Position numbers and translations under genes: made by a program. From the IMG/VR virus record IMGVR_UViG_3300022666_000111: 64,000 nucleotides of DNA. The stretch is one strand, 5' to 3'. The notes beneath the pieces are model-generated. The model saw only the letters and a program-made list of their open reading frames with translations. It was not told the origin of the DNA and did no database searches. Source of the DNA: a virus (taxonomy: Duplodnaviria > Caudoviricetes). Numbering within the stretch: the stretch's first letter is position 1; the number at the start of each line of letters is the position of its first letter. Shown here piece by piece: positions 1-64,000 of this stretch.

Positions 1-59
1 TTCAGCCGGATGGTCATCCCCCATCGGCACGTCAAGCCTACAACGGTGTAGAGCCTTCG

Positions 60-443
60 TCAAGCGATCTTTCCACCGTGCCGATTCTCACGGGTCTGGT
101 TGAAGGCATCCTTTGTGGCGACGGCATAGGCTACGTCGACGTTGTGCGCTCGGGCGGTATCCAGGGCACGAATGATGATATCCGCAATCTCCTCTTCGGC
201 GCAGGTAAGGGCCGGTAGCCCTACCGCGAGCATCTTCTCGGCCTTGTCACAAGGCGCATTGAGCTTGTCCTCCCGATATGCGTCCCAGAGTTCGGTAACC
301 TCCCCGTGGAGATTTGCGATGTACCGGGACATTCCCTTGGCCTCGAGGTCAGGGTCGTGGAAACCCTTCTCGGTGGCGACGGCGTGTACGTGGTCGCGAA
401 GCGTATTGAGCGTCGCGAGGTCCTGAGCAATGAACTTCCTCAT
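60..443 (-). CDS. MazG-like nucleotide pyrophosphohydrolase
   Basis: LHGEVTELWDAYR...EEEIADIIIR acidic MazG-type motif; start reassigned to ATG 443, 8 nt after GGTGTAG (452-458, minus). Confidence 0.75.
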   Translation of the reverse strand: MRKFIAQDLATLNTLRDHVHAVATEKGFHDPDLEAKGMSRYIANLHGEVTELWDAYREDKLNAPCDKAEKMLAVGLPALTCAEEEIADIIIRALDTARAHNVDVAYAVATKDAFNQTRENRHGGKIA

Positions 444-451
444 GCCACGGT

Positions 452-473
452 CTACACCGGGACCTCGGTGTAG
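452..473. promoter_or_regulatory. Divergent pair of GGTGTAG elements (CTACACC-N8-GGTGTAG)
   Basis: Back-to-back copies between divergent genes 60..443(-) and 535..2295(+). Confidence 0.7.
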
Positions 474-493
474 ATAGACCTGTCCAGGCCGTT

Positions 494-519
494 TATGCCG
501 CTGGCCGTGGAGGATCAAC
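494..519 (-). promoter_or_regulatory. GTTGATC-N13-GGCATA element
   Basis: Exact match to the recurrent bipartite motif, oriented toward the MazG-like gene. Confidence 0.65.
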
Positions 520-534
520 CGATCGGGAGAAATA

Positions 535-2295
535 ATGGCAAAGATTACGATTCCGGACCCCATAGAAGCGGTGCGTCCCGTCTACGAGAAGTTGCGTGAA
601 ATCCGTGAATCCAAGACGATAAGTCTCAAGCCCAGCCCTTATCTCCGGGAGGAAATCACGGGGTTGGATGGGGAAAAGGTGCCCCTCAAGCTCAGGTACT
701 ACCAGTGCCAGGGGATCTATCACCTGCTGCTCATGCGGAGGATGGTCCTTGGGGATGGTACCGGCTTGGGGAAAACCCTTCAGGCCATCGGATCCGTCTG
801 CTACCTTTGGCCCAAGGAGCCCGCCAACAGGGTCATCGTCATCGCCCCAAAGAGCGCCTTGCGTCAATGGGCGGCGGAGATTCAGCGCTTCACGAAGGGC
901 GTGAGGACGTTCATCGCTTCGGGCTCGTTCGCGGAACGTGAACGAGCTTACGACGCCTTTTTCAATTCCCCGGCCGAAGAGGGTAAGCCCCGGGCTGTCT
1001 TGCTCTTGAACTACCACGTCTTCACGAGGGATTGGCGCCAGGGGCGCGTTCAGCCGCTTCTCCCCAATGGGAGGATCAACCCCAAGGCCCCTGTGACTCC
1101 GGGCTACCTTGACCGGCGCACCGCGCCCGTAGGCAAGGATCTGGTGGTCATCTTCGACGAGGCGACCGCCTTCAAGAACATGCGGACGAAGACCTGGGAA
1201 GTCTGCCGGGAGCTAAGTGACCGCGCGGGTAGGGTCTACGGGCTCACGGCAACGCTGCTCAAGAACAAGCTGGAGGAGGGATTCTCGATCTTCAAGTGCA
1301 TCCACCCCCCAGTGTTCACGACCAAGTCGGCCTTCCTCGACACCTACTGCACGGTGAAGCTGCAAAGCGTGGGGACGGCCAAGGTCCCGATCATCCTGGG
1401 CTACAAGAACCTGGACCTCTTCCGTTCCAGGATCGACCCCTTCTTCCTCGGGCGCCCCAAGCACGCGGTCTCCAATGAGCTACCGACCTTGACGACCCGG
1501 GAGATCGTCTTCGACCTCACCGATGCCGAATGCGCCAAGTACAACGAGGCCCTTACGGGGATCTTCGAGTTGGGCGACGGAGAGGTCAAGGACTACGAGG
1601 AGCACAAGGCATTCGTCAGCCTCATCTATTGCCAGCAGATCGTCAACTCCCTCTACATGCTACGGTTCCAGAAGGACGCCGGGTTCACCTCCGGCATGTT
1701 TGACGACCGCGTCCATACGATCGGCGACGTGAGCAGCAAGGAACAGGAGCTGATCGACCTCATCAGCGAAGACCTTGATGGTGAAAAGGTCATCGTCTAC
1801 ACACGATTCGAGTCGCATGTTGGGCGGCTCGTCAAGCTCCTCGCCAACGCCGGGATCAAGAGCGTACGCATCACGGGGGCTGAGAAGGACAAGGAGCGGA
1901 AGGCATCGCAGGATGCCTTCCAGGACCTCAAGAGTGACACCCGCGTCGTCTTCATCACGGCGGCTGGATCCGAGGCCATCAACCTCCAGGCGGCCTCTGC
2001 CCTCGTGTTCTTCGACTCCCCTTGGTCCTGGGGCGAGTACGTCCAGATCATTGGGCGTATGATTCGCATCGGATCACCCCACACGGGTGTCCTCGTGTAC
2101 CACCTTGTAGCAGAACGTGTAGCTGACACGGCGGACGACCGGCATACGATCGACCTTCACATCTTGCGAACCCTGCGGACGAAGAAGAACCTGATCGATC
2201 GGGTCATTGGTGAAGCTGCCGTGGGGGCGCTTGAATTCGAGGCGGAGGGCTCAACCGTCAAGGACTTGCTGCGGCGGGTCAAAGGCGCGGTGTAG
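535..2295 (+). CDS. SNF2-family (SF2) helicase/ATPase
   Basis: GDGTGLGKT Walker A, FDEAT, LTAT, GSEAINLQ and QIIGRMIRIG motifs. Confidence 0.9.
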   Translation: MAKITIPDPIEAVRPVYEKLREIRESKTISLKPSPYLREEITGLDGEKVPLKLRYYQCQGIYHLLLMRRMVLGDGTGLGKTLQAIGSVCYLWPKEPANRVIVIAPKSALRQWAAEIQRFTKGVRTFIASGSFAERERAYDAFFNSPAEEGKPRAVLLLNYHVFTRDWRQGRVQPLLPNGRINPKAPVTPGYLDRRTAPVGKDLVVIFDEATAFKNMRTKTWEVCRELSDRAGRVYGLTATLLKNKLEEGFSIFKCIHPPVFTTKSAFLDTYCTVKLQSVGTAKVPIILGYKNLDLFRSRIDPFFLGRPKHAVSNELPTLTTREIVFDLTDAECAKYNEALTGIFELGDGEVKDYEEHKAFVSLIYCQQIVNSLYMLRFQKDAGFTSGMFDDRVHTIGDVSSKEQELIDLISEDLDGEKVIVYTRFESHVGRLVKLLANAGIKSVRITGAEKDKERKASQDAFQDLKSDTRVVFITAAGSEAINLQAASALVFFDSPWSWGEYVQIIGRMIRIGSPHTGVLVYHLVAERVADTADDRHTIDLHILRTLRTKKNLIDRVIGEAAVGALEFEAEGSTVKDLLRRVKGAV

Positions 2296-2303
2296 GCATG
2301 AGC

Positions 2304-3134
2304 ATGGCTGTTTGCCCGCATTGCAAAGATACTGGGTGGGTCGCTGTTGATGACACCACCCGACGCAAGTGCATCTGCGCCTACGCCAAGGAGCTAAAAG
2401 AGCACCTGGGAAAGGAGATCGCTTATGCAAGAACCCTGGAGCAGTCACCGCTCTTCGTGCCTGGTAAGGATGACCTCACGGAGGACGACCTCTTCATCAA
2501 GTGTGACTGGCCCAAGCTATTACCCCATCTCAAGTGGACGCTGACCTTCAAGACGCTGGCCTTCAAGTTCGTGATCGTCACGGACGAGAAGATTAAGACC
2601 GTCTACCTTGGAGCGGAATCCTATGCGGCCCGCGCCAAAGGGCTGCGTGACGACGTGTCCACGTACAACTGCCTAGCCGACCTCATTGGCTCGCAGTATG
2701 ACCTTGTGATCATCAAGCTAGGGAACCTTGGCTACCCCAACAAGGCCATGCCAGGGATCCTTAAGGAGGCGCTTCTACTTCGAGAGGCCCTTGGAAAGAC
2801 TACCTGGTTGATCGAGGAATCCGATAAGGTCTTCGGTCCGGGCAACTTCTCGTACAGCCCGGATCTGCACACCTACATCCAAGAGAATTTTACGGTTGTA
2901 GCATTAGAGGGAGAGGCGCGACACGTCCCGCCGCCGAAAGCGGTGACGGCCCCAAGAAAAGCGGAACCCATTGAGGACGTCTCGTTGGATGATCCTCCCG
3001 AAGAGGCCCCTGTAGCGGCAACAGAGTCCGCATTCAAGGACCTTGACTGGGATATTGTTGCGGGAGGAAGTCCCAAGCGTTCCAAAGGTGGGTGGAAGCC
3101 TAAGAAGCGCCCAAGTGGTGGAGGACCGATCTGA
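2304..3134 (+). CDS. Zn-finger protein, degenerate DnaC/IstB-like helicase loader
   Basis: N-terminal CPHCKDTGW...CIC typical of phage loaders; adjacent to DnaB-like gene; no clear Walker A. Confidence 0.5.
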   Translation: MAVCPHCKDTGWVAVDDTTRRKCICAYAKELKEHLGKEIAYARTLEQSPLFVPGKDDLTEDDLFIKCDWPKLLPHLKWTLTFKTLAFKFVIVTDEKIKTVYLGAESYAARAKGLRDDVSTYNCLADLIGSQYDLVIIKLGNLGYPNKAMPGILKEALLLREALGKTTWLIEESDKVFGPGNFSYSPDLHTYIQENFTVVALEGEARHVPPPKAVTAPRKAEPIEDVSLDDPPEEAPVAATESAFKDLDWDIVAGGSPKRSKGGWKPKKRPSGGGPI

Positions 3135-4594
3135 TGAAGCGTATTTTAAGGTCTCTGATCGACTACAATGGCTCTATTCCGCAGGATGCCTTGGCGTCGA
3201 ACTACCAGCGTGTCGTTAGCTCCAACATCGAATGGACCCGCCCGGACGAGGATCGCATCTTCCAATTTCTCAAGTCATACTTTCAGCAGCGCCTTGAGAT
3301 GCCTCACGTCCAGACGGTCACGGATTACTTCGAGAAGATGGGCGACCTTGAGGTCACCGAGCGCCTCAAGGACATCGCGGCGGCTCCGTCGTACACCCGG
3401 AGCAACTTCTCACACCTCTTGAAGGAGCAGCTTGAGGCGCAAAACCAGATCAAGGCTATCGCGCACCTCAAGGAAGCCCACGAGATGATCGTCAAGGGCG
3501 TCACCGTAGGGGGCGTCCGTAAGCAAGGCGTCCGCGATGCCCTCTTGTACTTCACGGAGAAGGCCAACCAGCTCATCATTCCAGAAGCAAATGCTAAGGT
3601 TCGCGGCAACATCCGTGAGGACGGTCAAGCCGTGTGGGACGAGTACCAACGCGCCAAAGGTGACCAATCCAAGGCGTGGGGGCGCTTCACGGGGCTCAAC
3701 AACATCGACACGATCTGCCGGGGTATTAAGAAGGGTGAGCTTTGGATTCACGCGGCCTTTGCCGGGGAGCTGAAGACGACCTTCGCGACCAATTGGTGCT
3801 ACAACCTCATCACACGCTACCGTTCCAATCTCTTCTACGGCTCCCTGGAGATGAAGTACGAGCACATCCGGCGCTTGATCTACGTCATACACTCGGCCAA
3901 CGCGCGATTCCGGGCCATGGGCTACGCCCCGCTTGATTACCGAAAGGTCCGCGACGGTGAGCTAACCCCCGAGGAGGAGGTCTACTACCAGCTTGTCATC
4001 AAGGACTTCGTCGAGAACCCCGAGTACTGTGACTTCGAAACCTGGGCGCCCGATCGCGACATCACGGTTGATGATATGAAGATCGAGGCCGAGATCCTTC
4101 ACCAACGCAAGGAGATCGGCATGGTGGTCATTGACCACGGCGGCTTGGCGGAAGCCCGGAAGGCCAAGCGCAACAAGGACTACGGCGTCGAGCTGAACAG
4201 CGTCATCCGTGACGCTAAGAAGTTCGCGCTACAATTCAATCACGGTGAAGGCATCCCGGTCCTTCTCCTCTTCCAGATCAACCGTGACGGAAAGGACTAC
4301 GCGGACAAGAACAACGGGGAGTACAAGATGCGGGCGCTAAGTTACGCCAACGAGGCGGAGCGTTCGGCCGACGTCATCACGACGACCTACCTCAATGCGG
4401 ACTACAGGGAGCACAACGTCACCAAGTTCTGCTGCCTCAAGAACCGTGACAATCCCCTCTTCGACCCCTTCGAAGCTGCCGTGGACTTCACAACCCGCCG
4501 CATCTTCAACGCGGACCCCTATGCGGGAGCTGACGGGCGCGGAATCTCGGTTGACGACAACCGACAAATCATGGACGTTATGATGACGGTGTAA
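3134..4594 (+). CDS. dnaB: DnaB-like replicative helicase
   Basis: TGLNNIDTICRGIKKGEL, AAFAGELKTT (Walker A variant), SLEM, VIDH, QINR, ERSAD, KNRD. Confidence 0.8.
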   Translation: MKRILRSLIDYNGSIPQDALASNYQRVVSSNIEWTRPDEDRIFQFLKSYFQQRLEMPHVQTVTDYFEKMGDLEVTERLKDIAAAPSYTRSNFSHLLKEQLEAQNQIKAIAHLKEAHEMIVKGVTVGGVRKQGVRDALLYFTEKANQLIIPEANAKVRGNIREDGQAVWDEYQRAKGDQSKAWGRFTGLNNIDTICRGIKKGELWIHAAFAGELKTTFATNWCYNLITRYRSNLFYGSLEMKYEHIRRLIYVIHSANARFRAMGYAPLDYRKVRDGELTPEEEVYYQLVIKDFVENPEYCDFETWAPDRDITVDDMKIEAEILHQRKEIGMVVIDHGGLAEARKAKRNKDYGVELNSVIRDAKKFALQFNHGEGIPVLLLFQINRDGKDYADKNNGEYKMRALSYANEAERSADVITTTYLNADYREHNVTKFCCLKNRDNPLFDPFEAAVDFTTRRIFNADPYAGADGRGISVDDNRQIMDVMMTV

Positions 4595-4596
4595 TC

Positions 4597-4959
4597 ATGT
4601 TCATTGGTAGCTTAGTGAATCAGACGGTACGATTGCGGATGGCTTATGATTGCCAGCACGATTGGCAGTACTACAACGCAACCGAGGATCAGTGTTCGAA
4701 GTGTCGCGTTATCGCGACGGAGGAGGGGAAGCGGACCCTGGCAGCTATGGCGGCACGCTTCCATGGGCTTCCGGTCGGTGTAGAAGCTGACCATGCCCCG
4801 GGACTTTCGGCGAGAAGCCGAACAGGAAAGCAGTCAGCGGAAGCTTCAACAAGCCTGGATTCAGGAACGTGTCGCTGCGATTCGGGCGACGGTGAGCGCC
4901 TACGATGTTCTCCGCAGGTTCGGAGTGAAGCTCCAACATGCGGGGGAGACCCGCATTGA
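4597..4959 (+). CDS. Possible small Cys/His protein
   Basis: CQHDW...CSKC motif; overlaps the next gene, so boundaries are uncertain. Confidence 0.3.
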   Translation: MFIGSLVNQTVRLRMAYDCQHDWQYYNATEDQCSKCRVIATEEGKRTLAAMAARFHGLPVGVEADHAPGLSARSRTGKQSAEASTSLDSGTCRCDSGDGERLRCSPQVRSEAPTCGGDPH

Positions 4960-5428
4960 GCAGTTCTCCTGCCCCTTTCACGGTAAAGACTCAAAGCCCT
5001 CGGCCCGGCTATACCCCGCTGGGCCTACGGGGCCGTCTCACGCTTGGTGCTTCGTTTGCCAAGAGCGCTGGGACGCCATAGCCCTCTGGCGCAAGTTCAA
5101 CGACCCTACGGCCCCCTTCACCCGGTCTCTTGCCGAGATCGAGCGGACTTACGGGATCCACGCGCCCGAAATGCCGAACCTCGGCGACATTCGTGCATCA
5201 ATCCGCGAGCAAGAGTTCGAGGAGCTTCAAAGCCTCTTGGATGTGGCTGAACGACGGCTCATGGGCGCCCGTGACGACTTCGACATGAAAGCCTACCTCA
5301 CCATCGGATCCGTCTTGGACAAGCTCCATACCCGGATCGAGAAGGGGACCATCACCGCCGAGGTTACCCGCGCCACCATCCGGAAGATTCTCGATAAGAT
5401 CGGAGAGCGATGCCGCGCCGCGTCTTAG
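4793..5428 (+). CDS. CHC2 zinc-finger protein (DnaG-like Zn-binding domain, no TOPRIM)
   Basis: CPFH.KD.KPS...WCFVC; GGTGTAG at 4777-4783, 9 nt upstream. Confidence 0.75.
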   Translation: MPRDFRREAEQESSQRKLQQAWIQERVAAIRATVSAYDVLRRFGVKLQHAGETRIEQFSCPFHGKDSKPSARLYPAGPTGPSHAWCFVCQERWDAIALWRKFNDPTAPFTRSLAEIERTYGIHAPEMPNLGDIRASIREQEFEELQSLLDVAERRLMGARDDFDMKAYLTIGSVLDKLHTRIEKGTITAEVTRATIRKILDKIGERCRAAS

Positions 5429-5835
5429 TGAACATCCGGGAGATGGGGCAGATCGAATTGCTCCTTGTTCGGATGGAGGGGGGCTGTTGGGAGCCGGAGT
5501 GGGAGGCTCTGCGCGAGACACCCATAGCGGGGCTGCTTCCGGTCGTTACCCGACAAGATATAGAGCACGCCCTCAAGGGATACACTCGCCCGCTATACCG
5601 TGGGCTGGGTTTGCCTCCTGACGGGGCGTTACGCAAGCTGCCCAAGGACGCCAAGGAGTGCCGTGAAAGGCGCTCCTGTCGCCTGTGGCGGCCCGAGGAG
5701 TGTCACCCCGTGGCGAAAGCCATGCCCTGGTGTTTTCAACCGGACGCCTTGCCCTTGAAGGCAGCCGAGGTGATTCAGTTATGGCGAGAGAAGACCTACA
5801 TCGTCATAACCCTTGAGGAGGATCAGAATGCCTGA
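5410..5835 (+). CDS. Hypothetical Cys-rich protein
   Basis: ORF coupled to neighbours in the replication block. Confidence 0.55.
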   Translation: MPRRVLVNIREMGQIELLLVRMEGGCWEPEWEALRETPIAGLLPVVTRQDIEHALKGYTRPLYRGLGLPPDGALRKLPKDAKECRERRSCRLWRPEECHPVAKAMPWCFQPDALPLKAAEVIQLWREKTYIVITLEEDQNA

Positions 5836-8647
5836 TGTACTAGATTGGGAAGGTAGCTTCGACGTCGAAGCCTTGCTGGATGACAGCGTCCCCGTGGCGT
5901 CAAATCCCCCACCCCCTGCGGCTGATCCACCCCCTATGGTCAGCCGTCAGATGGCCCCCGCTACATCATCGGATTCCGATGACGACGCAGCATACTTCCT
6001 CTCCATAATGCAAACGGAGAGGGAGGTCCCCAATCCCGAGAAGCCTTGGATGAAGCATCACAAGTTCGTCCTGGTCACCTCGGTTGATCAGATCAACCAG
6101 ATCGTGGATAGCGCCATCGCGGCTGGCAAGTGCGCCCTCGACCTTGAAACCGAGGGGTTGGACAACCGCATCAACTACGACGCGAATGGCGCCCCTCAGA
6201 CAGTCCATCAGATCGTAGGCTATTGCTTGTCCTATGACGGGCACACGGGTTACTACGTCCCCGTGGGGCACCGTGTCATCGAGGGCGAGGATAACCCCAA
6301 CCTCCCTCGCGACGAGGTTAACGCTGCGATCCGCCGCCTTTGCATCGCCGCGCAGCCGGTCATGGACCCAAGTGATCCTGACCCCCTTGGAGGTAAGACA
6401 TGGCTCGAGCCCCCCAAGGTCATCATCGGGTTCTGGCACGCCAAGTTCGACCAGGAGTTCCTCTACCCCGTGACAGGGATCGACTTCTGGCACCCCGACT
6501 CCTTCCACGACGGCTACCTTGCGTCATTCGTCCTCTACACGAATGACGTCCTCGGCCTCAAAGAAAAGGCGGCGGAAAAGCTCCGGGATCCTGACGGTAA
6601 CCCTTACGAGATGATCAAGCTCCAAGAGCTATTCATCCGGGGGCGTGACATCGAATTCGCAGAGCTTGACCCCCGTGAGGAGGGTGTGGTCAAGTACGCT
6701 TGTTCTGACGGCATCTGCACCTACAAGCTATGCTTCGAGAGCGACATCCCCACCCGCGTCGCGGACAAGAAGTTCACCGGGATCTATCGGCTCGAGAAGC
6801 AGGTCTCCCAGGTCATCCGCGTTATGGAGCGCAACCGCGTCAAGATAGACAAGGCCGAGGTCCAGCGGGTTATGCTGGAGGCCCAGGCCGAACGCGACGA
6901 GTATGAGCGGAAGATCCAAGCCTTGGCTGAGAGTAAGGGGTTCCACAACTTCAACCCAGGCTCGACCAAGCAGCTCTCCGATTTCCTCTTCGGTGAAGAC
7001 GGGCTCAACCTCACCCCCAAGCCCGAGAAGAATGAGAAGAGCGGCAACTACAAGACGGACGCCAAGACGCTTGAGGGGCTCATCGAAGACCTCCCGGAGG
7101 ATGAGGCCAAGGACAACGTCCTCGTGTGGATCGTCAAGCACCGGCAGATCGACAAGATCCTCGGGACGTATTTGACCAACATGGTCAACAACACGGACGA
7201 GCTTGACCAGCTCCGGTTCCAATTCAACCAGACCGGGGCTGCTACGGGGCGATTCTCAGCCCCTGCGGGCGACCCGGCCCACGGCTACGGCGGCGTACCA
7301 CCCCAGGGCATCCCAAGCCGATCGGACCCCAAGAGGCCCAAGTGCGCCAACAGTCTCCGGCGAACGTTCGTCGCTCGGGCGGGCTACACGCTGGCCAAGT
7401 GTGACTACGCCGGTCAAGAGCTACGCGTCGTTACGAACCTCTCTGGTGAGCCCGTTTGGATGAAGGAGTTCATCGAGGGTGACGGTGACCTCCACAGCAT
7501 CACGGCTCGAGCCTTCTTCGGCAAGGAGGATGTCACAAGCGAGGAGCGTGGCGCCGGTAAGCGCGCCAACTTCGCCCTGGTCTACGGAGGCGGCCCGGCA
7601 GCCATCATGCGCGCCACCGGCTGCAACAAGATCGAAGGCAAGCGCCGCAAGCAAGCCTTCGATAAGGCCGTTCCGACCTTCGCCAAGTGGGTTGAGAACC
7701 AGCACAAGAGCGTCAAGAAGGAGCTGGGGGTTTGCACGGCCTTCGGACGGTGGCTCGCTATCCCTGACGCCAACAGCCCCGACCACCAAATCCAGGCCGC
7801 TTGCGAACGATACTCGACGAACTACCCGATCCAGGGCTCAGGCTCCGACATCATGAAGATCTCGCTCGTGAAGATGCACAAGGAATTCACGAAGCGTGGT
7901 TGGCTCAAGGTAGGCGGGGACGATTCGGTTCGGATGCTTTTGACGGTTCACGACGAGGTGGTCTTCGAGATTCGGCATGACCTTGTGCCGATCGTCATCC
8001 CGGTCATTGTTGAGATCATGGAGTCACCGACCTTCATGGCGCGGCCTGCTTGGAAGGTCCCGCTGGTTGTAGAGCCGCTTCTCGGGCTTGCCTGGGACGG
8101 CAAGTATGACTGGGGCAAGATGCGGCATGGGCGCAAGGCGAAGCCCAATGAGCAGCCGAAAGAGAAGGAGTACGCGGTTGAGGATCGGATCTACCAGTGT
8201 GTTCCACCATGGCTCACTGACATTCTTGCTTTCAAGGGAGGTCATCTTGTGAAGCCTGGCACCGATGAGCTGCCCGAAGCCCCGAGCCCTGCGGTTGTAG
8301 AGGCCATCGCCAATGCGGTAGCGTCCGTCCCGGTCAAACCCGCAGAGGTCAAACCTACGTCGGCCCCGCCCCCGGCTGTGCCGCCTCCGCCCGCGCCCGT
8401 AGCAACACAGGATGGGGGGCTTGCGGAGTTTTGCATCGAGACCCTGACGCGCAACACGGCCAGGATCGTGAGCGTTGTTTGTATGGAGGCTCGGGATGTC
8501 GACGCGGGCAAGGTTCTGCGCCTGGTGGACATCCATGGCAATCTGCTGGTGGACCCGCGCCTCCAAATCCGCGTAGACCCTGACCATTTCCTCCGGGAGA
8601 TGCGAAAGTACAACCTTGGAGTTGGCAGAATCCTCGGGAAGAGCTAA
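5828..8647 (+). CDS. polA: Family A DNA polymerase (3'-5' exonuclease + polymerase, no 5' nuclease)
   Basis: ExoI DLETEG, ExoII HAKFD, ExoIII YACSD; ATGRFS; motif A DYAGQELR, motif B RGAGKRANFALVYG, motif C TVHDEV. Confidence 0.95.
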   Translation: MPDVLDWEGSFDVEALLDDSVPVASNPPPPAADPPPMVSRQMAPATSSDSDDDAAYFLSIMQTEREVPNPEKPWMKHHKFVLVTSVDQINQIVDSAIAAGKCALDLETEGLDNRINYDANGAPQTVHQIVGYCLSYDGHTGYYVPVGHRVIEGEDNPNLPRDEVNAAIRRLCIAAQPVMDPSDPDPLGGKTWLEPPKVIIGFWHAKFDQEFLYPVTGIDFWHPDSFHDGYLASFVLYTNDVLGLKEKAAEKLRDPDGNPYEMIKLQELFIRGRDIEFAELDPREEGVVKYACSDGICTYKLCFESDIPTRVADKKFTGIYRLEKQVSQVIRVMERNRVKIDKAEVQRVMLEAQAERDEYERKIQALAESKGFHNFNPGSTKQLSDFLFGEDGLNLTPKPEKNEKSGNYKTDAKTLEGLIEDLPEDEAKDNVLVWIVKHRQIDKILGTYLTNMVNNTDELDQLRFQFNQTGAATGRFSAPAGDPAHGYGGVPPQGIPSRSDPKRPKCANSLRRTFVARAGYTLAKCDYAGQELRVVTNLSGEPVWMKEFIEGDGDLHSITARAFFGKEDVTSEERGAGKRANFALVYGGGPAAIMRATGCNKIEGKRRKQAFDKAVPTFAKWVENQHKSVKKELGVCTAFGRWLAIPDANSPDHQIQAACERYSTNYPIQGSGSDIMKISLVKMHKEFTKRGWLKVGGDDSVRMLLTVHDEVVFEIRHDLVPIVIPVIVEIMESPTFMARPAWKVPLVVEPLLGLAWDGKYDWGKMRHGRKAKPNEQPKEKEYAVEDRIYQCVPPWLTDILAFKGGHLVKPGTDELPEAPSPAVVEAIANAVASVPVKPAEVKPTSAPPPAVPPPPAPVATQDGGLAEFCIETLTRNTARIVSVVCMEARDVDAGKVLRLVDIHGNLLVDPRLQIRVDPDHFLREMRKYNLGVGRILGKS

Positions 8648-8659
8648 CTTGAGGTGGCA

Positions 8660-9139
8660 ATGAGTGACTTCATCACGGAATGCAACGAGTACAAGGTCCC
8701 TGAACAGGACTTCGTTGGGGCGTGGTGTTCACGATGTCGCCGTGAGGATTGTGTTCGGAGCAGCCAAGGGACGAGCCGCTTTGACGTGCGTACCAAGACG
8801 TGGCAAGAGCGGCTCTTCACCAAGGTCCCGAAGCTGCCCGAAACCGATCCTCGCTTCCCTGGGATTGCTGCCAAGATGTTTCAGGAGACGGACAAGACCG
8901 TGCAAGCGCATGGATGGGATGCCCCTCCGCCGCCAATGCCTGAACCATCTCAAGTAGAATCGCCTCCGCCCGCGCCGGTTTCTGTGGGGCAATACACGAG
9001 GGCGCCCAATCAATCGGGGCGTGTCTTAGGCACGGCCCCGGCCGGTTGGACCCCGAAGGAAGCTGTTATTCGACCTGGGACCCGCATCAAACTTGGTGGT
9101 GGCGGTGTAGGAGAGGGCAGCGACGGAAGTAAGGCATAG
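8660..9139 (+). CDS. Hypothetical protein (CxxCxxxxC, Pro-rich tail)
   Basis: ORF with SD GAGGTG. Confidence 0.6.
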   Translation: MSDFITECNEYKVPEQDFVGAWCSRCRREDCVRSSQGTSRFDVRTKTWQERLFTKVPKLPETDPRFPGIAAKMFQETDKTVQAHGWDAPPPPMPEPSQVESPPPAPVSVGQYTRAPNQSGRVLGTAPAGWTPKEAVIRPGTRIKLGGGGVGEGSDGSKA

Positions 9140-9151
9140 GAGACCATCACC

Positions 9152-9334
9152 ATGGGTATGCGATTCAAGGCAGTCATTAGGAAAGACGGCAAGGTTGTGA
9201 CCGAGGTACTGGAGCGCGGTGAGCACCTCTGCACCGAGGTCTACAAGGTCACCAACGCGATCGGCAAGCAGCTATCGGACGAACACACTGGCCCAGAAGG
9301 GGACCGTGTTGAGGAGATCAACGGAGGGAGCTGA
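9152..9334 (+). CDS. DUF2997-family small protein
   Basis: IRKDGKVVTEV...C pattern; context next to DUF1257 and AAA genes. Confidence 0.65.
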   Translation: MGMRFKAVIRKDGKVVTEVLERGEHLCTEVYKVTNAIGKQLSDEHTGPEGDRVEEINGGS

Positions 9335-9380
9335 GAACGCGCCTCGACCCCCCACAACGTCAGTCACAGGAGAGTGGATC

Positions 9381-9707
9381 ATGTCACGAAGAGTTACCAC
9401 CAAGACCGAGATCAAGGACAAGGCGCTGGCCGAACAGGCGCTCAAGCTCGCCAACATGCACTACCGGGATGAAGGCGACGCGCTTTACATCACCTCGGGT
9501 GCCCTCGCGAACGCACGCATCAACCTCACCACGGGTGAGATCAGCGGCGACACGGACTACCGCCATAGCCAGGAGAGCCTTGGGGCGATCCGGCAATTCT
9601 ATGGTGAGGCGAAGTACCGCCAGGAATGCTTGCGACAGGGCATCACGATCGAATCCCGGACCGTCAATCGTGAGGGGGACATCGAGCTGGTCTGCATGAC
9701 GGCCTGA
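9381..9707 (+). CDS. DUF1257 (Ycf35-like) protein
   Basis: MSRRVTTKTEIKD..L..AL N-terminus, C-terminal EGDIELV; SD AGGAG. Confidence 0.65.
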   Translation: MSRRVTTKTEIKDKALAEQALKLANMHYRDEGDALYITSGALANARINLTTGEISGDTDYRHSQESLGAIRQFYGEAKYRQECLRQGITIESRTVNREGDIELVCMTA

Positions 9708-9730
9708 TCCCATCATCGACGGTGTCGTAA

Positions 9731-9760
9731 CGAAGCCCGCGCAAAAGATCGCGGGCTTCG
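9731..9760. terminator. GC-rich hairpin (terminator or processing site)
   Basis: CGAAGCCCGCG / CGCGGGCTTCG, 11-bp stem with 8-nt loop; no clear U-tract. Confidence 0.5.
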
Positions 9761-9797
9761 GTCTATCTGGTGTAGCAGTTGCTAGGAGAAAACAGCA

Positions 9798-11354
9798 ATG
9801 AGCCCCGACCTCGAATTCCTACTACGATCCTTGACCCGTATGATCTACGTCGTGACGGACGAGGAAGATCAATTCATTCGAACCTTCCAGAAGAAACTCT
9901 CGAAGTTTGAGAAGCAGACCTGGGTTTACAATGCGGCGCTCGGCCTTGTTCCCATCGGGCAGCTCACCAAGGATTGGCAGAACCGCGCGCACCAAGAGAT
10001 CCCGGCGACGATGAGCATCCATGAGGCGCTCATCCAGATCTACAAGAATGACCCGCAAGACGGGCAGCATTTCTATATCATCACGGACCCCGAGCGGTGG
10101 CTTCGTGACGAACACGTGCAGCGCCGGATCTTGAACGTCGCGCATCAGCTTCACAACAACATCAAGGTCGTCAAGCTGATGATCTTCGTCGGCCCCCGCA
10201 AATACATCCCCGAGAAGCTCTCGCGGTACATCGAGGTCGTGAATGAGCGCGGGCTTACGCCGGAGGAGATCACCGAGCTTGCGACCGAGACGTGTACGCG
10301 CCTCAAGATCGACGTTCCCGAGGACGCGCCTCGGATCTTCCAAGGGCTCACGCACTATGAATGCATCTCGGCCATTGCGCAGAGCTACATCAAGACGCGC
10401 AAGACGACCCGCAAGGTCGATCCGGCATACATCGCGCAATTCAAGCGCAACCAGATCAAGAAGACGGACCTGCTCCAATTCGTCGACACGACAACGACCT
10501 TCGATGACGTTGGCGGCAACGATCGCTTCAAGGAATGGGCCTTGGAGACCAAGGCTGCCTGGACCGAGCAAGGTCGCGCCTACGGCTTGAAGCCCCCGAA
10601 GGGCGTACTAGCGGTCGGCGTATGGGGCTGCGGTAAGTCCCTCTCGGTCAAGGCTATGGGGTCGGCTTGGAACCTCCCGGTGGTCCAGCTTGAAATGGGG
10701 AAGCTACGCTCGAGCGGCGTCGGCGAATCCGAAGCCAACGTCTACCGGGCAACGCGGCTCATTGAAGCCATCGCGCCTTGCATCGTATGGGTTGACGAAG
10801 CTGAGAAGAGCTTGGCGGGTAACGCATCCTCGGGGCAGAGCGACGCGGGTACGACGTCACGCACGATCGGCATCTTGTCGACTTGGCTGCAAGAGACCAC
10901 GGCGCCGATCTGCATGGCGATGACGGCCAACAGCCTCACTACGATGCCGGTCGAATTCGTCAACCGCATGGACGAGCGCTTCTTCTTCGACATCCCGAGC
11001 GAAGAGGAACGCATGGCGATCCTCAAGATTCACCTCCGGAAGGCGGGGCAGAGTCCGGACAACTACGACCTTGCGACCTTGGCCGAGAAGTCCAACAACA
11101 TGGTCGGCCGTGAGATCGAGCAAGCCATCCAGGCGGCCATGATCAAGAGCTTCAACGCCAAGAAGCCGAGCCTTGACGAGGGCATCCTCATCGACGTGTT
11201 CGCCCACAAGCCTCGGATTCTCCGGACCATGGCGGACGAGATGAAGGCGATCACCGAATGGGTGGGATACGATCCCGACGCCCAGGAGGGTATCCGCGCC
11301 CGTCTCGCCTCCGGGTCACGCAGCGCCTCTTTCCGGGTGGTCAACGGGTCATGA
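9798..11354 (+). CDS. Ycf46-like AAA+ ATPase
   Basis: FDDVGG, PKGVLAVGVWGCGKS, GVGESE, WVDEAEK, TAN, RMDERFF; degenerate N-terminal AAA domain. Confidence 0.85.
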   Translation: MSPDLEFLLRSLTRMIYVVTDEEDQFIRTFQKKLSKFEKQTWVYNAALGLVPIGQLTKDWQNRAHQEIPATMSIHEALIQIYKNDPQDGQHFYIITDPERWLRDEHVQRRILNVAHQLHNNIKVVKLMIFVGPRKYIPEKLSRYIEVVNERGLTPEEITELATETCTRLKIDVPEDAPRIFQGLTHYECISAIAQSYIKTRKTTRKVDPAYIAQFKRNQIKKTDLLQFVDTTTTFDDVGGNDRFKEWALETKAAWTEQGRAYGLKPPKGVLAVGVWGCGKSLSVKAMGSAWNLPVVQLEMGKLRSSGVGESEANVYRATRLIEAIAPCIVWVDEAEKSLAGNASSGQSDAGTTSRTIGILSTWLQETTAPICMAMTANSLTTMPVEFVNRMDERFFFDIPSEEERMAILKIHLRKAGQSPDNYDLATLAEKSNNMVGREIEQAIQAAMIKSFNAKKPSLDEGILIDVFAHKPRILRTMADEMKAITEWVGYDPDAQEGIRARLASGSRSASFRVVNGS

Positions 11355-12517
11355 GTGACCTTCAAAAGGGACCCTCCCAGGAGCTTCTGCTTAACGCTCG
11401 GGTTCTCATCAACAATGACCCCGAGCTTCAGGAGCTATTTCAGACGGCCCTACGCGAGAGCAAGGATGCCGAATGGTTGGCAGACAACCTGGGCATCCGC
11501 CTCTCGGCTCGATGGGGCGGGCATGACTTCGACGCGGCTATGGCGGTCGCGTCGAGCCTCACGGCGGAATTCTTCGCCCACCCCGACCGTGGGATCTCCA
11601 TCGTCAACACCTCCACGGGGGCTGTCGTTGGCACCTACAGCCCGGAGGACGTCTACACTCCGGCTCCGGTCCCCCGGGAGTCCGGGGGCTTGGCGCAGCC
11701 GCTACCACGCCTCCGCCCGGAGATTGAGGCTGCCCTTGTTGTCAACACGCACAACGCCGCCCGTGAGGAGCAGACAATTGCGGCCGTCCTGGCTAAGACG
11801 CCCTCTACAGCGCTTCAGCAGGCAGAGGGTGACCGAAGGCTTCAGGTGCTCACCAAGGGCGGCCGTGAGCGCCTCCTCGCCGAGATACCGGGCATGATCC
11901 AGGACCGCCTGTTCAACAAGACCGCCAGGGCGGCTATGCGCGACGAGAACCTCTCCGCATTCGAGATGTTGGCCCGCGTGGTCAAGACAGAACCCAAAGA
12001 GCCTGGAACCACCCACCTCGTGGAATCCAGGGTGGTTGTACCCATCCAAGACTTGCAAACGACCAATCTCCACTACAGCGCTCACGAAAGGATCGTCTCG
12101 GCGGTTCTTGGGGATTGGGCGAGATTTCTTGGGGTGCTCTACGTAGAGCGCGCGCAATCCGATCGAGTCTTTGAGGGGATGCCTGATCCCGAGGAGACGA
12201 CGTTGGAAGAGCTGGCGGCGCTTCCGTGCCTTTGCTGGATTGCCCCTCAAGATGTCGCGGTTCGGTTTCAAGCCATGGTTCGTCCCCGGCGCGTCATTGC
12301 CACGCCTCTTTGGGGTCCCTTGGTGGATGTCATGGCGCGGTCCGTTACGGCCATACCGCAGATCGAATCCATGGACATCAAGAGCATCGAGTACAATGAC
12401 CGCTGGGCGATCGTCGTCACCACATCGCTCAAGCTATGGTGGGAACACCCCAATCACTTCACGGCTCGCCACGTTGCGCAGCCGCCCGCCGAAGGACGCG
12501 CTGAAGTTCTGCGCTGA
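11351..12517 (+). CDS. Hypothetical protein, possible remote major-capsid-like paralog
   Basis: Long ORF; weak resemblance only (see findings). Confidence 0.55.
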   Translation: MSDLQKGPSQELLLNARVLINNDPELQELFQTALRESKDAEWLADNLGIRLSARWGGHDFDAAMAVASSLTAEFFAHPDRGISIVNTSTGAVVGTYSPEDVYTPAPVPRESGGLAQPLPRLRPEIEAALVVNTHNAAREEQTIAAVLAKTPSTALQQAEGDRRLQVLTKGGRERLLAEIPGMIQDRLFNKTARAAMRDENLSAFEMLARVVKTEPKEPGTTHLVESRVVVPIQDLQTTNLHYSAHERIVSAVLGDWARFLGVLYVERAQSDRVFEGMPDPEETTLEELAALPCLCWIAPQDVAVRFQAMVRPRRVIATPLWGPLVDVMARSVTAIPQIESMDIKSIEYNDRWAIVVTTSLKLWWEHPNHFTARHVAQPPAEGRAEVLR

Positions 12518-12543
12518 GAATGCGTTTATGCCTGGCAACAGGT

Positions 12544-12903
12544 ATGAGCATCTCTGACGTAACCACAACAGGTCTACAAGGGGCGCTAGCCACGATCACG
12601 GGGACGGGATTTGGAGCCTCGCGGGGCTCCTCCATGCTGCTCTTCTATCCGGGGGCGCTTAAGGCGGTAGTGCCTATCCTGCCGTTGACGTGGAGCGATA
12701 CCGTCATCACGGCCAACATCCCCACCAATGCGACCATCACGACCGAGGCATACTTTGCGGTTCAGCTTGCGGACGGTAGCGCCGGGTCGCGATCGGAGAG
12801 CTTCGCTATCACGCAAGGCGCGGTAGCGGCCATCACGGTCTACGATACAGGCACACTGGTTACGGCTAAGCCCGGGTCCACCGGCGAAGAAGTGGAGATG
12901 TAG
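12544..12903 (+). CDS. IPT/TIG (Ig-like) domain protein
   Basis: TITGTGFGASRG...WSDTVITANIP pattern. Confidence 0.6.
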   Translation: MSISDVTTTGLQGALATITGTGFGASRGSSMLLFYPGALKAVVPILPLTWSDTVITANIPTNATITTEAYFAVQLADGSAGSRSESFAITQGAVAAITVYDTGTLVTAKPGSTGEEVEM

Positions 12904-12904
12904 T

Positions 12905-13114
12905 ATGGCAACAGTCGTTCTACCTATCAAGGCAGGCTGGAAGACCCCAATCGGAACCATCCAAGGCGGCTCCGGACCTTACTTGACCTCTTGGGAGCAA
13001 ACAGACGACCACCCTCTGGTTCTTTCGGTTTTGGCAAGTGCCATCCGCCCTTCTGGTGTACTGACTCAACGGTACATACAGCGCGTGCTAGGTAGCGCGA
13101 CGAGGGAAGAGTGA
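12905..13114 (+). CDS. Hypothetical protein
   Basis: Tandem ORF. Confidence 0.4.
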   Translation: MATVVLPIKAGWKTPIGTIQGGSGPYLTSWEQTDDHPLVLSVLASAIRPSGVLTQRYIQRVLGSATREE

Positions 13115-13350
13115 TGGGATACTGGTCTATTGCGTGTCACGCAAGTCGTGAAGTGTACGTCAAGGAGGCGGACGTGGTCTTGGGTCCTGGTGACAACGTG
13201 TTCACGGTTGTCACCCCCAACCTTGATCGACTCATTGATTGGCTTGAAGCGCAAGGGGCGACCGTGCGCTGCATGCATTGTCTTGACACACATGAGGCCC
13301 TACATGAACCCGTCCAACTTCAAGCAGCAAGTCAAGACCTCCCTTCTTGA
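13114..13350 (+). CDS. Hypothetical protein
   Basis: Coupled ORF. Confidence 0.45.
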   Translation: MGYWSIACHASREVYVKEADVVLGPGDNVFTVVTPNLDRLIDWLEAQGATVRCMHCLDTHEALHEPVQLQAASQDLPS

Positions 13351-13528
13351 ATCCAGGATGCGCCGGGTGGGGCCGATCATGGTTGGACCCATCTCCGTAG
13401 AATTCCACCTTCGACTCTCCGTAGCCGAAGAGGTCCTCGAGGAGCTTGTTGACGACAAGGTCCTCCGCCGCGCAACGCCCGCCGAAAAACGCCAGTACGA
13501 TATCCAGGGTGGTTACTTCCTGGTGTAG
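13304..13528 (+). CDS. Small winged-helix-like hypothetical protein
   Basis: VAEEVLEELVDDKVLRR; stop lies within GGTGTAG. Confidence 0.45.
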   Translation: MNPSNFKQQVKTSLLESRMRRVGPIMVGPISVEFHLRLSVAEEVLEELVDDKVLRRATPAEKRQYDIQGGYFLV

Positions 13529-13537
13529 TACCTGCCC

Positions 13538-13837
13538 GTGGGAATCCGGGCAGAAAAACAGCGCTACGTCAGCATCATCCAGCTACACGCGAAGTCCAAG
13601 GGTTTCAAGCCCGAAGAGGTCGCGCGCCTTGTAGCGATGGTTCGGTCTTGCAAGACCGATGAGGCGCTTGCGCAAGTCAAGACGGCCATCTGGGACGTCC
13701 TTGGGGATAAGCCCCCAGACACGGCCACGCGCCTTCTGGTTGAGGACCTATTCGAGCGTGCGGAAGAGCCCGAGGATCCCCCAGCCTTGCGGGAGGCCCT
13801 TGCCCGCTCCCAAGTCAACCTCAAGGACTATCGATGA
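13538..13837 (+). CDS. Hypothetical protein
   Basis: GTG start 9 nt after GGTGTAG (13522-13528). Confidence 0.6.
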   Translation: MGIRAEKQRYVSIIQLHAKSKGFKPEEVARLVAMVRSCKTDEALAQVKTAIWDVLGDKPPDTATRLLVEDLFERAEEPEDPPALREALARSQVNLKDYR

Positions 13838-14385
13838 CCAAGACGATTCTCATCGACGCGGATGGCGTCCTATTCGACTTCATCACACCCTTCCTCGCCC
13901 TGGGTAACCGGATCGCCGGGACCCAGATCACCCGGGAGGACATCACTACGTGGGACATCCACCCACACTTCCCCGAAGCCCACCGGGAGGAGATTCTCGG
14001 GATCATGGGCTCGGAGGGGTGGTGTTACGACCTGCCGGTCCTTCCGGGGGCGGTGGAGGCATTGGCAGCGCTCCGGGAGATGGGGAGGGTCTATTGCGTC
14101 ACGTCCCCTTGGTCGTCACGCACGTGGGCGTATGAGCGAACGCTTGCCCTCAAGGACAAGCTGGGCTTCGACCCCCATGACGTCCTACACGTCTCCGCCA
14201 AGCACCTCGTTAAAGGAGACGTGCTTATCGACGACAAGTACTCCACGTTGGAGGCTTGGAAGGACGCCTTCCCCAACGGCACAGCCATCTTGATCCACAT
14301 GCCGTACAACGCGTCGATCCCCTACAACCCCCACATCTGGCGGGCGAAGAATTGGGACGACGTCCTAGCCCTATCAAGGATCTGA
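13834..14385 (+). CDS. HAD-family 5'(3')-deoxyribonucleotidase
   Basis: LIDADGVLFDF, PGAVEAL, VTSP, GDVLIDD, MPYN. Confidence 0.9.
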   Translation: MTKTILIDADGVLFDFITPFLALGNRIAGTQITREDITTWDIHPHFPEAHREEILGIMGSEGWCYDLPVLPGAVEALAALREMGRVYCVTSPWSSRTWAYERTLALKDKLGFDPHDVLHVSAKHLVKGDVLIDDKYSTLEAWKDAFPNGTAILIHMPYNASIPYNPHIWRAKNWDDVLALSRI

Positions 14386-14386
14386 G

Positions 14387-15121
14387 ATGATTTCACCGTG
14401 GCAGGAAGCGACACTTGAAGACCGTAAGGCCGACTTGGAAGCCACTATTCAATCGCTTCGCAAGTACACCGGCACCATCGCGGCACAAACCTTGGCAGTA
14501 CGCGAGAGGGAACTCGCGGAAATCAACCGGAGAATACAGATGAACAGCAGCAAAGTCGTAGCGCACGAGCCCCCGGCCGCAATCACCCCCGTGACGACGA
14601 TCAAGTACCTCAAGGATCCGGCCCGGCACCTTGTTGAGAGCGGGTTGCTTCAAGAGATCAACCGGACCCTCATGCACCCCCTGGGGCTCGCCCTCGCGGT
14701 GGAGTGGCCGGAGACGCCGGAGGAGGAGGCGCTTGCGGCCAAGTCCGAAAGCGCGGGGATCAGGATCTGGGACAATCAAAACGACCCCGAAGGGATCATC
14801 TACGATGACTCCTGCCTGACGGAAGAGCGTCGCGAGCGGTTCTGTAAGACGGTCGAAGCTGCCCTTCCCCTCTTGCAGACACGGCTCAAGATCCTTGGGT
14901 ACGTCGTCCAGGGGTCAACGATCGAGGACGAAGCCAAACGCGCCTACAAGGCGTATGGCGCCAGCACGGGCGGTAAGAACTTCCGGGGCGATCCTATGCC
15001 CAAGTGGGATGAGCTGCCTGGGGCTATCCGTGAGGCGTGGCGTCACACCGTAGGGACCATTCTAGGGCTGGCTGGGGCCGGACGTCCAACCGTTCCAGAC
15101 CCGGTCGGATGGGAGCCGTGA
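14387..15121 (+). CDS. Hypothetical (composite) protein
   Basis: GLLQEINRTLMHPLGLALAV and AYKAY...MPKWDELP segments. Confidence 0.6.
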   Translation: MISPWQEATLEDRKADLEATIQSLRKYTGTIAAQTLAVRERELAEINRRIQMNSSKVVAHEPPAAITPVTTIKYLKDPARHLVESGLLQEINRTLMHPLGLALAVEWPETPEEEALAAKSESAGIRIWDNQNDPEGIIYDDSCLTEERRERFCKTVEAALPLLQTRLKILGYVVQGSTIEDEAKRAYKAYGASTGGKNFRGDPMPKWDELPGAIREAWRHTVGTILGLAGAGRPTVPDPVGWEP

Positions 15122-15122
15122 T

Positions 15123-15392
15123 ATGCGCAAGCTCTACCGATACTTCAGCGATTGTGGGCGTATGGGCAACATCGAGGGGCTCTTCGTCGCCGAAGAGGAT
15201 GAGGTCAAGGCTGCCATCGGTAAGCACGTCTACTTCGGGGAGATCCTTGGTAAGCATTCCGAGATCTGCGGCGACATTGATGCCGATGAGATTGTCGCCT
15301 TGACGGACGACCAGGATTTCATCGACAAGGCCATCGCCTGCAATGTCGTGCCGACAGGCTACAACCCCTTGAAATACTTGGGGACGGGATGA
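15123..15392 (+). CDS. Conserved phage hypothetical protein
   Basis: DCGRMG.IEGLF...YFGEILGKHSE pattern. Confidence 0.65.
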   Translation: MRKLYRYFSDCGRMGNIEGLFVAEEDEVKAAIGKHVYFGEILGKHSEICGDIDADEIVALTDDQDFIDKAIACNVVPTGYNPLKYLGTG

Positions 15393-15724
15393 CACGCTGC
15401 CAAACCCTCACCGAGTACTTCCAAGCCGTCGTCGATCGACACACCCACCGAGATAAGCTCGTCGCCTATTCCGAAGGGAGAAGCATCGGGTTCACGGATA
15501 CGACGACGGACGAGACCATCACGGTGTCCTTGGGCGCCATCAAGGCGTACTACCACGTTCGCTTGTTCGAAGATCCTGCGGCGACCGGCCTCCTATTCAG
15601 GAAGGATCTTGAGCTTGCCTACAGCGGCGTCATGCCGGACCCCGTGGCACCTCCCACCAAATGGACCCGCGAGGAGCTTCCGCTCCCAGGCGGGAACACT
15701 GCTGTAGGCTTCACTCGCACATAG
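15389..15724 (+). CDS. Hypothetical protein
   Basis: ATGA coupling. Confidence 0.5.
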   Translation: MTRCQTLTEYFQAVVDRHTHRDKLVAYSEGRSIGFTDTTTDETITVSLGAIKAYYHVRLFEDPAATGLLFRKDLELAYSGVMPDPVAPPTKWTREELPLPGGNTAVGFTRT

Positions 15725-15731
15725 GAGTCTC

Positions 15732-15968
15732 ATGCCCTACAAGAAATCCATCTGGGCGGGTCTTGGTAATACGGCCCTCGACGCCGTTGTAGACCACCCT
15801 GTGATCACAATCTTGACCATTCTCGCGGTCATCGTGGCTATCTGCGCGGTGCTCATACACGCCCAAAACCTCGAAGTCATGGAGTGCTCCAAGATGTCCT
15901 GCCCGAAGGACATGGAGCCTCGGATGATTCGCTACAGCGGGTGCCTTTGCGTCACCCCGGCAAAGTGA
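15732..15968 (+). CDS. Small membrane protein with Cys-rich tail
   Basis: One TM helix; SD AGGAG. Confidence 0.55.
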   Translation: MPYKKSIWAGLGNTALDAVVDHPVITILTILAVIVAICAVLIHAQNLEVMECSKMSCPKDMEPRMIRYSGCLCVTPAK

Positions 15969-15974
15969 GGAACG

Positions 15975-17183
15975 ATGCATCAATATCAAGAGCTAGTCCG
16001 GCACATTCTCACGAATGGTGTCCGGAAGGAAAACCGTACCGGGGTCGACACGATTTCGACCTTTGGGTACTACTACGAGCTTGACCTTGAGGAGGGCTTC
16101 CCGATCCTCACGACGAAGAAGATCGCGTGGAAGAACATCGTGATCGAGCTGCTTTGGTTCCTTTCAGGGTCCAACCGGAGCGGCTTCCTTGATCGTCACG
16201 GGTGTGGGTTTTGGAAGCCATGGTACAACCAGCCGACTCAAGCGGACCTCTTCTCGGGCAGTACGGATGTGACTGTCAACGCCGCCTACGGCCCGGCATG
16301 GCGGCGCTTTGAGTACCCCAGCTACCATGAGAGCGAGACGGGCTTGACCGACGACGGCCCTTGCACGGGCTACAATGACCAAGTCTCCTGGGTCTTGCGC
16401 AAGCTCAAGGAGCGACCGATGAGCCGAGACCTTGTGGTCTCCGCCTGGCAGCCCCATATCGCCCAGAACCCCCCGAACCCCAAAGCGTACCTCGCGCCTT
16501 GTCACTGCATGTGGATTCTCAACGTTCAGAACGAAGAGGTCTTTGAGCGGCGGTACCACGTTCATGCGCTACAGGACGGCGTGGTCACGCATTTGGGGAC
16601 CATCAGGGCGATGTCCGAGCAAGAGGCTACGAATAAGGCCCGAGCAGACTACCCCAATGCGCTTGACATGGTGGTGGACGTGGACGCCCAGTACAACTTC
16701 GAACTCGCCGTCGCCAAGGGCAAGCGGTGGAACCCCAAGGGGTCGCCTCACGGGTGGCTGGGAGAGCCCATGACGCCAGATGCCATGAGGCAGCGCCTTT
16801 GCCTACACATGACCCAGAGGTCGTGTGATGTAGCCCTCGGGGTCCCGTACAACATCGCCTCCTACGCTCTTCTCTTGAGCCTCTTCGCCCGGTTCGCTGG
16901 GATGCCGCCTGGGATCTTCGGGCACACGCTCATTGACGCGCACATCTACACGTCCAAGCCGGACGGTACTCAAGCCGAGTATGACCACATCCCGGTGCTC
17001 TTGGAGCAACTTGATCGTAAGCCGAAGGCGCTCCCCAAGCTCCGCATCGCCGACGACATCCGGAGCCTCGAGGACGTTGAGCGCCTCTTGGATCCCAAGT
17101 ACAGCACGGCGGAGATCATGAGCAAGTTCGTCCTCGAGGGCTACGATCCTGACCCGGCCCTTTCCTTCAAGGTGGCCGTGTGA
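15975..17183 (+). CDS. thyA: Thymidylate synthase ThyA with internal insertion
   Basis: NRTG, FPILTTKK, ELLWFL, LAPCH, QRSCD..LGVPYNIASY, DAHIY. Confidence 0.95.
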   Translation: MHQYQELVRHILTNGVRKENRTGVDTISTFGYYYELDLEEGFPILTTKKIAWKNIVIELLWFLSGSNRSGFLDRHGCGFWKPWYNQPTQADLFSGSTDVTVNAAYGPAWRRFEYPSYHESETGLTDDGPCTGYNDQVSWVLRKLKERPMSRDLVVSAWQPHIAQNPPNPKAYLAPCHCMWILNVQNEEVFERRYHVHALQDGVVTHLGTIRAMSEQEATNKARADYPNALDMVVDVDAQYNFELAVAKGKRWNPKGSPHGWLGEPMTPDAMRQRLCLHMTQRSCDVALGVPYNIASYALLLSLFARFAGMPPGIFGHTLIDAHIYTSKPDGTQAEYDHIPVLLEQLDRKPKALPKLRIADDIRSLEDVERLLDPKYSTAEIMSKFVLEGYDPDPALSFKVAV

Positions 17184-17407
17184 TGGGCTGGCTCAAGCGC
17201 AACCTACCGACATGCCTTGTAGTGGCTGCAATCGCGATCGTCTACTTGGGCGTCGTCAATTGTGACTCACAGCCTACACCTCACTGCAATCAGGTCCGGT
17301 GTGTGCCGGTCACGACAATCATGCTCATTGGCAAGACCTTCATCCCGGTCACGACCCAAAGCTGCACCTGCGTTTCATTTGCGGCGGCTTCAAGCAGCGC
17401 ACCCTAG
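17180..17407 (+). CDS. Small exported/membrane protein
   Basis: N-terminal hydrophobic segment, Cys-rich. Confidence 0.45.
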   Translation: MMGWLKRNLPTCLVVAAIAIVYLGVVNCDSQPTPHCNQVRCVPVTTIMLIGKTFIPVTTQSCTCVSFAAASSSAP

Positions 17408-17424
17408 CGGTGTAGTCTGGGGGC

Positions 17425-17643
17425 ATGCCGAAAACCAACCGACCTGTTCGGGAGCTTATGCTCCTCACCCTTAAACTTCACGAAGAGATCGATCTCGGTA
17501 TGGGCGACGAGGCTCAAGCCGATGCGATCCGTGACGACATGGATGACCTCTGGAAGCTGATCCCAAAGGATGCCAAGGACGCCATTTCCAATATGAGCGG
17601 CGCCCTCAATGATGAGCGTAAGCGTCTTGGGGGTAAAGGTTGA
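17425..17643 (+). CDS. Hypothetical protein
   Basis: ATG 9 nt after GGTGTAG (17409-17415). Confidence 0.6.
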   Translation: MPKTNRPVRELMLLTLKLHEEIDLGMGDEAQADAIRDDMDDLWKLIPKDAKDAISNMSGALNDERKRLGGKG

Positions 17644-17650
17644 GGTTAAC

Positions 17651-17857
17651 ATGGCAGATCCAGTACAAGTAACGCGGGGCGCCTTCACGTACAGCATCGA
17701 GGGGGAGCTGGTGACGTGTACACTGGGGGATCCGAAGGACCCTGAGAGCGAGCACGTCTTCGCCCTTGATCATAGCTACCTGCCCGAGGTCATCGCGGGG
17801 CTACAGGCGATTGTTCGAAGCAAGAAGAGACAAGCCCGGAGGGGTAAAGATGGCTGA
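17651..17857 (+). CDS. Hypothetical protein
   Basis: SD GAGGT. Confidence 0.5.
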   Translation: MADPVQVTRGAFTYSIEGELVTCTLGDPKDPESEHVFALDHSYLPEVIAGLQAIVRSKKRQARRGKDG

Positions 17858-18086
17858 ACCGATCCAGATTCACTACTTGACGACCGGCACGTTCTCTTGG
17901 GAGCTTCACCTGGACAATGAAGAGGAGACGACCATCGCCAGTGTCTGCGGGGGGCCGCTGCCTCGACGAGGGGACCATGTCAGCCATGAGGACTTCGACA
18001 AGCCTCTCAAGGTGACGCGCGTCGTTTGGGATATTCGACGCGGATACGGACTACAAGCCGACGTCTACGTGGATCCGTTGGTGTAG
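17850..18086 (+). CDS. Hypothetical protein
   Basis: SD GGAGG; stop within GGTGTAG. Confidence 0.55.
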   Translation: MAEPIQIHYLTTGTFSWELHLDNEEETTIASVCGGPLPRRGDHVSHEDFDKPLKVTRVVWDIRRGYGLQADVYVDPLV

Positions 18087-18105
18087 CAGGACGCAAGGAG
18101 ACCCC

Positions 18106-18864
18106 ATGAATTCAGATGAGACCCGTGATCAGAAGATCGCCGAAGAAGCCGATGCCGCCGTCAAGGACGTCCTAGCTAACCTCTCCCCCGAAGAGCGTGA
18201 GGCGCTTGCTGCGTCCATGGCGAACCCTGTGCGTGGCCCCAGGGACCCTCTGGCCGAGATGGAGGCTAAGTTCGCGGCGGAGCCGGGGTATGCGGACCTC
18301 TCCTACGAAGAGAAGAAGGAATTTCTCAAGGAGAAGATCCGAACCATGCCTAAGCCGGATCGGAAGGCTCTGGTCAAGGCTATGGCGAAGCGTATGCGCC
18401 CGCGTGGCCCTGCGCCCGTCAAGCAGCCTCCGATGCCCAAGCCCAACGACCCCTGCCCATGCGGGGCCGAGAATGACGACGGTAAGCCTATCAAGTTCAA
18501 GAAGTGTTGTGGGTCCAACCGGGGAGACCTGGTGTACTTCGTGGCCCGGGGTGAAGAGGCCCTGATGAACGACTTGGGGCAAGTCCTGATCTTCGAATCG
18601 CCGACCCACGCTGTGGCAGGGGCAAGGCACTACGGGTGGACAGACGGGGACGTTATCCCGCTCCCTCCGGCACGCTTTGAGAAGTTCAAGGGGCAGATCC
18701 CCTACGTCCACGTGGTGACCAAGGAGTTTGACGTCGCCAAGACGGAGGACGAGGAGAAGGCTGAGCCCCCGGCCATCGCCATCACGTCCGTTGCTCAAAT
18801 CATGTCCGATGCAATCGCCAAGGAGACCTCGGATGAAGAGCAAGGCTCTACAGCAAGCCCTTGA
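18106..18864 (+). CDS. SEC-C motif protein
   Basis: PNDPCPCG...KFKKCC; SD AAGGAG. Confidence 0.75.
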   Translation: MNSDETRDQKIAEEADAAVKDVLANLSPEEREALAASMANPVRGPRDPLAEMEAKFAAEPGYADLSYEEKKEFLKEKIRTMPKPDRKALVKAMAKRMRPRGPAPVKQPPMPKPNDPCPCGAENDDGKPIKFKKCCGSNRGDLVYFVARGEEALMNDLGQVLIFESPTHAVAGARHYGWTDGDVIPLPPARFEKFKGQIPYVHVVTKEFDVAKTEDEEKAEPPAIAITSVAQIMSDAIAKETSDEEQGSTASP

Positions 18865-19135
18865 GGTTGCCAAGCAAGAGGTGAAGCCCTTGGGGGAGTC
18901 CTTGCGACGCGTCCACCGTCGCAAGGTCGAGATGGCGAAGGCTCAGAAGTACGACGGGAGGCAGACGGCGTACGCCGAGATCAACCAGATTGACTTCCGA
19001 GAGGCGTGGCGTCGTGCCGTCGAGGTTGACGCAGGGATTCCAGACGATCCCCCAACGGACCTCCCGGATGAAGCCAAACGGGCGATCATCACGCTTGCCA
19101 GGTCCCTAGCCGTATTGGAAAAGGAATGGTGCTGA
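18833..19135 (+). CDS. Hypothetical protein
   Basis: SD AAGGAG. Confidence 0.5.
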   Translation: MKSKALQQALEVAKQEVKPLGESLRRVHRRKVEMAKAQKYDGRQTAYAEINQIDFREAWRRAVEVDAGIPDDPPTDLPDEAKRAIITLARSLAVLEKEWC

Positions 19136-19136
19136 C

Positions 19137-19649
19137 ATGAAGATGATCGTCGCGATGGATCCCACTGGGATCATCGGGGTTAACGGAGGTATGCCCTGGC
19201 ACTACAAGGCTGACTTCAAGCGGTTCAAGGAGATGACCATGGGGGGAACGCTCATCATGGGTCGCAAGACCTGGGAGAGCCTCCCCGGGCCTCTTCCGGG
19301 GCGCCGTTCGATCGTCTTGACTCGAGCCTCTAACTACACGGCGGTAGGGGCAGAGGTCTATGCTGGGATCGATGCAGCTATCCTTGCGGCCGGTAGTGAC
19401 CAGCACGGCCCCTCCAACGGGGTCTGGATTTGTGGTGGGGCGGAGATCTACCGCCTCTTCCTTGAGCAGGCTTGCGCAGACATCGAAATGGTGGACGTGA
19501 CGATCGTCCCGTCCGTGGAAATCACGACCGACGAGCAGGATGTCACTCGCTTCCCCATTAATCTCCTTGAGGAGCGCTTCATAGGCGTAGGCGGCTACGT
19601 GAATAGCGCCGATCTACGGCTCACCCACAAGCAGTACATGAGAAGGTAG
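19137..19649 (+). CDS. folA: Dihydrofolate reductase
   Basis: IG.NGGMPW...DFKRFK.MT, IMGRKTWESLP.PLPGR, ICGGAEIY. Confidence 0.95.
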   Translation: MKMIVAMDPTGIIGVNGGMPWHYKADFKRFKEMTMGGTLIMGRKTWESLPGPLPGRRSIVLTRASNYTAVGAEVYAGIDAAILAAGSDQHGPSNGVWICGGAEIYRLFLEQACADIEMVDVTIVPSVEITTDEQDVTRFPINLLEERFIGVGGYVNSADLRLTHKQYMRR

Positions 19650-19651
19650 AC

Positions 19652-20026
19652 ATGGAGAGTACATCTTACTTCGCCGTTGAGGTGAAGCGTGGGGAAACAC
19701 CTCACGTAGTAGCAGGAGTTGTCATCAATGCCGCCATCGCGGCGGGGCTCAAGTTCAAGGAGCTTGAGGTGATGGGAGACCTTGAGATTGCGGGCGCCAA
19801 GTTCGTCCGATTCCGGGCGGATGTGTACAGCATCAAAGAGGCCCTCGATAAGGTCAAGGATCGTGGGCTCATTCAGCTTCAGGGGACGACGTTCCAAGTA
19901 GCCCTCACGAATGGGCGCAAGGGGACGCTGCCTCTCGAGCGTATGCTTGTGACCCCGAGGATGGATCAAGCTGTCAAGTACAGGGGTCCTGGCCAGCCCT
20001 ACGCCGAACGCCAATTCGAATCGTGA
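19652..20026 (+). CDS. Hypothetical protein
   Basis: Tandem ORF. Confidence 0.55.
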   Translation: MESTSYFAVEVKRGETPHVVAGVVINAAIAAGLKFKELEVMGDLEIAGAKFVRFRADVYSIKEALDKVKDRGLIQLQGTTFQVALTNGRKGTLPLERMLVTPRMDQAVKYRGPGQPYAERQFES

Positions 20027-20051
20027 TCCCTTTTATGGCGGCGCCCTGGTT

Positions 20052-20819
20052 ATGCGGGTAGCAGCTATCCAAATGCAGCCGGTCTTCAAAGACCATCCAG
20101 GAAACATCCGAAAGGCCATGCTGCTGGCCTCCAAGGCCGCCAAAGACGGCGCCAAGCTCATCGTTCTCCCCGAGCTATGCACGACGGGCTACTCCTTCAT
20201 GAGTGCCGAATCAGCTCGACACTATGCCGAGACCTTGAGTGACTTCGACCCCAGCAAGCGAATCCCTGACAGCGGGGCGTGCTCTTGCCCGAGCATGTAC
20301 GTCATGCACCGGGTAGCGGCATCGTTCGACACCTACGTAGCTTGGGGGCTCGTAGAGGCGGACCCTGGAACGGGGCACCTGTACAACGCTCAGGTCCTCA
20401 TGGCGCCGGATGGCTCCTGGGAAAGCTACCGCAAGGTCAACCTCTGGGGTAATGACTTCCTCTGGGCCAAGCCGGGGCGCGCTAACCCTCCGGTGGTCCC
20501 GACGCCTCATGGAAAGATCGGGCTCCTTGTTTGCCGCGACGTGCGGGACAAGAGCGACAAGCTCGACTCATTCTATGAGAAGGGTGATGCCGACATCGTT
20601 GCCTTCTCCGCCAATTGGGGCAAAGGGGGCTTCCCTGCGGTACACTGGATGGAGTTCGCCTCGGACAATGCCACAACGCTGGTCGTGGCCAATCGTTACG
20701 GGATCGAAGATAATAACGACTTCGGTCTTGGTGGAATTTGCATCATTCGCCCGGACGGCACGGTAAATTGCGACGGCCTTCTTTGGGGTGCCAACTGCAT
20801 TGTAGCAGGAGACCTGTGA
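20052..20819 (+). CDS. Carbon-nitrogen hydrolase (nitrilase superfamily)
   Basis: Glu-Lys-Cys triad: LPELCTTGY, YRKVNL, GLLVCRD. Confidence 0.9.
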   Translation: MRVAAIQMQPVFKDHPGNIRKAMLLASKAAKDGAKLIVLPELCTTGYSFMSAESARHYAETLSDFDPSKRIPDSGACSCPSMYVMHRVAASFDTYVAWGLVEADPGTGHLYNAQVLMAPDGSWESYRKVNLWGNDFLWAKPGRANPPVVPTPHGKIGLLVCRDVRDKSDKLDSFYEKGDADIVAFSANWGKGGFPAVHWMEFASDNATTLVVANRYGIEDNNDFGLGGICIIRPDGTVNCDGLLWGANCIVAGDL

Positions 20820-21829
20820 TGAAACATATCGCGAGAAACGTTGCCCGTCGTTACGCCAACGGACGGATCCTACCGGAGATGCTCAAGGCGCTCGATCAGC
20901 TCGATCAGCTTGACGAGAATCTCACGAAGCTCGAGACGACCTTCGACATGCACTTTGCGGCGGCAACCCCCGAGGTCAAGGGGCACATGGATTCGCTCGT
21001 CAAGGCCATCGAAGGGTTGAAGACGGCCAAGATGGTGCTTGACGGGCTCAACAAGCTCGTCGCAACGTTCCCCGAGGACAAGGGCGCGGCTAAGGCCAAG
21101 GTCGAGGCCGAACGTATGGTTGACCGCTTCGAGAAGCACATCGAGAAGACCAGGAAGATCGTCCGGACCCTTTCCGCCAAGGCGATGCCCAAGGCCCTCA
21201 AGGATCTTGGGGCCAAGATTGAAAAGATCATCAAGGCCAAGCTGGTGAACCCATCGGTGCTCGAGGTCCTCCCTTGGCAAGATACACAGACCCACACTGC
21301 ACCCTACTTGATCTTCTTCCGGATCCAGGATAAGTCGTTCCATAACGGGCGCGTAGAGGTACGCATCGAAGAAAACATCTCGTCAACGGATGGACCATCG
21401 TTGTACGATGGGTATAACATTACCCGAAATATCACGGCGGACAAAGCCGCTGAGGCATTCTTCGCGAAGCTGCGTGGGTGGGATGGCATCAAGGGCGGGG
21501 CTGAAGAGAAGACCCTCCGGAAGATGCGGTGCGTTGGGATTGAAGGCGCAATCAAGAGCATCACTAACTCGCTCGGTTGGATGACAGATCCTCCCACGGT
21601 TTCCGATGACTACCTCACGGTTGAGGGGTCCTACCGTGCTGGATCCTTGCCCAAGGAGGGTGCATACGAGCTAGGCGAGTATGCGTACGAGGAGTTGGTG
21701 AGGGCAGAGCGCGCCAAGTGTCAGAAGGCGGTAGATGCGAAACTCGCCCCCTACAAGGACGTCATCAAGAACACCGAGATCAGCTTCGGCGAGAAAAGCT
21801 GGGTCTACATCACCGTCCACCTGAAGTAA
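20819..21829 (+). CDS. Coiled-coil hypothetical protein with N-terminal IARNVARRY tag
   Basis: TGATG coupling to the nitrilase; shared peptide motif. Confidence 0.65.
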   Translation: MKHIARNVARRYANGRILPEMLKALDQLDQLDENLTKLETTFDMHFAAATPEVKGHMDSLVKAIEGLKTAKMVLDGLNKLVATFPEDKGAAKAKVEAERMVDRFEKHIEKTRKIVRTLSAKAMPKALKDLGAKIEKIIKAKLVNPSVLEVLPWQDTQTHTAPYLIFFRIQDKSFHNGRVEVRIEENISSTDGPSLYDGYNITRNITADKAAEAFFAKLRGWDGIKGGAEEKTLRKMRCVGIEGAIKSITNSLGWMTDPPTVSDDYLTVEGSYRAGSLPKEGAYELGEYAYEELVRAERAKCQKAVDAKLAPYKDVIKNTEISFGEKSWVYITVHLK

Positions 21830-21854
21830 GCACGTGCCCGGTGTAGATCCGGGC

Positions 21855-23153
21855 ATGACTACTACAACGCCCACCATCGAACGTTGCTCCTTCTGCAAGC
21901 GCCCTCGCAACGAGGTCAAGCAGCTCATTGCAGGCCCTGACGGCGCCTTCATCTGCAACAAATGCATCGCGGCGGCGGCTAAGGCCGTCGAATCCGCCGC
22001 CAAGGGGGCGACCCCCGAAGCCACCAAGGAAGAGCCTCTCCGCAAGCCCAAAGAGATCCGGGCCTACCTTGACGAACACATCATCGGGCAGGAAAAGGCC
22101 AAGGTCGACGTTTCTGTCGCCATCTACAATCACTTCAAGCGGCGCGTCACCTGTCAAAAGGGCATCCCCAACACGACCGGGGTGGAGATCCAGAAGTCCA
22201 ATATCCTCCTCATGGGACCCTCGGGGACGGGAAAGACGGAGATCGCCCGAACGATCGCGCGCCTCCTCAAGGTCCCCTTCTACGTCGCGGATGCAACCAG
22301 GCTCACGCAGGCGGGCTACGTTGGGGACGATGTCGAAAGCCTCCTCCAGGGGCTCCTGGCCGACGCGGACGGGGATGTTGAACGGGCGGAATGGGGCATC
22401 ATCTTCATCGACGAATTCGACAAGCTCGCCAGGAAGAGCGGGCGCGGGGCTTCGGGCTACCGTGACGTTTCCGGTGAGGGCGTGCAGCAGGCGCTTCTCA
22501 AGATGCTTGAGGGCGGCAAGGTGCAGGTCCCTCGGGGCATGAACGCCCGCGTCGTGAGCGCCAGCGGGCAGGCCGTCGATATGATTGACACGCGCAACGT
22601 CCTCTTCATCTGCGCGGGCTCCTTTGCGGGGATCGAGGAGACGGTCGGGCAGCGCCTCAACAAGGACGCCCGGGTGGGCTTCGGGACCGCCAAGAAGAAG
22701 ATCGCTCCGGACGAGGTCTATACGGCCATCACGGAGGACGATATCCTTGACTTCGGAATCATCCCGGAGCTGATCGGTCGTATCCCCATCCACACGACCA
22801 CGCTGCCTTTGTCCGAGGACGATATGGTGCGCGTCCTGACCGAGCCCAAGAATTCCCTGGTCAAGCAATACCAGGCCCTCTTCGCTATGGACAACGTCGA
22901 GCTATCGTTCGACGAGGCGGCGCTTCGGTCGATCGGGCGCAAGGCCAATGAGCGCACCACGGGCGCGAGGGCGCTGCGTAGTATCATGGAAGAGATCCTT
23001 CGGGCCTACGCCTACACGGTCCCCAGTGAGCCTGACGTGCGCGCCATCCACATAACGGAGATGGCCGTCAACGGCGGGGACGCAGTCATCATGCGCGGCG
23101 AGGCCCCGGTGGCCTCCGCAGAAGAGCCTCAGATCCGGCTCGCCAAGGGATGA
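21855..23153 (+). CDS. clpX: ClpX ATP-dependent unfoldase
   Basis: CSFC...CNKC Zn domain, KSNILLMGPSGTGKT, GYVG, IDEFDK, RDVSGEGVQQ, VGF docking loop, TGARALR. Confidence 0.95.
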   Translation: MTTTTPTIERCSFCKRPRNEVKQLIAGPDGAFICNKCIAAAAKAVESAAKGATPEATKEEPLRKPKEIRAYLDEHIIGQEKAKVDVSVAIYNHFKRRVTCQKGIPNTTGVEIQKSNILLMGPSGTGKTEIARTIARLLKVPFYVADATRLTQAGYVGDDVESLLQGLLADADGDVERAEWGIIFIDEFDKLARKSGRGASGYRDVSGEGVQQALLKMLEGGKVQVPRGMNARVVSASGQAVDMIDTRNVLFICAGSFAGIEETVGQRLNKDARVGFGTAKKKIAPDEVYTAITEDDILDFGIIPELIGRIPIHTTTLPLSEDDMVRVLTEPKNSLVKQYQALFAMDNVELSFDEAALRSIGRKANERTTGARALRSIMEEILRAYAYTVPSEPDVRAIHITEMAVNGGDAVIMRGEAPVASAEEPQIRLAKG

Positions 23154-23180
23154 GGATTGTTCTTTTCCTCCCACTAAGGT

Positions 23181-24379
23181 ATGCTCGTCACGTCCAGCTT
23201 TCAGGGTTCGGTCTACCTTCGGAGCGCACACGCCCTCGATGAGGGCGGCTTGAATGAAATCTACAACGCGAACTACGAGTTCGCGGATGGTGAGGTGAAG
23301 GGCTCTTCTCTTGTCCAAAACGTGGAAATGTACACGGACTACAAGAAGGGCATCGGCCGGGGTATCGTTTACGCCCTCAACCCTGACTACAACTACATCT
23401 ACAAGATCGAGCGACCCCTACGGATCTTCGAGAAGAAGCGCGAAGACTTCCTCTACGCGATCAAGCGAGGTATGGTCGACCTCGACCTCATTGCGAAGCA
23501 GCACCCCAAGCTGACGCAAGAGGCGGCCATTGAAGAGGTCCTCAAAGAGGTCCTTGGTGAGGGCGTCTACTACCTCCAGTACTTCAAGAAGGCCCCCTTC
23601 ATGAAGTACTATGACGGCGTTCAGGTCCACAAGACGGCTGACATGAAGTACTGGGGCAACGTGGGGATCTGGCTTTCGATCATCCAGACCGGCGCGGACC
23701 TGATCGACGGTAACGTCAAGCGGTTCGTCAAGGAGGCGCCGGGGACGGTCCCAGATATCCCTTCGGACATCGTAGAGGAGCTGGTTGACTACACGGCTAA
23801 GGCGGGCGGCCGTATTGGGACGCGTGCCAAGAAGTGGCTCCAAGAGAACATCAAGCCGCCTTACGGGTCCATCAAGGTCTACCGGGGCGTGAAGCTCGAC
23901 AGCTACGATGTCAAAGGGCTCACCGAAGATGCTCAGACTTACTTGGGGCTCTCCAAGCTCACGGACGTCCATAAGGGCGCCGTGGCGACGCTTAGCCGGG
24001 GCGAGCGTCGTCTTGGTCACAGACGCCCCAGATATCCCGAGAGTTCGCCAATTTGGGAGCCATGCACCTCCTCTTGCAAGCTGAGCTGAAGCCCAAGCAG
24101 ATCATCGTCGACCTCACCTTGCTCCCTATGGGCATCCGTACCAAGTTCAGGCACTTCAGCCAGAACGAGGTCATTGCCGCGCCGGGAAAGATCCCGGCGA
24201 AGATCATCTCCATAGGGGTTTCGGAGTACCTCCTGAAGCATCTGGAGACACCCACGCAGTATTCGGACCCTGCTCTCCAGAACTACGAGTGGGTTCCCCG
24301 CTACGGGTTCATCGAAAAGAAGGCCGATCTCGCGCGGAAGATCATGGCCCGTTATCTTGGGACTACAGATATGGTGTAG
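23181..24379 (+). pseudogene. ADP-ribosyltransferase-like gene split by a -1 frameshift near 23998-24001
   Basis: VYRG in the first ORF; SSWSQTPQISREFA and QNEVI in the -1 frame; one extra G in the GGGG run fuses them. Confidence 0.65.
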
Positions 24380-24387
24380 TAGTGAGC

Positions 24388-24759
24388 ATGGCAGCAACGT
24401 TTGAGCATCTTTCTTGCCCTCTTCCGCTACCTCCCCTCGATCATCTATCCGTTGCAGAGCTAACCGCGTTGCGTCAGGAGCTTCATAGGATAGGGCGCAC
24501 CGCCCGCAAGGAGGCGTCCAAGACCATCCAGAAGATCCCGGGCTTGAATAAGCTCTGGCTCAAGACGATCGCGGTCAAGACCGACGATGAGAATCGCCTG
24601 GCGATCCTTGAGGAGTTCAATCGCGAGCTGGTCAAGCATCCCGAGGCGTTCGTGAAGCACGCCTATGCCAACTCTCTCGTCATCATCGATACGGCCATCC
24701 ACGATGAGGCCATGAAACGCGCAGCTACGACCCCTGTGATGGTGACACGAAGACGTTGA
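24388..24759 (+). CDS. Hypothetical protein
   Basis: ATG 8 nt after GGTGTAG (24373-24379). Confidence 0.6.
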   Translation: MAATFEHLSCPLPLPPLDHLSVAELTALRQELHRIGRTARKEASKTIQKIPGLNKLWLKTIAVKTDDENRLAILEEFNRELVKHPEAFVKHAYANSLVIIDTAIHDEAMKRAATTPVMVTRRR

Positions 24760-24781
24760 TCCCTCGCTGACATCGGTGTAG
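24755..24781 (+). promoter_or_regulatory. Hybrid GTTGATC-N13-GGTGTAG element
   Basis: Links the two motif classes; ATG 8 nt downstream. Confidence 0.7.
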
Positions 24782-24789
24782 CTACCAGC

Positions 24790-25611
24790 ATGCTAAGCGG
24801 CAAAACAGAGGGGCTACCCTACTCGCTCTCACGTTGGACCGACGTTCCGGCGTCCAAGTGGGACTGGTTCAAGGCTCAATTGGCGCAAGGGCGCATGACG
24901 GCGTTCGACCCACGAACGGCCATCCCGGGGGAATGGAGCCTCCGGCAAGAGGACACCCAGGGGCTGATTCTTTGGACGAAGAACCCCACCAACCTCTTGA
25001 AGGACGCCGCGCTCCTCAAGGGCTACCCCCTGGTCGTGCATGTGACCTTGACGGGATGGGGCGAGGTTGAGAAAAACGCCCCCGACATTCACGAAGGCAT
25101 CCGGTTGCTCAAGGACACGGTCCGGACCTTTGGGGTGCATCAAGTCGTGTGGCGGTTCACGCCTATCCCGCAGCTCCCGACCCTTGAGATCCTCGATCGG
25201 TTCACTGAGATCGCTGAAGAGGTCGCCAAGGTGGGCGTTCGTGAGGTCTACACGGTCTTCTTGCAGCCGAATGACCGGATGCCTGAGACCCGGACGGTCC
25301 ACCGGCGCCACCTCACGATCCAAGCCATGGCGCGATCGGTGGAGTACCTACACATCCTGGTGCTTCATTGCAAGGATGACCAGACAACCCTCTCCAAGCC
25401 GATCGACCAGTACGAGTACAACCTCGATGTAGGCGTTTGTGAGGACGGGCGGCGGTTCGGGGCGCCTCCCACCATGGATTGCGGATGCTGCCTTGCCGTT
25501 GACCCCTTCACGATCAACGAGACGTGCGCCTTGGGGTGCAAGTACTGCTACGCGGCGGATAAGAGCCTCTCGGCGAAGAAGCGCAACACGACGCTCAGGG
25601 TGCTGCCTTGA
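24790..25611 (+). CDS. DUF1848-family radical-SAM-like protein
   Basis: SRWTDVPA, WTKNP, WRF.P, C-terminal CALGCKYCYA. Confidence 0.8.
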   Translation: MLSGKTEGLPYSLSRWTDVPASKWDWFKAQLAQGRMTAFDPRTAIPGEWSLRQEDTQGLILWTKNPTNLLKDAALLKGYPLVVHVTLTGWGEVEKNAPDIHEGIRLLKDTVRTFGVHQVVWRFTPIPQLPTLEILDRFTEIAEEVAKVGVREVYTVFLQPNDRMPETRTVHRRHLTIQAMARSVEYLHILVLHCKDDQTTLSKPIDQYEYNLDVGVCEDGRRFGAPPTMDCGCCLAVDPFTINETCALGCKYCYAADKSLSAKKRNTTLRVLP

Positions 25612-25994
25612 TTCACACGCATCCGTTTGCGGAGGATTGGCTTGCGCTCCAGGGCATACACATCCCCCCGGAGCCTGCCAAGGTCTCGCACTTCCTGAAT
25701 TTTGACGTGACGCTCTACGACTACCACGACCCCCGCCCTCTTACGGAGGTGGTTGAGGATCAGATCATGGTTTTGCTGGAGCGCTTCAAACCTGGAATGG
25801 ACACACGCCTTCAGGTGGTGACCACGTATGCGGACGGTTCGAGTTACACCCGCACCTTAACACATCTGTTCTTCAACATGCCCAGGTACGACCTTGTGCA
25901 TCGCGCGGTCACGTTATGCGACGACCGCGAGCGAGAGATTGCTGGGATCCAGTTGATACTTCACGACATGGAAGAAAGACAATGCCCGACCTAG
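25608..25994 (+). CDS. Hypothetical protein
   Basis: TTGA coupling. Confidence 0.45.
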   Translation: MIHTHPFAEDWLALQGIHIPPEPAKVSHFLNFDVTLYDYHDPRPLTEVVEDQIMVLLERFKPGMDTRLQVVTTYADGSSYTRTLTHLFFNMPRYDLVHRAVTLCDDREREIAGIQLILHDMEERQCPT

Positions 25995-26236
25995 AGGACT
26001 CACCTGACTTGACCGACGAAGAGGTTGCGGCGGCGGTAGACGCGACGGACGCTGAGCTTGGGAATCGCCTATTTGCCCTCAAGTGTCGGTGCGATAGGCT
26101 TCACGAGCGGAGGCACAATAGCCTTCGGCGTCGTCGCCCCTACCACTACGCCATTTTCGAGCTAAGCTGCCCTGTATGCGGTGACGCCCAAAAGGCTGTC
26201 TTCCGTTTGACCGATCCGAAATGGAGACTCACATGA
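25982..26236 (+). CDS. Small Zn-ribbon protein
   Basis: CxC...CPVC. Confidence 0.5.
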   Translation: MPDLEDSPDLTDEEVAAAVDATDAELGNRLFALKCRCDRLHERRHNSLRRRRPYHYAIFELSCPVCGDAQKAVFRLTDPKWRLT

Positions 26237-26598
26237 GCAAGTGCGACGACGGTTGTGACCAGACCCCGGTGACGTGCGAGACGCCCCGGACGACCTACTG
26301 CGATCGAGATCGCAAGAACAACGTCTGGATCGAGGGCGGTGATCCCGCGACCGGCGAGGGCGGTGTGTGCCTCTTGGACAACATGCACCGCGAGCAGGTC
26401 GTCTACATCCTTGAGCGGGACGAGATCGCCCGGCGCGACCTTGCTCGTGTGACGAGCGATCCTGAGCTTCAGGAGATGGCGCTTACGGTACCGCGCCTCG
26501 CGACCAAGGAAGAGGCGGACACGATCCAGGAGAAGGCCAACGCCAACACGATGCCCTTCTACACGGCCTTTGCGGGGCGGCCCCCCTTCGCCCAGTGA
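26233..26598 (+). CDS. Hypothetical protein
   Basis: SD GGAG, ATGA coupling. Confidence 0.55.
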   Translation: MSKCDDGCDQTPVTCETPRTTYCDRDRKNNVWIEGGDPATGEGGVCLLDNMHREQVVYILERDEIARRDLARVTSDPELQEMALTVPRLATKEEADTIQEKANANTMPFYTAFAGRPPFAQ

Positions 26599-26605
26599 GG
26601 TTGCC

Positions 26606-26953
26606 ATGGGCGGACAGATGAGAAAGATTGCTCGAAGGCAAAAGCAGGACCCCGTCAAGGCCCTCGGGTCAGCCATGCAAGCCCTCGAACGGCTTCAAGG
26701 CGTCCCGGAGCTTGTGGCGGCCGTCAAGAGCGTTGGTGAGGACCTCTCCGAAATCCAAAAGGTCCTGGCGATGGCCATCCAGGACCTTGGGGACCTCGAC
26801 CATCGCTTCAATAGATTTCGGTATGCCGTCACCGAGATACTCGCGATCGGCGGAACGGATACGGACATCGCCTACTTCGAGGCCAAGTACGACAAGGAGA
26901 CCAAGCATGACGATCCGGCACAAGGACCAGCAGACGGCAAAGACCCCGCGTGA
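26606..26953 (+). CDS. Hypothetical coiled-coil protein
   Basis: SD GAGGT. Confidence 0.5.
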   Translation: MGGQMRKIARRQKQDPVKALGSAMQALERLQGVPELVAAVKSVGEDLSEIQKVLAMAIQDLGDLDHRFNRFRYAVTEILAIGGTDTDIAYFEAKYDKETKHDDPAQGPADGKDPA

Positions 26954-27131
26954 CCTCTACGGGTGGGTCAAGCTGGCGCAGCTTGCCATTGCTCGGGCGG
27001 AAAAGATCAAGGATCGCCGTCTTGAGGGGCTGCGTGCATCGCTAACCAACGGAAAAGCCGAGAGAACCCTTCGACAGCTCGGGATCATTTGTGAGGCCGA
27101 CGTCGATCGCGAATTTCCCAACCCAACCTGA
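26907..27131 (+). CDS. Hypothetical protein
   Basis: SD AAGGAG. Confidence 0.5.
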   Translation: MTIRHKDQQTAKTPRDLYGWVKLAQLAIARAEKIKDRRLEGLRASLTNGKAERTLRQLGIICEADVDREFPNPT

Positions 27132-27263
27132 CCCTCCTAAAATCGAAACCATGATGCAAAGTTCTCTTGACATCGTGGGCATCACATCAAAAGATGGTGG
27201 CGATCATTAGACCTGGTGGTGTAGACATCAGGACAGAACCACATCGGATTCAAGGAGATCAAC

Positions 27264-27986
27264 ATGAACGCACGTGAGCTGAAGAACACCCGCAAGCGGA
27301 CCCTGGGCCTTGTCAACGCGATCGAAGCGCAGATCAAGAAACTCGAAGGCACCCTCAAGAGTGCCAAGTCGCACCTCAAGGAGGTCGACACCCTCATCGC
27401 CGACAACACCAAGCTGAGCGTGGCCAAGAAGAACGTCAAGGCTGAGAAGCCTGCGAAGGCGGCCAAGCCCGTCAAGGAAGCCAAGGCTACCAAGGCGGCT
27501 GCGAAGGTGAAGGCTGCCAAGCCCGCGAAGGAAGTCAAAGCGGCCAAGGCGGAGAAGCCTGCGAAGACGGGTGATCGCCCGACGCTGGTTGAAGCGATCA
27601 AGATCGTCATGGGCAACAAGGTGATGAACGCCGAGGCGGTTCTCGCTGCGCTCACAGAGAAGGGGTGGGCACCGGGTGCCCAAGACAAGAAGACCTACAC
27701 GAGCTACCTGCTCTCCTCGAACAAGGATGTCTTCGAACGCGTGCCTGACAAGGGTCGGGGATTCTACCGCGTCGCCGATGTCAAGGTGAAGGCTGCCGCT
27801 CCCAAGGCCGAGGCAAAGGCTGAAGTCAAGGCAGAGGCGCCCAAGGCCGAGGCAAAGGCTGAAGCCAAGGTCGAGGCCCCCAAGGCGGAGGCGCCCAAGG
27901 CCAAGAAGGACAAGGCTGCTGACGACAAGATCCTCGCCGACCTGGGCGTTACCGCGCCCGACGCCGCCAACCCCTTCGGCGGCTGA
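27264..27986 (+). CDS. Histone H1-like Lys/Ala-rich protein with central winged-helix domain
   Basis: KPAKAAK and PKAEAKAE repeats flanking TLVEAI...GRGFYR; SD AAGGAG. Confidence 0.7.
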   Translation: MNARELKNTRKRTLGLVNAIEAQIKKLEGTLKSAKSHLKEVDTLIADNTKLSVAKKNVKAEKPAKAAKPVKEAKATKAAAKVKAAKPAKEVKAAKAEKPAKTGDRPTLVEAIKIVMGNKVMNAEAVLAALTEKGWAPGAQDKKTYTSYLLSSNKDVFERVPDKGRGFYRVADVKVKAAAPKAEAKAEVKAEAPKAEAKAEAKVEAPKAEAPKAKKDKAADDKILADLGVTAPDAANPFGG

Positions 27987-28006
27987 TCCTACACTTCAAG
28001 CCCTTC

Positions 28007-28049
28007 CACAAGGGGGACGGCCGTAAAGCTCGTCCCCCTTGTGCTTTCT
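28007..28049 (+). terminator. Intrinsic terminator
   Basis: 13-bp stem CACAAGGGGGACG / CGTCCCCCTTGTG followed by CTTTCT. Confidence 0.75.
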
Positions 28050-28092
28050 GGTGTAGCTGTAGGGTGTACGTGAGACACTGACGAGGATTTGT

Positions 28093-28458
28093 ATGTCAGA
28101 CCGTAATGTAACGATCGACGCCGCCCGCAGGCTGATCAAGATCCGCATGCAGCAGGCGATTTGCCGTGAGAAACTCAAGGAGCTGGGAGGGACGGACCAT
28201 ATCTGGGAACCTATGCTGATGCTTGCAGACGGCTTCTACGACGAGGCCCTTAAGGATTGGAATGCCCATCTCAAGAGCGTCCCGATGCACATGCATGTCC
28301 GGCTTGCGCTCATCGTTGAGGCTATCTCCCAAGCAACCATTGAGGCGGGCTTCCCTTACAAGGACCACTGCGATGAAGCCTGGATCAAGCGGGTCATCGG
28401 TAACTTCCTGGCCACCTTTGACCCGATGGAGATGCTTGACGGTGTAGGGGACGCTTGA
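28093..28458 (+). CDS. Hypothetical protein
   Basis: SD GAGGA; GGTGTAG at 28050-28056. Confidence 0.55.
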   Translation: MSDRNVTIDAARRLIKIRMQQAICREKLKELGGTDHIWEPMLMLADGFYDEALKDWNAHLKSVPMHMHVRLALIVEAISQATIEAGFPYKDHCDEAWIKRVIGNFLATFDPMEMLDGVGDA

Positions 28459-28952
28459 TGAAGACCGGGGACCTCATAGATCTGGATGGCAAACGCTACC
28501 AAGTCGGTCAATTTCGACGTGACGTTAGGACCTTCATGGTTTACGACGTCACTGGAGTTGGGCGTGAGGTCCCAGACGACATTCCGCACAAGGTCGTGGC
28601 GCAACCGCCCTCCACGTGGCCCTTCATCACGTCGAAGGAGCATCCCAAACACGGGGCGGTAGCGTCCGTTCAGATCCCGTCCCGGCAGCGGGAGCTTACA
28701 CCTCTTGAGGATTGGGCGCCAAGTGAGCCCACCCGGGCAGGCGGCAGTATCTTCCTGAACCCTGCCTTGGGGCTACGCCTTGGGGATACCGTCAACGTCA
28801 CGCTCCGATCGGGAAAGATCGTCCGTGTGACCATACAGAGGTCCTTTGCGTCGGTTCCACAGCGGATCGAAAGAGCTGCGGCCAAACCCAAGGAGCCAAA
28901 GACTGCTTTTGACCATCTCCTAGAGGGAGATGACGATGAAGATACCCCTTGA
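28458..28952 (+). CDS. Hypothetical protein with KTAFDHLLEGDDD tail
   Basis: GGTGTAG at 28441-28447; shared acidic tail. Confidence 0.6.
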   Translation: MKTGDLIDLDGKRYQVGQFRRDVRTFMVYDVTGVGREVPDDIPHKVVAQPPSTWPFITSKEHPKHGAVASVQIPSRQRELTPLEDWAPSEPTRAGGSIFLNPALGLRLGDTVNVTLRSGKIVRVTIQRSFASVPQRIERAAAKPKEPKTAFDHLLEGDDDEDTP

Positions 28953-29538
28953 AGTCGATCGCGCCGTGGGTGCAATGCGGGTTGCCCGTTCCAGCATCCT
29001 CGAGGAGTTCACCCGGAAGAACGTGATGGGCACCACCTGTAGTGAGGGGTGTCACCATTGCTGCTATTGGCCGGTAGCGATATCGGTCCTTGAAGGGGCG
29101 GAGATCTACCTGCACCTCAAGGCGCAACACCGTTGGACGACGTCATTGGCGGCTCGACTTGACCAAGCGGCGACGGCGGTAACGGGGCTCAGCTATCCTG
29201 TGTGGCTGCATTCCGAGACACCGTGCGTCTTCCTCGAGAAGGGGCGCTGCTCGATCTATGCGGCAAGGCCAACGGCGTGTCGCAGCGCAATCTCTAAGGG
29301 GGACCCCTTGGATTGTAACGTCCATCGGTTAATCCAAGCGCAAAGCCTGGTCCCACGGGTTTCCGTCATGACGCGGTTTCACCAAGAGGAGCAGGCTATC
29401 CTCAAGCAATTCAAGGGTGACTGGCATACCATGCCGATCCCTACGGCGGTCCTTGTAGCGCATCGCATCTGCTCTGGGGAGTTCAACCTGAGCCAGGCCC
29501 GCGCGGCGGTGTTCGTTGAACACTTGGGGAGGATGTGA
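28930..29538 (+). CDS. YkgJ-family Cys-cluster protein
   Basis: CSEGCHHCC, CVFL..GRCSIYAARPTACR. Confidence 0.85.
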   Translation: MTMKIPLEVDRAVGAMRVARSSILEEFTRKNVMGTTCSEGCHHCCYWPVAISVLEGAEIYLHLKAQHRWTTSLAARLDQAATAVTGLSYPVWLHSETPCVFLEKGRCSIYAARPTACRSAISKGDPLDCNVHRLIQAQSLVPRVSVMTRFHQEEQAILKQFKGDWHTMPIPTAVLVAHRICSGEFNLSQARAAVFVEHLGRM

Positions 29539-29825
29539 TGATTTGCTCGGTATGCCGAAAAGAGAAGCCTTGCCCTCACAAGGTCACGCTGACCCAGGAG
29601 CAGCTTGAATCAATGCGCAAGCTCACGGGGCATGACCTCCCGGAGAGCTTCTACTACTGCGAGCCGTGCTGGCGCGTAGTGATGGATCGTGAACGCGGGG
29701 CGGCGCTTCTTCGGGGGCTCTACCAGACCGCGTTGACCAACCTCGGACATCCAAATGCCGTCAAAGCAGGGGAACGCCTACAAGCATTCCTCCTTGATAA
29801 GACCAGGAAAGGTAAGCCGTCGTGA
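29538..29825 (+). CDS. Zn-finger hypothetical protein
   Basis: CSVC...CEPC. Confidence 0.55.
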   Translation: MICSVCRKEKPCPHKVTLTQEQLESMRKLTGHDLPESFYYCEPCWRVVMDRERGAALLRGLYQTALTNLGHPNAVKAGERLQAFLLDKTRKGKPS

Positions 29826-30490
29826 GTGACAACAAGTTCGAAGCCTTGATGCAACACCTTAACGGGATCCGTGAAAAGTACGGCGACGACGCCTACAAAT
29901 CGGCCGCTACGGACATCGCGGGGCAATTCTTGGCGCAAGGAGGGGAGACCGCTGCCTTCGCCCGAGAGGCTTTCAAGGGCGTCGTTGATTTCGACGCCGT
30001 AGAGAAGCAGCGGGCTGAAATGCCTGCGGACAATCCCATCCTGGCGGCCATTCAACAGCAAGTCCCGGGGATCAAGTCACAAGCGCAATTCAACGTCTTC
30101 ATGGCAGCCTTTGACGCCCTGCGGGCCACCATGAACGCCATCTTCACGGGCAACGACGCTGACGAGGCCAAGGGTAAGAAGGCTCTTGAGTCAGCCTATG
30201 AGGCCGCACACAAGGCGACCGAGATCACAGGTAAGCTCACAGACGTCCCGGAGGCCGCTACCAGCAAGGCCGCCGAAGAATTCAAGAACCCTCCACGTCA
30301 ATTCACGGAGCTGGCCGAACAACGTGCCCTCCTCACCGAGCTTGGCGAGATCAAGAGCACCGACGACCTCAACACGTGGTACGCTGCCAACCGCTCCCGT
30401 ATTGACCGGGTTGTAAGTCAATCGCTACGCAACGCTCTCTTCGACTCGATTCGACAGAAGAGGGACGCGCTTTCCGCCTCCTCGGTGTAG
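29822..30490 (+). CDS. Helical hypothetical protein
   Basis: GTGA coupling; stop within GGTGTAG. Confidence 0.6.
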   Translation: MSDNKFEALMQHLNGIREKYGDDAYKSAATDIAGQFLAQGGETAAFAREAFKGVVDFDAVEKQRAEMPADNPILAAIQQQVPGIKSQAQFNVFMAAFDALRATMNAIFTGNDADEAKGKKALESAYEAAHKATEITGKLTDVPEAATSKAAEEFKNPPRQFTELAEQRALLTELGEIKSTDDLNTWYAANRSRIDRVVSQSLRNALFDSIRQKRDALSASSV

Positions 30491-30499
30491 AACCGGGGC

Positions 30500-30697
30500 A
30501 TGCCACACCCTGATCGAGACCACTGGTGGTATTGTCAAGCCAATGAGACCTTGCTACAAGGCCCTGGGTTTGATTTCAAGACCCTTGTCGCCGTCGAGGC
30601 GAATGACCTTGTCGTGCGGACCGGGATCGACCCGGATAACCCGATCCGGATTCCTCTCCCCTTGCTTGAAAATCTCCTGCGAAAGGCTGAAGGATGA
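30500..30697 (+). CDS. Hypothetical protein
   Basis: ATG 9 nt after GGTGTAG (30484-30490). Confidence 0.55.
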   Translation: MPHPDRDHWWYCQANETLLQGPGFDFKTLVAVEANDLVVRTGIDPDNPIRIPLPLLENLLRKAEG

Positions 30698-31632
30698 CTC
30701 TCTCCATTGAAAAGCTACGAAGCATCAAGACCATCATCACGCATGATGTGTGCCCTGATGGCACCGCCTCGGCCCTGATCCTCCAAGACGCTCTGGCTGA
30801 GAACGGGCTCACGGTCAAGTTCATCCAATACGGGACGGAGGCGATGGCTGCGCTCCAGCCGGAGCCTGGGATGATCTTCTGCGACGTGCATCCCAACGAG
30901 GACATGGCGCAAGCCTTCGCGGACGCCGGGGCGATCCTCCTTGACCATCACCGGACGGCAGAGCATGTCGTCAAGCTCTTCGGGGACAATGGTGTCTACT
31001 CCGCCGAGCCTGGGGTGAGCGGGGCGACCTTGGCCTACCGTGAGGTATGGCTTCCGGCCGTCGAGGCGAAGCTCTCGGAGCACCACGCCTCCAAGACGAT
31101 GGTCGAACGGATCGCGACGCTTGCGGGCATCCGTGACACTTGGCAGAAGACAGATCCTCAATGGATCGAAGCCTGCCATCAATCCTACGGGCTCATGTTC
31201 CTCCCGCAGGAAGCCTTCATCGGGTCGGTATCCGCGACGCTTAGCCCTCCCTTCTGGTCCAACCTCATGTGGGCTGGAAAGGTTCAGTATGAGAAGGGTT
31301 TGCGCCGGGTTGAACGGGCTGTCCGTGACGCCTACCGCTTCACGTCGGCCAAGGGGACCCGGGTTGCGGTATTCGAGGGAGTCAAGATGACGAGTGACGC
31401 TGCCGAGGTAGCCTCGGACATCGACCTCATCGTCGGGTTCGACTACTACGTCGACAAGGGGATCCCCAAGGCGGTCTTCTCGACGCGTAGCCGGACGACC
31501 TTTGACTGCGGGTCTTTCTGCAAGGCCCAGGGCGGTGGGGGCCACACCAAGGCGGCAGGCTTCAACGTGCCCAACCCCAAGCAGGACCCCTGGTCCATTG
31601 TGATGGAACGCGTCAACGCGTTTGAGGGGTGA
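30694..31632 (+). CDS. DHH/DHHA1 phosphoesterase
   Basis: H..CPDG, FCD, LDHH, SGA, RDTW, STRS, GGGGHTKAAGF. Confidence 0.9.
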   Translation: MTLSIEKLRSIKTIITHDVCPDGTASALILQDALAENGLTVKFIQYGTEAMAALQPEPGMIFCDVHPNEDMAQAFADAGAILLDHHRTAEHVVKLFGDNGVYSAEPGVSGATLAYREVWLPAVEAKLSEHHASKTMVERIATLAGIRDTWQKTDPQWIEACHQSYGLMFLPQEAFIGSVSATLSPPFWSNLMWAGKVQYEKGLRRVERAVRDAYRFTSAKGTRVAVFEGVKMTSDAAEVASDIDLIVGFDYYVDKGIPKAVFSTRSRTTFDCGSFCKAQGGGGHTKAAGFNVPNPKQDPWSIVMERVNAFEG

Positions 31633-31633
31633 T

Positions 31634-32272
31634 ATGCCAAGAGGCTATATCGCCACAACCCTGGCCGAGCTTGACGCCCTTCATGGGCAGCTCGTGCCGG
31701 GGTCGCACCTCGTCTTCCTCGGCGGGCTTGACGGGGGCATTCAAGGACGTCGCAGGGGGCTTGTCCTACGGGACACCTGCCTCCTCGTGACGGCTGACCA
31801 AGTCCGCTATGCCTACCTCCTACGCAAACCCCTGGAGGGCACGTTGGTGAGCAACCTCATCAAGCATGACGTGGGGGTTTTGAACATCCCGGTTTGCCGC
31901 TGCACGGCGGATGCCTCGGCTTGGCAGGCAAGCATCCAGACGGGCAGGTTCCCTTCCAACGTCCTCCTCGTCCACCAAGGGGGGTGCCGTGTTGAAGGGA
32001 CGCGACGGGTTCATAGCGGCAAGACGCCGGAGGTCCTTGGAGAGCGCGTGAGCGGTCTCTACAACATCGGGACCGATCGTAAGCTCCCCTCGGCATGGAT
32101 GTCCAAATGCTACGGGGATGAAGAAGGAATGGAAACCCTCGTTCAATGGGTTTGCGAGGCGGGCTGCCCCGCTATGACCGTCGACGAGGGTGAAGGCAAC
32201 ACCCGCTACCACCCGCAATTCAGATCCTACGCTGATGCTTTGGCTTGGCTCCAGGCCCTCGTTGACGCTTAG
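31634..32272 (+). CDS. Degenerate remnant of a phage amino-DNA methyltransferase
   Basis: LVPGSHL..LGG, RKPLEGT..SN...VG.LNI..CR and GRFPSNVLL segments; no DPPY or FxGxG motif. Confidence 0.5.
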   Translation: MPRGYIATTLAELDALHGQLVPGSHLVFLGGLDGGIQGRRRGLVLRDTCLLVTADQVRYAYLLRKPLEGTLVSNLIKHDVGVLNIPVCRCTADASAWQASIQTGRFPSNVLLVHQGGCRVEGTRRVHSGKTPEVLGERVSGLYNIGTDRKLPSAWMSKCYGDEEGMETLVQWVCEAGCPAMTVDEGEGNTRYHPQFRSYADALAWLQALVDA

Positions 32273-32444
32273 TCTCCCGCAGGAACGATACGTCCTCCGC
32301 CACAAATGCCGTGAAGGGAAGCATGGCGAGCAAAGCCAGTGAGCCCACCTTCGTGTTCAGCAAGGCAAAGCACAAGACCGTCGTGATTGCCATTCCAACG
32401 AAAGCGATGAGGGTAGCGTATCGGCAGAAGTTTGAAACTCTCAT
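32220..32444 (-). CDS. Small two-TM membrane protein
   Basis: Downstream of GTTGATC-N13-GGCATA (32456-32481). Confidence 0.5.
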   Translation of the reverse strand: MRVSNFCRYATLIAFVGMAITTVLCFALLNTKVGSLALLAMLPFTAFVAEDVSFLRETKRQRGPGAKPKHQRRI

Positions 32445-32476
32445 GGTGTCCTTAGTATGCCGTTGTAGGTAACGGA

Positions 32477-33085
32477 TCAACGAGAAAGCTGTGTCCAAAT
32501 CCAATCGACCCAAGTAGTTCGGCCTTTGGCGGTGGGGTGGAGGAGGTCAGAGCCCATCTCGGCATTGGATTCACGTCCGTCGAGGTAGGGGGTCTTGGAG
32601 TCATTGATCATGGCTTTGAAGGCGTCCAGGCCGGGCACAGCGCGGGCGAGGCAGTCTTTCATGGCGTGACACACGGTGGGGTCGGTTGAGCCGATCTTGG
32701 GCGGACCAAGCCAGACGATGCGGGTTGCTCCGGTACGGTTGAGGCGGTTCAAAAGCGTTGTGAGGTACGGGGGCTCATTGGTGATGATGCGCGTCCCCAT
32801 ACAGGCGTCGTTGGCGCCAAGGGCTACGAGGATGATCGTCGGCTTGAAGGCGCGGGCACGCCAATGCTCCCGGTGGAGGCTGGTCGCCCATTGGATGACG
32901 GTGCTCCCCGCCTTGGGATCGCCGCCAAAGGGGACGCCTTCAGCCTTTGCCTTGGCGGCCAGGTATGGGTAAATGAGGTAGCCGTTACTGTCACCGATGA
33001 GCCAAACGCGATCGGTGGCCTTAATCTCGGCCTTAGCCGTCGTGGCTGTGAGCAGTAGGGCTAGAATCAGGGGAAGATGCTTCAT
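32477..33085 (-). CDS. Secreted SGNH/GDSL hydrolase
   Basis: Signal peptide MKHLPLILALL; IGDS, AGS, LGAND, DLLHP blocks. Confidence 0.8.
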   Translation of the reverse strand: MKHLPLILALLLTATTAKAEIKATDRVWLIGDSNGYLIYPYLAAKAKAEGVPFGGDPKAGSTVIQWATSLHREHWRARAFKPTIILVALGANDACMGTRIITNEPPYLTTLLNRLNRTGATRIVWLGPPKIGSTDPTVCHAMKDCLARAVPGLDAFKAMINDSKTPYLDGRESNAEMGSDLLHPTAKGRTTWVDWIWTQLSR

Positions 33086-33095
33086 GGGTGATTTT

Positions 33096-33134
33096 CTACA
33101 CCAAAGAGGTTGATCTCTCGTAGGGTTAGGCATA
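33096..33134. promoter_or_regulatory. Divergent GGTGTAG (-) and GTTGATC-N13-GGCATA (+) elements
   Basis: CTACACC 33096-33102; GTTGATC 33109-33115; GGCATA 33129-33134; ATG 33143. Confidence 0.7.
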
Positions 33135-33142
33135 AGAGGGAC

Positions 33143-33481
33143 ATGGCAACCTTCAGGAAAGATAACCGAACAGGCGAGTGGAAAGTTTTTGGAACGGCTG
33201 ACGAGGTGGCCCCCGGGTCCGTCAGTGTTCGCAAATCGGATGGTACGTCGAAGACGGTTCAAGTGGATCGCGTGTCCAAGCCCTTCGACGTCAATGGGGT
33301 CCTGCACGTCTACGGCTACATTGCCGCCAGCACAGCGGCGTCAACGAGCACGGGGAGCTGCTGCGCGGAGTGCGGCGCACCAAGCTCACGGATGACCATG
33401 TGTTCGGATTCGAATGGCATCCAGGGACCCTGCTGCCCACGATGCGCAAGGATGTCACGCTTCGAACGCTCCTTCGCATAA
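33143..33481 (+). CDS. Small protein with C-terminal Zn finger
   Basis: CAECG...CPRC; ATG 8 nt after GGCATA. Confidence 0.6.
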   Translation: MATFRKDNRTGEWKVFGTADEVAPGSVSVRKSDGTSKTVQVDRVSKPFDVNGVLHVYGYIAASTAASTSTGSCCAECGAPSSRMTMCSDSNGIQGPCCPRCARMSRFERSFA

Positions 33482-33507
33482 TCCTCCTGTGACCGGGCGA
33501 TGATGTT

Positions 33508-34134
33508 ATGCGCGACCTCATCGCCCGTGTTGCTGCCCGCTATGAATGTCAGGACCTCCTTCGGCAAATCCAAGGGGGTAAGCCTGCGATCCTCGTCCTG
33601 GTCACATCCTACCCTGGGATGGACATCCGCGTTTATCCCACAGAGGACCTCCCGCCCGAAAGGGTCGCGGCGCTTGACACCTACCTCCAGGGGATCTTCA
33701 CGGCCAAGAAGATCGAAGACTACGGCCCATGTAAGGACCCCGGGGGCGCCCCGCTCTCCTACATGGTTCAGTCAGCTTGGGAGCACATCAAAGACGCCCT
33801 CTTGGGAGTCTCTTGGGAGGGGGCACCTTTCAAGCTCCTGCTCAACCCACAGCCTTCGCTCTATCCGGATGCCGAAAGGCATCACTTGGTCATCGACTCC
33901 TACGGGGAAACCTTCGAGGCTATCTTGAGGGTTCTCAAAGCCATCAAGGCGCTAGGCGACGCGGGACATTCAACCTCTGTCGACATTGATGGGAAGGCCG
34001 TTGCTGGTGTTGACGGTGACGGCGCCGACCGCATTGAGGAGATTCTCGTGGACGGTAAATCTCTAGACAGGATCGCTTCCTGTGTGGTGGCCAAGTACAA
34101 GGCCAAGAAGAAGGTCAAGACCAAAACATCTTGA
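33508..34134 (+). CDS. Hypothetical protein with LIARVAARY tag (N-terminal part of an ancestral TopIB fusion)
   Basis: C-terminus RIASCVVAKYKAKKKVKTK duplicates the TopIB N-terminus. Confidence 0.65.
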   Translation: MRDLIARVAARYECQDLLRQIQGGKPAILVLVTSYPGMDIRVYPTEDLPPERVAALDTYLQGIFTAKKIEDYGPCKDPGGAPLSYMVQSAWEHIKDALLGVSWEGAPFKLLLNPQPSLYPDAERHHLVIDSYGETFEAILRVLKAIKALGDAGHSTSVDIDGKAVAGVDGDGADRIEEILVDGKSLDRIASCVVAKYKAKKKVKTKTS

Positions 34135-34159
34135 CCGTGTGTAACGGTAGCGGTATGTT
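34131..34159 (+). promoter_or_regulatory. Sigma70-type promoter of the HNH gene
   Basis: TTGACC-N17-TATGTT, ATG 6 nt later. Confidence 0.55.
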
Positions 34160-34165
34160 GTCAGT

Positions 34166-35029
34166 ATGTCTTGCACTGCTGAAGGTTGCCAGGAAGTCGC
34201 GCGTATTAGGGGCTTGTGTCTGAGGCATTACCACTTGGCGCGACGGTCAGGTACCCTGGACGTCAAACGCCGGGGTCGGGCTTGCCAGGTAGCAGGATGC
34301 CCTGAACCGCACTATGCTAAGGGGTACTGCTCGGGCCACTATGACGCTTGGAAGCGGTGGGGGGATCCCTTAAAACGGGTTCGCGGACACAGAGGTGACG
34401 GTCATGTTGACCGTTTTGGCTACAGGTGGGTTTCCATTGATGGGAGGCTTGTTTTGGAGCACCGTGTCATTATGGAGGCCACCCTCGGTAGACCGCTTCA
34501 ACCAGGAGAAAGGGTCACACACCTGAATGGGGACAGATCTGATAACCGGATCGAAAACCTGAGCATCGCAACCAAAGGGTACATTTCCAAAAAGGGTCAC
34601 CGGGTACTCAGTGTTAAGGGTAAGCAAGTCCTTGAGCATCGCCTGGTTATGGAACGGCATCTTGGTAGAAGCCTTGGTGCAAATGAGCAGGTGCTGCACA
34701 GGAACGGAGATCCCCTAGATAACCGTTTGGAGAATCTCCTGATCCGCAACACCACTCCCGGAAGCTCGGATGGCTACATCTATGTGTATGTGGCAGGGCG
34801 GGGTAATGTGGCGGAGCACCGCTGGCTTATGGAGGGGATTCTAGGACGACCTTTGACATCCGATGAGAGCGTCCACCACCGTAATGGTGACCGTCAAGAT
34901 AACAGAGCCGAAAACTTGGAGTTGTGGTCAAGGTACCAGCCCTCCGGACAACGTGTGGCGGATAAGCTAAAGTGGGCGCGGGAGATAATCTCTCGTTATG
35001 GACACCTTGAGCATGCTGCGTCTAGCTGA
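34166..35029 (+). mobile_element. Free-standing HNH homing endonuclease (three tandem HNH units)
   Basis: Three EHR..ME..LGR.L...E.VxHxNGD..DNR.ENL repeats; two N-terminal CxxxGC...GxCxxHY motifs. Confidence 0.9.
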
Positions 35030-35870
35030 ACGGGTTGTGGCCCGCTACCAGTCAAAACACCGCGTCAAAACGAAAGACGGGGACGAAATGGTGGTCTACG
35101 AGTATTCGGAGCGCCAGATCGCCAACCGAAACCGTAAGAAGGCGGAACGCCTCGAGAAGCTCAAGAAGAACATCGGCAACCTCCGCAAACGCGTCCAGCA
35201 GGACCTCAAGAGCAGTGACCCTGACACCATGCTATCCGCCCTGGCGGTAGCCCTCATCGACCACACGTATGAACGTGTAGGGAACGAGGAGTCTGCTGAT
35301 GATGGGCACTTCGGGGTCACCGGGTGGACCCGCAAGCACATTAGCTTCGGTCGTGGGAACGCGACGGTGAAGTACGTTGGCAAGTCCGGCGTGAAGCACA
35401 CCAAGAAGATCTCCGACGCCAGCATTCTCAAGGCCCTCAAGGATGTCTACGAGGCCCGGGAGGACGAGGACGAGAGCATCTTCACGCATGACTTGGGGAA
35501 GGTTGATGCCCGCAAGGTCAACGCCTACCTCAAGCAATTTGACGTGACAGCCAAGGACCTCCGAGGCTTCCACGCCAATCGAGAAATGCAAGAGCGCCTC
35601 AAGGAGATTCGCTCCAAGGGCAAGGCGCTATCCGAAGACAAGAAGGCCCGGGAGAAGCAGCTCAAGGCGGAATTCCTCAAAGCGCTTGAGGCAACGGCTG
35701 AGGCTGTCGGGCATGAGCCTGCGACCCTACGGTCGCAGTATTTGGTTCCGGGGCTCGAGGACGAGTACGTTAACAAGGGTACCGTAATGCCGTCCTTCAA
35801 AAAAGACGCTTCCAGTCTTGCAATACGCGTCATTCAACGCTATCTTGGGGCATGCTCAAGAAATGGGTGA
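35013..35870 (+). CDS. DNA topoisomerase IB (catalytic domain)
   Basis: Pentad in YERVGNE (R), VGKSG (K), AKDLRGFHAN (R), VGH (H), LRSQY (Y). Confidence 0.85.
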   Translation: MLRLAERVVARYQSKHRVKTKDGDEMVVYEYSERQIANRNRKKAERLEKLKKNIGNLRKRVQQDLKSSDPDTMLSALAVALIDHTYERVGNEESADDGHFGVTGWTRKHISFGRGNATVKYVGKSGVKHTKKISDASILKALKDVYEAREDEDESIFTHDLGKVDARKVNAYLKQFDVTAKDLRGFHANREMQERLKEIRSKGKALSEDKKAREKQLKAEFLKALEATAEAVGHEPATLRSQYLVPGLEDEYVNKGTVMPSFKKDASSLAIRVIQRYLGACSRNG

Positions 35871-36709
35871 TCTATTCCCTTGAAGATCCGCGCGGTGGTG
35901 GTGTACGATACGTAGGCATCACACACCAAGAACCCCAAAAGAGACTTCGAGGGCACTTGTCCAAAGCCCGTCGAGGTGCCCGTTCCCACCTGTTCAACTG
36001 GATCAGGAAGCTTCAAGCAGATGGCGTTGAGCCTATCTTGCGTGTACTTGAATCGGGCTCTGGGGAAGGGTGGGGTGCTGCCGAAACTCAATGGATTGCG
36101 TGGCATCGTACACTAGGCTGCGACCTCACAAACGCCACAGATGGTGGGGAGGGATGCCCAGGTCACAAGGTATCCCTGGAGGCTCGTCAGAAGATGCGTG
36201 AGGCTCGACTGGGGAAACCCTTGAGCCCTGAGCACAAGGCGAAGGTGGCTGCGGGTAATCGCGGCAAGAAAATGCGTCCCGAGTCCATTGCGTTGGGTGT
36301 TGAAAAGAGGTGTGGGTTCAAACATACCGCCGAAGCACGAGCGAAGATATCTGCTGCCAGAAAAGGGAAGGCGGGGTGGATCCCCACCCCTGATGTGTTA
36401 GCTAAACGTGCGCGAGCAATACAAGCGGCTATGTCGAACAAACGCGCGGCTGGGGGAACGTTTAGCCCTGATGCAGCAACTCGCGCCAAGATCAGCCAGG
36501 CCAACAAGGGTCTGAAGCGGAGCCCTGAAACCCGCGCCAGGATGTCAGCGGCGCGTAAGGCGGTTTGTGCTAAAGAACGAGAACGGACGGGGAAGCAATT
36601 GGGAGAGAGAGCCTCCCACAAGACATGCCCTATATGTGGGCTTCACATGCACAGACAAAGCAAGACTTGCAGAAGTTGTTTTGAAAAGGCTAAGACACAC
36701 TGTTGTTAG
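35852..36709 (+). mobile_element. GIY-YIG homing endonuclease with NUMOD3-like repeats
   Basis: VIYSL.DPR...RYVGIT, E..WI, LTN.TDGGEG, H..E.RAKIS repeats. Confidence 0.9.
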
Positions 36710-36738
36710 ATCGGGTCCCAGGGCTTGAGGAGGACTTC

Positions 36739-37152
36739 ATGGCGGACGGTAAGGTGGACGGCAATTTCGTCAAGTCAGCATCCTTGGAGCAGCGCGTGGT
36801 ACAGCGCTACCTAGCGGATCGACGGGCAGCGGCCAAGTTTGCCGTCGTCGATACCTACGCGGCGCTTGTCAAGAAGTGTCATGATGCGGAGTACACTGGG
36901 GTCCAAAAGATCCTGGCCCGGGTCAATCTGATCGCGAAGACCATTGGCTACACTCTTGACATGCAGCAATCCTACCTCGAGGCGCGGACCGGGAGCGAGA
37001 CGACCATTGAAGGTCGGTTGCGCTTCAAGGAGATCCCCGGGGCGAGGAATATCGTCCTGGGAGAATCCGCTATTCACACGGCTATGCGTGACCTCTTTGA
37101 CCTGTGGTCCTACCCACGTATGAACCAGGATGGGTTCGACATTAGTGTCTAA
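36739..37152 (+). CDS. Orphaned original C-terminal part of the TopIB fusion (LEQRVVQRYL tag)
   Basis: Preceded in frame by VPGLEEDF, matching TopIB VPGLEDEY; SD GAGGAGG before ATG 36739. Confidence 0.55.
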   Translation: MADGKVDGNFVKSASLEQRVVQRYLADRRAAAKFAVVDTYAALVKKCHDAEYTGVQKILARVNLIAKTIGYTLDMQQSYLEARTGSETTIEGRLRFKEIPGARNIVLGESAIHTAMRDLFDLWSYPRMNQDGFDISV

Positions 37153-37203
37153 AGCGCCGCTCATACATTGATCGACACCCTCCAGGGGTGTAGTATGGGC
37201 ATC

Positions 37204-38052
37204 ATGCAGATTGCAGAACTACACTTAGCACCAAGCAACGTTGAGGAGACGCTTCACCGTATCCTTGACGACCTGGACCTTCCTCGCGTAGAGGCGCGGA
37301 CGGGGCTTCGGCTTTCCGAGCTGGTCCCACGCCTTCGTGAGTACCGCCACAATCAAGATCAATTCCACCAGGGCGAAACGATCCTTGAGCACATCCAGAT
37401 GGTTCTCGAGGATCTCGAGCGCATCACGGTTGGGTTGGGCTACCCAGACAGGCAGCTCCTCAACGCCACGGCGCTCTTCCACGACCTGGGGAAGGCTTAC
37501 ACGCGGACCGTTGAGGACGGCCGGTTCAAGTATCACCGGCACGCTGAGGTCAGCGGGCTCGTCTACGACGCTCTCATGGCTCAAGAAACTAGCCAGGAGT
37601 TCTTCCTGATCCGAGACCTTGTCCGGCTACACGACGTCTTCTTGGATCTTGCGCGGGCGCGACGGGAGGCCACTGGGGGATCGCTGCGTTACCTCAACCG
37701 GCTCATGACGGAGCCTCTCGTTCAGCAAGGGCGGCTCTACTTGCTCCTACACTTCGTTCAAGCGGATACCGCGAGGGCGCAGCAGGATAACGCCTCCGCC
37801 CGGAGCCTCCAGCGTGTCTTGAGCGACATCGAATCCTACCAGATTCGTCAAGCTGAAGAGGTCGAGCTACGACGCCGGATGCAAGAACGGGCTGTGACAC
37901 ATGCCGATGCCATCCGTGACCTTGTCCAAGAGGTCCCAGAAGCCGCAGCGGTCCTCCCTAACATCTCCGCTATGAACGAGATTCTGGGCCGCGTTCGTCG
38001 CTACGACCTCATTCGGGCTACGCAAGCTATCCTGCAAGGGAGCCCCACATGA
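37204..38052 (+). CDS. HD-domain phosphohydrolase
   Basis: H...ILEH, LFHDLGK, HAEVS, LHD, AD; ATTGATC-N13-GGTGTAG upstream (37167-37193). Confidence 0.8.
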   Translation: MQIAELHLAPSNVEETLHRILDDLDLPRVEARTGLRLSELVPRLREYRHNQDQFHQGETILEHIQMVLEDLERITVGLGYPDRQLLNATALFHDLGKAYTRTVEDGRFKYHRHAEVSGLVYDALMAQETSQEFFLIRDLVRLHDVFLDLARARREATGGSLRYLNRLMTEPLVQQGRLYLLLHFVQADTARAQQDNASARSLQRVLSDIESYQIRQAEEVELRRRMQERAVTHADAIRDLVQEVPEAAAVLPNISAMNEILGRVRRYDLIRATQAILQGSPT

Positions 38053-38291
38053 AGTACCTCCTCGTCCTTCTCGTTCTCACCGTAGGCTGCCACGATATGC
38101 GCGCAACCAACCCGGTCTCCGCAGAGTACCCGTGTGGGACACGTGCGCACCCTTGTAGCCGGGCACCGCTCACATGCTGCTGGAATGCTATGGTGTGTGG
38201 AGGGCTCGAGGGGACGGGGTGTCCCGCAGGGATGTGTTGTGCCATTGATAACGAGCGGACGCCCCAATGGCTGGGCTACAGCAGCCCGTAG
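38049..38291 (+). CDS. Small Cys-rich lipoprotein
   Basis: Lipobox LTVGC. Confidence 0.6.
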   Translation: MKYLLVLLVLTVGCHDMRATNPVSAEYPCGTRAHPCSRAPLTCCWNAMVCGGLEGTGCPAGMCCAIDNERTPQWLGYSSP

Positions 38292-38590
38292 TCGCGCAGG
38301 TACTCCCGCCAAGCATCCCAAGCCTCGGAAAGACCTCGCCAAGGGGCTATGGAGATCTCGGTGCCCCTCTTGCTTAGCGTGATCGTGTAGTGTGGGCGCT
38401 CCCAAATCCACAGACGGTATTCGGACCCCAGGACCGTCTTGGTCTGACGACCGAACCGCGCCTTGTGGCGGGCAAGCTTGATCTGGAAGGTGTCTCCGGC
38501 TTTGAGGGCGTAGCGTCGGTAGGCGTCGACCCAGCGATCGGGGTCGCCCTCATTGAGGATGATCTGCTCAATTGGAATTCGATCGTCCAT
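38276..38590 (-). CDS. Hypothetical protein
   Basis: ORF in minus-strand run. Confidence 0.45.
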   Translation of the reverse strand: MDDRIPIEQIILNEGDPDRWVDAYRRYALKAGDTFQIKLARHKARFGRQTKTVLGSEYRLWIWERPHYTITLSKRGTEISIAPWRGLSEAWDAWREYLRDYGLL

Positions 38591-38903
38591 CACAAGCCTC
38601 GCGGCAGGCTTCGGCCACGTAGTCCTCGCCGAGCTTCCAAGCGTGTCGGTAGTAGACGAAGGTGGCGGCGGCGCGAAGCGGGCACTTGAAGCTCCTGTAG
38701 CCAAAGGAATTGGCCTTCGCCCCGGGGGGAAGGTAGTCAGGGTCCCATTCTACCTCGTAGGTGCCTTGATCCGTCGATCGGACGGTCAACAGGTCCCCAT
38801 AGAGGTTGATGTCAAATCCAGCGGGGTGCTTCAGAAGGGTCAAGACCGCCTGAATCTCAGCCCTTAGCTCTCGTCGTCGTCCTCTCGAAGTCGGTCCAAC
38901 CAT
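38568..38903 (-). CDS. Hypothetical protein (start uncertain)
   Basis: ORF in minus-strand run. Confidence 0.4.
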   Translation of the reverse strand: MVGPTSRGRRRELRAEIQAVLTLLKHPAGFDINLYGDLLTVRSTDQGTYEVEWDPDYLPPGAKANSFGYRSFKCPLRAAATFVYYRHAWKLGEDYVAEACREACDGRSNSN

Positions 38904-39274
38904 GATTGACCCTCTGGTGCTGGTGTGGCTTCCTTGCGCTTACGGCCCCGACGTGCGGGCGCCGGAGGGGCCGCTGGGGCTTGGGGCTCTGGTGTTGCTA
39001 CGGTCGGGGGTGCTGGCGTTTGCGGGCGTTGCTGGTGCTCAGCTAGACGCCTGACTCTGCCTTGAAGATCCTCAATGGCTTCAGCTTGCGCACGAAGACG
39101 GGTGCGTACCATATCCAGGACGTCTTCAGACAGGTTGGAAGTCTCGTGCCGGATCATCCATGTCATGTAGTAACGCCAGGCCCGCCAGATCAAAATGAGC
39201 GCAAGCGAGAGAAGCATGGCGGCGACCCGCCAGTCACGGATGATGTAGGTCGAGACTTTCTCAAACCACGTCAT
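38864..39274 (-). CDS. Single-pass membrane protein with SWLDRLREDDD tail
   Basis: TM + coiled coil + Pro linker + acidic tail. Confidence 0.6.
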   Translation of the reverse strand: MTWFEKVSTYIIRDWRVAAMLLSLALILIWRAWRYYMTWMIRHETSNLSEDVLDMVRTRLRAQAEAIEDLQGRVRRLAEHQQRPQTPAPPTVATPEPQAPAAPPAPARRGRKRKEATPAPEGQSWLDRLREDDDES

Positions 39275-39971
39275 TGGGGTCTATGTCCCAGGCTGGACGT
39301 GCGGGTTGCTGTTCAAAAGCCTTGATGGGGGCGTAGCTACGGCGGTGGATCGGGCAGGGGCCGAGCTTGCGCAGCGCCTCCTCGTGGACTTTGGTGCCGT
39401 ATCCCTTGTGCTTCTCGAATCCGTAGCCGGGGTAGTCTTGAGCAAAGCGGGCCATCTCCCGATCACGGTAGACCTTGGCGATGACGCTTGCCAAGGTGAT
39501 GGCAGGGACGATCTGGTCACCTTTGGGGAGGCAGAAGACTTGGGGGTTGTGCTCTGGATCCAGGTTGGGGTTGATGCTCCCATCCACGATCACGATGGGG
39601 TTCACCGGGAGGCGGTGGAACGTCCCCTGGATCGCAAGGCGATGAGCCAAGCGTAGGGCCGCTGAAGCCCCGAGGCGGTCAATCTCCTCGGGGGGCATGA
39701 CGTAGGGGCTGATGACGATGCTATCGTTTGGCTTGAGCCAATAGCGGTCAAAGATACGCTCCCGTTCGGTCTCGGTGAGCATCTTGGAGTCACGCCAAGG
39801 GTTGCCTGGGCCACGGTTTCGGAATTCAGGATCGGTGGGTTCCCAATCACAAGAGACGGCGACCGCGCAGGTGAGGAGGGGGCCAGCCCAGGCCCCGTAG
39901 CCAGCCTCGTCGCTTCCGACAATCGGGGTGGCCCTTGCAGTATCGATGGTGGGGATGCCTGTCTTGAGCAT
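39261..39971 (-). CDS. rnhB: Ribonuclease HII
   Basis: GSDEAGYGAWAGP, DSKML, VDG, KGD, ASVIAKVYRD, HKGYGT, HRRSY. Confidence 0.95.
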   Translation of the reverse strand: MLKTGIPTIDTARATPIVGSDEAGYGAWAGPLLTCAVAVSCDWEPTDPEFRNRGPGNPWRDSKMLTETERERIFDRYWLKPNDSIVISPYVMPPEEIDRLGASAALRLAHRLAIQGTFHRLPVNPIVIVDGSINPNLDPEHNPQVFCLPKGDQIVPAITLASVIAKVYRDREMARFAQDYPGYGFEKHKGYGTKVHEEALRKLGPCPIHRRSYAPIKAFEQQPARPAWDIDPNDVV

Positions 39972-39979
39972 GATGCCAT

Positions 39980-40369
39980 CTACACCAGATTAGCCGTGTC
40001 GCACAACCCTCGAAGCTGGATTTCAGCGGTATGTAGCGCAGCTTTGTAGACCTGCATCTGCCAGGAGTTGAGCCGCACGCCACGGACCGGAACGAAGAGG
40101 GCCTTCTTGAGCTTGACGCCATCCATCAGACGCCCACCGGGGTAAGTCACCTTGCAGAGTTCGAGGGGATCAACAACAAGCTGACCAAGCACGACGTGGG
40201 CGGCGGAGTCAGCCCCCATGCGACCGTCGTCACAATAGTGTCCAGGGCATGTTGCGACGTCAGCCAGGATGGCCTTGGCGGACCAGAGGACCGTGAGGTG
40301 GTGCATGACAGCACCGGGGAGGTTGTTGAGCGTTTTACCAATGACACTGGAAGTCGTGTGTTGAACCAT
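39980..40369 (-). CDS. Hypothetical protein
   Basis: ATG 9 nt after GGTGTAG; stop within the next GGTGTAG. Confidence 0.55.
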   Translation of the reverse strand: MVQHTTSSVIGKTLNNLPGAVMHHLTVLWSAKAILADVATCPGHYCDDGRMGADSAAHVVLGQLVVDPLELCKVTYPGGRLMDGVKLKKALFVPVRGVRLNSWQMQVYKAALHTAEIQLRGLCDTANLV

Positions 40370-40378
40370 GCCTCAAAG

Positions 40379-40927
40379 CTACACCGGATCAACCTCTAGG
40401 GTGCGGTTTATCTTCTTGAGGTCGTCAAGCTCCTCCAGCTCCTTGGTTATGCTGAACGCCTCCAGCTCCTTGGCTTCCGCCCGCAGCCTTCGAAGCTCCT
40501 TCAATTGCTTGGCGAAGGCCGCCTCTGCTACGGTGATGTTGTCTCGGAGGGACTTCTGGTATGCTTCACGATACTGGTTGAACCGTAGCGCGGCGGCTTC
40601 CAGTGTTAGATCGCACTTCGACTTGGGGTAGGCGTACACCTTACCCACCTCCTCGGAGCGCGTCTTGTATCTCGCGCCGGACCAAATCAGATCGAGCTTG
40701 ATGCCAAGGAAGGCTGGGCCGCCCATCCGGACGGGCCGATCGCGTTCGCCTACGCACGTAAGCATGTGGATCGCCATTGATTGGAGGCTGAGCCCCTTGT
40801 CGACGTAGTAAATGGTCCTTGGGAGGGCGCGTAGGGCGCACCAGTCATCGGCGACGTCTATGGCAGCGTTGGGCTTTGGTGTTACAGGGGGCGCGCAAAG
40901 CTCATCCCAGTCGTCTTCGATGGTCAT
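40379..40927 (-). CDS. Hypothetical protein
   Basis: SD GAGGA; C-terminal coiled coil. Confidence 0.55.
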   Translation of the reverse strand: MTIEDDWDELCAPPVTPKPNAAIDVADDWCALRALPRTIYYVDKGLSLQSMAIHMLTCVGERDRPVRMGGPAFLGIKLDLIWSGARYKTRSEEVGKVYAYPKSKCDLTLEAAALRFNQYREAYQKSLRDNITVAEAAFAKQLKELRRLRAEAKELEAFSITKELEELDDLKKINRTLEVDPV

Positions 40928-40934
40928 GGCGTCC

Positions 40935-41288
40935 TCATACGAGCACGTGCTTCACGTTGTGCTTGGTTACCTTGCCCTTCTTGAGGCGAAGCCCTGAGAA
41001 GGAGTCACCGCCCTCCCAAGTCAAGACCAGGTCCGCCGACCCGTTGAAGGCGGGGAGGATCTTCTTGAGCAGATCTTCGGAGCCGCTGTTACCGCTCCAC
41101 CAGATGTGCTTGGGGTAGATCCGGCCGTTCTTGACGGTCTGGCCTTTGACCCAGCCGGGATCGAAGATGTTGACCTCTGGGAGGTACTCGTCCTCCGCGT
41201 ACTTCTCCTCGAGGGCCTTGTAGTCCTCCAGAGAAATGTAGAAGTCCTTGGATTCGACGATCTGGATTGAATCGATGTTGTAACTCAT
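40935..41288 (-). CDS. Hypothetical protein
   Basis: ATG 8 nt after GTTGATC-N13-GGCATA (41297-41322). Confidence 0.6.
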   Translation of the reverse strand: MSYNIDSIQIVESKDFYISLEDYKALEEKYAEDEYLPEVNIFDPGWVKGQTVKNGRIYPKHIWWSGNSGSEDLLKKILPAFNGSADLVLTWEGGDSFSGLRLKKGKVTKHNVKHVLV

Positions 41289-41321
41289 GCTGCTCCTATG
41301 CCCCAAGGTGCTGAGGATCAA

Positions 41322-41591
41322 CTAGAAAAGGGTCGAATCCGACATCTTTCGACGGAAGGCGACGCGGCCGGGCTCTTGCCCAGGGGCCGTCCAAACCTCG
41401 TAGACGCGTCCGTGGGCGCTTAGGTTGCCCCGGTAGTCCCTGTGCTCATAGCTCGGGGGCGTAAAGCGCGTGCCCCATTCCGGCTGGATAGCTGCGAGGG
41501 TATCCTTGTGGAAGACGAGCTTGATGCTTGAGGTCTCGTCAACAAGACGCCGGTCGAGAACGGCGGCCATACGGAGGGAGTCTTCGCTCAT
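41322..41591 (-). CDS. Hypothetical protein
   Basis: ATGA coupling. Confidence 0.5.
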   Translation of the reverse strand: MSEDSLRMAAVLDRRLVDETSSIKLVFHKDTLAAIQPEWGTRFTPPSYEHRDYRGNLSAHGRVYEVWTAPGQEPGRVAFRRKMSDSTLF

Positions 41592-42100
41592 TTGGTTTCT
41601 GCCTCAAGTAGAGCCCGAACGCGGGCGATCTCTTCGGGGGTATGCACGGTCCCACCTGTGTTGAAATCGAGGTACCATCGGAGGACATCGGCTCGGGTAT
41701 CCAAGTCGTTCACGTGGAACTTGACGCCGTGGTGGCTGCGCATGAACCCCGTAAACTCCGAGCGCTTGTGCCCGAACACGGGGATCTCGTCATGGAGGAA
41801 GCGGAGGAGGGCGTGGAGCCGTTGCTTGCCGTCTACAAGCACGAAGTCCTTGATGTCTCCTTGGGTCCATCCAATGCAGTTGAAAAGGATGTCCCGGCCG
41901 GTGCGACCCCCTCGGAGGATGTGTTCGACGTAGCGGATCTGCTGCTCGTCGACCCATACATGAGGCCGTTGGAAGTCAGGGTCCAGGTTGCAGCCGTACT
42001 TCTCAACGTACCGCTGAAGGCTCGCTTCCAGCCCGTCAAGGGGGACGTCGACGTAGTAGCTTGCGTCGCGGGTGTAGGGCTTGATCTCATCGAAGTTCAT
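41588..42100 (-). CDS. DUF262 (ParB/Srx-fold, GmrS-like) protein
   Basis: LDPDFQRPHVW, VDGKQRL, FNTGGT. Confidence 0.85.
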   Translation of the reverse strand: MNFDEIKPYTRDASYYVDVPLDGLEASLQRYVEKYGCNLDPDFQRPHVWVDEQQIRYVEHILRGGRTGRDILFNCIGWTQGDIKDFVLVDGKQRLHALLRFLHDEIPVFGHKRSEFTGFMRSHHGVKFHVNDLDTRADVLRWYLDFNTGGTVHTPEEIARVRALLEAETK

Positions 42101-42372
42101 TGGACCCTCTGGAGCGCCTCTGTCACGTATTTCTTGCAGGCGGCCTTGGCGTCCTCAATGTCCGTGTAAGGAGGGATGCCCTTGGCGGCGGAATTGAAGA
42201 GGGCGATGCCGTAGGTGTCACAAGCTGCCCACCAGTACCAGCCATTGGGGCATCGGCCGTAGTGGACGTGCCCGACCGCTACGCCCTTGTAGCGAAGGTC
42301 GTAGCCTCGTGGCCCTTGGCTTACGCGGGCGAGGCCCGTTTCGTTCGCTTGCTTTTTCCAAGTGAGGCGCAT
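42097..42372 (-). CDS. Hypothetical protein
   Basis: Coupled ORF. Confidence 0.55.
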   Translation of the reverse strand: MRLTWKKQANETGLARVSQGPRGYDLRYKGVAVGHVHYGRCPNGWYWWAACDTYGIALFNSAAKGIPPYTDIEDAKAACKKYVTEALQRVQ

Positions 42373-42551
42373 TAGTCTCTCCCGGGGATCGAAACCCAGC
42401 GTTCCGAGCCGTCCTTGGCGTAGGCTTTGTAGAGCACCACCAGCCCGTTGGCCTTGGCGTAGGTGTCACAGGCTTCGCGGCCCTTGGCGACCGTCTTTCC
42501 GTTGACTTGTAGCTGGGGGCCTTTGCGGGTTTCGATGTATTTAGCGAACAT
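42372..42551 (-). CDS. Hypothetical protein
   Basis: ATG 8 nt after GTTGATC-N13-GGCATA (42560-42585). Confidence 0.55.
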   Translation of the reverse strand: MFAKYIETRKGPQLQVNGKTVAKGREACDTYAKANGLVVLYKAYAKDGSERWVSIPGRD

Positions 42552-42586
42552 GCCCTCTGTATGCCGGTCAAGGTTGGGGATCAACG

Positions 42587-43126
42587 TTATTTGCAGAGCC
42601 AGGCGACGAGAAGTACCAGGAGGCAGGAGACGATCGGGATGGCATAGCCAGCAGGGGCCAGCTTGTCGCCCATATCGGAGATGCGAATGCGTGTGGGGCG
42701 CACAACGGCTGAGCTGAGGAGGAACGTGATGACGAAGGCCGCCTTGAGGGAGATCTGCTGCCAGCCCGTCAAGGGGACGATGTGCCAAGCCCAAACAACC
42801 TTGAGGGTGTATGCCTCAAGGAGGGACACGCCGGGGACCCAGAGGAAGAGGAACGCGATGATCTTCCAGAAGGACGTGAGCCGCGTCATTCGTTGCTGGA
42901 TGTCCTTGGAGGTCTGGAGGATCCGAACCTGTGTGTCTGTGGAGGCAAGCTCCCAAGAATTCCAGGGTATGACGGCACCCCAGAGCCCGTTATCGAGGTG
43001 CTCGATGGTGATGGGAAGCTCCCGTTCAGTGACACATGCTGCCTTGAGCAGGTTCAAGTCACCGGAGCTGGCGAGGACGTGGTAACGGTGGAGAGATGCG
43101 TCAACGTGGATTTTGAAGTCAGGCAT
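42587..43126 (-). CDS. Multi-pass membrane protein
   Basis: Several hydrophobic helices; ATG 9 nt after GGTGTAG. Confidence 0.55.
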   Translation of the reverse strand: MPDFKIHVDASLHRYHVLASSGDLNLLKAACVTERELPITIEHLDNGLWGAVIPWNSWELASTDTQVRILQTSKDIQQRMTRLTSFWKIIAFLFLWVPGVSLLEAYTLKVVWAWHIVPLTGWQQISLKAAFVITFLLSSAVVRPTRIRISDMGDKLAPAGYAIPIVSCLLVLLVAWLCK

Positions 43127-43135
43127 ACCGGGGAT

Positions 43136-43411
43136 CTACACCGGGAATCGGTACCACACGAAGCCATGCTCGGTACATTCGGCGACCCCGAGGTTCCCCT
43201 CGAGCTTGAGGTGGCGTACGTCCCCACCCTCCTTGCACATCGGGCAGGGCGCCTTGAAGGAGGCGAGAACCTTGGCGGTCCCACCCCCGGCTTCTGGCGG
43301 GACCTTAACCCAATCGGGGACGTCTCCCCCAAGCAGGAGCATTGTGGGGTCGTCACGGCCAATGGCTGCGACGTCTCCGGGGCGGCGGTTGAACCATTCG
43401 GTTGCCATCAT
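43136..43411 (-). CDS. Small Zn-ribbon protein
   Basis: CPMC...CTEH; SD AAGGAG. Confidence 0.55.
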   Translation of the reverse strand: MMATEWFNRRPGDVAAIGRDDPTMLLLGGDVPDWVKVPPEAGGGTAKVLASFKAPCPMCKEGGDVRHLKLEGNLGVAECTEHGFVWYRFPV

Positions 43412-43701
43412 GACTCCTTCGAGAAGACCACCAGGGCGGCGGCCAAGATATGCTTGCAGCGGATCTGACGCTTGGCGAAGTCGCCGCAGGTGCATTCGCT
43501 GCGGTGTGACTTCTTGACTAGCTTGACGAGGTAGCGGTGACCCTCGCTACCCTCGACCACAAAGATGTCCTTGTCTTGAGTTGCCTCAACATTCGCCACC
43601 AGGGCCTTCGCGCGCTCGAGGCGGTCGGCCAATTCGGGGGCGACCTTGGTCCAGCGAGCTGCGGTGGCGTTTACGGCGGCGGCGGTGGGGGCGTTCATCA
43701 T
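43408..43701 (-). CDS. SWIM zinc-finger protein
   Basis: Y.V....CTCGDF......CKHILA; bipartite element at 43710-43735. Confidence 0.8.
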   Translation of the reverse strand: MMNAPTAAAVNATAARWTKVAPELADRLERAKALVANVEATQDKDIFVVEGSEGHRYLVKLVKKSHRSECTCGDFAKRQIRCKHILAAALVVFSKES

Positions 43702-43708
43702 GCCCCTG

Positions 43709-44395
43709 TTATGCCGCGACGACGACGCGATCAACACTTTTCGTTGACTCGAGGAACTCCTCCCGGAGATCCTCGAGCCTGTGTTGGGGGTAGGTCAAAC
43801 GCAAGGAGGCGAAGTCCGCCAACGGGCGGGTAGCCAATGCGAAGTAGGTGGTCCTCTTCGAGATGAACCCGGTAAGGGCCACCTCTTCCGGAAGGGCCAC
43901 ACGAGACCGCTCACTCCAAAAGGGGTTGGATGTGAGGAAAAGGACGTGGGCTTGGACCCCCTCGACTTCAAGCAGGATCGCCCAATGCTCGGAACAGCCA
44001 TCGTAGTGCCGCAACACGGTGCCTGGGGCGAATCTATCGGGCGGTGCTGGGGGAGCCTCAACGCGATTGGCGAGGGCCTTCTTTGCGATGCCCCAGCATT
44101 CGTCAACGTTCCGCGCCATCACTTCGTACAAGGCGATGACGTTGTAGTGCTCACGGATGCTGGCCTCTCGGCTCTTCTTGGCCACGAAGATGGCCAGATG
44201 GTTTCGTACCCTGTGAAGCCCGTAGATCCACGGCTTGGGGGTTTGCTTGGGGCGGGCTTTCTTCTCGGGGAGCTGACTGTCAAGCGCCTTGTTGTAGGGA
44301 CGGATGTACGTTGAGCAGAAGGCGCAGACTACCTTAGCGTCCTTCACGTAGGTGTAGCTGGCTTGACAAGATGGACATACGTCGGCGGTCTCCAT
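43709..44395 (-). CDS. Zn-ribbon hypothetical protein
   Basis: CPSC...CAFC; SD AAGGAGG; bipartite element at 44434-44459. Confidence 0.55.
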   Translation of the reverse strand: METADVCPSCQASYTYVKDAKVVCAFCSTYIRPYNKALDSQLPEKKARPKQTPKPWIYGLHRVRNHLAIFVAKKSREASIREHYNVIALYEVMARNVDECWGIAKKALANRVEAPPAPPDRFAPGTVLRHYDGCSEHWAILLEVEGVQAHVLFLTSNPFWSERSRVALPEEVALTGFISKRTTYFALATRPLADFASLRLTYPQHRLEDLREEFLESTKSVDRVVVAA

Positions 44396-44454
44396 AGAGC
44401 CTCCTTCATCCGCTTTTGGCGGGGCGTCGTAGTTATGCCGGAGGCCGCACAAGA

Positions 44455-44688
44455 TCAACGACTTGTCGGGTCCCAACCGCTTTTGATTGCGCCTTGGACG
44501 ATCCTGGTGACGTCGCTGGGGGTCACCGTGCCGTAGACCGTGAATTGCTTAGGTTTGCCGGGCCGGTCCACGTCTTCTTGGACCGTGAGGATAGACTTGC
44601 TGGGGTCGAGCTTATCAAGCCGAGCCATCCAGCGGTAGGTCCTGCCGTTGATCTCAATGCCGCGACTTGCTTTTCGGGGGATTCCCAT
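44455..44688 (-). CDS. Hypothetical protein
   Basis: R.IEING..YRW...VTP..V...I.SGW.P pattern. Confidence 0.55.
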   Translation of the reverse strand: MGIPRKASRGIEINGRTYRWMARLDKLDPSKSILTVQEDVDRPGKPKQFTVYGTVTPSDVTRIVQGAIKSGWDPTSR

Positions 44689-45320
44689 CAAACACGCTCC
44701 CAACGCGCACGGTATTCCTGCGCATATTCCAGGTGGTAATGCACACGATCGTTATGCTGCATGATGCCCCGAGCCATTATGTGCCCAATGGCCCCAAGCA
44801 GCTCAAACCGACTCAAACCTTGGAGGGCGGGGAGGAGTACTTCCGGGGGATCTTTGAAACACGCCCGGTCTAGCTGCATGAAGGCCAGGGATGCCGGAAG
44901 GTCCTCCGGGACGTCAACACGAGGAACGTCGACGGCGTGTGGGGGCACCTCGGTGTCCACGGGGGTTACGGCGTGTCGCAGCCCTACCGGAACAGCCTCA
45001 AGGGCAGGGTCCTTGCCCGTCAGGATAAGGACATCGGCAAAGTGAATGTCCTCCCTACATCGGGCCACACACTGTACGATTTCATCCGAGAGCGTGCCTG
45101 TGGTGAGTAAGACGTGTTGACGCAACATGAGCGTTTTACGACGCGCCTCAAGGATTTCCGAGACTTGTGCTATGGCGCATTGCTGCACCTTAGCTCCGTA
45201 GGCCGATCCGTGGTGAAACGCCCCACAGAGGTCATTGTGTAACTCTTGGGGATCCTCCGAGCGTACGTAAATGATCGGCTGTAGCCCGCGTAGGTAGGTT
45301 CTGAGAAGGGTGGGTAACAT
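44688..45320 (-). CDS. Hypothetical protein
   Basis: SD AGGAG after GGTGTAG (45338-45344). Confidence 0.5.
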   Translation of the reverse strand: MLPTLLRTYLRGLQPIIYVRSEDPQELHNDLCGAFHHGSAYGAKVQQCAIAQVSEILEARRKTLMLRQHVLLTTGTLSDEIVQCVARCREDIHFADVLILTGKDPALEAVPVGLRHAVTPVDTEVPPHAVDVPRVDVPEDLPASLAFMQLDRACFKDPPEVLLPALQGLSRFELLGAIGHIMARGIMQHNDRVHYHLEYAQEYRARWERV

Positions 45321-45337
45321 GTGGGCTCCTGCTGGTA

Positions 45338-45802
45338 CTACACCGCGCGCTTCTGGTCGCGCTCGTAGGACATCTTGACGGCGTGCTCTTCGGGGCTGAG
45401 GGTGATGGTGCTATCAGGGCTGCCGTTCCAGTAAGGCTCCAGCCCGGCTGCCTCGAGGGCTGCCAAGACCAGGGCGCCGACCTTGGTGGTGTCAAGCCCG
45501 ATCGGGCCGAGCTGCTGGCTGTCAAGCTGGCCGAACCGGATGTGAAGGGTCTCTCCATCCAAGAAGCTCTCGGTGTCTTGGTGGTGGTAGAACACCGAAC
45601 CGTTGACCTTCTTGCCCTTGTTGACGCGAATGACGGCGTCTTCAGTGATCGCGTAGCCTGCGCAAGAGGAGCAGCATTCGTAGTTCTGCCTGGCGATCAG
45701 GCCCATGGCGCGCATTGCCGCGAATGCCTTGTTGAGGCGGTACTTCATGTCGGTAACGGCGCTGGTGATTTCGTAGCTGGGGCGGTAGTGGTGGCGGCTC
45801 AT
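45338..45802 (-). CDS. DUF6891-like protein
   Basis: L.KAF..M...G.IARQN..CC.SC, FYH.QD, WNGSPD. Confidence 0.65.
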   Translation of the reverse strand: MSRHHYRPSYEITSAVTDMKYRLNKAFAAMRAMGLIARQNYECCSSCAGYAITEDAVIRVNKGKKVNGSVFYHHQDTESFLDGETLHIRFGQLDSQQLGPIGLDTTKVGALVLAALEAAGLEPYWNGSPDSTITLSPEEHAVKMSYERDQKRAV

Positions 45803-45810
45803 GCCCTATG

Positions 45811-45843
45811 TATGCCGGGGCAGGCAGGGGATCAACGGTGTAG
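45811..45843. promoter_or_regulatory. Abutting divergent elements: GTTGATC-N13-GGCATA (-) and GGTGTAG (+)
   Basis: TATGCC 45811-16, GATCAAC 45830-36, GGTGTAG 45837-43; each start codon 8 nt away. Confidence 0.75.
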
Positions 45844-45851
45844 CGACATCC

Positions 45852-46187
45852 ATGTCGAGAAAATTCGAGACCGCCTTGCGGCGCAAGGGGCTCCGAGACC
45901 GGGCCGTTGCACATCTAGGCGGGAAGTGCCTGATTTGCGGCTACGACAAATGCTCCGAAGGGTTTGACTTTCACCATGTCGACCCGATGGGCAAGGACTT
46001 CACGATCTCGAACAAGATGACCTCGTGGGCGCGAATCCTTCCGGAGCTTTCCAAATGCGTGCTCCTTTGCTGTAGGTGTCACCGTGAGGTCCATGCGGGT
46101 TGGCACGTCGGCTTTCTTGCCACGGAGCCCGCCCATAGTGAACCTGCCGTAGGAGGCATCTCGGTCCAGCTCGATTTGGTTCGTTAA
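45852..46187 (+). CDS. HNH endonuclease (small, Zn-binding)
   Basis: GGKCLICGY...FHH.DP...LCCRCHREVH. Confidence 0.8.
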   Translation: MSRKFETALRRKGLRDRAVAHLGGKCLICGYDKCSEGFDFHHVDPMGKDFTISNKMTSWARILPELSKCVLLCCRCHREVHAGWHVGFLATEPAHSEPAVGGISVQLDLVR

Positions 46188-46210
46188 TCTCCATGGTTAG
46201 CTGATCAGGT

Positions 46211-46453
46211 ATGAGCAGCGTGCATCGCCTAATCCGAGCCTCCCAAGCGGTAACACCGCTCGCCGAGGTTCGCTTCAAGGGTATCCCCGACCGAGAGGAT
46301 TGGGTAGTGTGTCAGGTCTTGGCCGGTGGGGTCATCCTTGCGGAGTCAGCGGCGGGGCCGGTGGATACTGTCATGGAGGACGTGATTGGGCGGCTCGAGA
46401 AGATGAGTCAGCGGATCCACCTTGCGGCGGTTAGGGAGGAAGAGGAGGGCTAA
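46211..46453 (+). CDS. Hypothetical protein
   Basis: Plausible ORF converging on the next gene. Confidence 0.45.
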   Translation: MSSVHRLIRASQAVTPLAEVRFKGIPDREDWVVCQVLAGGVILAESAAGPVDTVMEDVIGRLEKMSQRIHLAAVREEEEG

Positions 46454-46914
46454 GCCCAGGTGATGTGTGTGGCACCCCTCTTGACGAGAACTTCAACGTT
46501 CTCCGCGAGCTGGGCTAGGCGGCGGGAGAGGTACTCCTCGTCGATGCCTTGGCTGTAGACACGGACGGGGCGAAGCTCAATTGTCCCGTCGCCGTTGTCA
46601 CGGGGTTTGCCGTATTCGATCTCCGTAGCGCGGGTGCAGGCGCCCGCCTTGGAGTCGAAGGTGTTGACAGCGCGCATGATGGCGCGCCGCATCTCGGGGA
46701 CAGTGACCTCCCCGACCATACCGTCGGGACCCATGGGCTCGAAGCCCAGCAGCTTCAGGAGCGCTGATGCATTCATATTTGAGAGGTTGAGGTCGAGGAT
46801 GTCCTCATCGCCCTCGCCCATGTGTACGGTCGTGGGGATTGTGTGGGTTTCCCCGGAGGAGAAGTTCACGGTGCGGGTGACGTTGTGGTTGGTGCCGTAG
46901 AAGGTGACGCTCAT
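46450..46914 (-). CDS. Hypothetical protein
   Basis: ATG 8 nt after GTTGATC-N13-GGCATA (46923-46948). Confidence 0.6.
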   Translation of the reverse strand: MSVTFYGTNHNVTRTVNFSSGETHTIPTTVHMGEGDEDILDLNLSNMNASALLKLLGFEPMGPDGMVGEVTVPEMRRAIMRAVNTFDSKAGACTRATEIEYGKPRDNGDGTIELRPVRVYSQGIDEEYLSRRLAQLAENVEVLVKRGATHITWA

Positions 46915-46943
46915 GTCCCTAGTATGCCGAGGGTCCTTGGCGA

Positions 46944-47417
46944 TCAACAGAATCTTGCGAGGTCCTTTTGAAGGTCCAGGCTTCGAGGGCATTCGTCAAG
47001 GAGGTGGAGGACCCGCTGAAGCTCTCGAGGTGGAACCTCTTGCAGGACGTTCTTGGCATCCAAGAGCTGCTCGATAGCATACTCAGGGTCTTCCAGTACG
47101 TAGCCCGGATGGCTACGCCGACTACGGCGGGCTGTGCCCCTACAGTAGTTGTAGAACTCATTGTGAAGGGCCGTCCACAAAGTATCACGGAACGCCCGCT
47201 TTGGGCGGCTCAACCAGACCTCTGACTCCAAGAGGCGGAGGAAGAGATGCTGAACGACGTCGTCCAAGTCCTCGGGGTTCTCAAGGTAGGCCAAGGTCCA
47301 TACACGGACAGCCTCCTGACAAGTCACGATGAATTCGTTCGCGGTGAGAGGGGCGACTCGGAGGGGAGTGAAGAGCCTTCTGGCTTGTCTATAGGATTCG
47401 TAGTCTGTTACGTTCAT
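46944..47417 (-). CDS. ECF-like sigma factor, region 2 only (region 4 apparently truncated)
   Basis: EDLDDVVQHLFLRLL...FRDTLWTALHNEFYNYCR resembles ECF region 2; GTTGATC-N13-GGTGTAC upstream (47426-47452). Confidence 0.55.
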   Translation of the reverse strand: MNVTDYESYRQARRLFTPLRVAPLTANEFIVTCQEAVRVWTLAYLENPEDLDDVVQHLFLRLLESEVWLSRPKRAFRDTLWTALHNEFYNYCRGTARRSRRSHPGYVLEDPEYAIEQLLDAKNVLQEVPPRELQRVLHLLDECPRSLDLQKDLARFC

Positions 47418-47551
47418 GCAGGTGAGTACACCGATGAATCGTTCAGATCAACAGAATCTTGCAGGCGACGGCGTTCGGATGCCTTGAGCTTCCAGGAGGT
47501 GCGGGCTCCATTCAGATGCCTTGATTAATCTACTTGTAATTCTGATGAGGC

Positions 47552-48049
47552 ATGCCACAGAAGATTTGCTTTAAGTGTAAGCTGCCCAAAGACCTTGAGA
47601 GTGAGTTCTTCAGGTGCCGGTCACGTGGGGATGGTCGTGGGGCGTGGTGCAAAGACTGTACCGTGAAGTACAATAAGGCCCGGCGAAAAGCCGATCCAGA
47701 GGGGACGTCAGAGCATTCCCGGTGGTACTTCCTCGGCTGGAAATACGGGATGACGCGGGAGCAGTACGAGCGGATGTTCGAAGCACAGGGCGGATGTTGT
47801 GCTATTTGCCGGATTCCCGACGCCCAGGCGAATCGCCCAGGCAAACAGCGCAACAGTCAGAGTAGTCGCGGTCTTTGTGTTGACCATGATCACCAAACCG
47901 GCGTTGTTCGCGGACTCTTGTGTAACACCTGCAATCGAGCCATTGGATATCTCAAGGACAGCCCGGAGGTTTTACTGCGTGCTATGTTATATCTTCAAGC
48001 AGCTCGCGCTGGATCTTGCGACGCTCTGACGGACGGAGCTGGTGTTTAA
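47552..48049 (+). CDS. Endonuclease VII-family protein (likely homing type)
   Basis: KYGMT..QY..M..AQGGCCAIC, CVDHDH.TG.VRGLLC..CN. Confidence 0.85.
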   Translation: MPQKICFKCKLPKDLESEFFRCRSRGDGRGAWCKDCTVKYNKARRKADPEGTSEHSRWYFLGWKYGMTREQYERMFEAQGGCCAICRIPDAQANRPGKQRNSQSSRGLCVDHDHQTGVVRGLLCNTCNRAIGYLKDSPEVLLRAMLYLQAARAGSCDALTDGAGV

Positions 48050-48131
48050 CCTTAGCCCCACATACTTTCCAGTATTTGCACATGATGCATCCGGATCGGC
48101 GATTCTTGGGGCGCTTTCGTTTGTGGTGCAT
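47982..48131 (-). CDS. Small basic CxxC protein
   Basis: MHHKRKRPKNRRSGCIMCK; strong SD AAGGAG. Confidence 0.5.
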   Translation of the reverse strand: MHHKRKRPKNRRSGCIMCKYWKVCGAKVKHQLRPSERRKIQRELLEDIT

Positions 48132-48223
48132 GTTATCTCCTTGACCGGCGCAACCGGCGCGGTCATGAAGAACCAGAGGAAGCGGATGTCCATTATCATG
48201 CCCCGGGGCATAGCATTGAAAGA

Positions 48224-48712
48224 CTAGGTTGGCACGCCTTCTCTTGTGCGGGTGATGTCGGATCCTCTTCGGGTGGCGAGCACAAGCCAGGTTCCAGGCG
48301 ACTTGGCGACGACTTCTTGAGCCATATCGCGCTGCATATACCGGACACCCCCATCGCTTTGCTGCCCTGGCCCATGGACTTCCCACCAGATCCCTTCAGC
48401 ATCCCACATGGTCCCTGCGTCCCGGAAGCCCGCCTCATGGACGTTGAAGAAGCTGAAGGGGGCGTCGTAAGGGTAGTTGTCCCCATTGTCATGGGCGATG
48501 AAGATCGTGCCCCCACGGGTGAAAGCCCACAAGCGATCCGTGAGCCAATCGACGTAGGTGTCATCGGAGCGGCTTTGGTACTGCTTGATGACAGCCCGCA
48601 TGGCGTCGCGGTCCTGCGTGACGGAGGCGAGGAATGCCTCCTCATAGCGAAAGTTTCGGACGGTGAACAGCTCACGCGTCTCAAGGTTCACGACGAAGGC
48701 GTCAACTCCCAT
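48224..48712 (-). CDS. Hypothetical protein
   Basis: SD AGGAG; MGVD...VNLETRE. Confidence 0.55.
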   Translation of the reverse strand: MGVDAFVVNLETRELFTVRNFRYEEAFLASVTQDRDAMRAVIKQYQSRSDDTYVDWLTDRLWAFTRGGTIFIAHDNGDNYPYDAPFSFFNVHEAGFRDAGTMWDAEGIWWEVHGPGQQSDGGVRYMQRDMAQEVVAKSPGTWLVLATRRGSDITRTREGVPT

Positions 48713-49049
48713 GGGGGTCTCCTAGTGCGTCATCCATTGCGTTCATCTTGACCCGAAGGGGGTCGTAGTACTTCTTGGGCGGCGTTCCGTCCAGCTTGGC
48801 GGAGACGGTTCGCCCACACTTTCGACACAGATAGAACCGGCCGAAGGTCCCATCCCGGAGGGTCATGTGGCGCCCGCAATCCGGGCAAGGAAGGTCCTTC
48901 ACAGCGCGGTCCGGGGCGATGTGCTCCTTGGCTATTTGCAGACGGTGGATGGCATCCCTTTTGGCAGGAGATACCTCCTTCCAGAATGCAATCATCTTGA
49001 GCTGCTTTTCCGTCTTGGGCTTTTCCGTCTTGGGCTTAGGCTTTTTCAT
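48702..49049 (-). CDS. Topoisomerase-C4-type Zn-ribbon protein
   Basis: CPDCG..M.LR.G.FGRFY.C..C. Confidence 0.65.
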   Translation of the reverse strand: MKKPKPKTEKPKTEKQLKMIAFWKEVSPAKRDAIHRLQIAKEHIAPDRAVKDLPCPDCGRHMTLRDGTFGRFYLCRKCGRTVSAKLDGTPPKKYYDPLRVKMNAMDDALGDPHGS

Positions 49050-49527
49050 CGAACATGCCATCCGATTCTTCGAGCAGGTCGAAAGCGTCGGACATCCCGG
49101 GGAACGTCTCTTTGAGAAGGCCAATGAGCTTGAGGCATTGCTCCGTGTTGAACTTGGCGATGTGCGCGTCGTCTGGGTGGATGGCCATGTTGATGGCCAT
49201 CCAGAAGTAGGCGTCATCACGATTCCTGAAGACCTTGTGGGGGCTGTCCGGCCGCCAAAGCCGGTCGAGGTAGTGGTGCGCGCGTTGCCTTGCGACACGG
49301 GTAAGTTTGTCAGCGGGGACGCCAAAGGGCTCCCCATCCGGGTGGGCTCCATGTGAGCCTCGGCATCGAGGGTAGTTCGAGCACCCGTAGAATTGCCCGT
49401 AGCGTGACGTCTTGAGGCGCAGCATACCATCGCAGCCAGGCTCGGGGCATTTGAGGTCTGTGCGTTCCTTGGGCCAAAGTAACTCGAGGCCCAGGTCATC
49501 GTCGTCAAAGGGGTTTTCGGCGAGCAT
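49036..49527 (-). CDS. Zn-ribbon / DUF3268-like protein
   Basis: CP.PGC...RYGQFYGCSNYPRC..SHGAHP.G.P.G.PA...R..AH..LD.LW. Confidence 0.75.
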   Translation of the reverse strand: MLAENPFDDDDLGLELLWPKERTDLKCPEPGCDGMLRLKTSRYGQFYGCSNYPRCRGSHGAHPDGEPFGVPADKLTRVARQRAHHYLDRLWRPDSPHKVFRNRDDAYFWMAINMAIHPDDAHIAKFNTEQCLKLIGLLKETFPGMSDAFDLLEESDGMFDEKA

Positions 49528-50104
49528 CCCCTGGCTCTACACCGTGTTCCTCCGGGATTCGGAAAACATCGTCCAGGGTAATGATGACAGCTTCACCGTT
49601 GCGCATGATCTTCACGCGGGTCTTGTCATCGGCCTCACGGTAGATCTCGTAGTCGGATGGGAGGTTGCCGGATCGGTAGTGCCACTCAAGGGCGAAGAGG
49701 GCGTGGATGCCCGTTCCCGCCAACGTCACGCCACGCACGACGCGATCGATCAGGGACATAGGGAATGCCCGCATCATTCCCTTGAGGTCTGCGGCCGGTA
49801 GGTTGAGGCCGTCAATGATGAATTCGACGAGCCCCGCGACATCCTGGTTACGATAAGCATCGTACCAGTGACGCATGTAGCCGTGGATCCCACGCGTGAC
49901 GAGCTGCGTGAGCATCTCACTTGTTACTACGGGGTGGGGGCCAAGTGACGCCATGTAGGTGCGCATGTCAAACGTGGCCTTGGCAGCGGCGTCTTCAAGT
50001 CCGTAGGTGTAGTCTCGGGGCTTCCCCTCAAAGACAATGAGGGGTTTACCTGACGACCCTTGTAGCTCGTTCCAGAATGAATCGAAGTCGTCATCCATGT
50101 TCAT
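49505..50104 (-). CDS. Hypothetical protein
   Basis: SD GAGGTG. Confidence 0.55.
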   Translation of the reverse strand: MNMDDDFDSFWNELQGSSGKPLIVFEGKPRDYTYGLEDAAAKATFDMRTYMASLGPHPVVTSEMLTQLVTRGIHGYMRHWYDAYRNQDVAGLVEFIIDGLNLPAADLKGMMRAFPMSLIDRVVRGVTLAGTGIHALFALEWHYRSGNLPSDYEIYREADDKTRVKIMRNGEAVIITLDDVFRIPEEHGVEPGDARRKPL

Positions 50105-50537
50105 CGGACACCTCAAGGACCTTCGGAGGGAACCAATCCGGCACTAGCGCATCCGGGCTGAACCCATAGGAAACCCAAAGGGGTGGCTCATCAATCCCGA
50201 TGATCCTTGAGCCCATCTGGATGTGCGAGATTGCCTTGACCACGAAGTCGTAGAGCCCCGGTCGCGTGTTGAGCTGCGTCAAAATGTGCTTGGCCGCAAC
50301 GCGGAGCGTTTCGACGCCCCAGGCAACATGCGTCGGAGGTAAGATTAGGTGAACCTTCCGGTACGTCCCATCTGTCGGCCGTGCAAGCCAGATCGCAAGG
50401 ATAATCACGGAGAGGAAGCGCTTCCGATTGAATGTGCTCTCCCGGAACCCTCGCATCAGCGGCTCGTTGTAAAGGGCAAGTTGTTCGTCAGTCGGGGCGA
50501 AGCCCATCATCTCTTCGTGGAATTGCGCAAGGTCCAT
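50091..50537 (-). CDS. Hypothetical protein
   Basis: ATG 11 nt after GGTGTAG. Confidence 0.5.
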   Translation of the reverse strand: MDLAQFHEEMMGFAPTDEQLALYNEPLMRGFRESTFNRKRFLSVIILAIWLARPTDGTYRKVHLILPPTHVAWGVETLRVAAKHILTQLNTRPGLYDFVVKAISHIQMGSRIIGIDEPPLWVSYGFSPDALVPDWFPPKVLEVSDEHG

Positions 50538-50548
50538 CGTGCGTTCCT

Positions 50549-50565
50549 CTACACCGCTGGTGTAG
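50549..50565. promoter_or_regulatory. Palindromic bidirectional element CTACACC-GCT-GGTGTAG
   Basis: Between divergent genes. Confidence 0.7.
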
Positions 50566-50715
50566 GTGGTGAGGCTAGACGTTTGTTGCTTCGACGGCAA
50601 CCCTCATGTATATGATCCCCTTCCAGGATCCCAAAGCCCAGAAAGGATGGCGATGGCAAGTGGCGAAGGGATCGGCAACGTCGAGCAACGACGCCCAACC
50701 CTCAAGGAGATTGTA

Positions 50716-51477
50716 ATGGAACAGCTATTCGCATGGATTCTCTCTTTCATGGTGGCCGTAGCGCCCCCGGGCCGGAACACTTACATCCCAGAAGCCAACG
50801 AAACCAAAGACGACGCAATGGCTCGCTATGAGTCGATCGCGCAAGACGTCGCACAAGTCATCTGGGACACCGAGGAAAAGCCCCTCTTCCAAGGCCCAAA
50901 CGGACGCGCACGAACAGCGGCCCTTATTCTTAGCGTGATGCTTCATGAGTCGGCATTCCGCAAGGACGTCGACACCGGGATCGGAAAGCTCGCCAGGGGC
51001 GACGGAGGTCGTTCTTGGTGTCTCATGCAGATGAACATCGGATCCGGTCGAACGATCTCGTGGAACAAAACCAAGTACCGCTTTGCCAAGGACGGGGACC
51101 CCGTCGACGAGATTCTCCCAAGCTACACAGGGCAGATGCTCGTCCAGGACCGGAAGAATTGCATCCGAGCCGGGCTGCACGGGATTCACGGGACGCGTTG
51201 CGGTGGGCTGCCGGTTCGAGAATGGCTGCGTGCGTACGCCAGCGGGTCTTGTGAGAAGGGCTCAACGGAGAGCCGCCGACGCATGGATGTAGCAATCGCG
51301 TGGTACAACAACCACCGACCGTCATTTACTGACGCGGACATCCTGACAGCAATGGCAACACCGCCTGCTCCAGCACCGGCGCCTACGGCCCCTATGGTCT
51401 TGGTTCTCCCCGAGGACCTTCGCCGGGCTGTTGCGGAGACACTTATCCCGAACCCTTGGAGAGGTGCTACCCCATGA
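50716..51477 (+). CDS. Lysozyme-fold / lytic transglycosylase-like protein
   Basis: N-terminal hydrophobic segment; VMLHESAF (catalytic ES), GDGGRSWCLMQ, LRAYASG. Confidence 0.6.
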   Translation: MEQLFAWILSFMVAVAPPGRNTYIPEANETKDDAMARYESIAQDVAQVIWDTEEKPLFQGPNGRARTAALILSVMLHESAFRKDVDTGIGKLARGDGGRSWCLMQMNIGSGRTISWNKTKYRFAKDGDPVDEILPSYTGQMLVQDRKNCIRAGLHGIHGTRCGGLPVREWLRAYASGSCEKGSTESRRRMDVAIAWYNNHRPSFTDADILTAMATPPAPAPAPTAPMVLVLPEDLRRAVAETLIPNPWRGATP

Positions 51478-51917
51478 AGATGACCAACGACGAGCTACAG
51501 GATCTGAAGGCGCGGTGCTTGACCGCGATCCATCGTGACTACACCATCGCGCATGTTGAGAGCCACATTGCCAACCTCAAGGTCGAAGCGGGTAATCCCG
51601 CGCTGCCTGCTGACCCCAGGATGGCCCTTGTAGCGCTCATTGACACGGCACTAGCCATCCGTGCCGGAAAGATTGCGCCCCCGGCAAAGCCCATCGTGGC
51701 GCCCGAGGTCAAGCCAGCCCCGAAGCCTGAGCCCGTCAAGGAGCCCGAGCCCGAGCCGGTTGTGGAAGAACCCAAGGCAGAAGAAGCACCTGTCGAGGAG
51801 CCCAAGGCAGAAGAAGCACCTGCGCCCGTGTTGACCTCGGGTGAGACGACAGCCGCCGATGACGCCCCCGCAGCCGAAGAGACCCCCAAGCACAAGAGGG
51901 GCGGCAAGCGCTCCTAG
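51474..51917 (+). CDS. Pro/Glu-rich hypothetical protein
   Basis: SD GAGGTG; EEPKAEEAP duplicated. Confidence 0.55.
   Translation: MKMTNDELQDLKARCLTAIHRDYTIAHVESHIANLKVEAGNPALPADPRMALVALIDTALAIRAGKIAPPAKPIVAPEVKPAPKPEPVKEPEPEPVVEEPKAEEAPVEEPKAEEAPAPVLTSGETTAADDAPAAEETPKHKRGGKRS
51771..51822 (+). repeat. Intragenic direct repeat (22 bp, 30-bp period)
   Basis: CCCAAGGCAGAAGAAGCACCTG at 51771 and 51801. Confidence 0.8.
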
Positions 51918-52615
51918 TCCTTCTTTTCCCCATAAACACCCACACCATGTAGTGCATTGAAGATCGGCTTTACGCTCAAACCCAGAGCTTGGGCTATACG
52001 CTTCAAAGACCATCCTTCAGATCGTAAGCGCTGACACACGGCCACCTGCTCGGTATCAAGGGCTCGCTTAGCTTGACCCATGCGTTTGCGGGTCGACTCG
52101 GTGTGGATAGCCCCGAGTCGCATGTAGCCAACTTGTGCGGCACGTTCCGGATGATCTTGATGCCAAGCTTTGAGAGCGTCTGAGATGGCTTGTTTTGTCT
52201 CAGAGCTTCTGGGAACACCTCGTATAGCGTCGTGTGCTTTTGACGTTAGGGTTAACCTTTCCTCGGCTGATAGCCCCTGTAGACGTGCCTTGTGTACAGC
52301 GGACATCCTGTTCGGAGAACCTCCAAAGCCCCCTGTTTGGCGGTTCTGTAGAAGAGGGCACGTCTTCATAGCCTCGGCTATCCTTAAGCGTTCGTCTGTA
52401 TAGGCGGCCTCTTCATTGTCCCACCACTGCAAGGGTTGTAGCTCATACGCTTGGAACCCCCCATTTTGAAGCATGTACTGTCGAAGGTGGTTGCAACGCT
52501 TGGCATTGCAGTGGTTAGCCCAGCGCTTTCGAGGCCGTGCCGTTTTTCCGATATAGATAGTTGCGTCTGTCTCAATGTGGCGAATACGATAAACGCAGAA
52601 CTTCTTGTGTGACAT
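51914..52615 (-). mobile_element. GIY-YIG homing endonuclease with NUMOD3-like and HTH domains
   Basis: CVYRI...IYIGKT..P.KRW.NH, E...I, N...GG.G; C-terminal GWSLKRIAQALGLS. Confidence 0.85.
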
Positions 52616-52622
52616 GCTTGGC

Positions 52623-53333
52623 ATGAGCATTGAACTCCCAGATAAACTAACACCGCTCACAAAAGTTGATCTCATCGAGGCGCTTTGGATGGGGCATCTG
52701 GCATACTTCGGCGCTCCTCCCTCTAAAGAGTGTCTCTGGATTGTTGCGGCACAGGTCATTTTGGAAACGGGCCTCAAATACTGTCATAACTATAATCTAG
52801 GAAATGTTAAGTCGAAGGACGGGGACGGCTTTGACTACCAATTCTTCGGATGCGGTGAAGAGGTCTCCCTCGCGACCGCCAATGCTTGGAAGGCCAAAGA
52901 CCCGAGCCTCGTCAAGATCAAGCGAATCTACCAGGTGAACGGAAAAGACCGGGCATCGGTCTGGGTTGACCCGCCGCATTGGGTGAGCCGGTTCCGAGCC
53001 TTTCACACAGCGGAGGAGGGCGCCCTTGACCACGTAGCGCTTCTCGCCCGGCGCTTCCCCTATGCGCTTGAAGCCGCCAAGCGTAAGGACATCCGGGGGT
53101 ACGCCCATGCCCTGAAGCAGGCGGGCTACTACACGGCGGATGAGGGGCAGTACACGGCAACGATCGTGGGGAGCTACGTGATCGCCGAGAAGGTCCCCGT
53201 GGACTATGACGCCCTCCCCGTCTTGACGGACGCCCAAGGCGAGCAGCTCATGAACCTCGTCGCACGGTCCATCCAAGCCAGTGTGGATGACTACCTCCAA
53301 GAATGCCGTGAGGACGAGCCCGATACGGTGTAG
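52623..53333 (+). CDS. GH73 (FlgJ/glucosaminidase-like) peptidoglycan hydrolase
   Basis: AQVILETG, NYNLGNVK, FRAF, LKQAGYYTA. Confidence 0.75.
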   Translation: MSIELPDKLTPLTKVDLIEALWMGHLAYFGAPPSKECLWIVAAQVILETGLKYCHNYNLGNVKSKDGDGFDYQFFGCGEEVSLATANAWKAKDPSLVKIKRIYQVNGKDRASVWVDPPHWVSRFRAFHTAEEGALDHVALLARRFPYALEAAKRKDIRGYAHALKQAGYYTADEGQYTATIVGSYVIAEKVPVDYDALPVLTDAQGEQLMNLVARSIQASVDDYLQECREDEPDTV

Positions 53334-53342
53334 TCCCAAGGC

Positions 53343-53636
53343 ATGTGGCTCAAATACCGACACAAGTTTTCCAGCGGTTCAGGCGGGGAGTGGTCGTGGA
53401 AGATCCTCTCCTTCGACGACACCGTTCCGAGCAAGGACATCCTCAAGGACACCCTCACGGAGATTCGGCAGGAGTATGAGTGGTCTGAGCAATACCGTGG
53501 GGTCGAGCACGAGGTCGTGAGCGTTCCGCCGCAAGAGGTCATTCTGATGAAGATCGGCGAGACACGGAGCCGGATCCAGGCTTTGGAGAACTTTTCACGG
53601 TATCTCCAAAGCCTCGTGGAGCCTACGGCTTCTTGA
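53343..53636 (+). CDS. Hypothetical protein
   Basis: ATG 9 nt after GGTGTAG (53327-53333). Confidence 0.55.
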   Translation: MWLKYRHKFSSGSGGEWSWKILSFDDTVPSKDILKDTLTEIRQEYEWSEQYRGVEHEVVSVPPQEVILMKIGETRSRIQALENFSRYLQSLVEPTAS

Positions 53637-54000
53637 CTTCAACGCGGTCTTCGCGGTCATCAATGGCCGCGAAGTGCTTGTTTGGATGGTTGCCCTCTTC
53701 GAATTCCAAGAGGGCTAGGTTGGCGACGTCAACCAAAAACTCCACGTTCCCCGTCTCAGCATAGCGGTCAACGCGGGCCTTGATGGCCTTGAGGAGGTCG
53801 TACTTAGGCTTCCCGGGGGAGTTGAGCCTGCCGTAACGGAGCGCCCCCATAACGAGACGGTTCCGCATGAGCTTCTCGAAGCGTGGGCTCCATTCGGTTT
53901 TCCACAGGTCCTCCGAGTAAGCGACGCTATTCTCGGTAAGCTCCGGGAGCCCGGCCGCCCAACGCCAAAGGTTCTTGATGAAAAAGGCGCGATCCATCAT
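53623..54000 (-). CDS. Conserved phage hypothetical protein
   Basis: MRNRL.MGALRYG, TGN.EFLVDVAN.A..EF. Confidence 0.65.
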   Translation of the reverse strand: MMDRAFFIKNLWRWAAGLPELTENSVAYSEDLWKTEWSPRFEKLMRNRLVMGALRYGRLNSPGKPKYDLLKAIKARVDRYAETGNVEFLVDVANLALLEFEEGNHPNKHFAAIDDREDRVEVKKP

Positions 54001-55709
54001 AGCTGGTGTCCCCATTCGGAATCATCCGGTTGACCAGGATCCTCGAGGTAGCCCTCGGGGATCCTCCCATTCTCTACGAGCTTTCCCATGAGCTTGCGGG
54101 TCCGGTCAAGGGTAGCCTCATCCGGGATGCCTGCCTTGCGGGGCCGGGGGAGGATGCTCATAAGCCAGAAGGCTTCAACCGGCTTGAGCTGCCCCGGTGT
54201 GACCTTGAAGTAGTGCTTGGAAGCCGGGCCGATCCCGTAGAGGTCCGGGCCGTATTCGACGACGTTGAGGTATAGCTCGATGATCTTGTCCTTGAGGTAG
54301 CAAGACTCGATCGCCTGGGCCAAGAAGAACTCCTGCGCCTTACGCCCCAAGGTCTTATCGCGACGAAGCCAGAGGTTCTTCGCGAGCTGCATGGTGATCG
54401 TTGAGCCGCCTCGGTGGAAGCGCCCGAGCTTGAGGTTGTCCAGGAGGGAGTTACGGTAAGCGCCGATGTCAACGCCTCTGTGTGCGACGTAGCCGGGGTC
54501 CTCCATGGTGATGGCCGCGTTGATGAGCCCCTCGGGAATCGCCTCAAGGGGGACCCAATCGGCGGAGCCTGGGCCGGACGTGCGGTCTACGAGGTCGTTC
54601 TTGGAGGAGTAGACCTTGTAGGTGAACGGCTTGGCAAGCGCCTTGAGCTTGGCCGCGTCACACTTCGCGCGACAGGATGTGTTGACATGTAGGGAAGGTT
54701 TGTCCCCATAACCAACGCGGAAGTCCACGTCTCCGGTGAACGTGATGCCTTCAAGAGGCTCACGAAGCCCCACGGGGAGGCTGGCGACCCAAGCCGAGCA
54801 TGCGCCCTTGCCATCGATCGTCTTGGCGTCAGGAATCCATGAGGCGTCTGCGAAGCCCTCAAGGTTGGCCGTGATGACTTTGCGGTTGGTGATCGTCAGT
54901 ACCACCATCTTGTCGAAGACCACGGGAACAGCGTTCAGCCACTCGTGCTGGAGCACGGCGCCTCCGATTTGGACCTCAATGGGCTCGCCGTAACGCACGA
55001 CGACCTTCTCGAGGCGTTGCCCCATGGCGATGACGCTTTGAGCCATCGCCTTCCTCCCGTCCTTGGAAATCATCGCCTTCTCAACAGCGATCTCAGGACC
55101 TCCTTCGGGCTTGATGGTGACCTTGGCGACGGTGCCAAGGTCGTCCTTGAGGTTCAGGGCGGCGCCTTGTAGGGACCAGGACGTTGTGGGGTATGTGTGA
55201 ATCGGCTGGAGGTACTTCCCAGAAGCCTCAGTGAGGGTGATGTCGTCCTTGGCCTTTCGGACGCCCTTGAAGGTCGCCTCGAAGTCTGGGTTGGTGGCCT
55301 CGCCGGTTTCGGCGGTGATGGTCCCCTGGTCATCAAGGGCAGCGTTGTGCAGCACGGCCTTGAGGCTTCCCTTGAAGACCGTGACCGTGAGCCCCGAGGC
55401 TGTGACCTTACGCTCGGAGGGGTTTGTGGGCTTGCTATCGCCCAAGGTGACGGCTGCCCAGCCTCCTTGGATTTCCACCCGGCCTCCCCAGCTTACGCGC
55501 ACGTTTGGCAACGACGCCGTGAGGTTGGGGCGGTTGACGTGGAGGCTCAGACGAGAGTACCCCAAGCGTGGGCTCACGTCACCAACGGTGACGCCAGGGT
55601 AGTTCTTCTCGACGTGCCATCGGATGGCCATAGGGGTCGCCGCGTAGAAGCCGGTCCCGAGGGCAAGCACCGAGATCGCGACCAGGGCTGTTTTATGCCG
55701 AAAGGTCAT
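53997..55709 (-). CDS. Biosynthetic peptidoglycan glycosyltransferase (GT51, MtgA-like) with long N-terminal region
   Basis: N-terminal TM; ED..Y..H.G, GGSTITMQLAKNL, RKAQE, K..IIE.YLN..EYG, LP.P. Confidence 0.9.
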   Translation of the reverse strand: MTFRHKTALVAISVLALGTGFYAATPMAIRWHVEKNYPGVTVGDVSPRLGYSRLSLHVNRPNLTASLPNVRVSWGGRVEIQGGWAAVTLGDSKPTNPSERKVTASGLTVTVFKGSLKAVLHNAALDDQGTITAETGEATNPDFEATFKGVRKAKDDITLTEASGKYLQPIHTYPTTSWSLQGAALNLKDDLGTVAKVTIKPEGGPEIAVEKAMISKDGRKAMAQSVIAMGQRLEKVVVRYGEPIEVQIGGAVLQHEWLNAVPVVFDKMVVLTITNRKVITANLEGFADASWIPDAKTIDGKGACSAWVASLPVGLREPLEGITFTGDVDFRVGYGDKPSLHVNTSCRAKCDAAKLKALAKPFTYKVYSSKNDLVDRTSGPGSADWVPLEAIPEGLINAAITMEDPGYVAHRGVDIGAYRNSLLDNLKLGRFHRGGSTITMQLAKNLWLRRDKTLGRKAQEFFLAQAIESCYLKDKIIELYLNVVEYGPDLYGIGPASKHYFKVTPGQLKPVEAFWLMSILPRPRKAGIPDEATLDRTRKLMGKLVENGRIPEGYLEDPGQPDDSEWGHQL

Positions 55710-56230
55710 TCTTGTTCCTCATCAGCTATGCGATCGTACCAGGTCGAATCTGAATCCTGGGACGGAGGTTGCACTATGGTGGGGTTTGGATCGACATGCG
55801 GTTGGGGTTGGATGAGGATCTCATCCATATCGTGACCATGGACCGCGTTCGTGAGCATGTTGACTTGGCGGGCAAGACGATCGATCCGACCAAGCATACG
55901 AGCATTAAGCACTTCTAAGGGGACTCCGTTTTTGATAGCTTTTACCTGGTCCTCAAGGCGCGCTAGCCGAATTGCTGTCTCACGTTTCCATTCAGCGTCA
56001 TCCGCGCGGGTTTGGTGGCGGTTAACCACACGTGCCAGCAGGTCGGTAGCTACGACAACCCCTCCAAAAACCCACACGAGGTGCCAGAACTTGACGCTGA
56101 AGCCTACAAAGTGTGCCGTGACGCCGTAGGCCGTCAGTAGGACGACGCCTGAGCAGAGCGCGCACAGTATGATCCTGAGACGGCGAAGGATGACCTTATC
56201 GTCAACGGGGGAGCCAGGTGAGTATCCCAT
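55706..56230 (-). CDS. Two-TM membrane protein with STWYDRIADEE tail
   Basis: ATG 9 nt after GGTGTAG (56240-56246). Confidence 0.6.
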   Translation of the reverse strand: MGYSPGSPVDDKVILRRLRIILCALCSGVVLLTAYGVTAHFVGFSVKFWHLVWVFGGVVVATDLLARVVNRHQTRADDAEWKRETAIRLARLEDQVKAIKNGVPLEVLNARMLGRIDRLARQVNMLTNAVHGHDMDEILIQPQPHVDPNPTIVQPPSQDSDSTWYDRIADEEQE

Positions 56231-56295
56231 GGACCCCAACTACACCGATGGCTCCTTGGGGTCCAGCTAGCCTTTCGATAACGATGTCATTGGTG

Positions 56296-56814
56296 ATGAC
56301 GACCTCTGGCATCGTGACCAAGCCAAACCCTCAAGACCTGTGGGAGCCGACCAACGTTGGCCTATGGGAGAGGGTCAACGACTTGGCTCAAGGCAGGATC
56401 AAGGAACTCAAAGGCAAGGACACCACGTATCACGCCCCAAGGGATGGCGCGGGGTTCAAGGAGTTTCCCTCACCACGTGCCAATGGGTGGTGCGTGAGGA
56501 TCTACAACCTTGCCGGGGGACGTTGGCGCAAAAAGGGTGAGACGCGAACCTTCCTTCTCACGGGGAACATGGTTGAGAAGGTCGTTGAGCGGCACCAAAC
56601 CAAGCTGGCGAAGATGCTCGGAGAGGACATTCGTCGCAGCATGGCCCGCTATCAAGAAGGGCCGAGCCGCGAATGGCACCAGTGTAACGGATGCTCCTTA
56701 TGGGTTGCCACCGAACCTCGCATTGTCACGGCGGCGCAGCCTGGCATCTGCCTTCGCTACCAATTCAGAACAATCGATAAGGGGTGGTGCCCCACACATC
56801 ACACGATGGAGTAA
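56296..56814 (+). CDS. Hypothetical protein (FPSPRANGW motif, C-terminal CxxC...C...C)
   Basis: Start uncertain (56284 or 56296); contains MVEKVVERH variant tag. Confidence 0.5.
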   Translation: MTTSGIVTKPNPQDLWEPTNVGLWERVNDLAQGRIKELKGKDTTYHAPRDGAGFKEFPSPRANGWCVRIYNLAGGRWRKKGETRTFLLTGNMVEKVVERHQTKLAKMLGEDIRRSMARYQEGPSREWHQCNGCSLWVATEPRIVTAAQPGICLRYQFRTIDKGWCPTHHTME

Positions 56815-56819
56815 CAACC

Positions 56820-57380
56820 ATGGCTATGATCGGCCTGCGTATGCCTGCCGAGACAGGTAGGCTGCTTTCAGAGATTTCCGTCGAAGGGGAGGCGGTTGAT
56901 TTCGGCCACGCCCACGTGACGGTCGTCTACCTTGGTGATGACGTCCCTCTCCCGGCTGTCTTGAAGGCCGTGGAGGTCTGCTATGACGTGGCGCAACGAA
57001 TGCGTCCGATCAAGTGCAGCACGCGTCACACGTTCTGCTTCCCTCCATCGGATGAGGGAAAGCATCCAATCATCTGCCCGATTGATTCCCCAGACCTACA
57101 TGTCCTCCATGCAGGGATCACCGCAGGGCTTGACGCTGCGGGCGTCGAGTACAGCAAGAAGTGGCCGGAGTATAGGCCGCACACGACGTTGGCCTATGCC
57201 GACGCGCCTTACCCCGTGATCGACTTCGATCCGATCGAATGGACGGCTTTCGAGCTGACCGTATGGGGTGGGGATCATCGGGATTCGCGGATAGTCATCG
57301 CGATCCCGTTCTACTTCAAAAGTGACGCCAAGTTGGCCGCCAGGGTAGCCGCCCGGTGGCTTGGGCAAAACGCAGGCTAA
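56820..57380 (+). CDS. 2H phosphoesterase (LigT/Acb1-like)
   Basis: HVTVVYLG and YRPHTTLAY HxT motifs; C-terminal LAARVAARWL tag. Confidence 0.85.
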   Translation: MAMIGLRMPAETGRLLSEISVEGEAVDFGHAHVTVVYLGDDVPLPAVLKAVEVCYDVAQRMRPIKCSTRHTFCFPPSDEGKHPIICPIDSPDLHVLHAGITAGLDAAGVEYSKKWPEYRPHTTLAYADAPYPVIDFDPIEWTAFELTVWGGDHRDSRIVIAIPFYFKSDAKLAARVAARWLGQNAG

Positions 57381-57661
57381 GCCACCTTCTCAACATCGCT
57401 TTCCAAGTCCGTCGAACGAATAGCCGGGCACGACCCCGTGTACCACACAACGGGGCGCTTGTTCGTGGATGCCGCCATCCTGTTGTGCTCAAGCCAAGCT
57501 AAGCAATTCCGTAAGAGGCTGCCGTTGAGGTGGGTTTCACGCGCCCATTTGAGCAATTGCGCCCACGTCCGGGGTTCGGAGAGGTACTCCTTAACGGGGG
57601 CGGCCCAGTCTTTCCAACGTGGATCTGTGATGGGAGGGGCGTTGTTGATGAATTTGGGCAT
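57377..57661 (-). CDS. Small winged-helix-like protein
   Basis: ATG 11 nt after GGTGTAG (57673-57679). Confidence 0.5.
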   Translation of the reverse strand: MPKFINNAPPITDPRWKDWAAPVKEYLSEPRTWAQLLKWARETHLNGSLLRNCLAWLEHNRMAASTNKRPVVWYTGSCPAIRSTDLESDVEKVA

Positions 57662-57672
57662 CGCCCCAGGGA

Positions 57673-58170
57673 CTACACCGAGGGGGAGGGCTTCCAGAAA
57701 GACAGGCAGTGATCCTTCGGTTCGTCTACGCTGACGTCTGGCATCCTGATCGTCGGCACGGCGGCCTCTTCAACAACGAATCGGAAGAATTCGTGTGTCT
57801 TCGGAACTTGACCAAACCGAATGTGCCCAACGGCTAGGAGGTGCGGGATGTCCCCGTATTTGGCCTCGGTTTCAGTATCGTACACGTCGTCGGCCTTCAC
57901 GTCCTTAGCGCGTAGCACAACGCCAAAGGTTGTCCGGGCTCGAGCGACGATGCGGGCAGCGTCCTCGGTATTGCCGATGGCTGTTGTGATGGCGTCAACC
58001 ACAGCCTTGAGGTGATCGTTTGCCGTTCCGGGGGTGGGAATGGTGACGAATAGCTCGACGGCCAGGTGAAGGGCGCGGAGGTTATTCTCGTCGCGTTTCA
58101 GGGCGTCTCCGCGTGTGGAAGCCTCAACGGAGCCAACGACCTTGTTATAGAGCGTGATGTCTGTGGCCAT
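57673..58170 (-). CDS. Hypothetical protein
   Basis: SD GGAG; stop within GGTGTAG. Confidence 0.55.
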   Translation of the reverse strand: MATDITLYNKVVGSVEASTRGDALKRDENNLRALHLAVELFVTIPTPGTANDHLKAVVDAITTAIGNTEDAARIVARARTTFGVVLRAKDVKADDVYDTETEAKYGDIPHLLAVGHIRFGQVPKTHEFFRFVVEEAAVPTIRMPDVSVDEPKDHCLSFWKPSPSV

Positions 58171-58209
58171 ACCCAGATCTCCCTATTGAAAGAAACGTTC
58201 GAGGTTCAG

Positions 58210-58983
58210 ATGCTACAAGTCCTACGTCTCAATAGCCAAGGTCCGATCGTGACGCAATGGCAGCAGTTCCTCCGGGGGCAGGGCTACTATGCTTGCGTAG
58301 TTTCGGGGATCTTCGACACCACTACGCAAAACGCCACCATCGAATTCCAGCGGGCGCACGGTCTTGATGACGACGGTGTCGTTGGGCAATTCACGTACTC
58401 CAAGGCGCTCAAGCTGGGGTTTGGGATCGTCACTGACGACGATCCTGACAAGAGCGGTCCCAATTGGCCTCCCAAGGGCACGTTGCGGGTACTCACGCTG
58501 GCAGAGCGTAAGGCTGCCTTCGGGGACTTCACCTTCGCCTCGGCGCCTGTTCCGGGCAACCCGGAGGCTATCCAAATCCACGGCTCGTGGGTCAAGGACA
58601 ACATCGTTCGCGTCACGGTGCCGCAGCTTGCGCCCTTCGTCGCCGGGGGTACCGTATCCTTCCACAAGAGCGCGGCGGACAAGCTCAAGGCGCTCTTTGC
58701 TGCTTGGGAGGCAGCGGGGTTGCTTGACCGGATCCTCACGTGGGACGGTGGCTGGGCGCCCAGGTTCGTGCGCGGAAGCCGAACGACGCTTTCCAACCAT
58801 GCGTGGGGGACCGCCTTCGATCTCAATGCCAAGTGGAACTACATGGGCGTCAGGCCCGCCCTTGTTGGCGAGAAGGGGTCGGTCAGGGAGCTTGCGGAGA
58901 TCGCCATGGGGCAGGGGTGGTTCTGGGGCGGGCACTACCCGGAGCGTCTTGACGGGATGCACTTCGAGTTGGTGCAACCGTGA
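58210..58983 (+). CDS. Endolysin: PG-binding domain + M15 peptidase
   Basis: WQQFL...FQ..HGL.DDGVVG..T; R...SNHAWGTAFDLN, WGG.Y...DGMHFE. Confidence 0.9.
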   Translation: MLQVLRLNSQGPIVTQWQQFLRGQGYYACVVSGIFDTTTQNATIEFQRAHGLDDDGVVGQFTYSKALKLGFGIVTDDDPDKSGPNWPPKGTLRVLTLAERKAAFGDFTFASAPVPGNPEAIQIHGSWVKDNIVRVTVPQLAPFVAGGTVSFHKSAADKLKALFAAWEAAGLLDRILTWDGGWAPRFVRGSRTTLSNHAWGTAFDLNAKWNYMGVRPALVGEKGSVRELAEIAMGQGWFWGGHYPERLDGMHFELVQP

Positions 58984-59225
58984 GGGACATCGGTCATGGG
59001 GTTTCAATCGAGGAGGCCATCTATGAGGGGCACCTCTACGGCTTCTGGTATGAGCATCCCGGGATAGGGGGAAAGCCCTGTTGGGGCTGGATCCCTATCA
59101 TATCGGAGAGCCCTTTGGGGTGGACGATCGTGTCGATGGATCCCTTGACGTTGAGCCCCTCACTGGTCTGCCGCCTATGTGGGCATCACGGGTTCATCCG
59201 TGAGGGTCGGTGGATTCCTGCCTGA
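58980..59225 (+). CDS. DUF6527-like small protein
   Basis: PLTLSPSLVC..CG.HGFIR.G.W. Confidence 0.6.
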   Translation: MRDIGHGVSIEEAIYEGHLYGFWYEHPGIGGKPCWGWIPIISESPLGWTIVSMDPLTLSPSLVCRLCGHHGFIREGRWIPA

Positions 59226-60072
59226 GTGGGGGCATCCGCAACTTCTCGGTGCGACGGCGAAGACTCAGGTTGTACGTATCCACGAAGTACTTGACACATT
59301 CCCTCATCATGTCCTTGGATCCTGGACCCATAGTCATACGCACGGCGGTTTTGATTCGAGCGTGTGCCATGACGGGCGTGACCCTCTGGAGACGGTCGAT
59401 GAGATGTGCTTGATCCAGGGCAGGGAATTGCGCCAAGAAGCAAGACATACCTCGAATCAAGGTCTGGTGGAACACATCGGGGTTCCCATCCGGGCACCAT
59501 GCAAGCAGCACGCGAATCGTCTGGTCGAGATTCTTGTTGACAACATGCACCCACCGGACGGCATTGACCGCATTGATGTTGTGACTTCGACGAACATTGT
59601 GCATTCCAACACCATGCACTTTGAGAATGCTTGAGATCTCCGTCACGGTCGCATCTTGGTAGTGCGCTTGCGCCTTGAAGTGCTCTACAGGGGTGCAAGC
59701 TATACGGCGCCCCTGTCCATTTCCGTTGTAGAAGTCGTAGAGCATAGACTCTTGCGCAGACGTGAGTCCCTCATACACAAGACAGGGGAGCGGTGTATCC
59801 CCATAACCACTTCGGACAGCAGCAGTGGCACGCTGCTGTCCGTCAATGGCAAAGTACGCATTGTCACGGTAGGAGACAATGAGTGCTCCCGCAATGGCCG
59901 GGTTGAAGCTCTCCGTCATGAGAGCTACATGCCGCACTTTCAGATCGCGCTGGTACCTTGGATCGCAAATCAGGTCGCACGGGCGCAGCATCTTGGTCTT
60001 CGGGGGCGTGACGCTCCGGAGAAAGGCTGCGAACTCTTCGGCTGTGACTGTCCTTTTCTTTCGATCTGCCAT
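59194..60072 (-). CDS. ParB/Srx-fold protein (DUF6551-like)
   Basis: DPRYQR, IDGQQR..A, E..LY..YN. Confidence 0.75.
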   Translation of the reverse strand: MADRKKRTVTAEEFAAFLRSVTPPKTKMLRPCDLICDPRYQRDLKVRHVALMTESFNPAIAGALIVSYRDNAYFAIDGQQRATAAVRSGYGDTPLPCLVYEGLTSAQESMLYDFYNGNGQGRRIACTPVEHFKAQAHYQDATVTEISSILKVHGVGMHNVRRSHNINAVNAVRWVHVVNKNLDQTIRVLLAWCPDGNPDVFHQTLIRGMSCFLAQFPALDQAHLIDRLQRVTPVMAHARIKTAVRMTMGPGSKDMMRECVKYFVDTYNLSLRRRTEKLRMPPLRQESTDPHG

Positions 60073-60718
60073 GATGACTCTCCAATAGGTTGCGGACGTT
60101 CTTTCCAAGTGTGTCAGCCGCCTTTCTCAAGGCTTGGGCAACGGTATAGAGGGCTTCCAACCCCTCCTTAGAGTCCTTGTAAATGGCTGCAATCTCTGGA
60201 TCGGTTGCAACAAGCGTGGTGCCGTAGACGTACTCATCCAAGCGCGAGGCAAGCTCCATGACTTTATCGTTGCGCGGTGGCACCAATCCCATCTTCCGTT
60301 TGATGTAGTGGACCGTGTGGTAAGGTAGGCACATCTCTTGTGCGACCTCAGAGGGTGACTGTGTTTTGAGCAAGTCTTGAACCTTCGCCCGAACAGCATC
60401 GGTTAAGGGGGCACGCCTACCACCATTGAACATGGGATGCTGACCGTTTTCAAGAATGGTTACGGTGGGCGCTTTCGGAGCGTCATTACCACTCAACGAA
60501 GTCAGCTCTTGCTGTCTGAGGGAGATGTACTTGCGGATGCTGTCCCGCTGATAGGCACTCATTGGTTCCTTATGCTTACGAGCACGATCGATGAGGTCCG
60601 GCAGAGTTTTACGCTCCTTGAAAATCTGAGCCGATACATCCTCAAGCGATGTCTTTTCCGGAACCACTTGAAAAAGGCGGATAATGTCAAGGTCTTTCGG
60701 AGGCTTTGATGCTTTCAC
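59864..60718 (-). CDS. HTH-containing hypothetical protein
   Basis: SPSEVAQEMCLPYHTVHYI helix-turn-helix; SD AGGAGGAG. Confidence 0.55.
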   Translation of the reverse strand: MKASKPPKDLDIIRLFQVVPEKTSLEDVSAQIFKERKTLPDLIDRARKHKEPMSAYQRDSIRKYISLRQQELTSLSGNDAPKAPTVTILENGQHPMFNGGRRAPLTDAVRAKVQDLLKTQSPSEVAQEMCLPYHTVHYIKRKMGLVPPRNDKVMELASRLDEYVYGTTLVATDPEIAAIYKDSKEGLEALYTVAQALRKAADTLGKNVRNLLESHHGRSKEKDSHSRRVRSLSPERHAPEDQDAAPVRPDLRSKVPARSESAACSSHDGELQPGHCGSTHCLLP

Positions 60719-61638
60719 CGTGCTCCTCCTTGTCTACGGGCGGTTCGATTAGGGGGCAGGCCGCGACCCGCCCGTTGAGTTGACTCACAGATCTCGAAGT
60801 ACCAATCCGGGCGGATGATCCCTCGTAAGACACGGGCAGCCTCCTCACGATCCTCCTCCGAGGCGTCTACCCGTATGTAGGTGTCCACCGTAGCAAGCAG
60901 CGACTCGAGCTTGGCCGGGCGGACGTTGAAGCACATTTGCTGGCCCTGGCTTTCGGCGTGTTCAATCAAGCCGACGCGGGCAAGGCAGTTGAGCGTGGTG
61001 AGGACGTAGTTGTAGAAGAGCTTGCCGCCGTAAGGGCCGATCGTGAACTCCTCAGCGAACTTGAAGGCATTGACCAAGCCGGTCTTCGTGGCAACCTTCT
61101 GAATGACTTGGAGGGGTGACACGACCTCATGAGGCTTAGCCGCCCGCACCCGGTCGCCCTCTTGGATGTAGTAAACGCCCCGGTAGTGTGTCAGGTAGTT
61201 GTGAAGCGCGTCATACGCCTTGTTGTCCTCACCGTTTGCCTGCCAGGCGCCTAGATCCACCAGGACCCTGTGTATCTCTGGCGTAGTGAGCGCCTTGTCT
61301 TGAAGCAGCGATGTCAAGTAGGCCGTGACGCGCGGGATGTCCCAAATGCGACGAGCCGATCGGGAAGACTTTTGACTTGCATCCGAATGCGTAGTGACTG
61401 CGCTCTGTGGGACACTCGAGTCGAGAATCTCTCCCAGATCTTGTTCCGGAATGCTCAGGAGCACCGCAAGTTTGGGAACCGAGAGGCCCATCACCATAGC
61501 CTCTCGGACAACCCTCGCCAGTTGCAGACGCGCTGTAATCAGGCGTTGTTGAAGGGTTCGGGCTTCCTCATTGACGGCCGTCCACCCAGAGGACGCCTCC
61601 GCGAGGGCCAGGTACTCATCATGAGTCAAGGGTATCAT
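60715..61638 (-). CDS. Multi-HTH / winged-helix protein
   Basis: GLSVPKLAVLLSIP, LTTPEIHRVL; ATG 9 nt after GGTGTAG (61648-61654). Confidence 0.55.
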   Translation of the reverse strand: MIPLTHDEYLALAEASSGWTAVNEEARTLQQRLITARLQLARVVREAMVMGLSVPKLAVLLSIPEQDLGEILDSSVPQSAVTTHSDASQKSSRSARRIWDIPRVTAYLTSLLQDKALTTPEIHRVLVDLGAWQANGEDNKAYDALHNYLTHYRGVYYIQEGDRVRAAKPHEVVSPLQVIQKVATKTGLVNAFKFAEEFTIGPYGGKLFYNYVLTTLNCLARVGLIEHAESQGQQMCFNVRPAKLESLLATVDTYIRVDASEEDREEAARVLRGIIRPDWYFEICESTQRAGRGLPPNRTARRQGGAR

Positions 61639-61733
61639 GGTGAGCCCCTACACCGCAAGTGGTGGGAGGCTCAAAGAATATTTGGTTTTAAGAGCTGCGG
61701 GGTGTCGGAGGGGAGCGTTGGCAGTGTCGAGTG

Positions 61734-62687
61734 TCAGGAGTCTTTGTCAACGAGGGGGAGCTTCGACCACTCGTCAAGGGTGACGTCCTTGTACCAGGGG
61801 CGTTCATCGGTCATGATGATGCGGCGGGTAGCGCTGATGATCTCGCGCCAATCCTGCTCACCGTCACGACGCTCGGACCCAAAGACGCGGATCTTGCGTC
61901 CGGGCTTGTGAATGATGAATTGCGCCCAGTACTTGTGTTCAGGATCGTTTTCCACGGACATCCGAACGTAGGCGGTCTTGCCGTAGGACGTGTGGACGAA
62001 GACGTCAGCCGGGGCCTTCTGCGAGGCACGGTAGGGCTCCACCGTAGCGTTGATGGTGAAGGACGTCTTCGGATCCTGAACCTTGCGGCCAGACTCCGTC
62101 ACGATGACGAGGTACCGCTGGTCGTCGATGGTATAGGGGGCGACGGCCGCACGGCCTTTCCCTTGCTCCATAACACGGGGAAGGACCTCTTCGCGAGCGA
62201 ACTTGCAGAGCTGTTGAAGGTGTGAAGGCTCTCCTTTTGCCTCGTAGATGGCTTCACCCTCTTGCGCGAGGTCTCGCAAGAGGTCGCTGATGTCTGGATC
62301 AAGCGTCTCGACCGTCACGGGGGCGTCTTCGGGCTCGGGCTCAATGGCGGGCACCGGCGCCTCAAGGGTCGCCAAGGCGGCATGAGCTTGTTCAAGGGCC
62401 GGTACCGCTAGCTCCTTGAACATGGGGGCCGTCTTCCCGCTGTTGACCACGATCTCGCGGAACATGCTCTGCGCCTTACGGTATTGCGAACGAACGCGCT
62501 GATAGACCTTCGGCGCGTAGTTCATGCGCTGGCATGTATCTGCCAAGAGGTGATGCCATTGATCCGCTACGGACTGCATCCCCAAGTGGTGGTTTGTGAC
62601 CAACGCGGCCACAAGAAGACGAATGACGACAGACTCTGATCCAAATTGAGTACGTTCCATAACTTCACCGTAGGTCCACACGTTCAT
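61734..62687 (-). CDS. Hypothetical protein
   Basis: Long ORF with phage-like codon usage. Confidence 0.6.
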   Translation of the reverse strand: MNVWTYGEVMERTQFGSESVVIRLLVAALVTNHHLGMQSVADQWHHLLADTCQRMNYAPKVYQRVRSQYRKAQSMFREIVVNSGKTAPMFKELAVPALEQAHAALATLEAPVPAIEPEPEDAPVTVETLDPDISDLLRDLAQEGEAIYEAKGEPSHLQQLCKFAREEVLPRVMEQGKGRAAVAPYTIDDQRYLVIVTESGRKVQDPKTSFTINATVEPYRASQKAPADVFVHTSYGKTAYVRMSVENDPEHKYWAQFIIHKPGRKIRVFGSERRDGEQDWREIISATRRIIMTDERPWYKDVTLDEWSKLPLVDKDS

Positions 62688-62726
62688 CAAGGACGGGAGG
62701 GCGGACGTTCACCCGTCAGAACGTAC

Positions 62727-63149
62727 CTACACCGGGTCGTCGTCGGAATCCTCAATAAGGTGGTCAAAGACGGTTTTTGACTGCTTCTTAGGCTTGAAGG
62801 GTCTGATAGGGGGCAGCTCTAGCAGGAGGTGGTCAAAAAGGGTGACTTCCTGTGGCGGGGGCTCCTGGTACGTATTCTGAACCGTGGCGTTTGGGGTCTC
62901 CACCACGATCACGTTTGACTCACCGTCCATAGGAGGGTAACGGCTTGGGAGGTGGTGGAGCGCCCGGTTACGTGGCTGGGTCTTGTCCGATACCAAGGTC
63001 ACCTCCACCGACCATCCTGGGGAATCCGCGTCTTCGGTTACGTTGACGCTCACGACGAAGGGGTCCCGGCTGAGCCCTCTGGCGTGTAGCTGAAAAGCTT
63101 CTCGCGCCTCAAACGGATAATACATGCGCCAGGTGACTTGCGAGGGCAT
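62727..63149 (-). CDS. Hypothetical protein with two FDHL acidic motifs
   Basis: TLFDHLLLE and KTVFDHLIEDSDDD. Confidence 0.6.
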   Translation of the reverse strand: MPSQVTWRMYYPFEAREAFQLHARGLSRDPFVVSVNVTEDADSPGWSVEVTLVSDKTQPRNRALHHLPSRYPPMDGESNVIVVETPNATVQNTYQEPPPQEVTLFDHLLLELPPIRPFKPKKQSKTVFDHLIEDSDDDPV

Positions 63150-63185
63150 GCCCGATGCTACACCATCGGTGTAGGTGCATCCATG
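63147..63185. promoter_or_regulatory. Symmetric bidirectional unit CAT-N8-CTACACC-ATC-GGTGTAG-N8-ATG
   Basis: Directly visible between divergent start codons 63149 and 63183. Confidence 0.8.
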
Positions 63186-63848
63186 GCTTTTCGTTCAGAT
63201 CCTGTGAACTTGCTCTATTACGAAAACCTCGCACACCGTCCTCCAACGGAGATGGTCTATGCGGTGGACACGGCGTCGGCAACGATCTACACACAGAACG
63301 TCGGTGCGAACGTGCGAACCGTGGAGCGATCAAGGCTAAGAGTCCCGGTCTTCTCCTTTCAAAGGCCCTCCGACCTCAACAACATAGCGGTCAGCGTCAT
63401 CACGGCGGCGGCGCAGGAGTCGGCCAACACAACACGTCCGCCTATCTATGCCGGGGAGAGCCCCCTTGAGGTCTTGTACGAGGCGAGGAGGGTGCTGGAG
63501 TCTGAGAACGTCCCATTCCACGCGATCCTCCTACATCCAAGCTACCTCCGATTCGTAGACGGCCTTGATGACGACATCCCCTGCTACGTCCATGACGACG
63601 CACCAGCGGGGGCGGTCCTCTACCTCCCGGACCCTGCCTACCTTGGTGTCGTTTCGGTTTTCGAGAATGTGGCAGCCATACACGTCCGGGGGCCGATCGC
63701 GACGATCCTCACGGACCCATCAAGCCGATTCCGGAACATTCGGCATCCGATGGTCATCCCGACACAGGTTAAGCCCAAGGCGCCTGTGCCATCCGATCCG
63801 CAGTACCGTGACGTTTGGAGGCACCTTGAGGACGACGACCTCTTCTAG
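63183..63848 (+). CDS. Shortened major-capsid-protein-like paralog (tentative)
   Basis: RLRVPVF, AILLHP, APAGAVLYLPDPAYLG..SVFENV resemble HK97-fold capsid segments of large phages; RDVWRHLEDDDLF tail. Confidence 0.45.
   Translation: MAFRSDPVNLLYYENLAHRPPTEMVYAVDTASATIYTQNVGANVRTVERSRLRVPVFSFQRPSDLNNIAVSVITAAAQESANTTRPPIYAGESPLEVLYEARRVLESENVPFHAILLHPSYLRFVDGLDDDIPCYVHDDAPAGAVLYLPDPAYLGVVSVFENVAAIHVRGPIATILTDPSSRFRNIRHPMVIPTQVKPKAPVPSDPQYRDVWRHLEDDDLF

Positions 63849-64000: not shown

Follow-up and report, generated by a model that had tools for sequence, protein, structure and literature searches.

Two endonuclease cassettes, each with a diverged topoisomerase end, appear to have split a fused multi-module phage gene in three without splicing

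A phage gene for a type IB topoisomerase (TopIB) was in all probability (roughly 85%) separated from a fused multi-module gene by two endonuclease cassettes, one with an HNH and the other with a GIY-YIG gene, which split the fused gene in three, each bringing a diverged TopIB end. The first-pass annotation had read the locus as splicing-independent invasions that each supply a replacement end, and this reading is supported by the comparisons described below.

The window, i.e., the whole stretch of 64,000 nucleotides analysed (IMG/VR record IMGVR_UViG_3300022666_000111), comes from a giant uncultured phage. A near-DNA search of the window against phage records gave no match, and exact look-ups of its TopIB, ORF1 and 137-aa ORF5 returned no record. 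On re-reading the window, the five ORFs and every coordinate quoted in the first-pass annotation proved correct. The locus is composed of the following features:

33508-34134, + strand: ORF1, an open reading frame
33508..34068, + strand: body of the ORF1 module, opening with a module-border tag of the RVAARY type
34069..34125, + strand: stub A, the resident TopIB N-terminus (tag and first strand of the N-terminal hairpin), now the tail of ORF1
34126..35075, + strand: HNH element, made up of the final two codons of ORF1 with its stop, followed by a 31-nt spacer, the HNH gene and copy B
34166-35029, + strand: HNH gene, with three HNH_3 repeats
34998-35870, + strand: TopIB gene in use, 290 aa
34998-35075, + strand: copy B, the putative replacement TopIB start, beginning inside the 3' end of the HNH gene
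35076 to ~35768, + strand: resident TopIB core, with 83% aa identity to the relative L022
~35769..36714, + strand: GIY-YIG element, consisting of copy C (the putative replacement TopIB tail, ending in the tag) and the GIY-YIG gene
35852-36709, + strand: GIY-YIG/NUMOD3 gene, whose start overlaps the last six TopIB codons
36703-37152, + strand: ORF5, with a likelier start at ATG 36739, ending with TAA 37150-37152
36715..36813, + strand: stub D, the resident TopIB tail and tag, now the head of ORF5
36814..37152, + strand: ORF5 module body, sharing the frame of stub D
37195..38052, + strand: HD-domain module gene (PF01966), in the same frame as ORF5 with a single TAA between them

Relatives with an uninterrupted allele were sought and found. 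In contig L022 (protein P0151, 463 aa) and in proteins P0152 and P0153, the ORF1 module is joined directly to TopIB in a single gene, uninterrupted and with no duplication, and the HNH element is absent from all three. The ORF1 module is in the same protein as TopIB in all five relatives found, these three being the direct fusions. Endonuclease-free relatives with three separate genes and the same duplications were also looked for, and none occurred. The closest endonuclease-free relative, L022, is a 5-kb contig whose synteny with the window extends through the HD and RNase HII genes. By blastn, window positions 33458-34124, 35064-35768 and 36715-36779 correspond to L022 positions 5-686, 676-1380 and 1357-1421, respectively, with homology unbroken to 34124, and these alignments show the boundaries of two inserts at ~34126-35075 and ~35769-36714. 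The GIY-YIG element is also absent from L022, and its gene from L018, L019 and L020 as well. A contig from another sample encodes the same GIY-YIG protein and the 290-aa TopIB, with only ~530 nt in place of ORF1 and the HNH gene.

The three-domain ancestor proposed in the first-pass annotation thus stands for its ORF1-TopIB part, which the relatives contain as a fusion, while the ORF5 part is suggested only by the in-frame stub D, because the ORF5 body has no known homologue: no relatives of it were found in longer proteins, among 150 TopIB representatives, in IMG/VR or in the protein atlas. In L022, TopIB ends a few codons past the tail, and there is no ORF5 module there. For the junction between TopIB and its downstream module, the contiguous and split states are seen only by analogy, in protein P0016 and locus L023.

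The GIY-YIG gene, which encodes a catalytic domain followed up by a DNA-binding extension, was assigned by PF01541 (31.2 bits vs. a cut-off of 22.6), NUMOD3 (E 1e-13) and phrog_314, annotated 'homing endonuclease' (E 3e-18). Its junction with TopIB falls in the most conserved block of the TopIB family. Locus L023, which is collinear with window positions 35508-36683 at 72% nt identity, has a 75%-identical GIY-YIG gene after a similar tail, splitting a different TopIB fusion; there, after the GIY-YIG gene, comes a stranded TopIB tail joined to a module that P0016 contains as a TopIB fusion. The GIY-YIG gene of L024 is 59% identical and lies directly after a stand-alone 286-aa TopIB. As judged from these gene neighbourhoods, the recurrence directly after TopIB is evidence of mobility of the GIY-YIG cassette.

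The HNH gene (HNH_3 in Pfam, E 9e-32, with three repeats; phrog_20891 in PHROG, E 1e-45) is an ORF with its own frame and start that lies outside any intron or intein. In another strain, L042, the sequence matches the window at 100% identity over 34085-35080; this 996-nt block takes in the final 41 nt of ORF1, the HNH gene and the new TopIB start. Past this block, from the first bases of the TopIB core, 29 mismatches were counted in 183 nt (15.4%), mostly at third positions. Because the cassette is identical in two strains and the host gene is 15% different, the edge of the mobile unit can be read to a few bases, and the alignment shows a recent sharing of the HNH cassette between diverged alleles. 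No close HNH relatives adjoining TopIB elsewhere were found in IMG/VR or in metagenome contigs. As for the promoter that the first-pass annotation had ascribed to the HNH gene, the TTGACC-N17-TATGTT site is present at 34131-34159, but a single site against 2.3 expected by chance is no better than chance.

With endonuclease genes on both sides of TopIB, it could be thought that HNH, TopIB and GIY-YIG form one mobile cassette that replaced the resident TopIB, the present core being foreign too, since co-conversion from both sides could replace everything in between and TopIB is so conserved that identity is a weak guide. Such a replacement is very improbable. The core has a resident GC3 of 0.785, compared with 0.57 in the HNH gene and 0.54 in the GIY-YIG gene, and its 83% aa identity to the syntenic L022 is at least as high as that of its neighbours (ORF1 76%, RNase HII 66% and HD 58%). 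In addition, the core did not travel with the HNH cassette, because in L042 it differs by 15% right beside the identical block.

The ORF1 tail and the TopIB start are identical at 13 of 26 positions (BLASTP E 1e-4), and the TopIB tail and the ORF5 head at 18 of 35 (E 5e-7); judged by these scores, both duplications are more than chance, and the likeness between copies at the DNA level is almost nil. Stub D matches the L022 tail at 18 of 22 residues (82%; 80% at nt level), next to 83% aa identity for the core, whereas copy C matches it at 11 of 22 (50%; 53% at nt level); over codons 9-22 of the tail, the values are 79% for stub D and 36% aa identity for copy C. At the other end, stub A is 71% identical to L022 at nt level and copy B 57%. 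Both stubs have a GC3 of 0.76, in line with the resident genes (about 0.7-0.79), while codons 264-290 of copy C have a GC3 of 0.44 (P = 0.0007 vs. the resident value of 0.75). By these measures, the stubs on ORF1 and ORF5 are shown as resident sequence, and the ends that TopIB now uses are diverged and adjoin the endonuclease genes, which upholds the first-pass claim that each element carries a diverged copy of the target end. The assignment of the replacement ends to the endonuclease elements is likewise supported, for copy C by its GC3 and the tail in L023, and for copy B by its position within the block identical in L042. By identity as well as GC3, the first eight codons of copy C are resident-like, so that the GIY-YIG cassette can be delimited on its left side only to ~24 nt: the duplicated stretch of copy C runs from 35745, and the foreign DNA from about 35769. 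A ranking of the family members most like each short copy was noisy and pointed to no donor lineage.

The ends could also have arisen by tandem duplication in place, with the endonuclease genes settling later in the spaces and bringing no ends. Such an origin has little to recommend it and is highly unlikely: although both tail copies have an unusual Gln in the tag (RV.QRYL), rare in the family, and the first eight codons of copy C are resident-like, each copy resembles its partner no more than it resembles random, unrelated family members (11/24 vs. means of ~10-11, the best being 15-16), and the tail pair (copies C and D) has only 23% agreement at third positions. The endonuclease-like GC3 of copy C, the similar tail that travels with the GIY-YIG gene in L023 and the location of copy B within the L042-identical block also argue against it. 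Therefore, in-place duplication and a single large cassette including the TopIB core were both rejected on the GC3, L022, L023 and L042 evidence, in favour of two cassettes that each brought an end.

Splicing was considered next to this reading. Non-coding DNA is limited to 31 nt beside the HNH gene (34135-34165) and 29 nt beside the GIY-YIG gene (36710-36738). No intron was found with Rfam at E up to 1, and no intein or Hint domain with Pfam. The three host pieces do not all share a frame, and every junction has stops and frame changes. Thus, the first-pass observations of inserts made almost entirely of ORF, with no room for a ribozyme, and of missing intein ends were confirmed, and splicing is excluded as far as sequence can show. 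A mobile group I intron or an intein was rejected on the same findings.

The TopIB gene matches Topoisom_I (PF01028) in Pfam with an E of 1e-28 and 100.7 bits (cut-off 23.7). In the alignment to variola TopIB (2h7f), R93, K129, R189, H239 and Y248 stand opposite the poxvirus residues, the catalytic tyrosine being residue 248, encoded at 35739, and none of the five catalytic residues varies among 62 relatives. AlphaFold2 models the 290-aa product with a pLDDT of 89.8, and in Foldseek this model matches 2h7f best (E 5e-13, 281 columns), with Deinococcus TopIB also matched. According to the model, the 290-aa product alone is a complete type IB topoisomerase of the poxvirus/bacterial type, with the whole fold and the catalytic residues.

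It is hard to credit that, once expressed, the three pieces are joined again or kept together, be it by RNA or protein splicing, by ribosome bypass or by docking of tag helices as in phage Aeh1 NrdA. The tails created by the mobE insertion are essential for the assembly of split Aeh1 NrdA (PMC3045599), and each junction in the window leaves a similar helix on both neighbours. However, no ribozyme was found and there is no room for one, no intein domain is present, the pieces do not share one frame, and TopIB has its whole fold and catalytic residues by itself. Moreover, the same modules occur in relatives alone, in other orders and with other partners, with no sign of mutual need. Reassembly is probably not needed, as TopIB is whole and the modules are independent in relatives; the three products of the split gene are likewise expected to be independent.

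The ORF1 body is 76% identical to residues 1-211 of P0151. It has no Pfam or PHROG match and no relatives in IMG/VR, its protein atlas matches all have TM < 0.5, and the AlphaFold2 model of the module is poor (pLDDT 55). A tblastn search of ORF1 and ORF5 against phage records gave no match. For ORF5, the more likely start is ATG 36739, with a GAGGAG Shine-Dalgarno sequence at 36727-36732, 6 nt ahead; the 137-aa form with this start is present in the protein atlas, and the first codons of stub D probably now serve as its ribosome-binding site. For the HD module gene (PF01966, E 5e-6), identity is 33% with residues 294-577 of P0007, a TopIB-HD fusion, and 58% with the gene that follows TopIB in L022. 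In relatives, the HD module is either fused to TopIB or directly after it.

The RV..RY peptide present in both duplications is also found at 24338 and 57342 and, by this pattern, is a general module-border tag of this phage group. Among the 150 TopIB cluster representatives, more than 30 aa precede TopIB in 113, and more than 80 aa follow the catalytic Tyr in 124. TopIB relatives reach 3381 aa, and ORFs of 2000-3100 aa are found in L003-L005. In L001 and L004, the TopIB-relative gene lies just downstream of a portal-like gene, the only hint of virion packaging.

Under the two-cassette reading, the ancestor would have been one protein with the order ORF1 module - TopIB - ORF5 module, followed by the HD module, and one of the tag-punctuated multi-enzyme proteins of huge phages. 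Two free-standing homing-endonuclease cassettes would then have invaded the TopIB module at both of its conserved ends. The HNH cassette would have supplied two codons and a stop to end ORF1 and, overlapping its own 3' end, a new TopIB start codon, tag helix and first hairpin strand; the GIY-YIG cassette would have supplied, immediately before its own start codon, a new TopIB tail, a tag and a stop. The resident ends that were displaced would remain as the ORF1 tail and the ORF5 head. The outcome would be three separately translated proteins, formed without RNA or protein splicing and each with a border tag, with TopIB complete alone.

As for the route, the donor endonuclease genes were probably intergenic, beside a stand-alone TopIB, as in L024. 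The predicted endonuclease activity would make a break at putative cleavage sites in the fused allele, and repair would involve homologous invasion at the TopIB flank, with the opposite flank joined non-homologously or through very short homology; such repair would therefore leave a duplicated end. We infer that the carried copies resist cleavage.

At this locus, a selfish endonuclease would have entered coding sequence harmlessly without an intron or intein, by bringing along a diverged version of the displaced end. Two unrelated endonuclease families appear to have done so at the two ends of one enzyme module, and the endonuclease-free relative serves as a control. The case would connect homing endonucleases with the fusion and fission of multi-enzyme proteins in huge phages. 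It is a possibility, though a doubtful one, that tag-bearing replacement-end cassettes generally drive gene fission among huge-phage cargo polyproteins. An intergenic cassette of one phage would then cut the fused allele in another, giving separately translated modules; each split-off module would keep its RV..RY tag and might still be loaded or processed like the parent. If true, this would help to explain why related phages have TopIB, HD, 2H phosphoesterase and ADP-ribosyltransferase modules in fused, split or scattered form.

Polyvalent proteins of phages and conjugative elements are long, contain many unrelated enzyme modules and are encoded near virion genes (Iyer et al. 2017, PMC5512222); they are believed to undergo packaging and cleavage into units. 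The TopIB relatives resemble them in having many unrelated modules per polypeptide in variable combinations. On the other hand, PMC5512222 does not treat TopIB as a module ('topoisomerase' occurs once, in the reference list) and mentions neither linkers nor homing endonucleases nor an RV..RY border tag.

Among split genes, the 'genes in pieces' case of phage Aeh1, where mobE, a free-standing HNH gene, splits nrdA (Crona et al. 2010, PMC3045599; review PMC2988022), is similar in having a free-standing endonuclease gene in a conserved enzyme gene, no intron or intein, both pieces as ORFs, and new termini. In Aeh1, however, the new tails are unique sequences and the halves must reassemble, whereas here the new ends would be diverged homologues of the gene's own ends, the enzyme is in one piece, and the parts cut off are neighbouring modules. 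In T4, an HNH-type endonuclease gene also splits a phage topoisomerase gene (gene 39/mobA/gene 60; PMC2988022); there, a type II enzyme is split through its body and the pieces must assemble, while here endonucleases of two different families trim a type IB module, one at each end. Duplicated ends are not mentioned for gene 39/mobA/gene 60 in the relevant passages of PMC2988022, whose text has no word beginning with 'duplicat'.

In fungal mitochondria, partial C-terminal duplications of atp6 and cob are flanked by free-standing GIY-YIG or LAGLIDADG genes (PMC6279837). These cases share with the present locus an endonuclease gene between the working gene end and a displaced second copy. They are organellar, usually concern only the 3' end of one gene, and leave the displaced copy as a dead fragment; here, both ends are hit, the stubs lie within neighbouring ORFs that are predicted to be expressed, and there is population evidence of cassette movement. 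An Allomyces atp6 case described by Paquin et al. in 1994 is reportedly of the same type, with a duplicated C-terminus and an endonuclease gene. In ICP1 phages (PMC10448857), a sharp switch between identical and diverged sequence occurs at the edge of the endonuclease gene, as in L042 compared with the window, but those cases are intergenic, and here the boundary is inside coding sequence, at the edge of the carried gene start. Hence, the splitting of a gene by an endonuclease without splicing is an already known trick, and the locus presents a new, end-carrying variant of it rather than a new kind of element.

Both the coordinates and the order of genes in the 33508-37152 locus were correct on ORF checking. 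The observation made in the first-pass annotation, that a type IB topoisomerase (TopIB) gene lies between two predicted homing endonuclease genes and has both of its ends duplicated, was confirmed, and its interpretation as a gene split by the endonucleases was supported.

Genes of the locus and Pfam/PHROGs results
33508-34134, + strand: ORF1, 208 aa; nothing in Pfam or PHROGs
34166-35029, + strand: HNH gene, three HNH_3 repeats; Pfam and PHROGs
34998-35870, + strand: TopIB, 290 aa; Pfam and PHROGs
35852-36709, + strand: GIY-YIG gene, GIY-YIG/NUMOD3; Pfam and PHROGs
36703-37152, + strand: ORF5; nothing in Pfam or PHROGs
ending at 38052, + strand: HD-domain gene, next after ORF5

The tail of ORF1 (stub A) resembles the TopIB start in use (B), with 13/26 identical residues and E 1e-4, and the TopIB tail in use (C) resembles the head of ORF5 (stub D), with 18/35 identical residues and E 5e-7, while the copies are nearly unrelated as DNA. 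The claim that no splicing is involved held: an Rfam search with E up to 1 found no intron at the locus, no intein domain was found in its proteins, the non-coding DNA beside the endonuclease genes is only 31 and 29 nt, and the host pieces occupy more than one reading frame, all of which argues against an intron or intein. The promoter claimed for the HNH gene was not upheld, such promoter-like sites occurring no more than by chance. ORF5 and the HD gene share one frame with a single TAA between them (37150-37152; interval 37150-37195), and read-through, if it occurs, would give an ORF5-HD fusion.

Uninterrupted alleles were sought in relatives and were found for the ORF1-TopIB junction. ORF1 as a query against longer proteins gave 5 matches, every one of them also containing TopIB, and three of these, P0152, P0153 and the 463-aa P0151 (76% identity with ORF1), have the ORF1 module joined directly to TopIB. 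The 5-kb contig L022, which encodes P0151, shares synteny with the window; its genes run ORF1-TopIB, HD gene, a pair of small genes and, on the opposite strand, RNase HII, and no endonuclease gene was found on it. By blastn, window 33458-34124, 35064-35768 and 36715-36779 matched L022 5-686, 676-1380 and 1357-1421, respectively. Since these three pieces are collinear, the window carries two inserts, at about 34126-35075 and about 35769-36714, whose flanks overlap in L022 coordinates by 11 nt and 24 nt.

The ORF1 module is an uncharacterised conserved module travelling with TopIB, for which neither a family match (Pfam, PHROGs) nor a usable structure model was obtained; its GHST..DID and DGDG.DRI blocks are invariant in all 6 members (window 33508-34068; alignment A1). 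The third ancestral domain is a presumed one, since the ORF5 body had no relative among the longer proteins, the best 150 TopIB representatives, IMG/VR or the protein atlas.

Identity with L022 was used to assign the resident and the foreign copy of each end.

Identity of TopIB parts to the uninterrupted allele on L022
TopIB core (between the two replaced ends): aa 83%
Stub A on ORF1: aa 10/17, nt 71%
Start B in use: aa 8/17, nt 57%
Stub D on ORF5: aa 18/22, nt 80%
Tail C in use: aa 11/22, nt 53%
D, codons 9-22: aa 79%, nt 81%
C, codons 9-22: aa 36%, nt 38%

Within each pair, the similarity between the two copies is no greater than their similarity to family members picked arbitrarily. Third-position GC (GC3) agrees with the assignment: resident genes have about 0.7-0.79, the core 0.785, and stubs A and D 0.76 each, compared with 0.57 for HNH, 0.54 for GIY-YIG and 0.57 for C, falling to 0.44 in C codons 264-290 (P = 0.0007 against the resident value of 0.75). 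B is intermediate (0.65), a value that is not significant. At 35719-35738, in the codons that immediately precede the catalytic Tyr and GIY-YIG junction, the window has a perfect hairpin of 8 bp with a T-rich stretch behind it; the corresponding L022 codons cannot form this hairpin. It may be due to chance (7 terminator-like sites found, 4.4 expected).

All residues of the catalytic pentad are present in the 290-aa TopIB, and its model (pLDDT 89.8) shows with confidence a full-length TopIB fold matching variola TopIB over 281 columns (E 5e-13). The HNH junction falls between residues 26/27, in the turn of the N-terminal hairpin, and the GIY-YIG junction directly after the catalytic Tyr, in the block where conservation across the family is highest. 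Homing endonucleases typically have their targets in highly conserved blocks. ORF5 probably starts at ATG 36739, judging from a GAGGAG that would serve this start and is itself part of the stranded TopIB tail. In the HNH protein (34166-35029), two Cys/His-rich units at the N-terminus precede the three HNH_3 repeats, which are arranged in tandem; the usual motif's His-His is kept in the third repeat only, and thus repeats one and two may merely bind DNA.

The TopIB module was found in 580 cluster representatives (E below 1e-30). Among the best 150, more than 30 residues precede the module in 113 and more than 80 follow the catalytic Tyr in 124. TopIB-containing proteins reach 3381 aa, and in IMG/VR contigs the module lies inside ORFs of 2000-3100 aa, in some of them with a portal-like gene just upstream. 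This family context alters the picture and leaves the conclusion standing.

A short RVAARY-type peptide (the tag) marks module borders, and the TopIB model shows both tags, with lower confidence, as helices at the ends of the protein. Its strict form occurs five times across the six frames of the window, always inside this locus (33526-36793), so the five copies represent three borders between modules, of which two are duplicated. Two further genes have a looser form near their C-terminal ends, one ADP-ribosyltransferase-like (24338) and the other encoding a 2H phosphoesterase (57342); RV..RY(L) sits at a distance of 6-8 residues from the end of either protein. In the 2H phosphoesterase, as in TopIB, Leu-Gly and a few more residues then lead to the stop. 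Relatives' proteins of 2000-3100 aa have RV..RY(L) at nearly every module border. A loading signal, a cleavage site and a docking helix are candidate roles for the peptide.

Comparison with other contigs indicates that both cassettes move. An identical HNH protein is encoded on L042, a contig of 1179 nt that comes from a different sample. This contig is 100% identical to window 34085-35080, a block made up of the final 41 nt of ORF1, the spacer, HNH and copy B; beyond 35080, 29 of 183 nt are mismatched, for the most part in third positions. This switch lies within 5 bases of the cassette edge independently deduced via L022. For GIY-YIG, the closest relative (75% identical) is on L023, collinear with window 35508-36683 at 72% nt identity, where the upstream TopIB ends in a similar tail-plus-tag. 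The ORF on its 3' side begins with a stranded TopIB tail, followed by the module fused to TopIB in the uninterrupted protein P0016 (47% identity, E 4e-129, with an alignment that begins within the TopIB tail). On L024, a 59% relative directly follows a stand-alone 286-aa TopIB ending in the tag, and the next gene has the tag at its start without a stub, an arrangement that resembles the one expected of a donor. The GIY-YIG start codon is a few codons past the tag in the window, L023 and L024 alike.

Other features were noted around such loci. The phage to which the window belongs is huge and uncultured; an identical GIY-YIG protein is present on a 341-kb contig. The window also has a 165-aa nuclease-like ORF at 47552-48049. 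The identical GIY-YIG protein is encoded on a SRR35946889 contig as well, together with a TopIB of 290 aa and an ORF5 of 137 aa; the 212-aa upstream gene there is about 530 nt from TopIB, compared with about 2.7 kb in the window, and therefore this strain apparently has none of the SGNH-like gene, the 123-aa gene, ORF1 and HNH. The gene 5' of TopIB on L024 (1-3504) encodes more than 1118 aa and includes an intein whose endonuclease is of the LAGLIDADG type, so several kinds of selfish element cluster around the locus in relatives. In a related 485-kb huge phage (LR745208.1, 5028-7787) another GIY-YIG gene (6229-7089) separates two genes with a common 53-aa N-terminal region (58% identity, E 4e-19), which is a second case of a duplicated end linked to an endonuclease and concerns a different gene.

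As to origin, the endonuclease genes most likely resided in a donor beside a stand-alone TopIB. After a break in the fused allele, the TopIB side would be repaired by homologous invasion and the other side joined illegitimately or via very short homology. Such a route fits free-standing phage endonucleases, which are known to cut at some distance from the gene encoding them and to carry neighbouring DNA with them (PMC2988022).

Endonuclease-split genes without splicing, as in the window, are known from Aeh1 nrdA, split by mobE, where the new tails are essential (PMC3045599), and from T4 gene 39/mobA/gene 60 (PMC2988022). Displaced copies of a gene end also adjoin free-standing endonuclease genes in fungal mitochondria, there C-terminal ones (PMC6279837), and nuclease genes likewise mark exchange boundaries in ICP1 phages (PMC10448857). 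Judged from sequence, the new features here are a single module with both ends replaced, by two different endonuclease families; stubs kept within neighbouring ORFs predicted to be expressed; a host that is a tag-punctuated multi-enzyme protein; and an allele pair that pins down a cassette edge.
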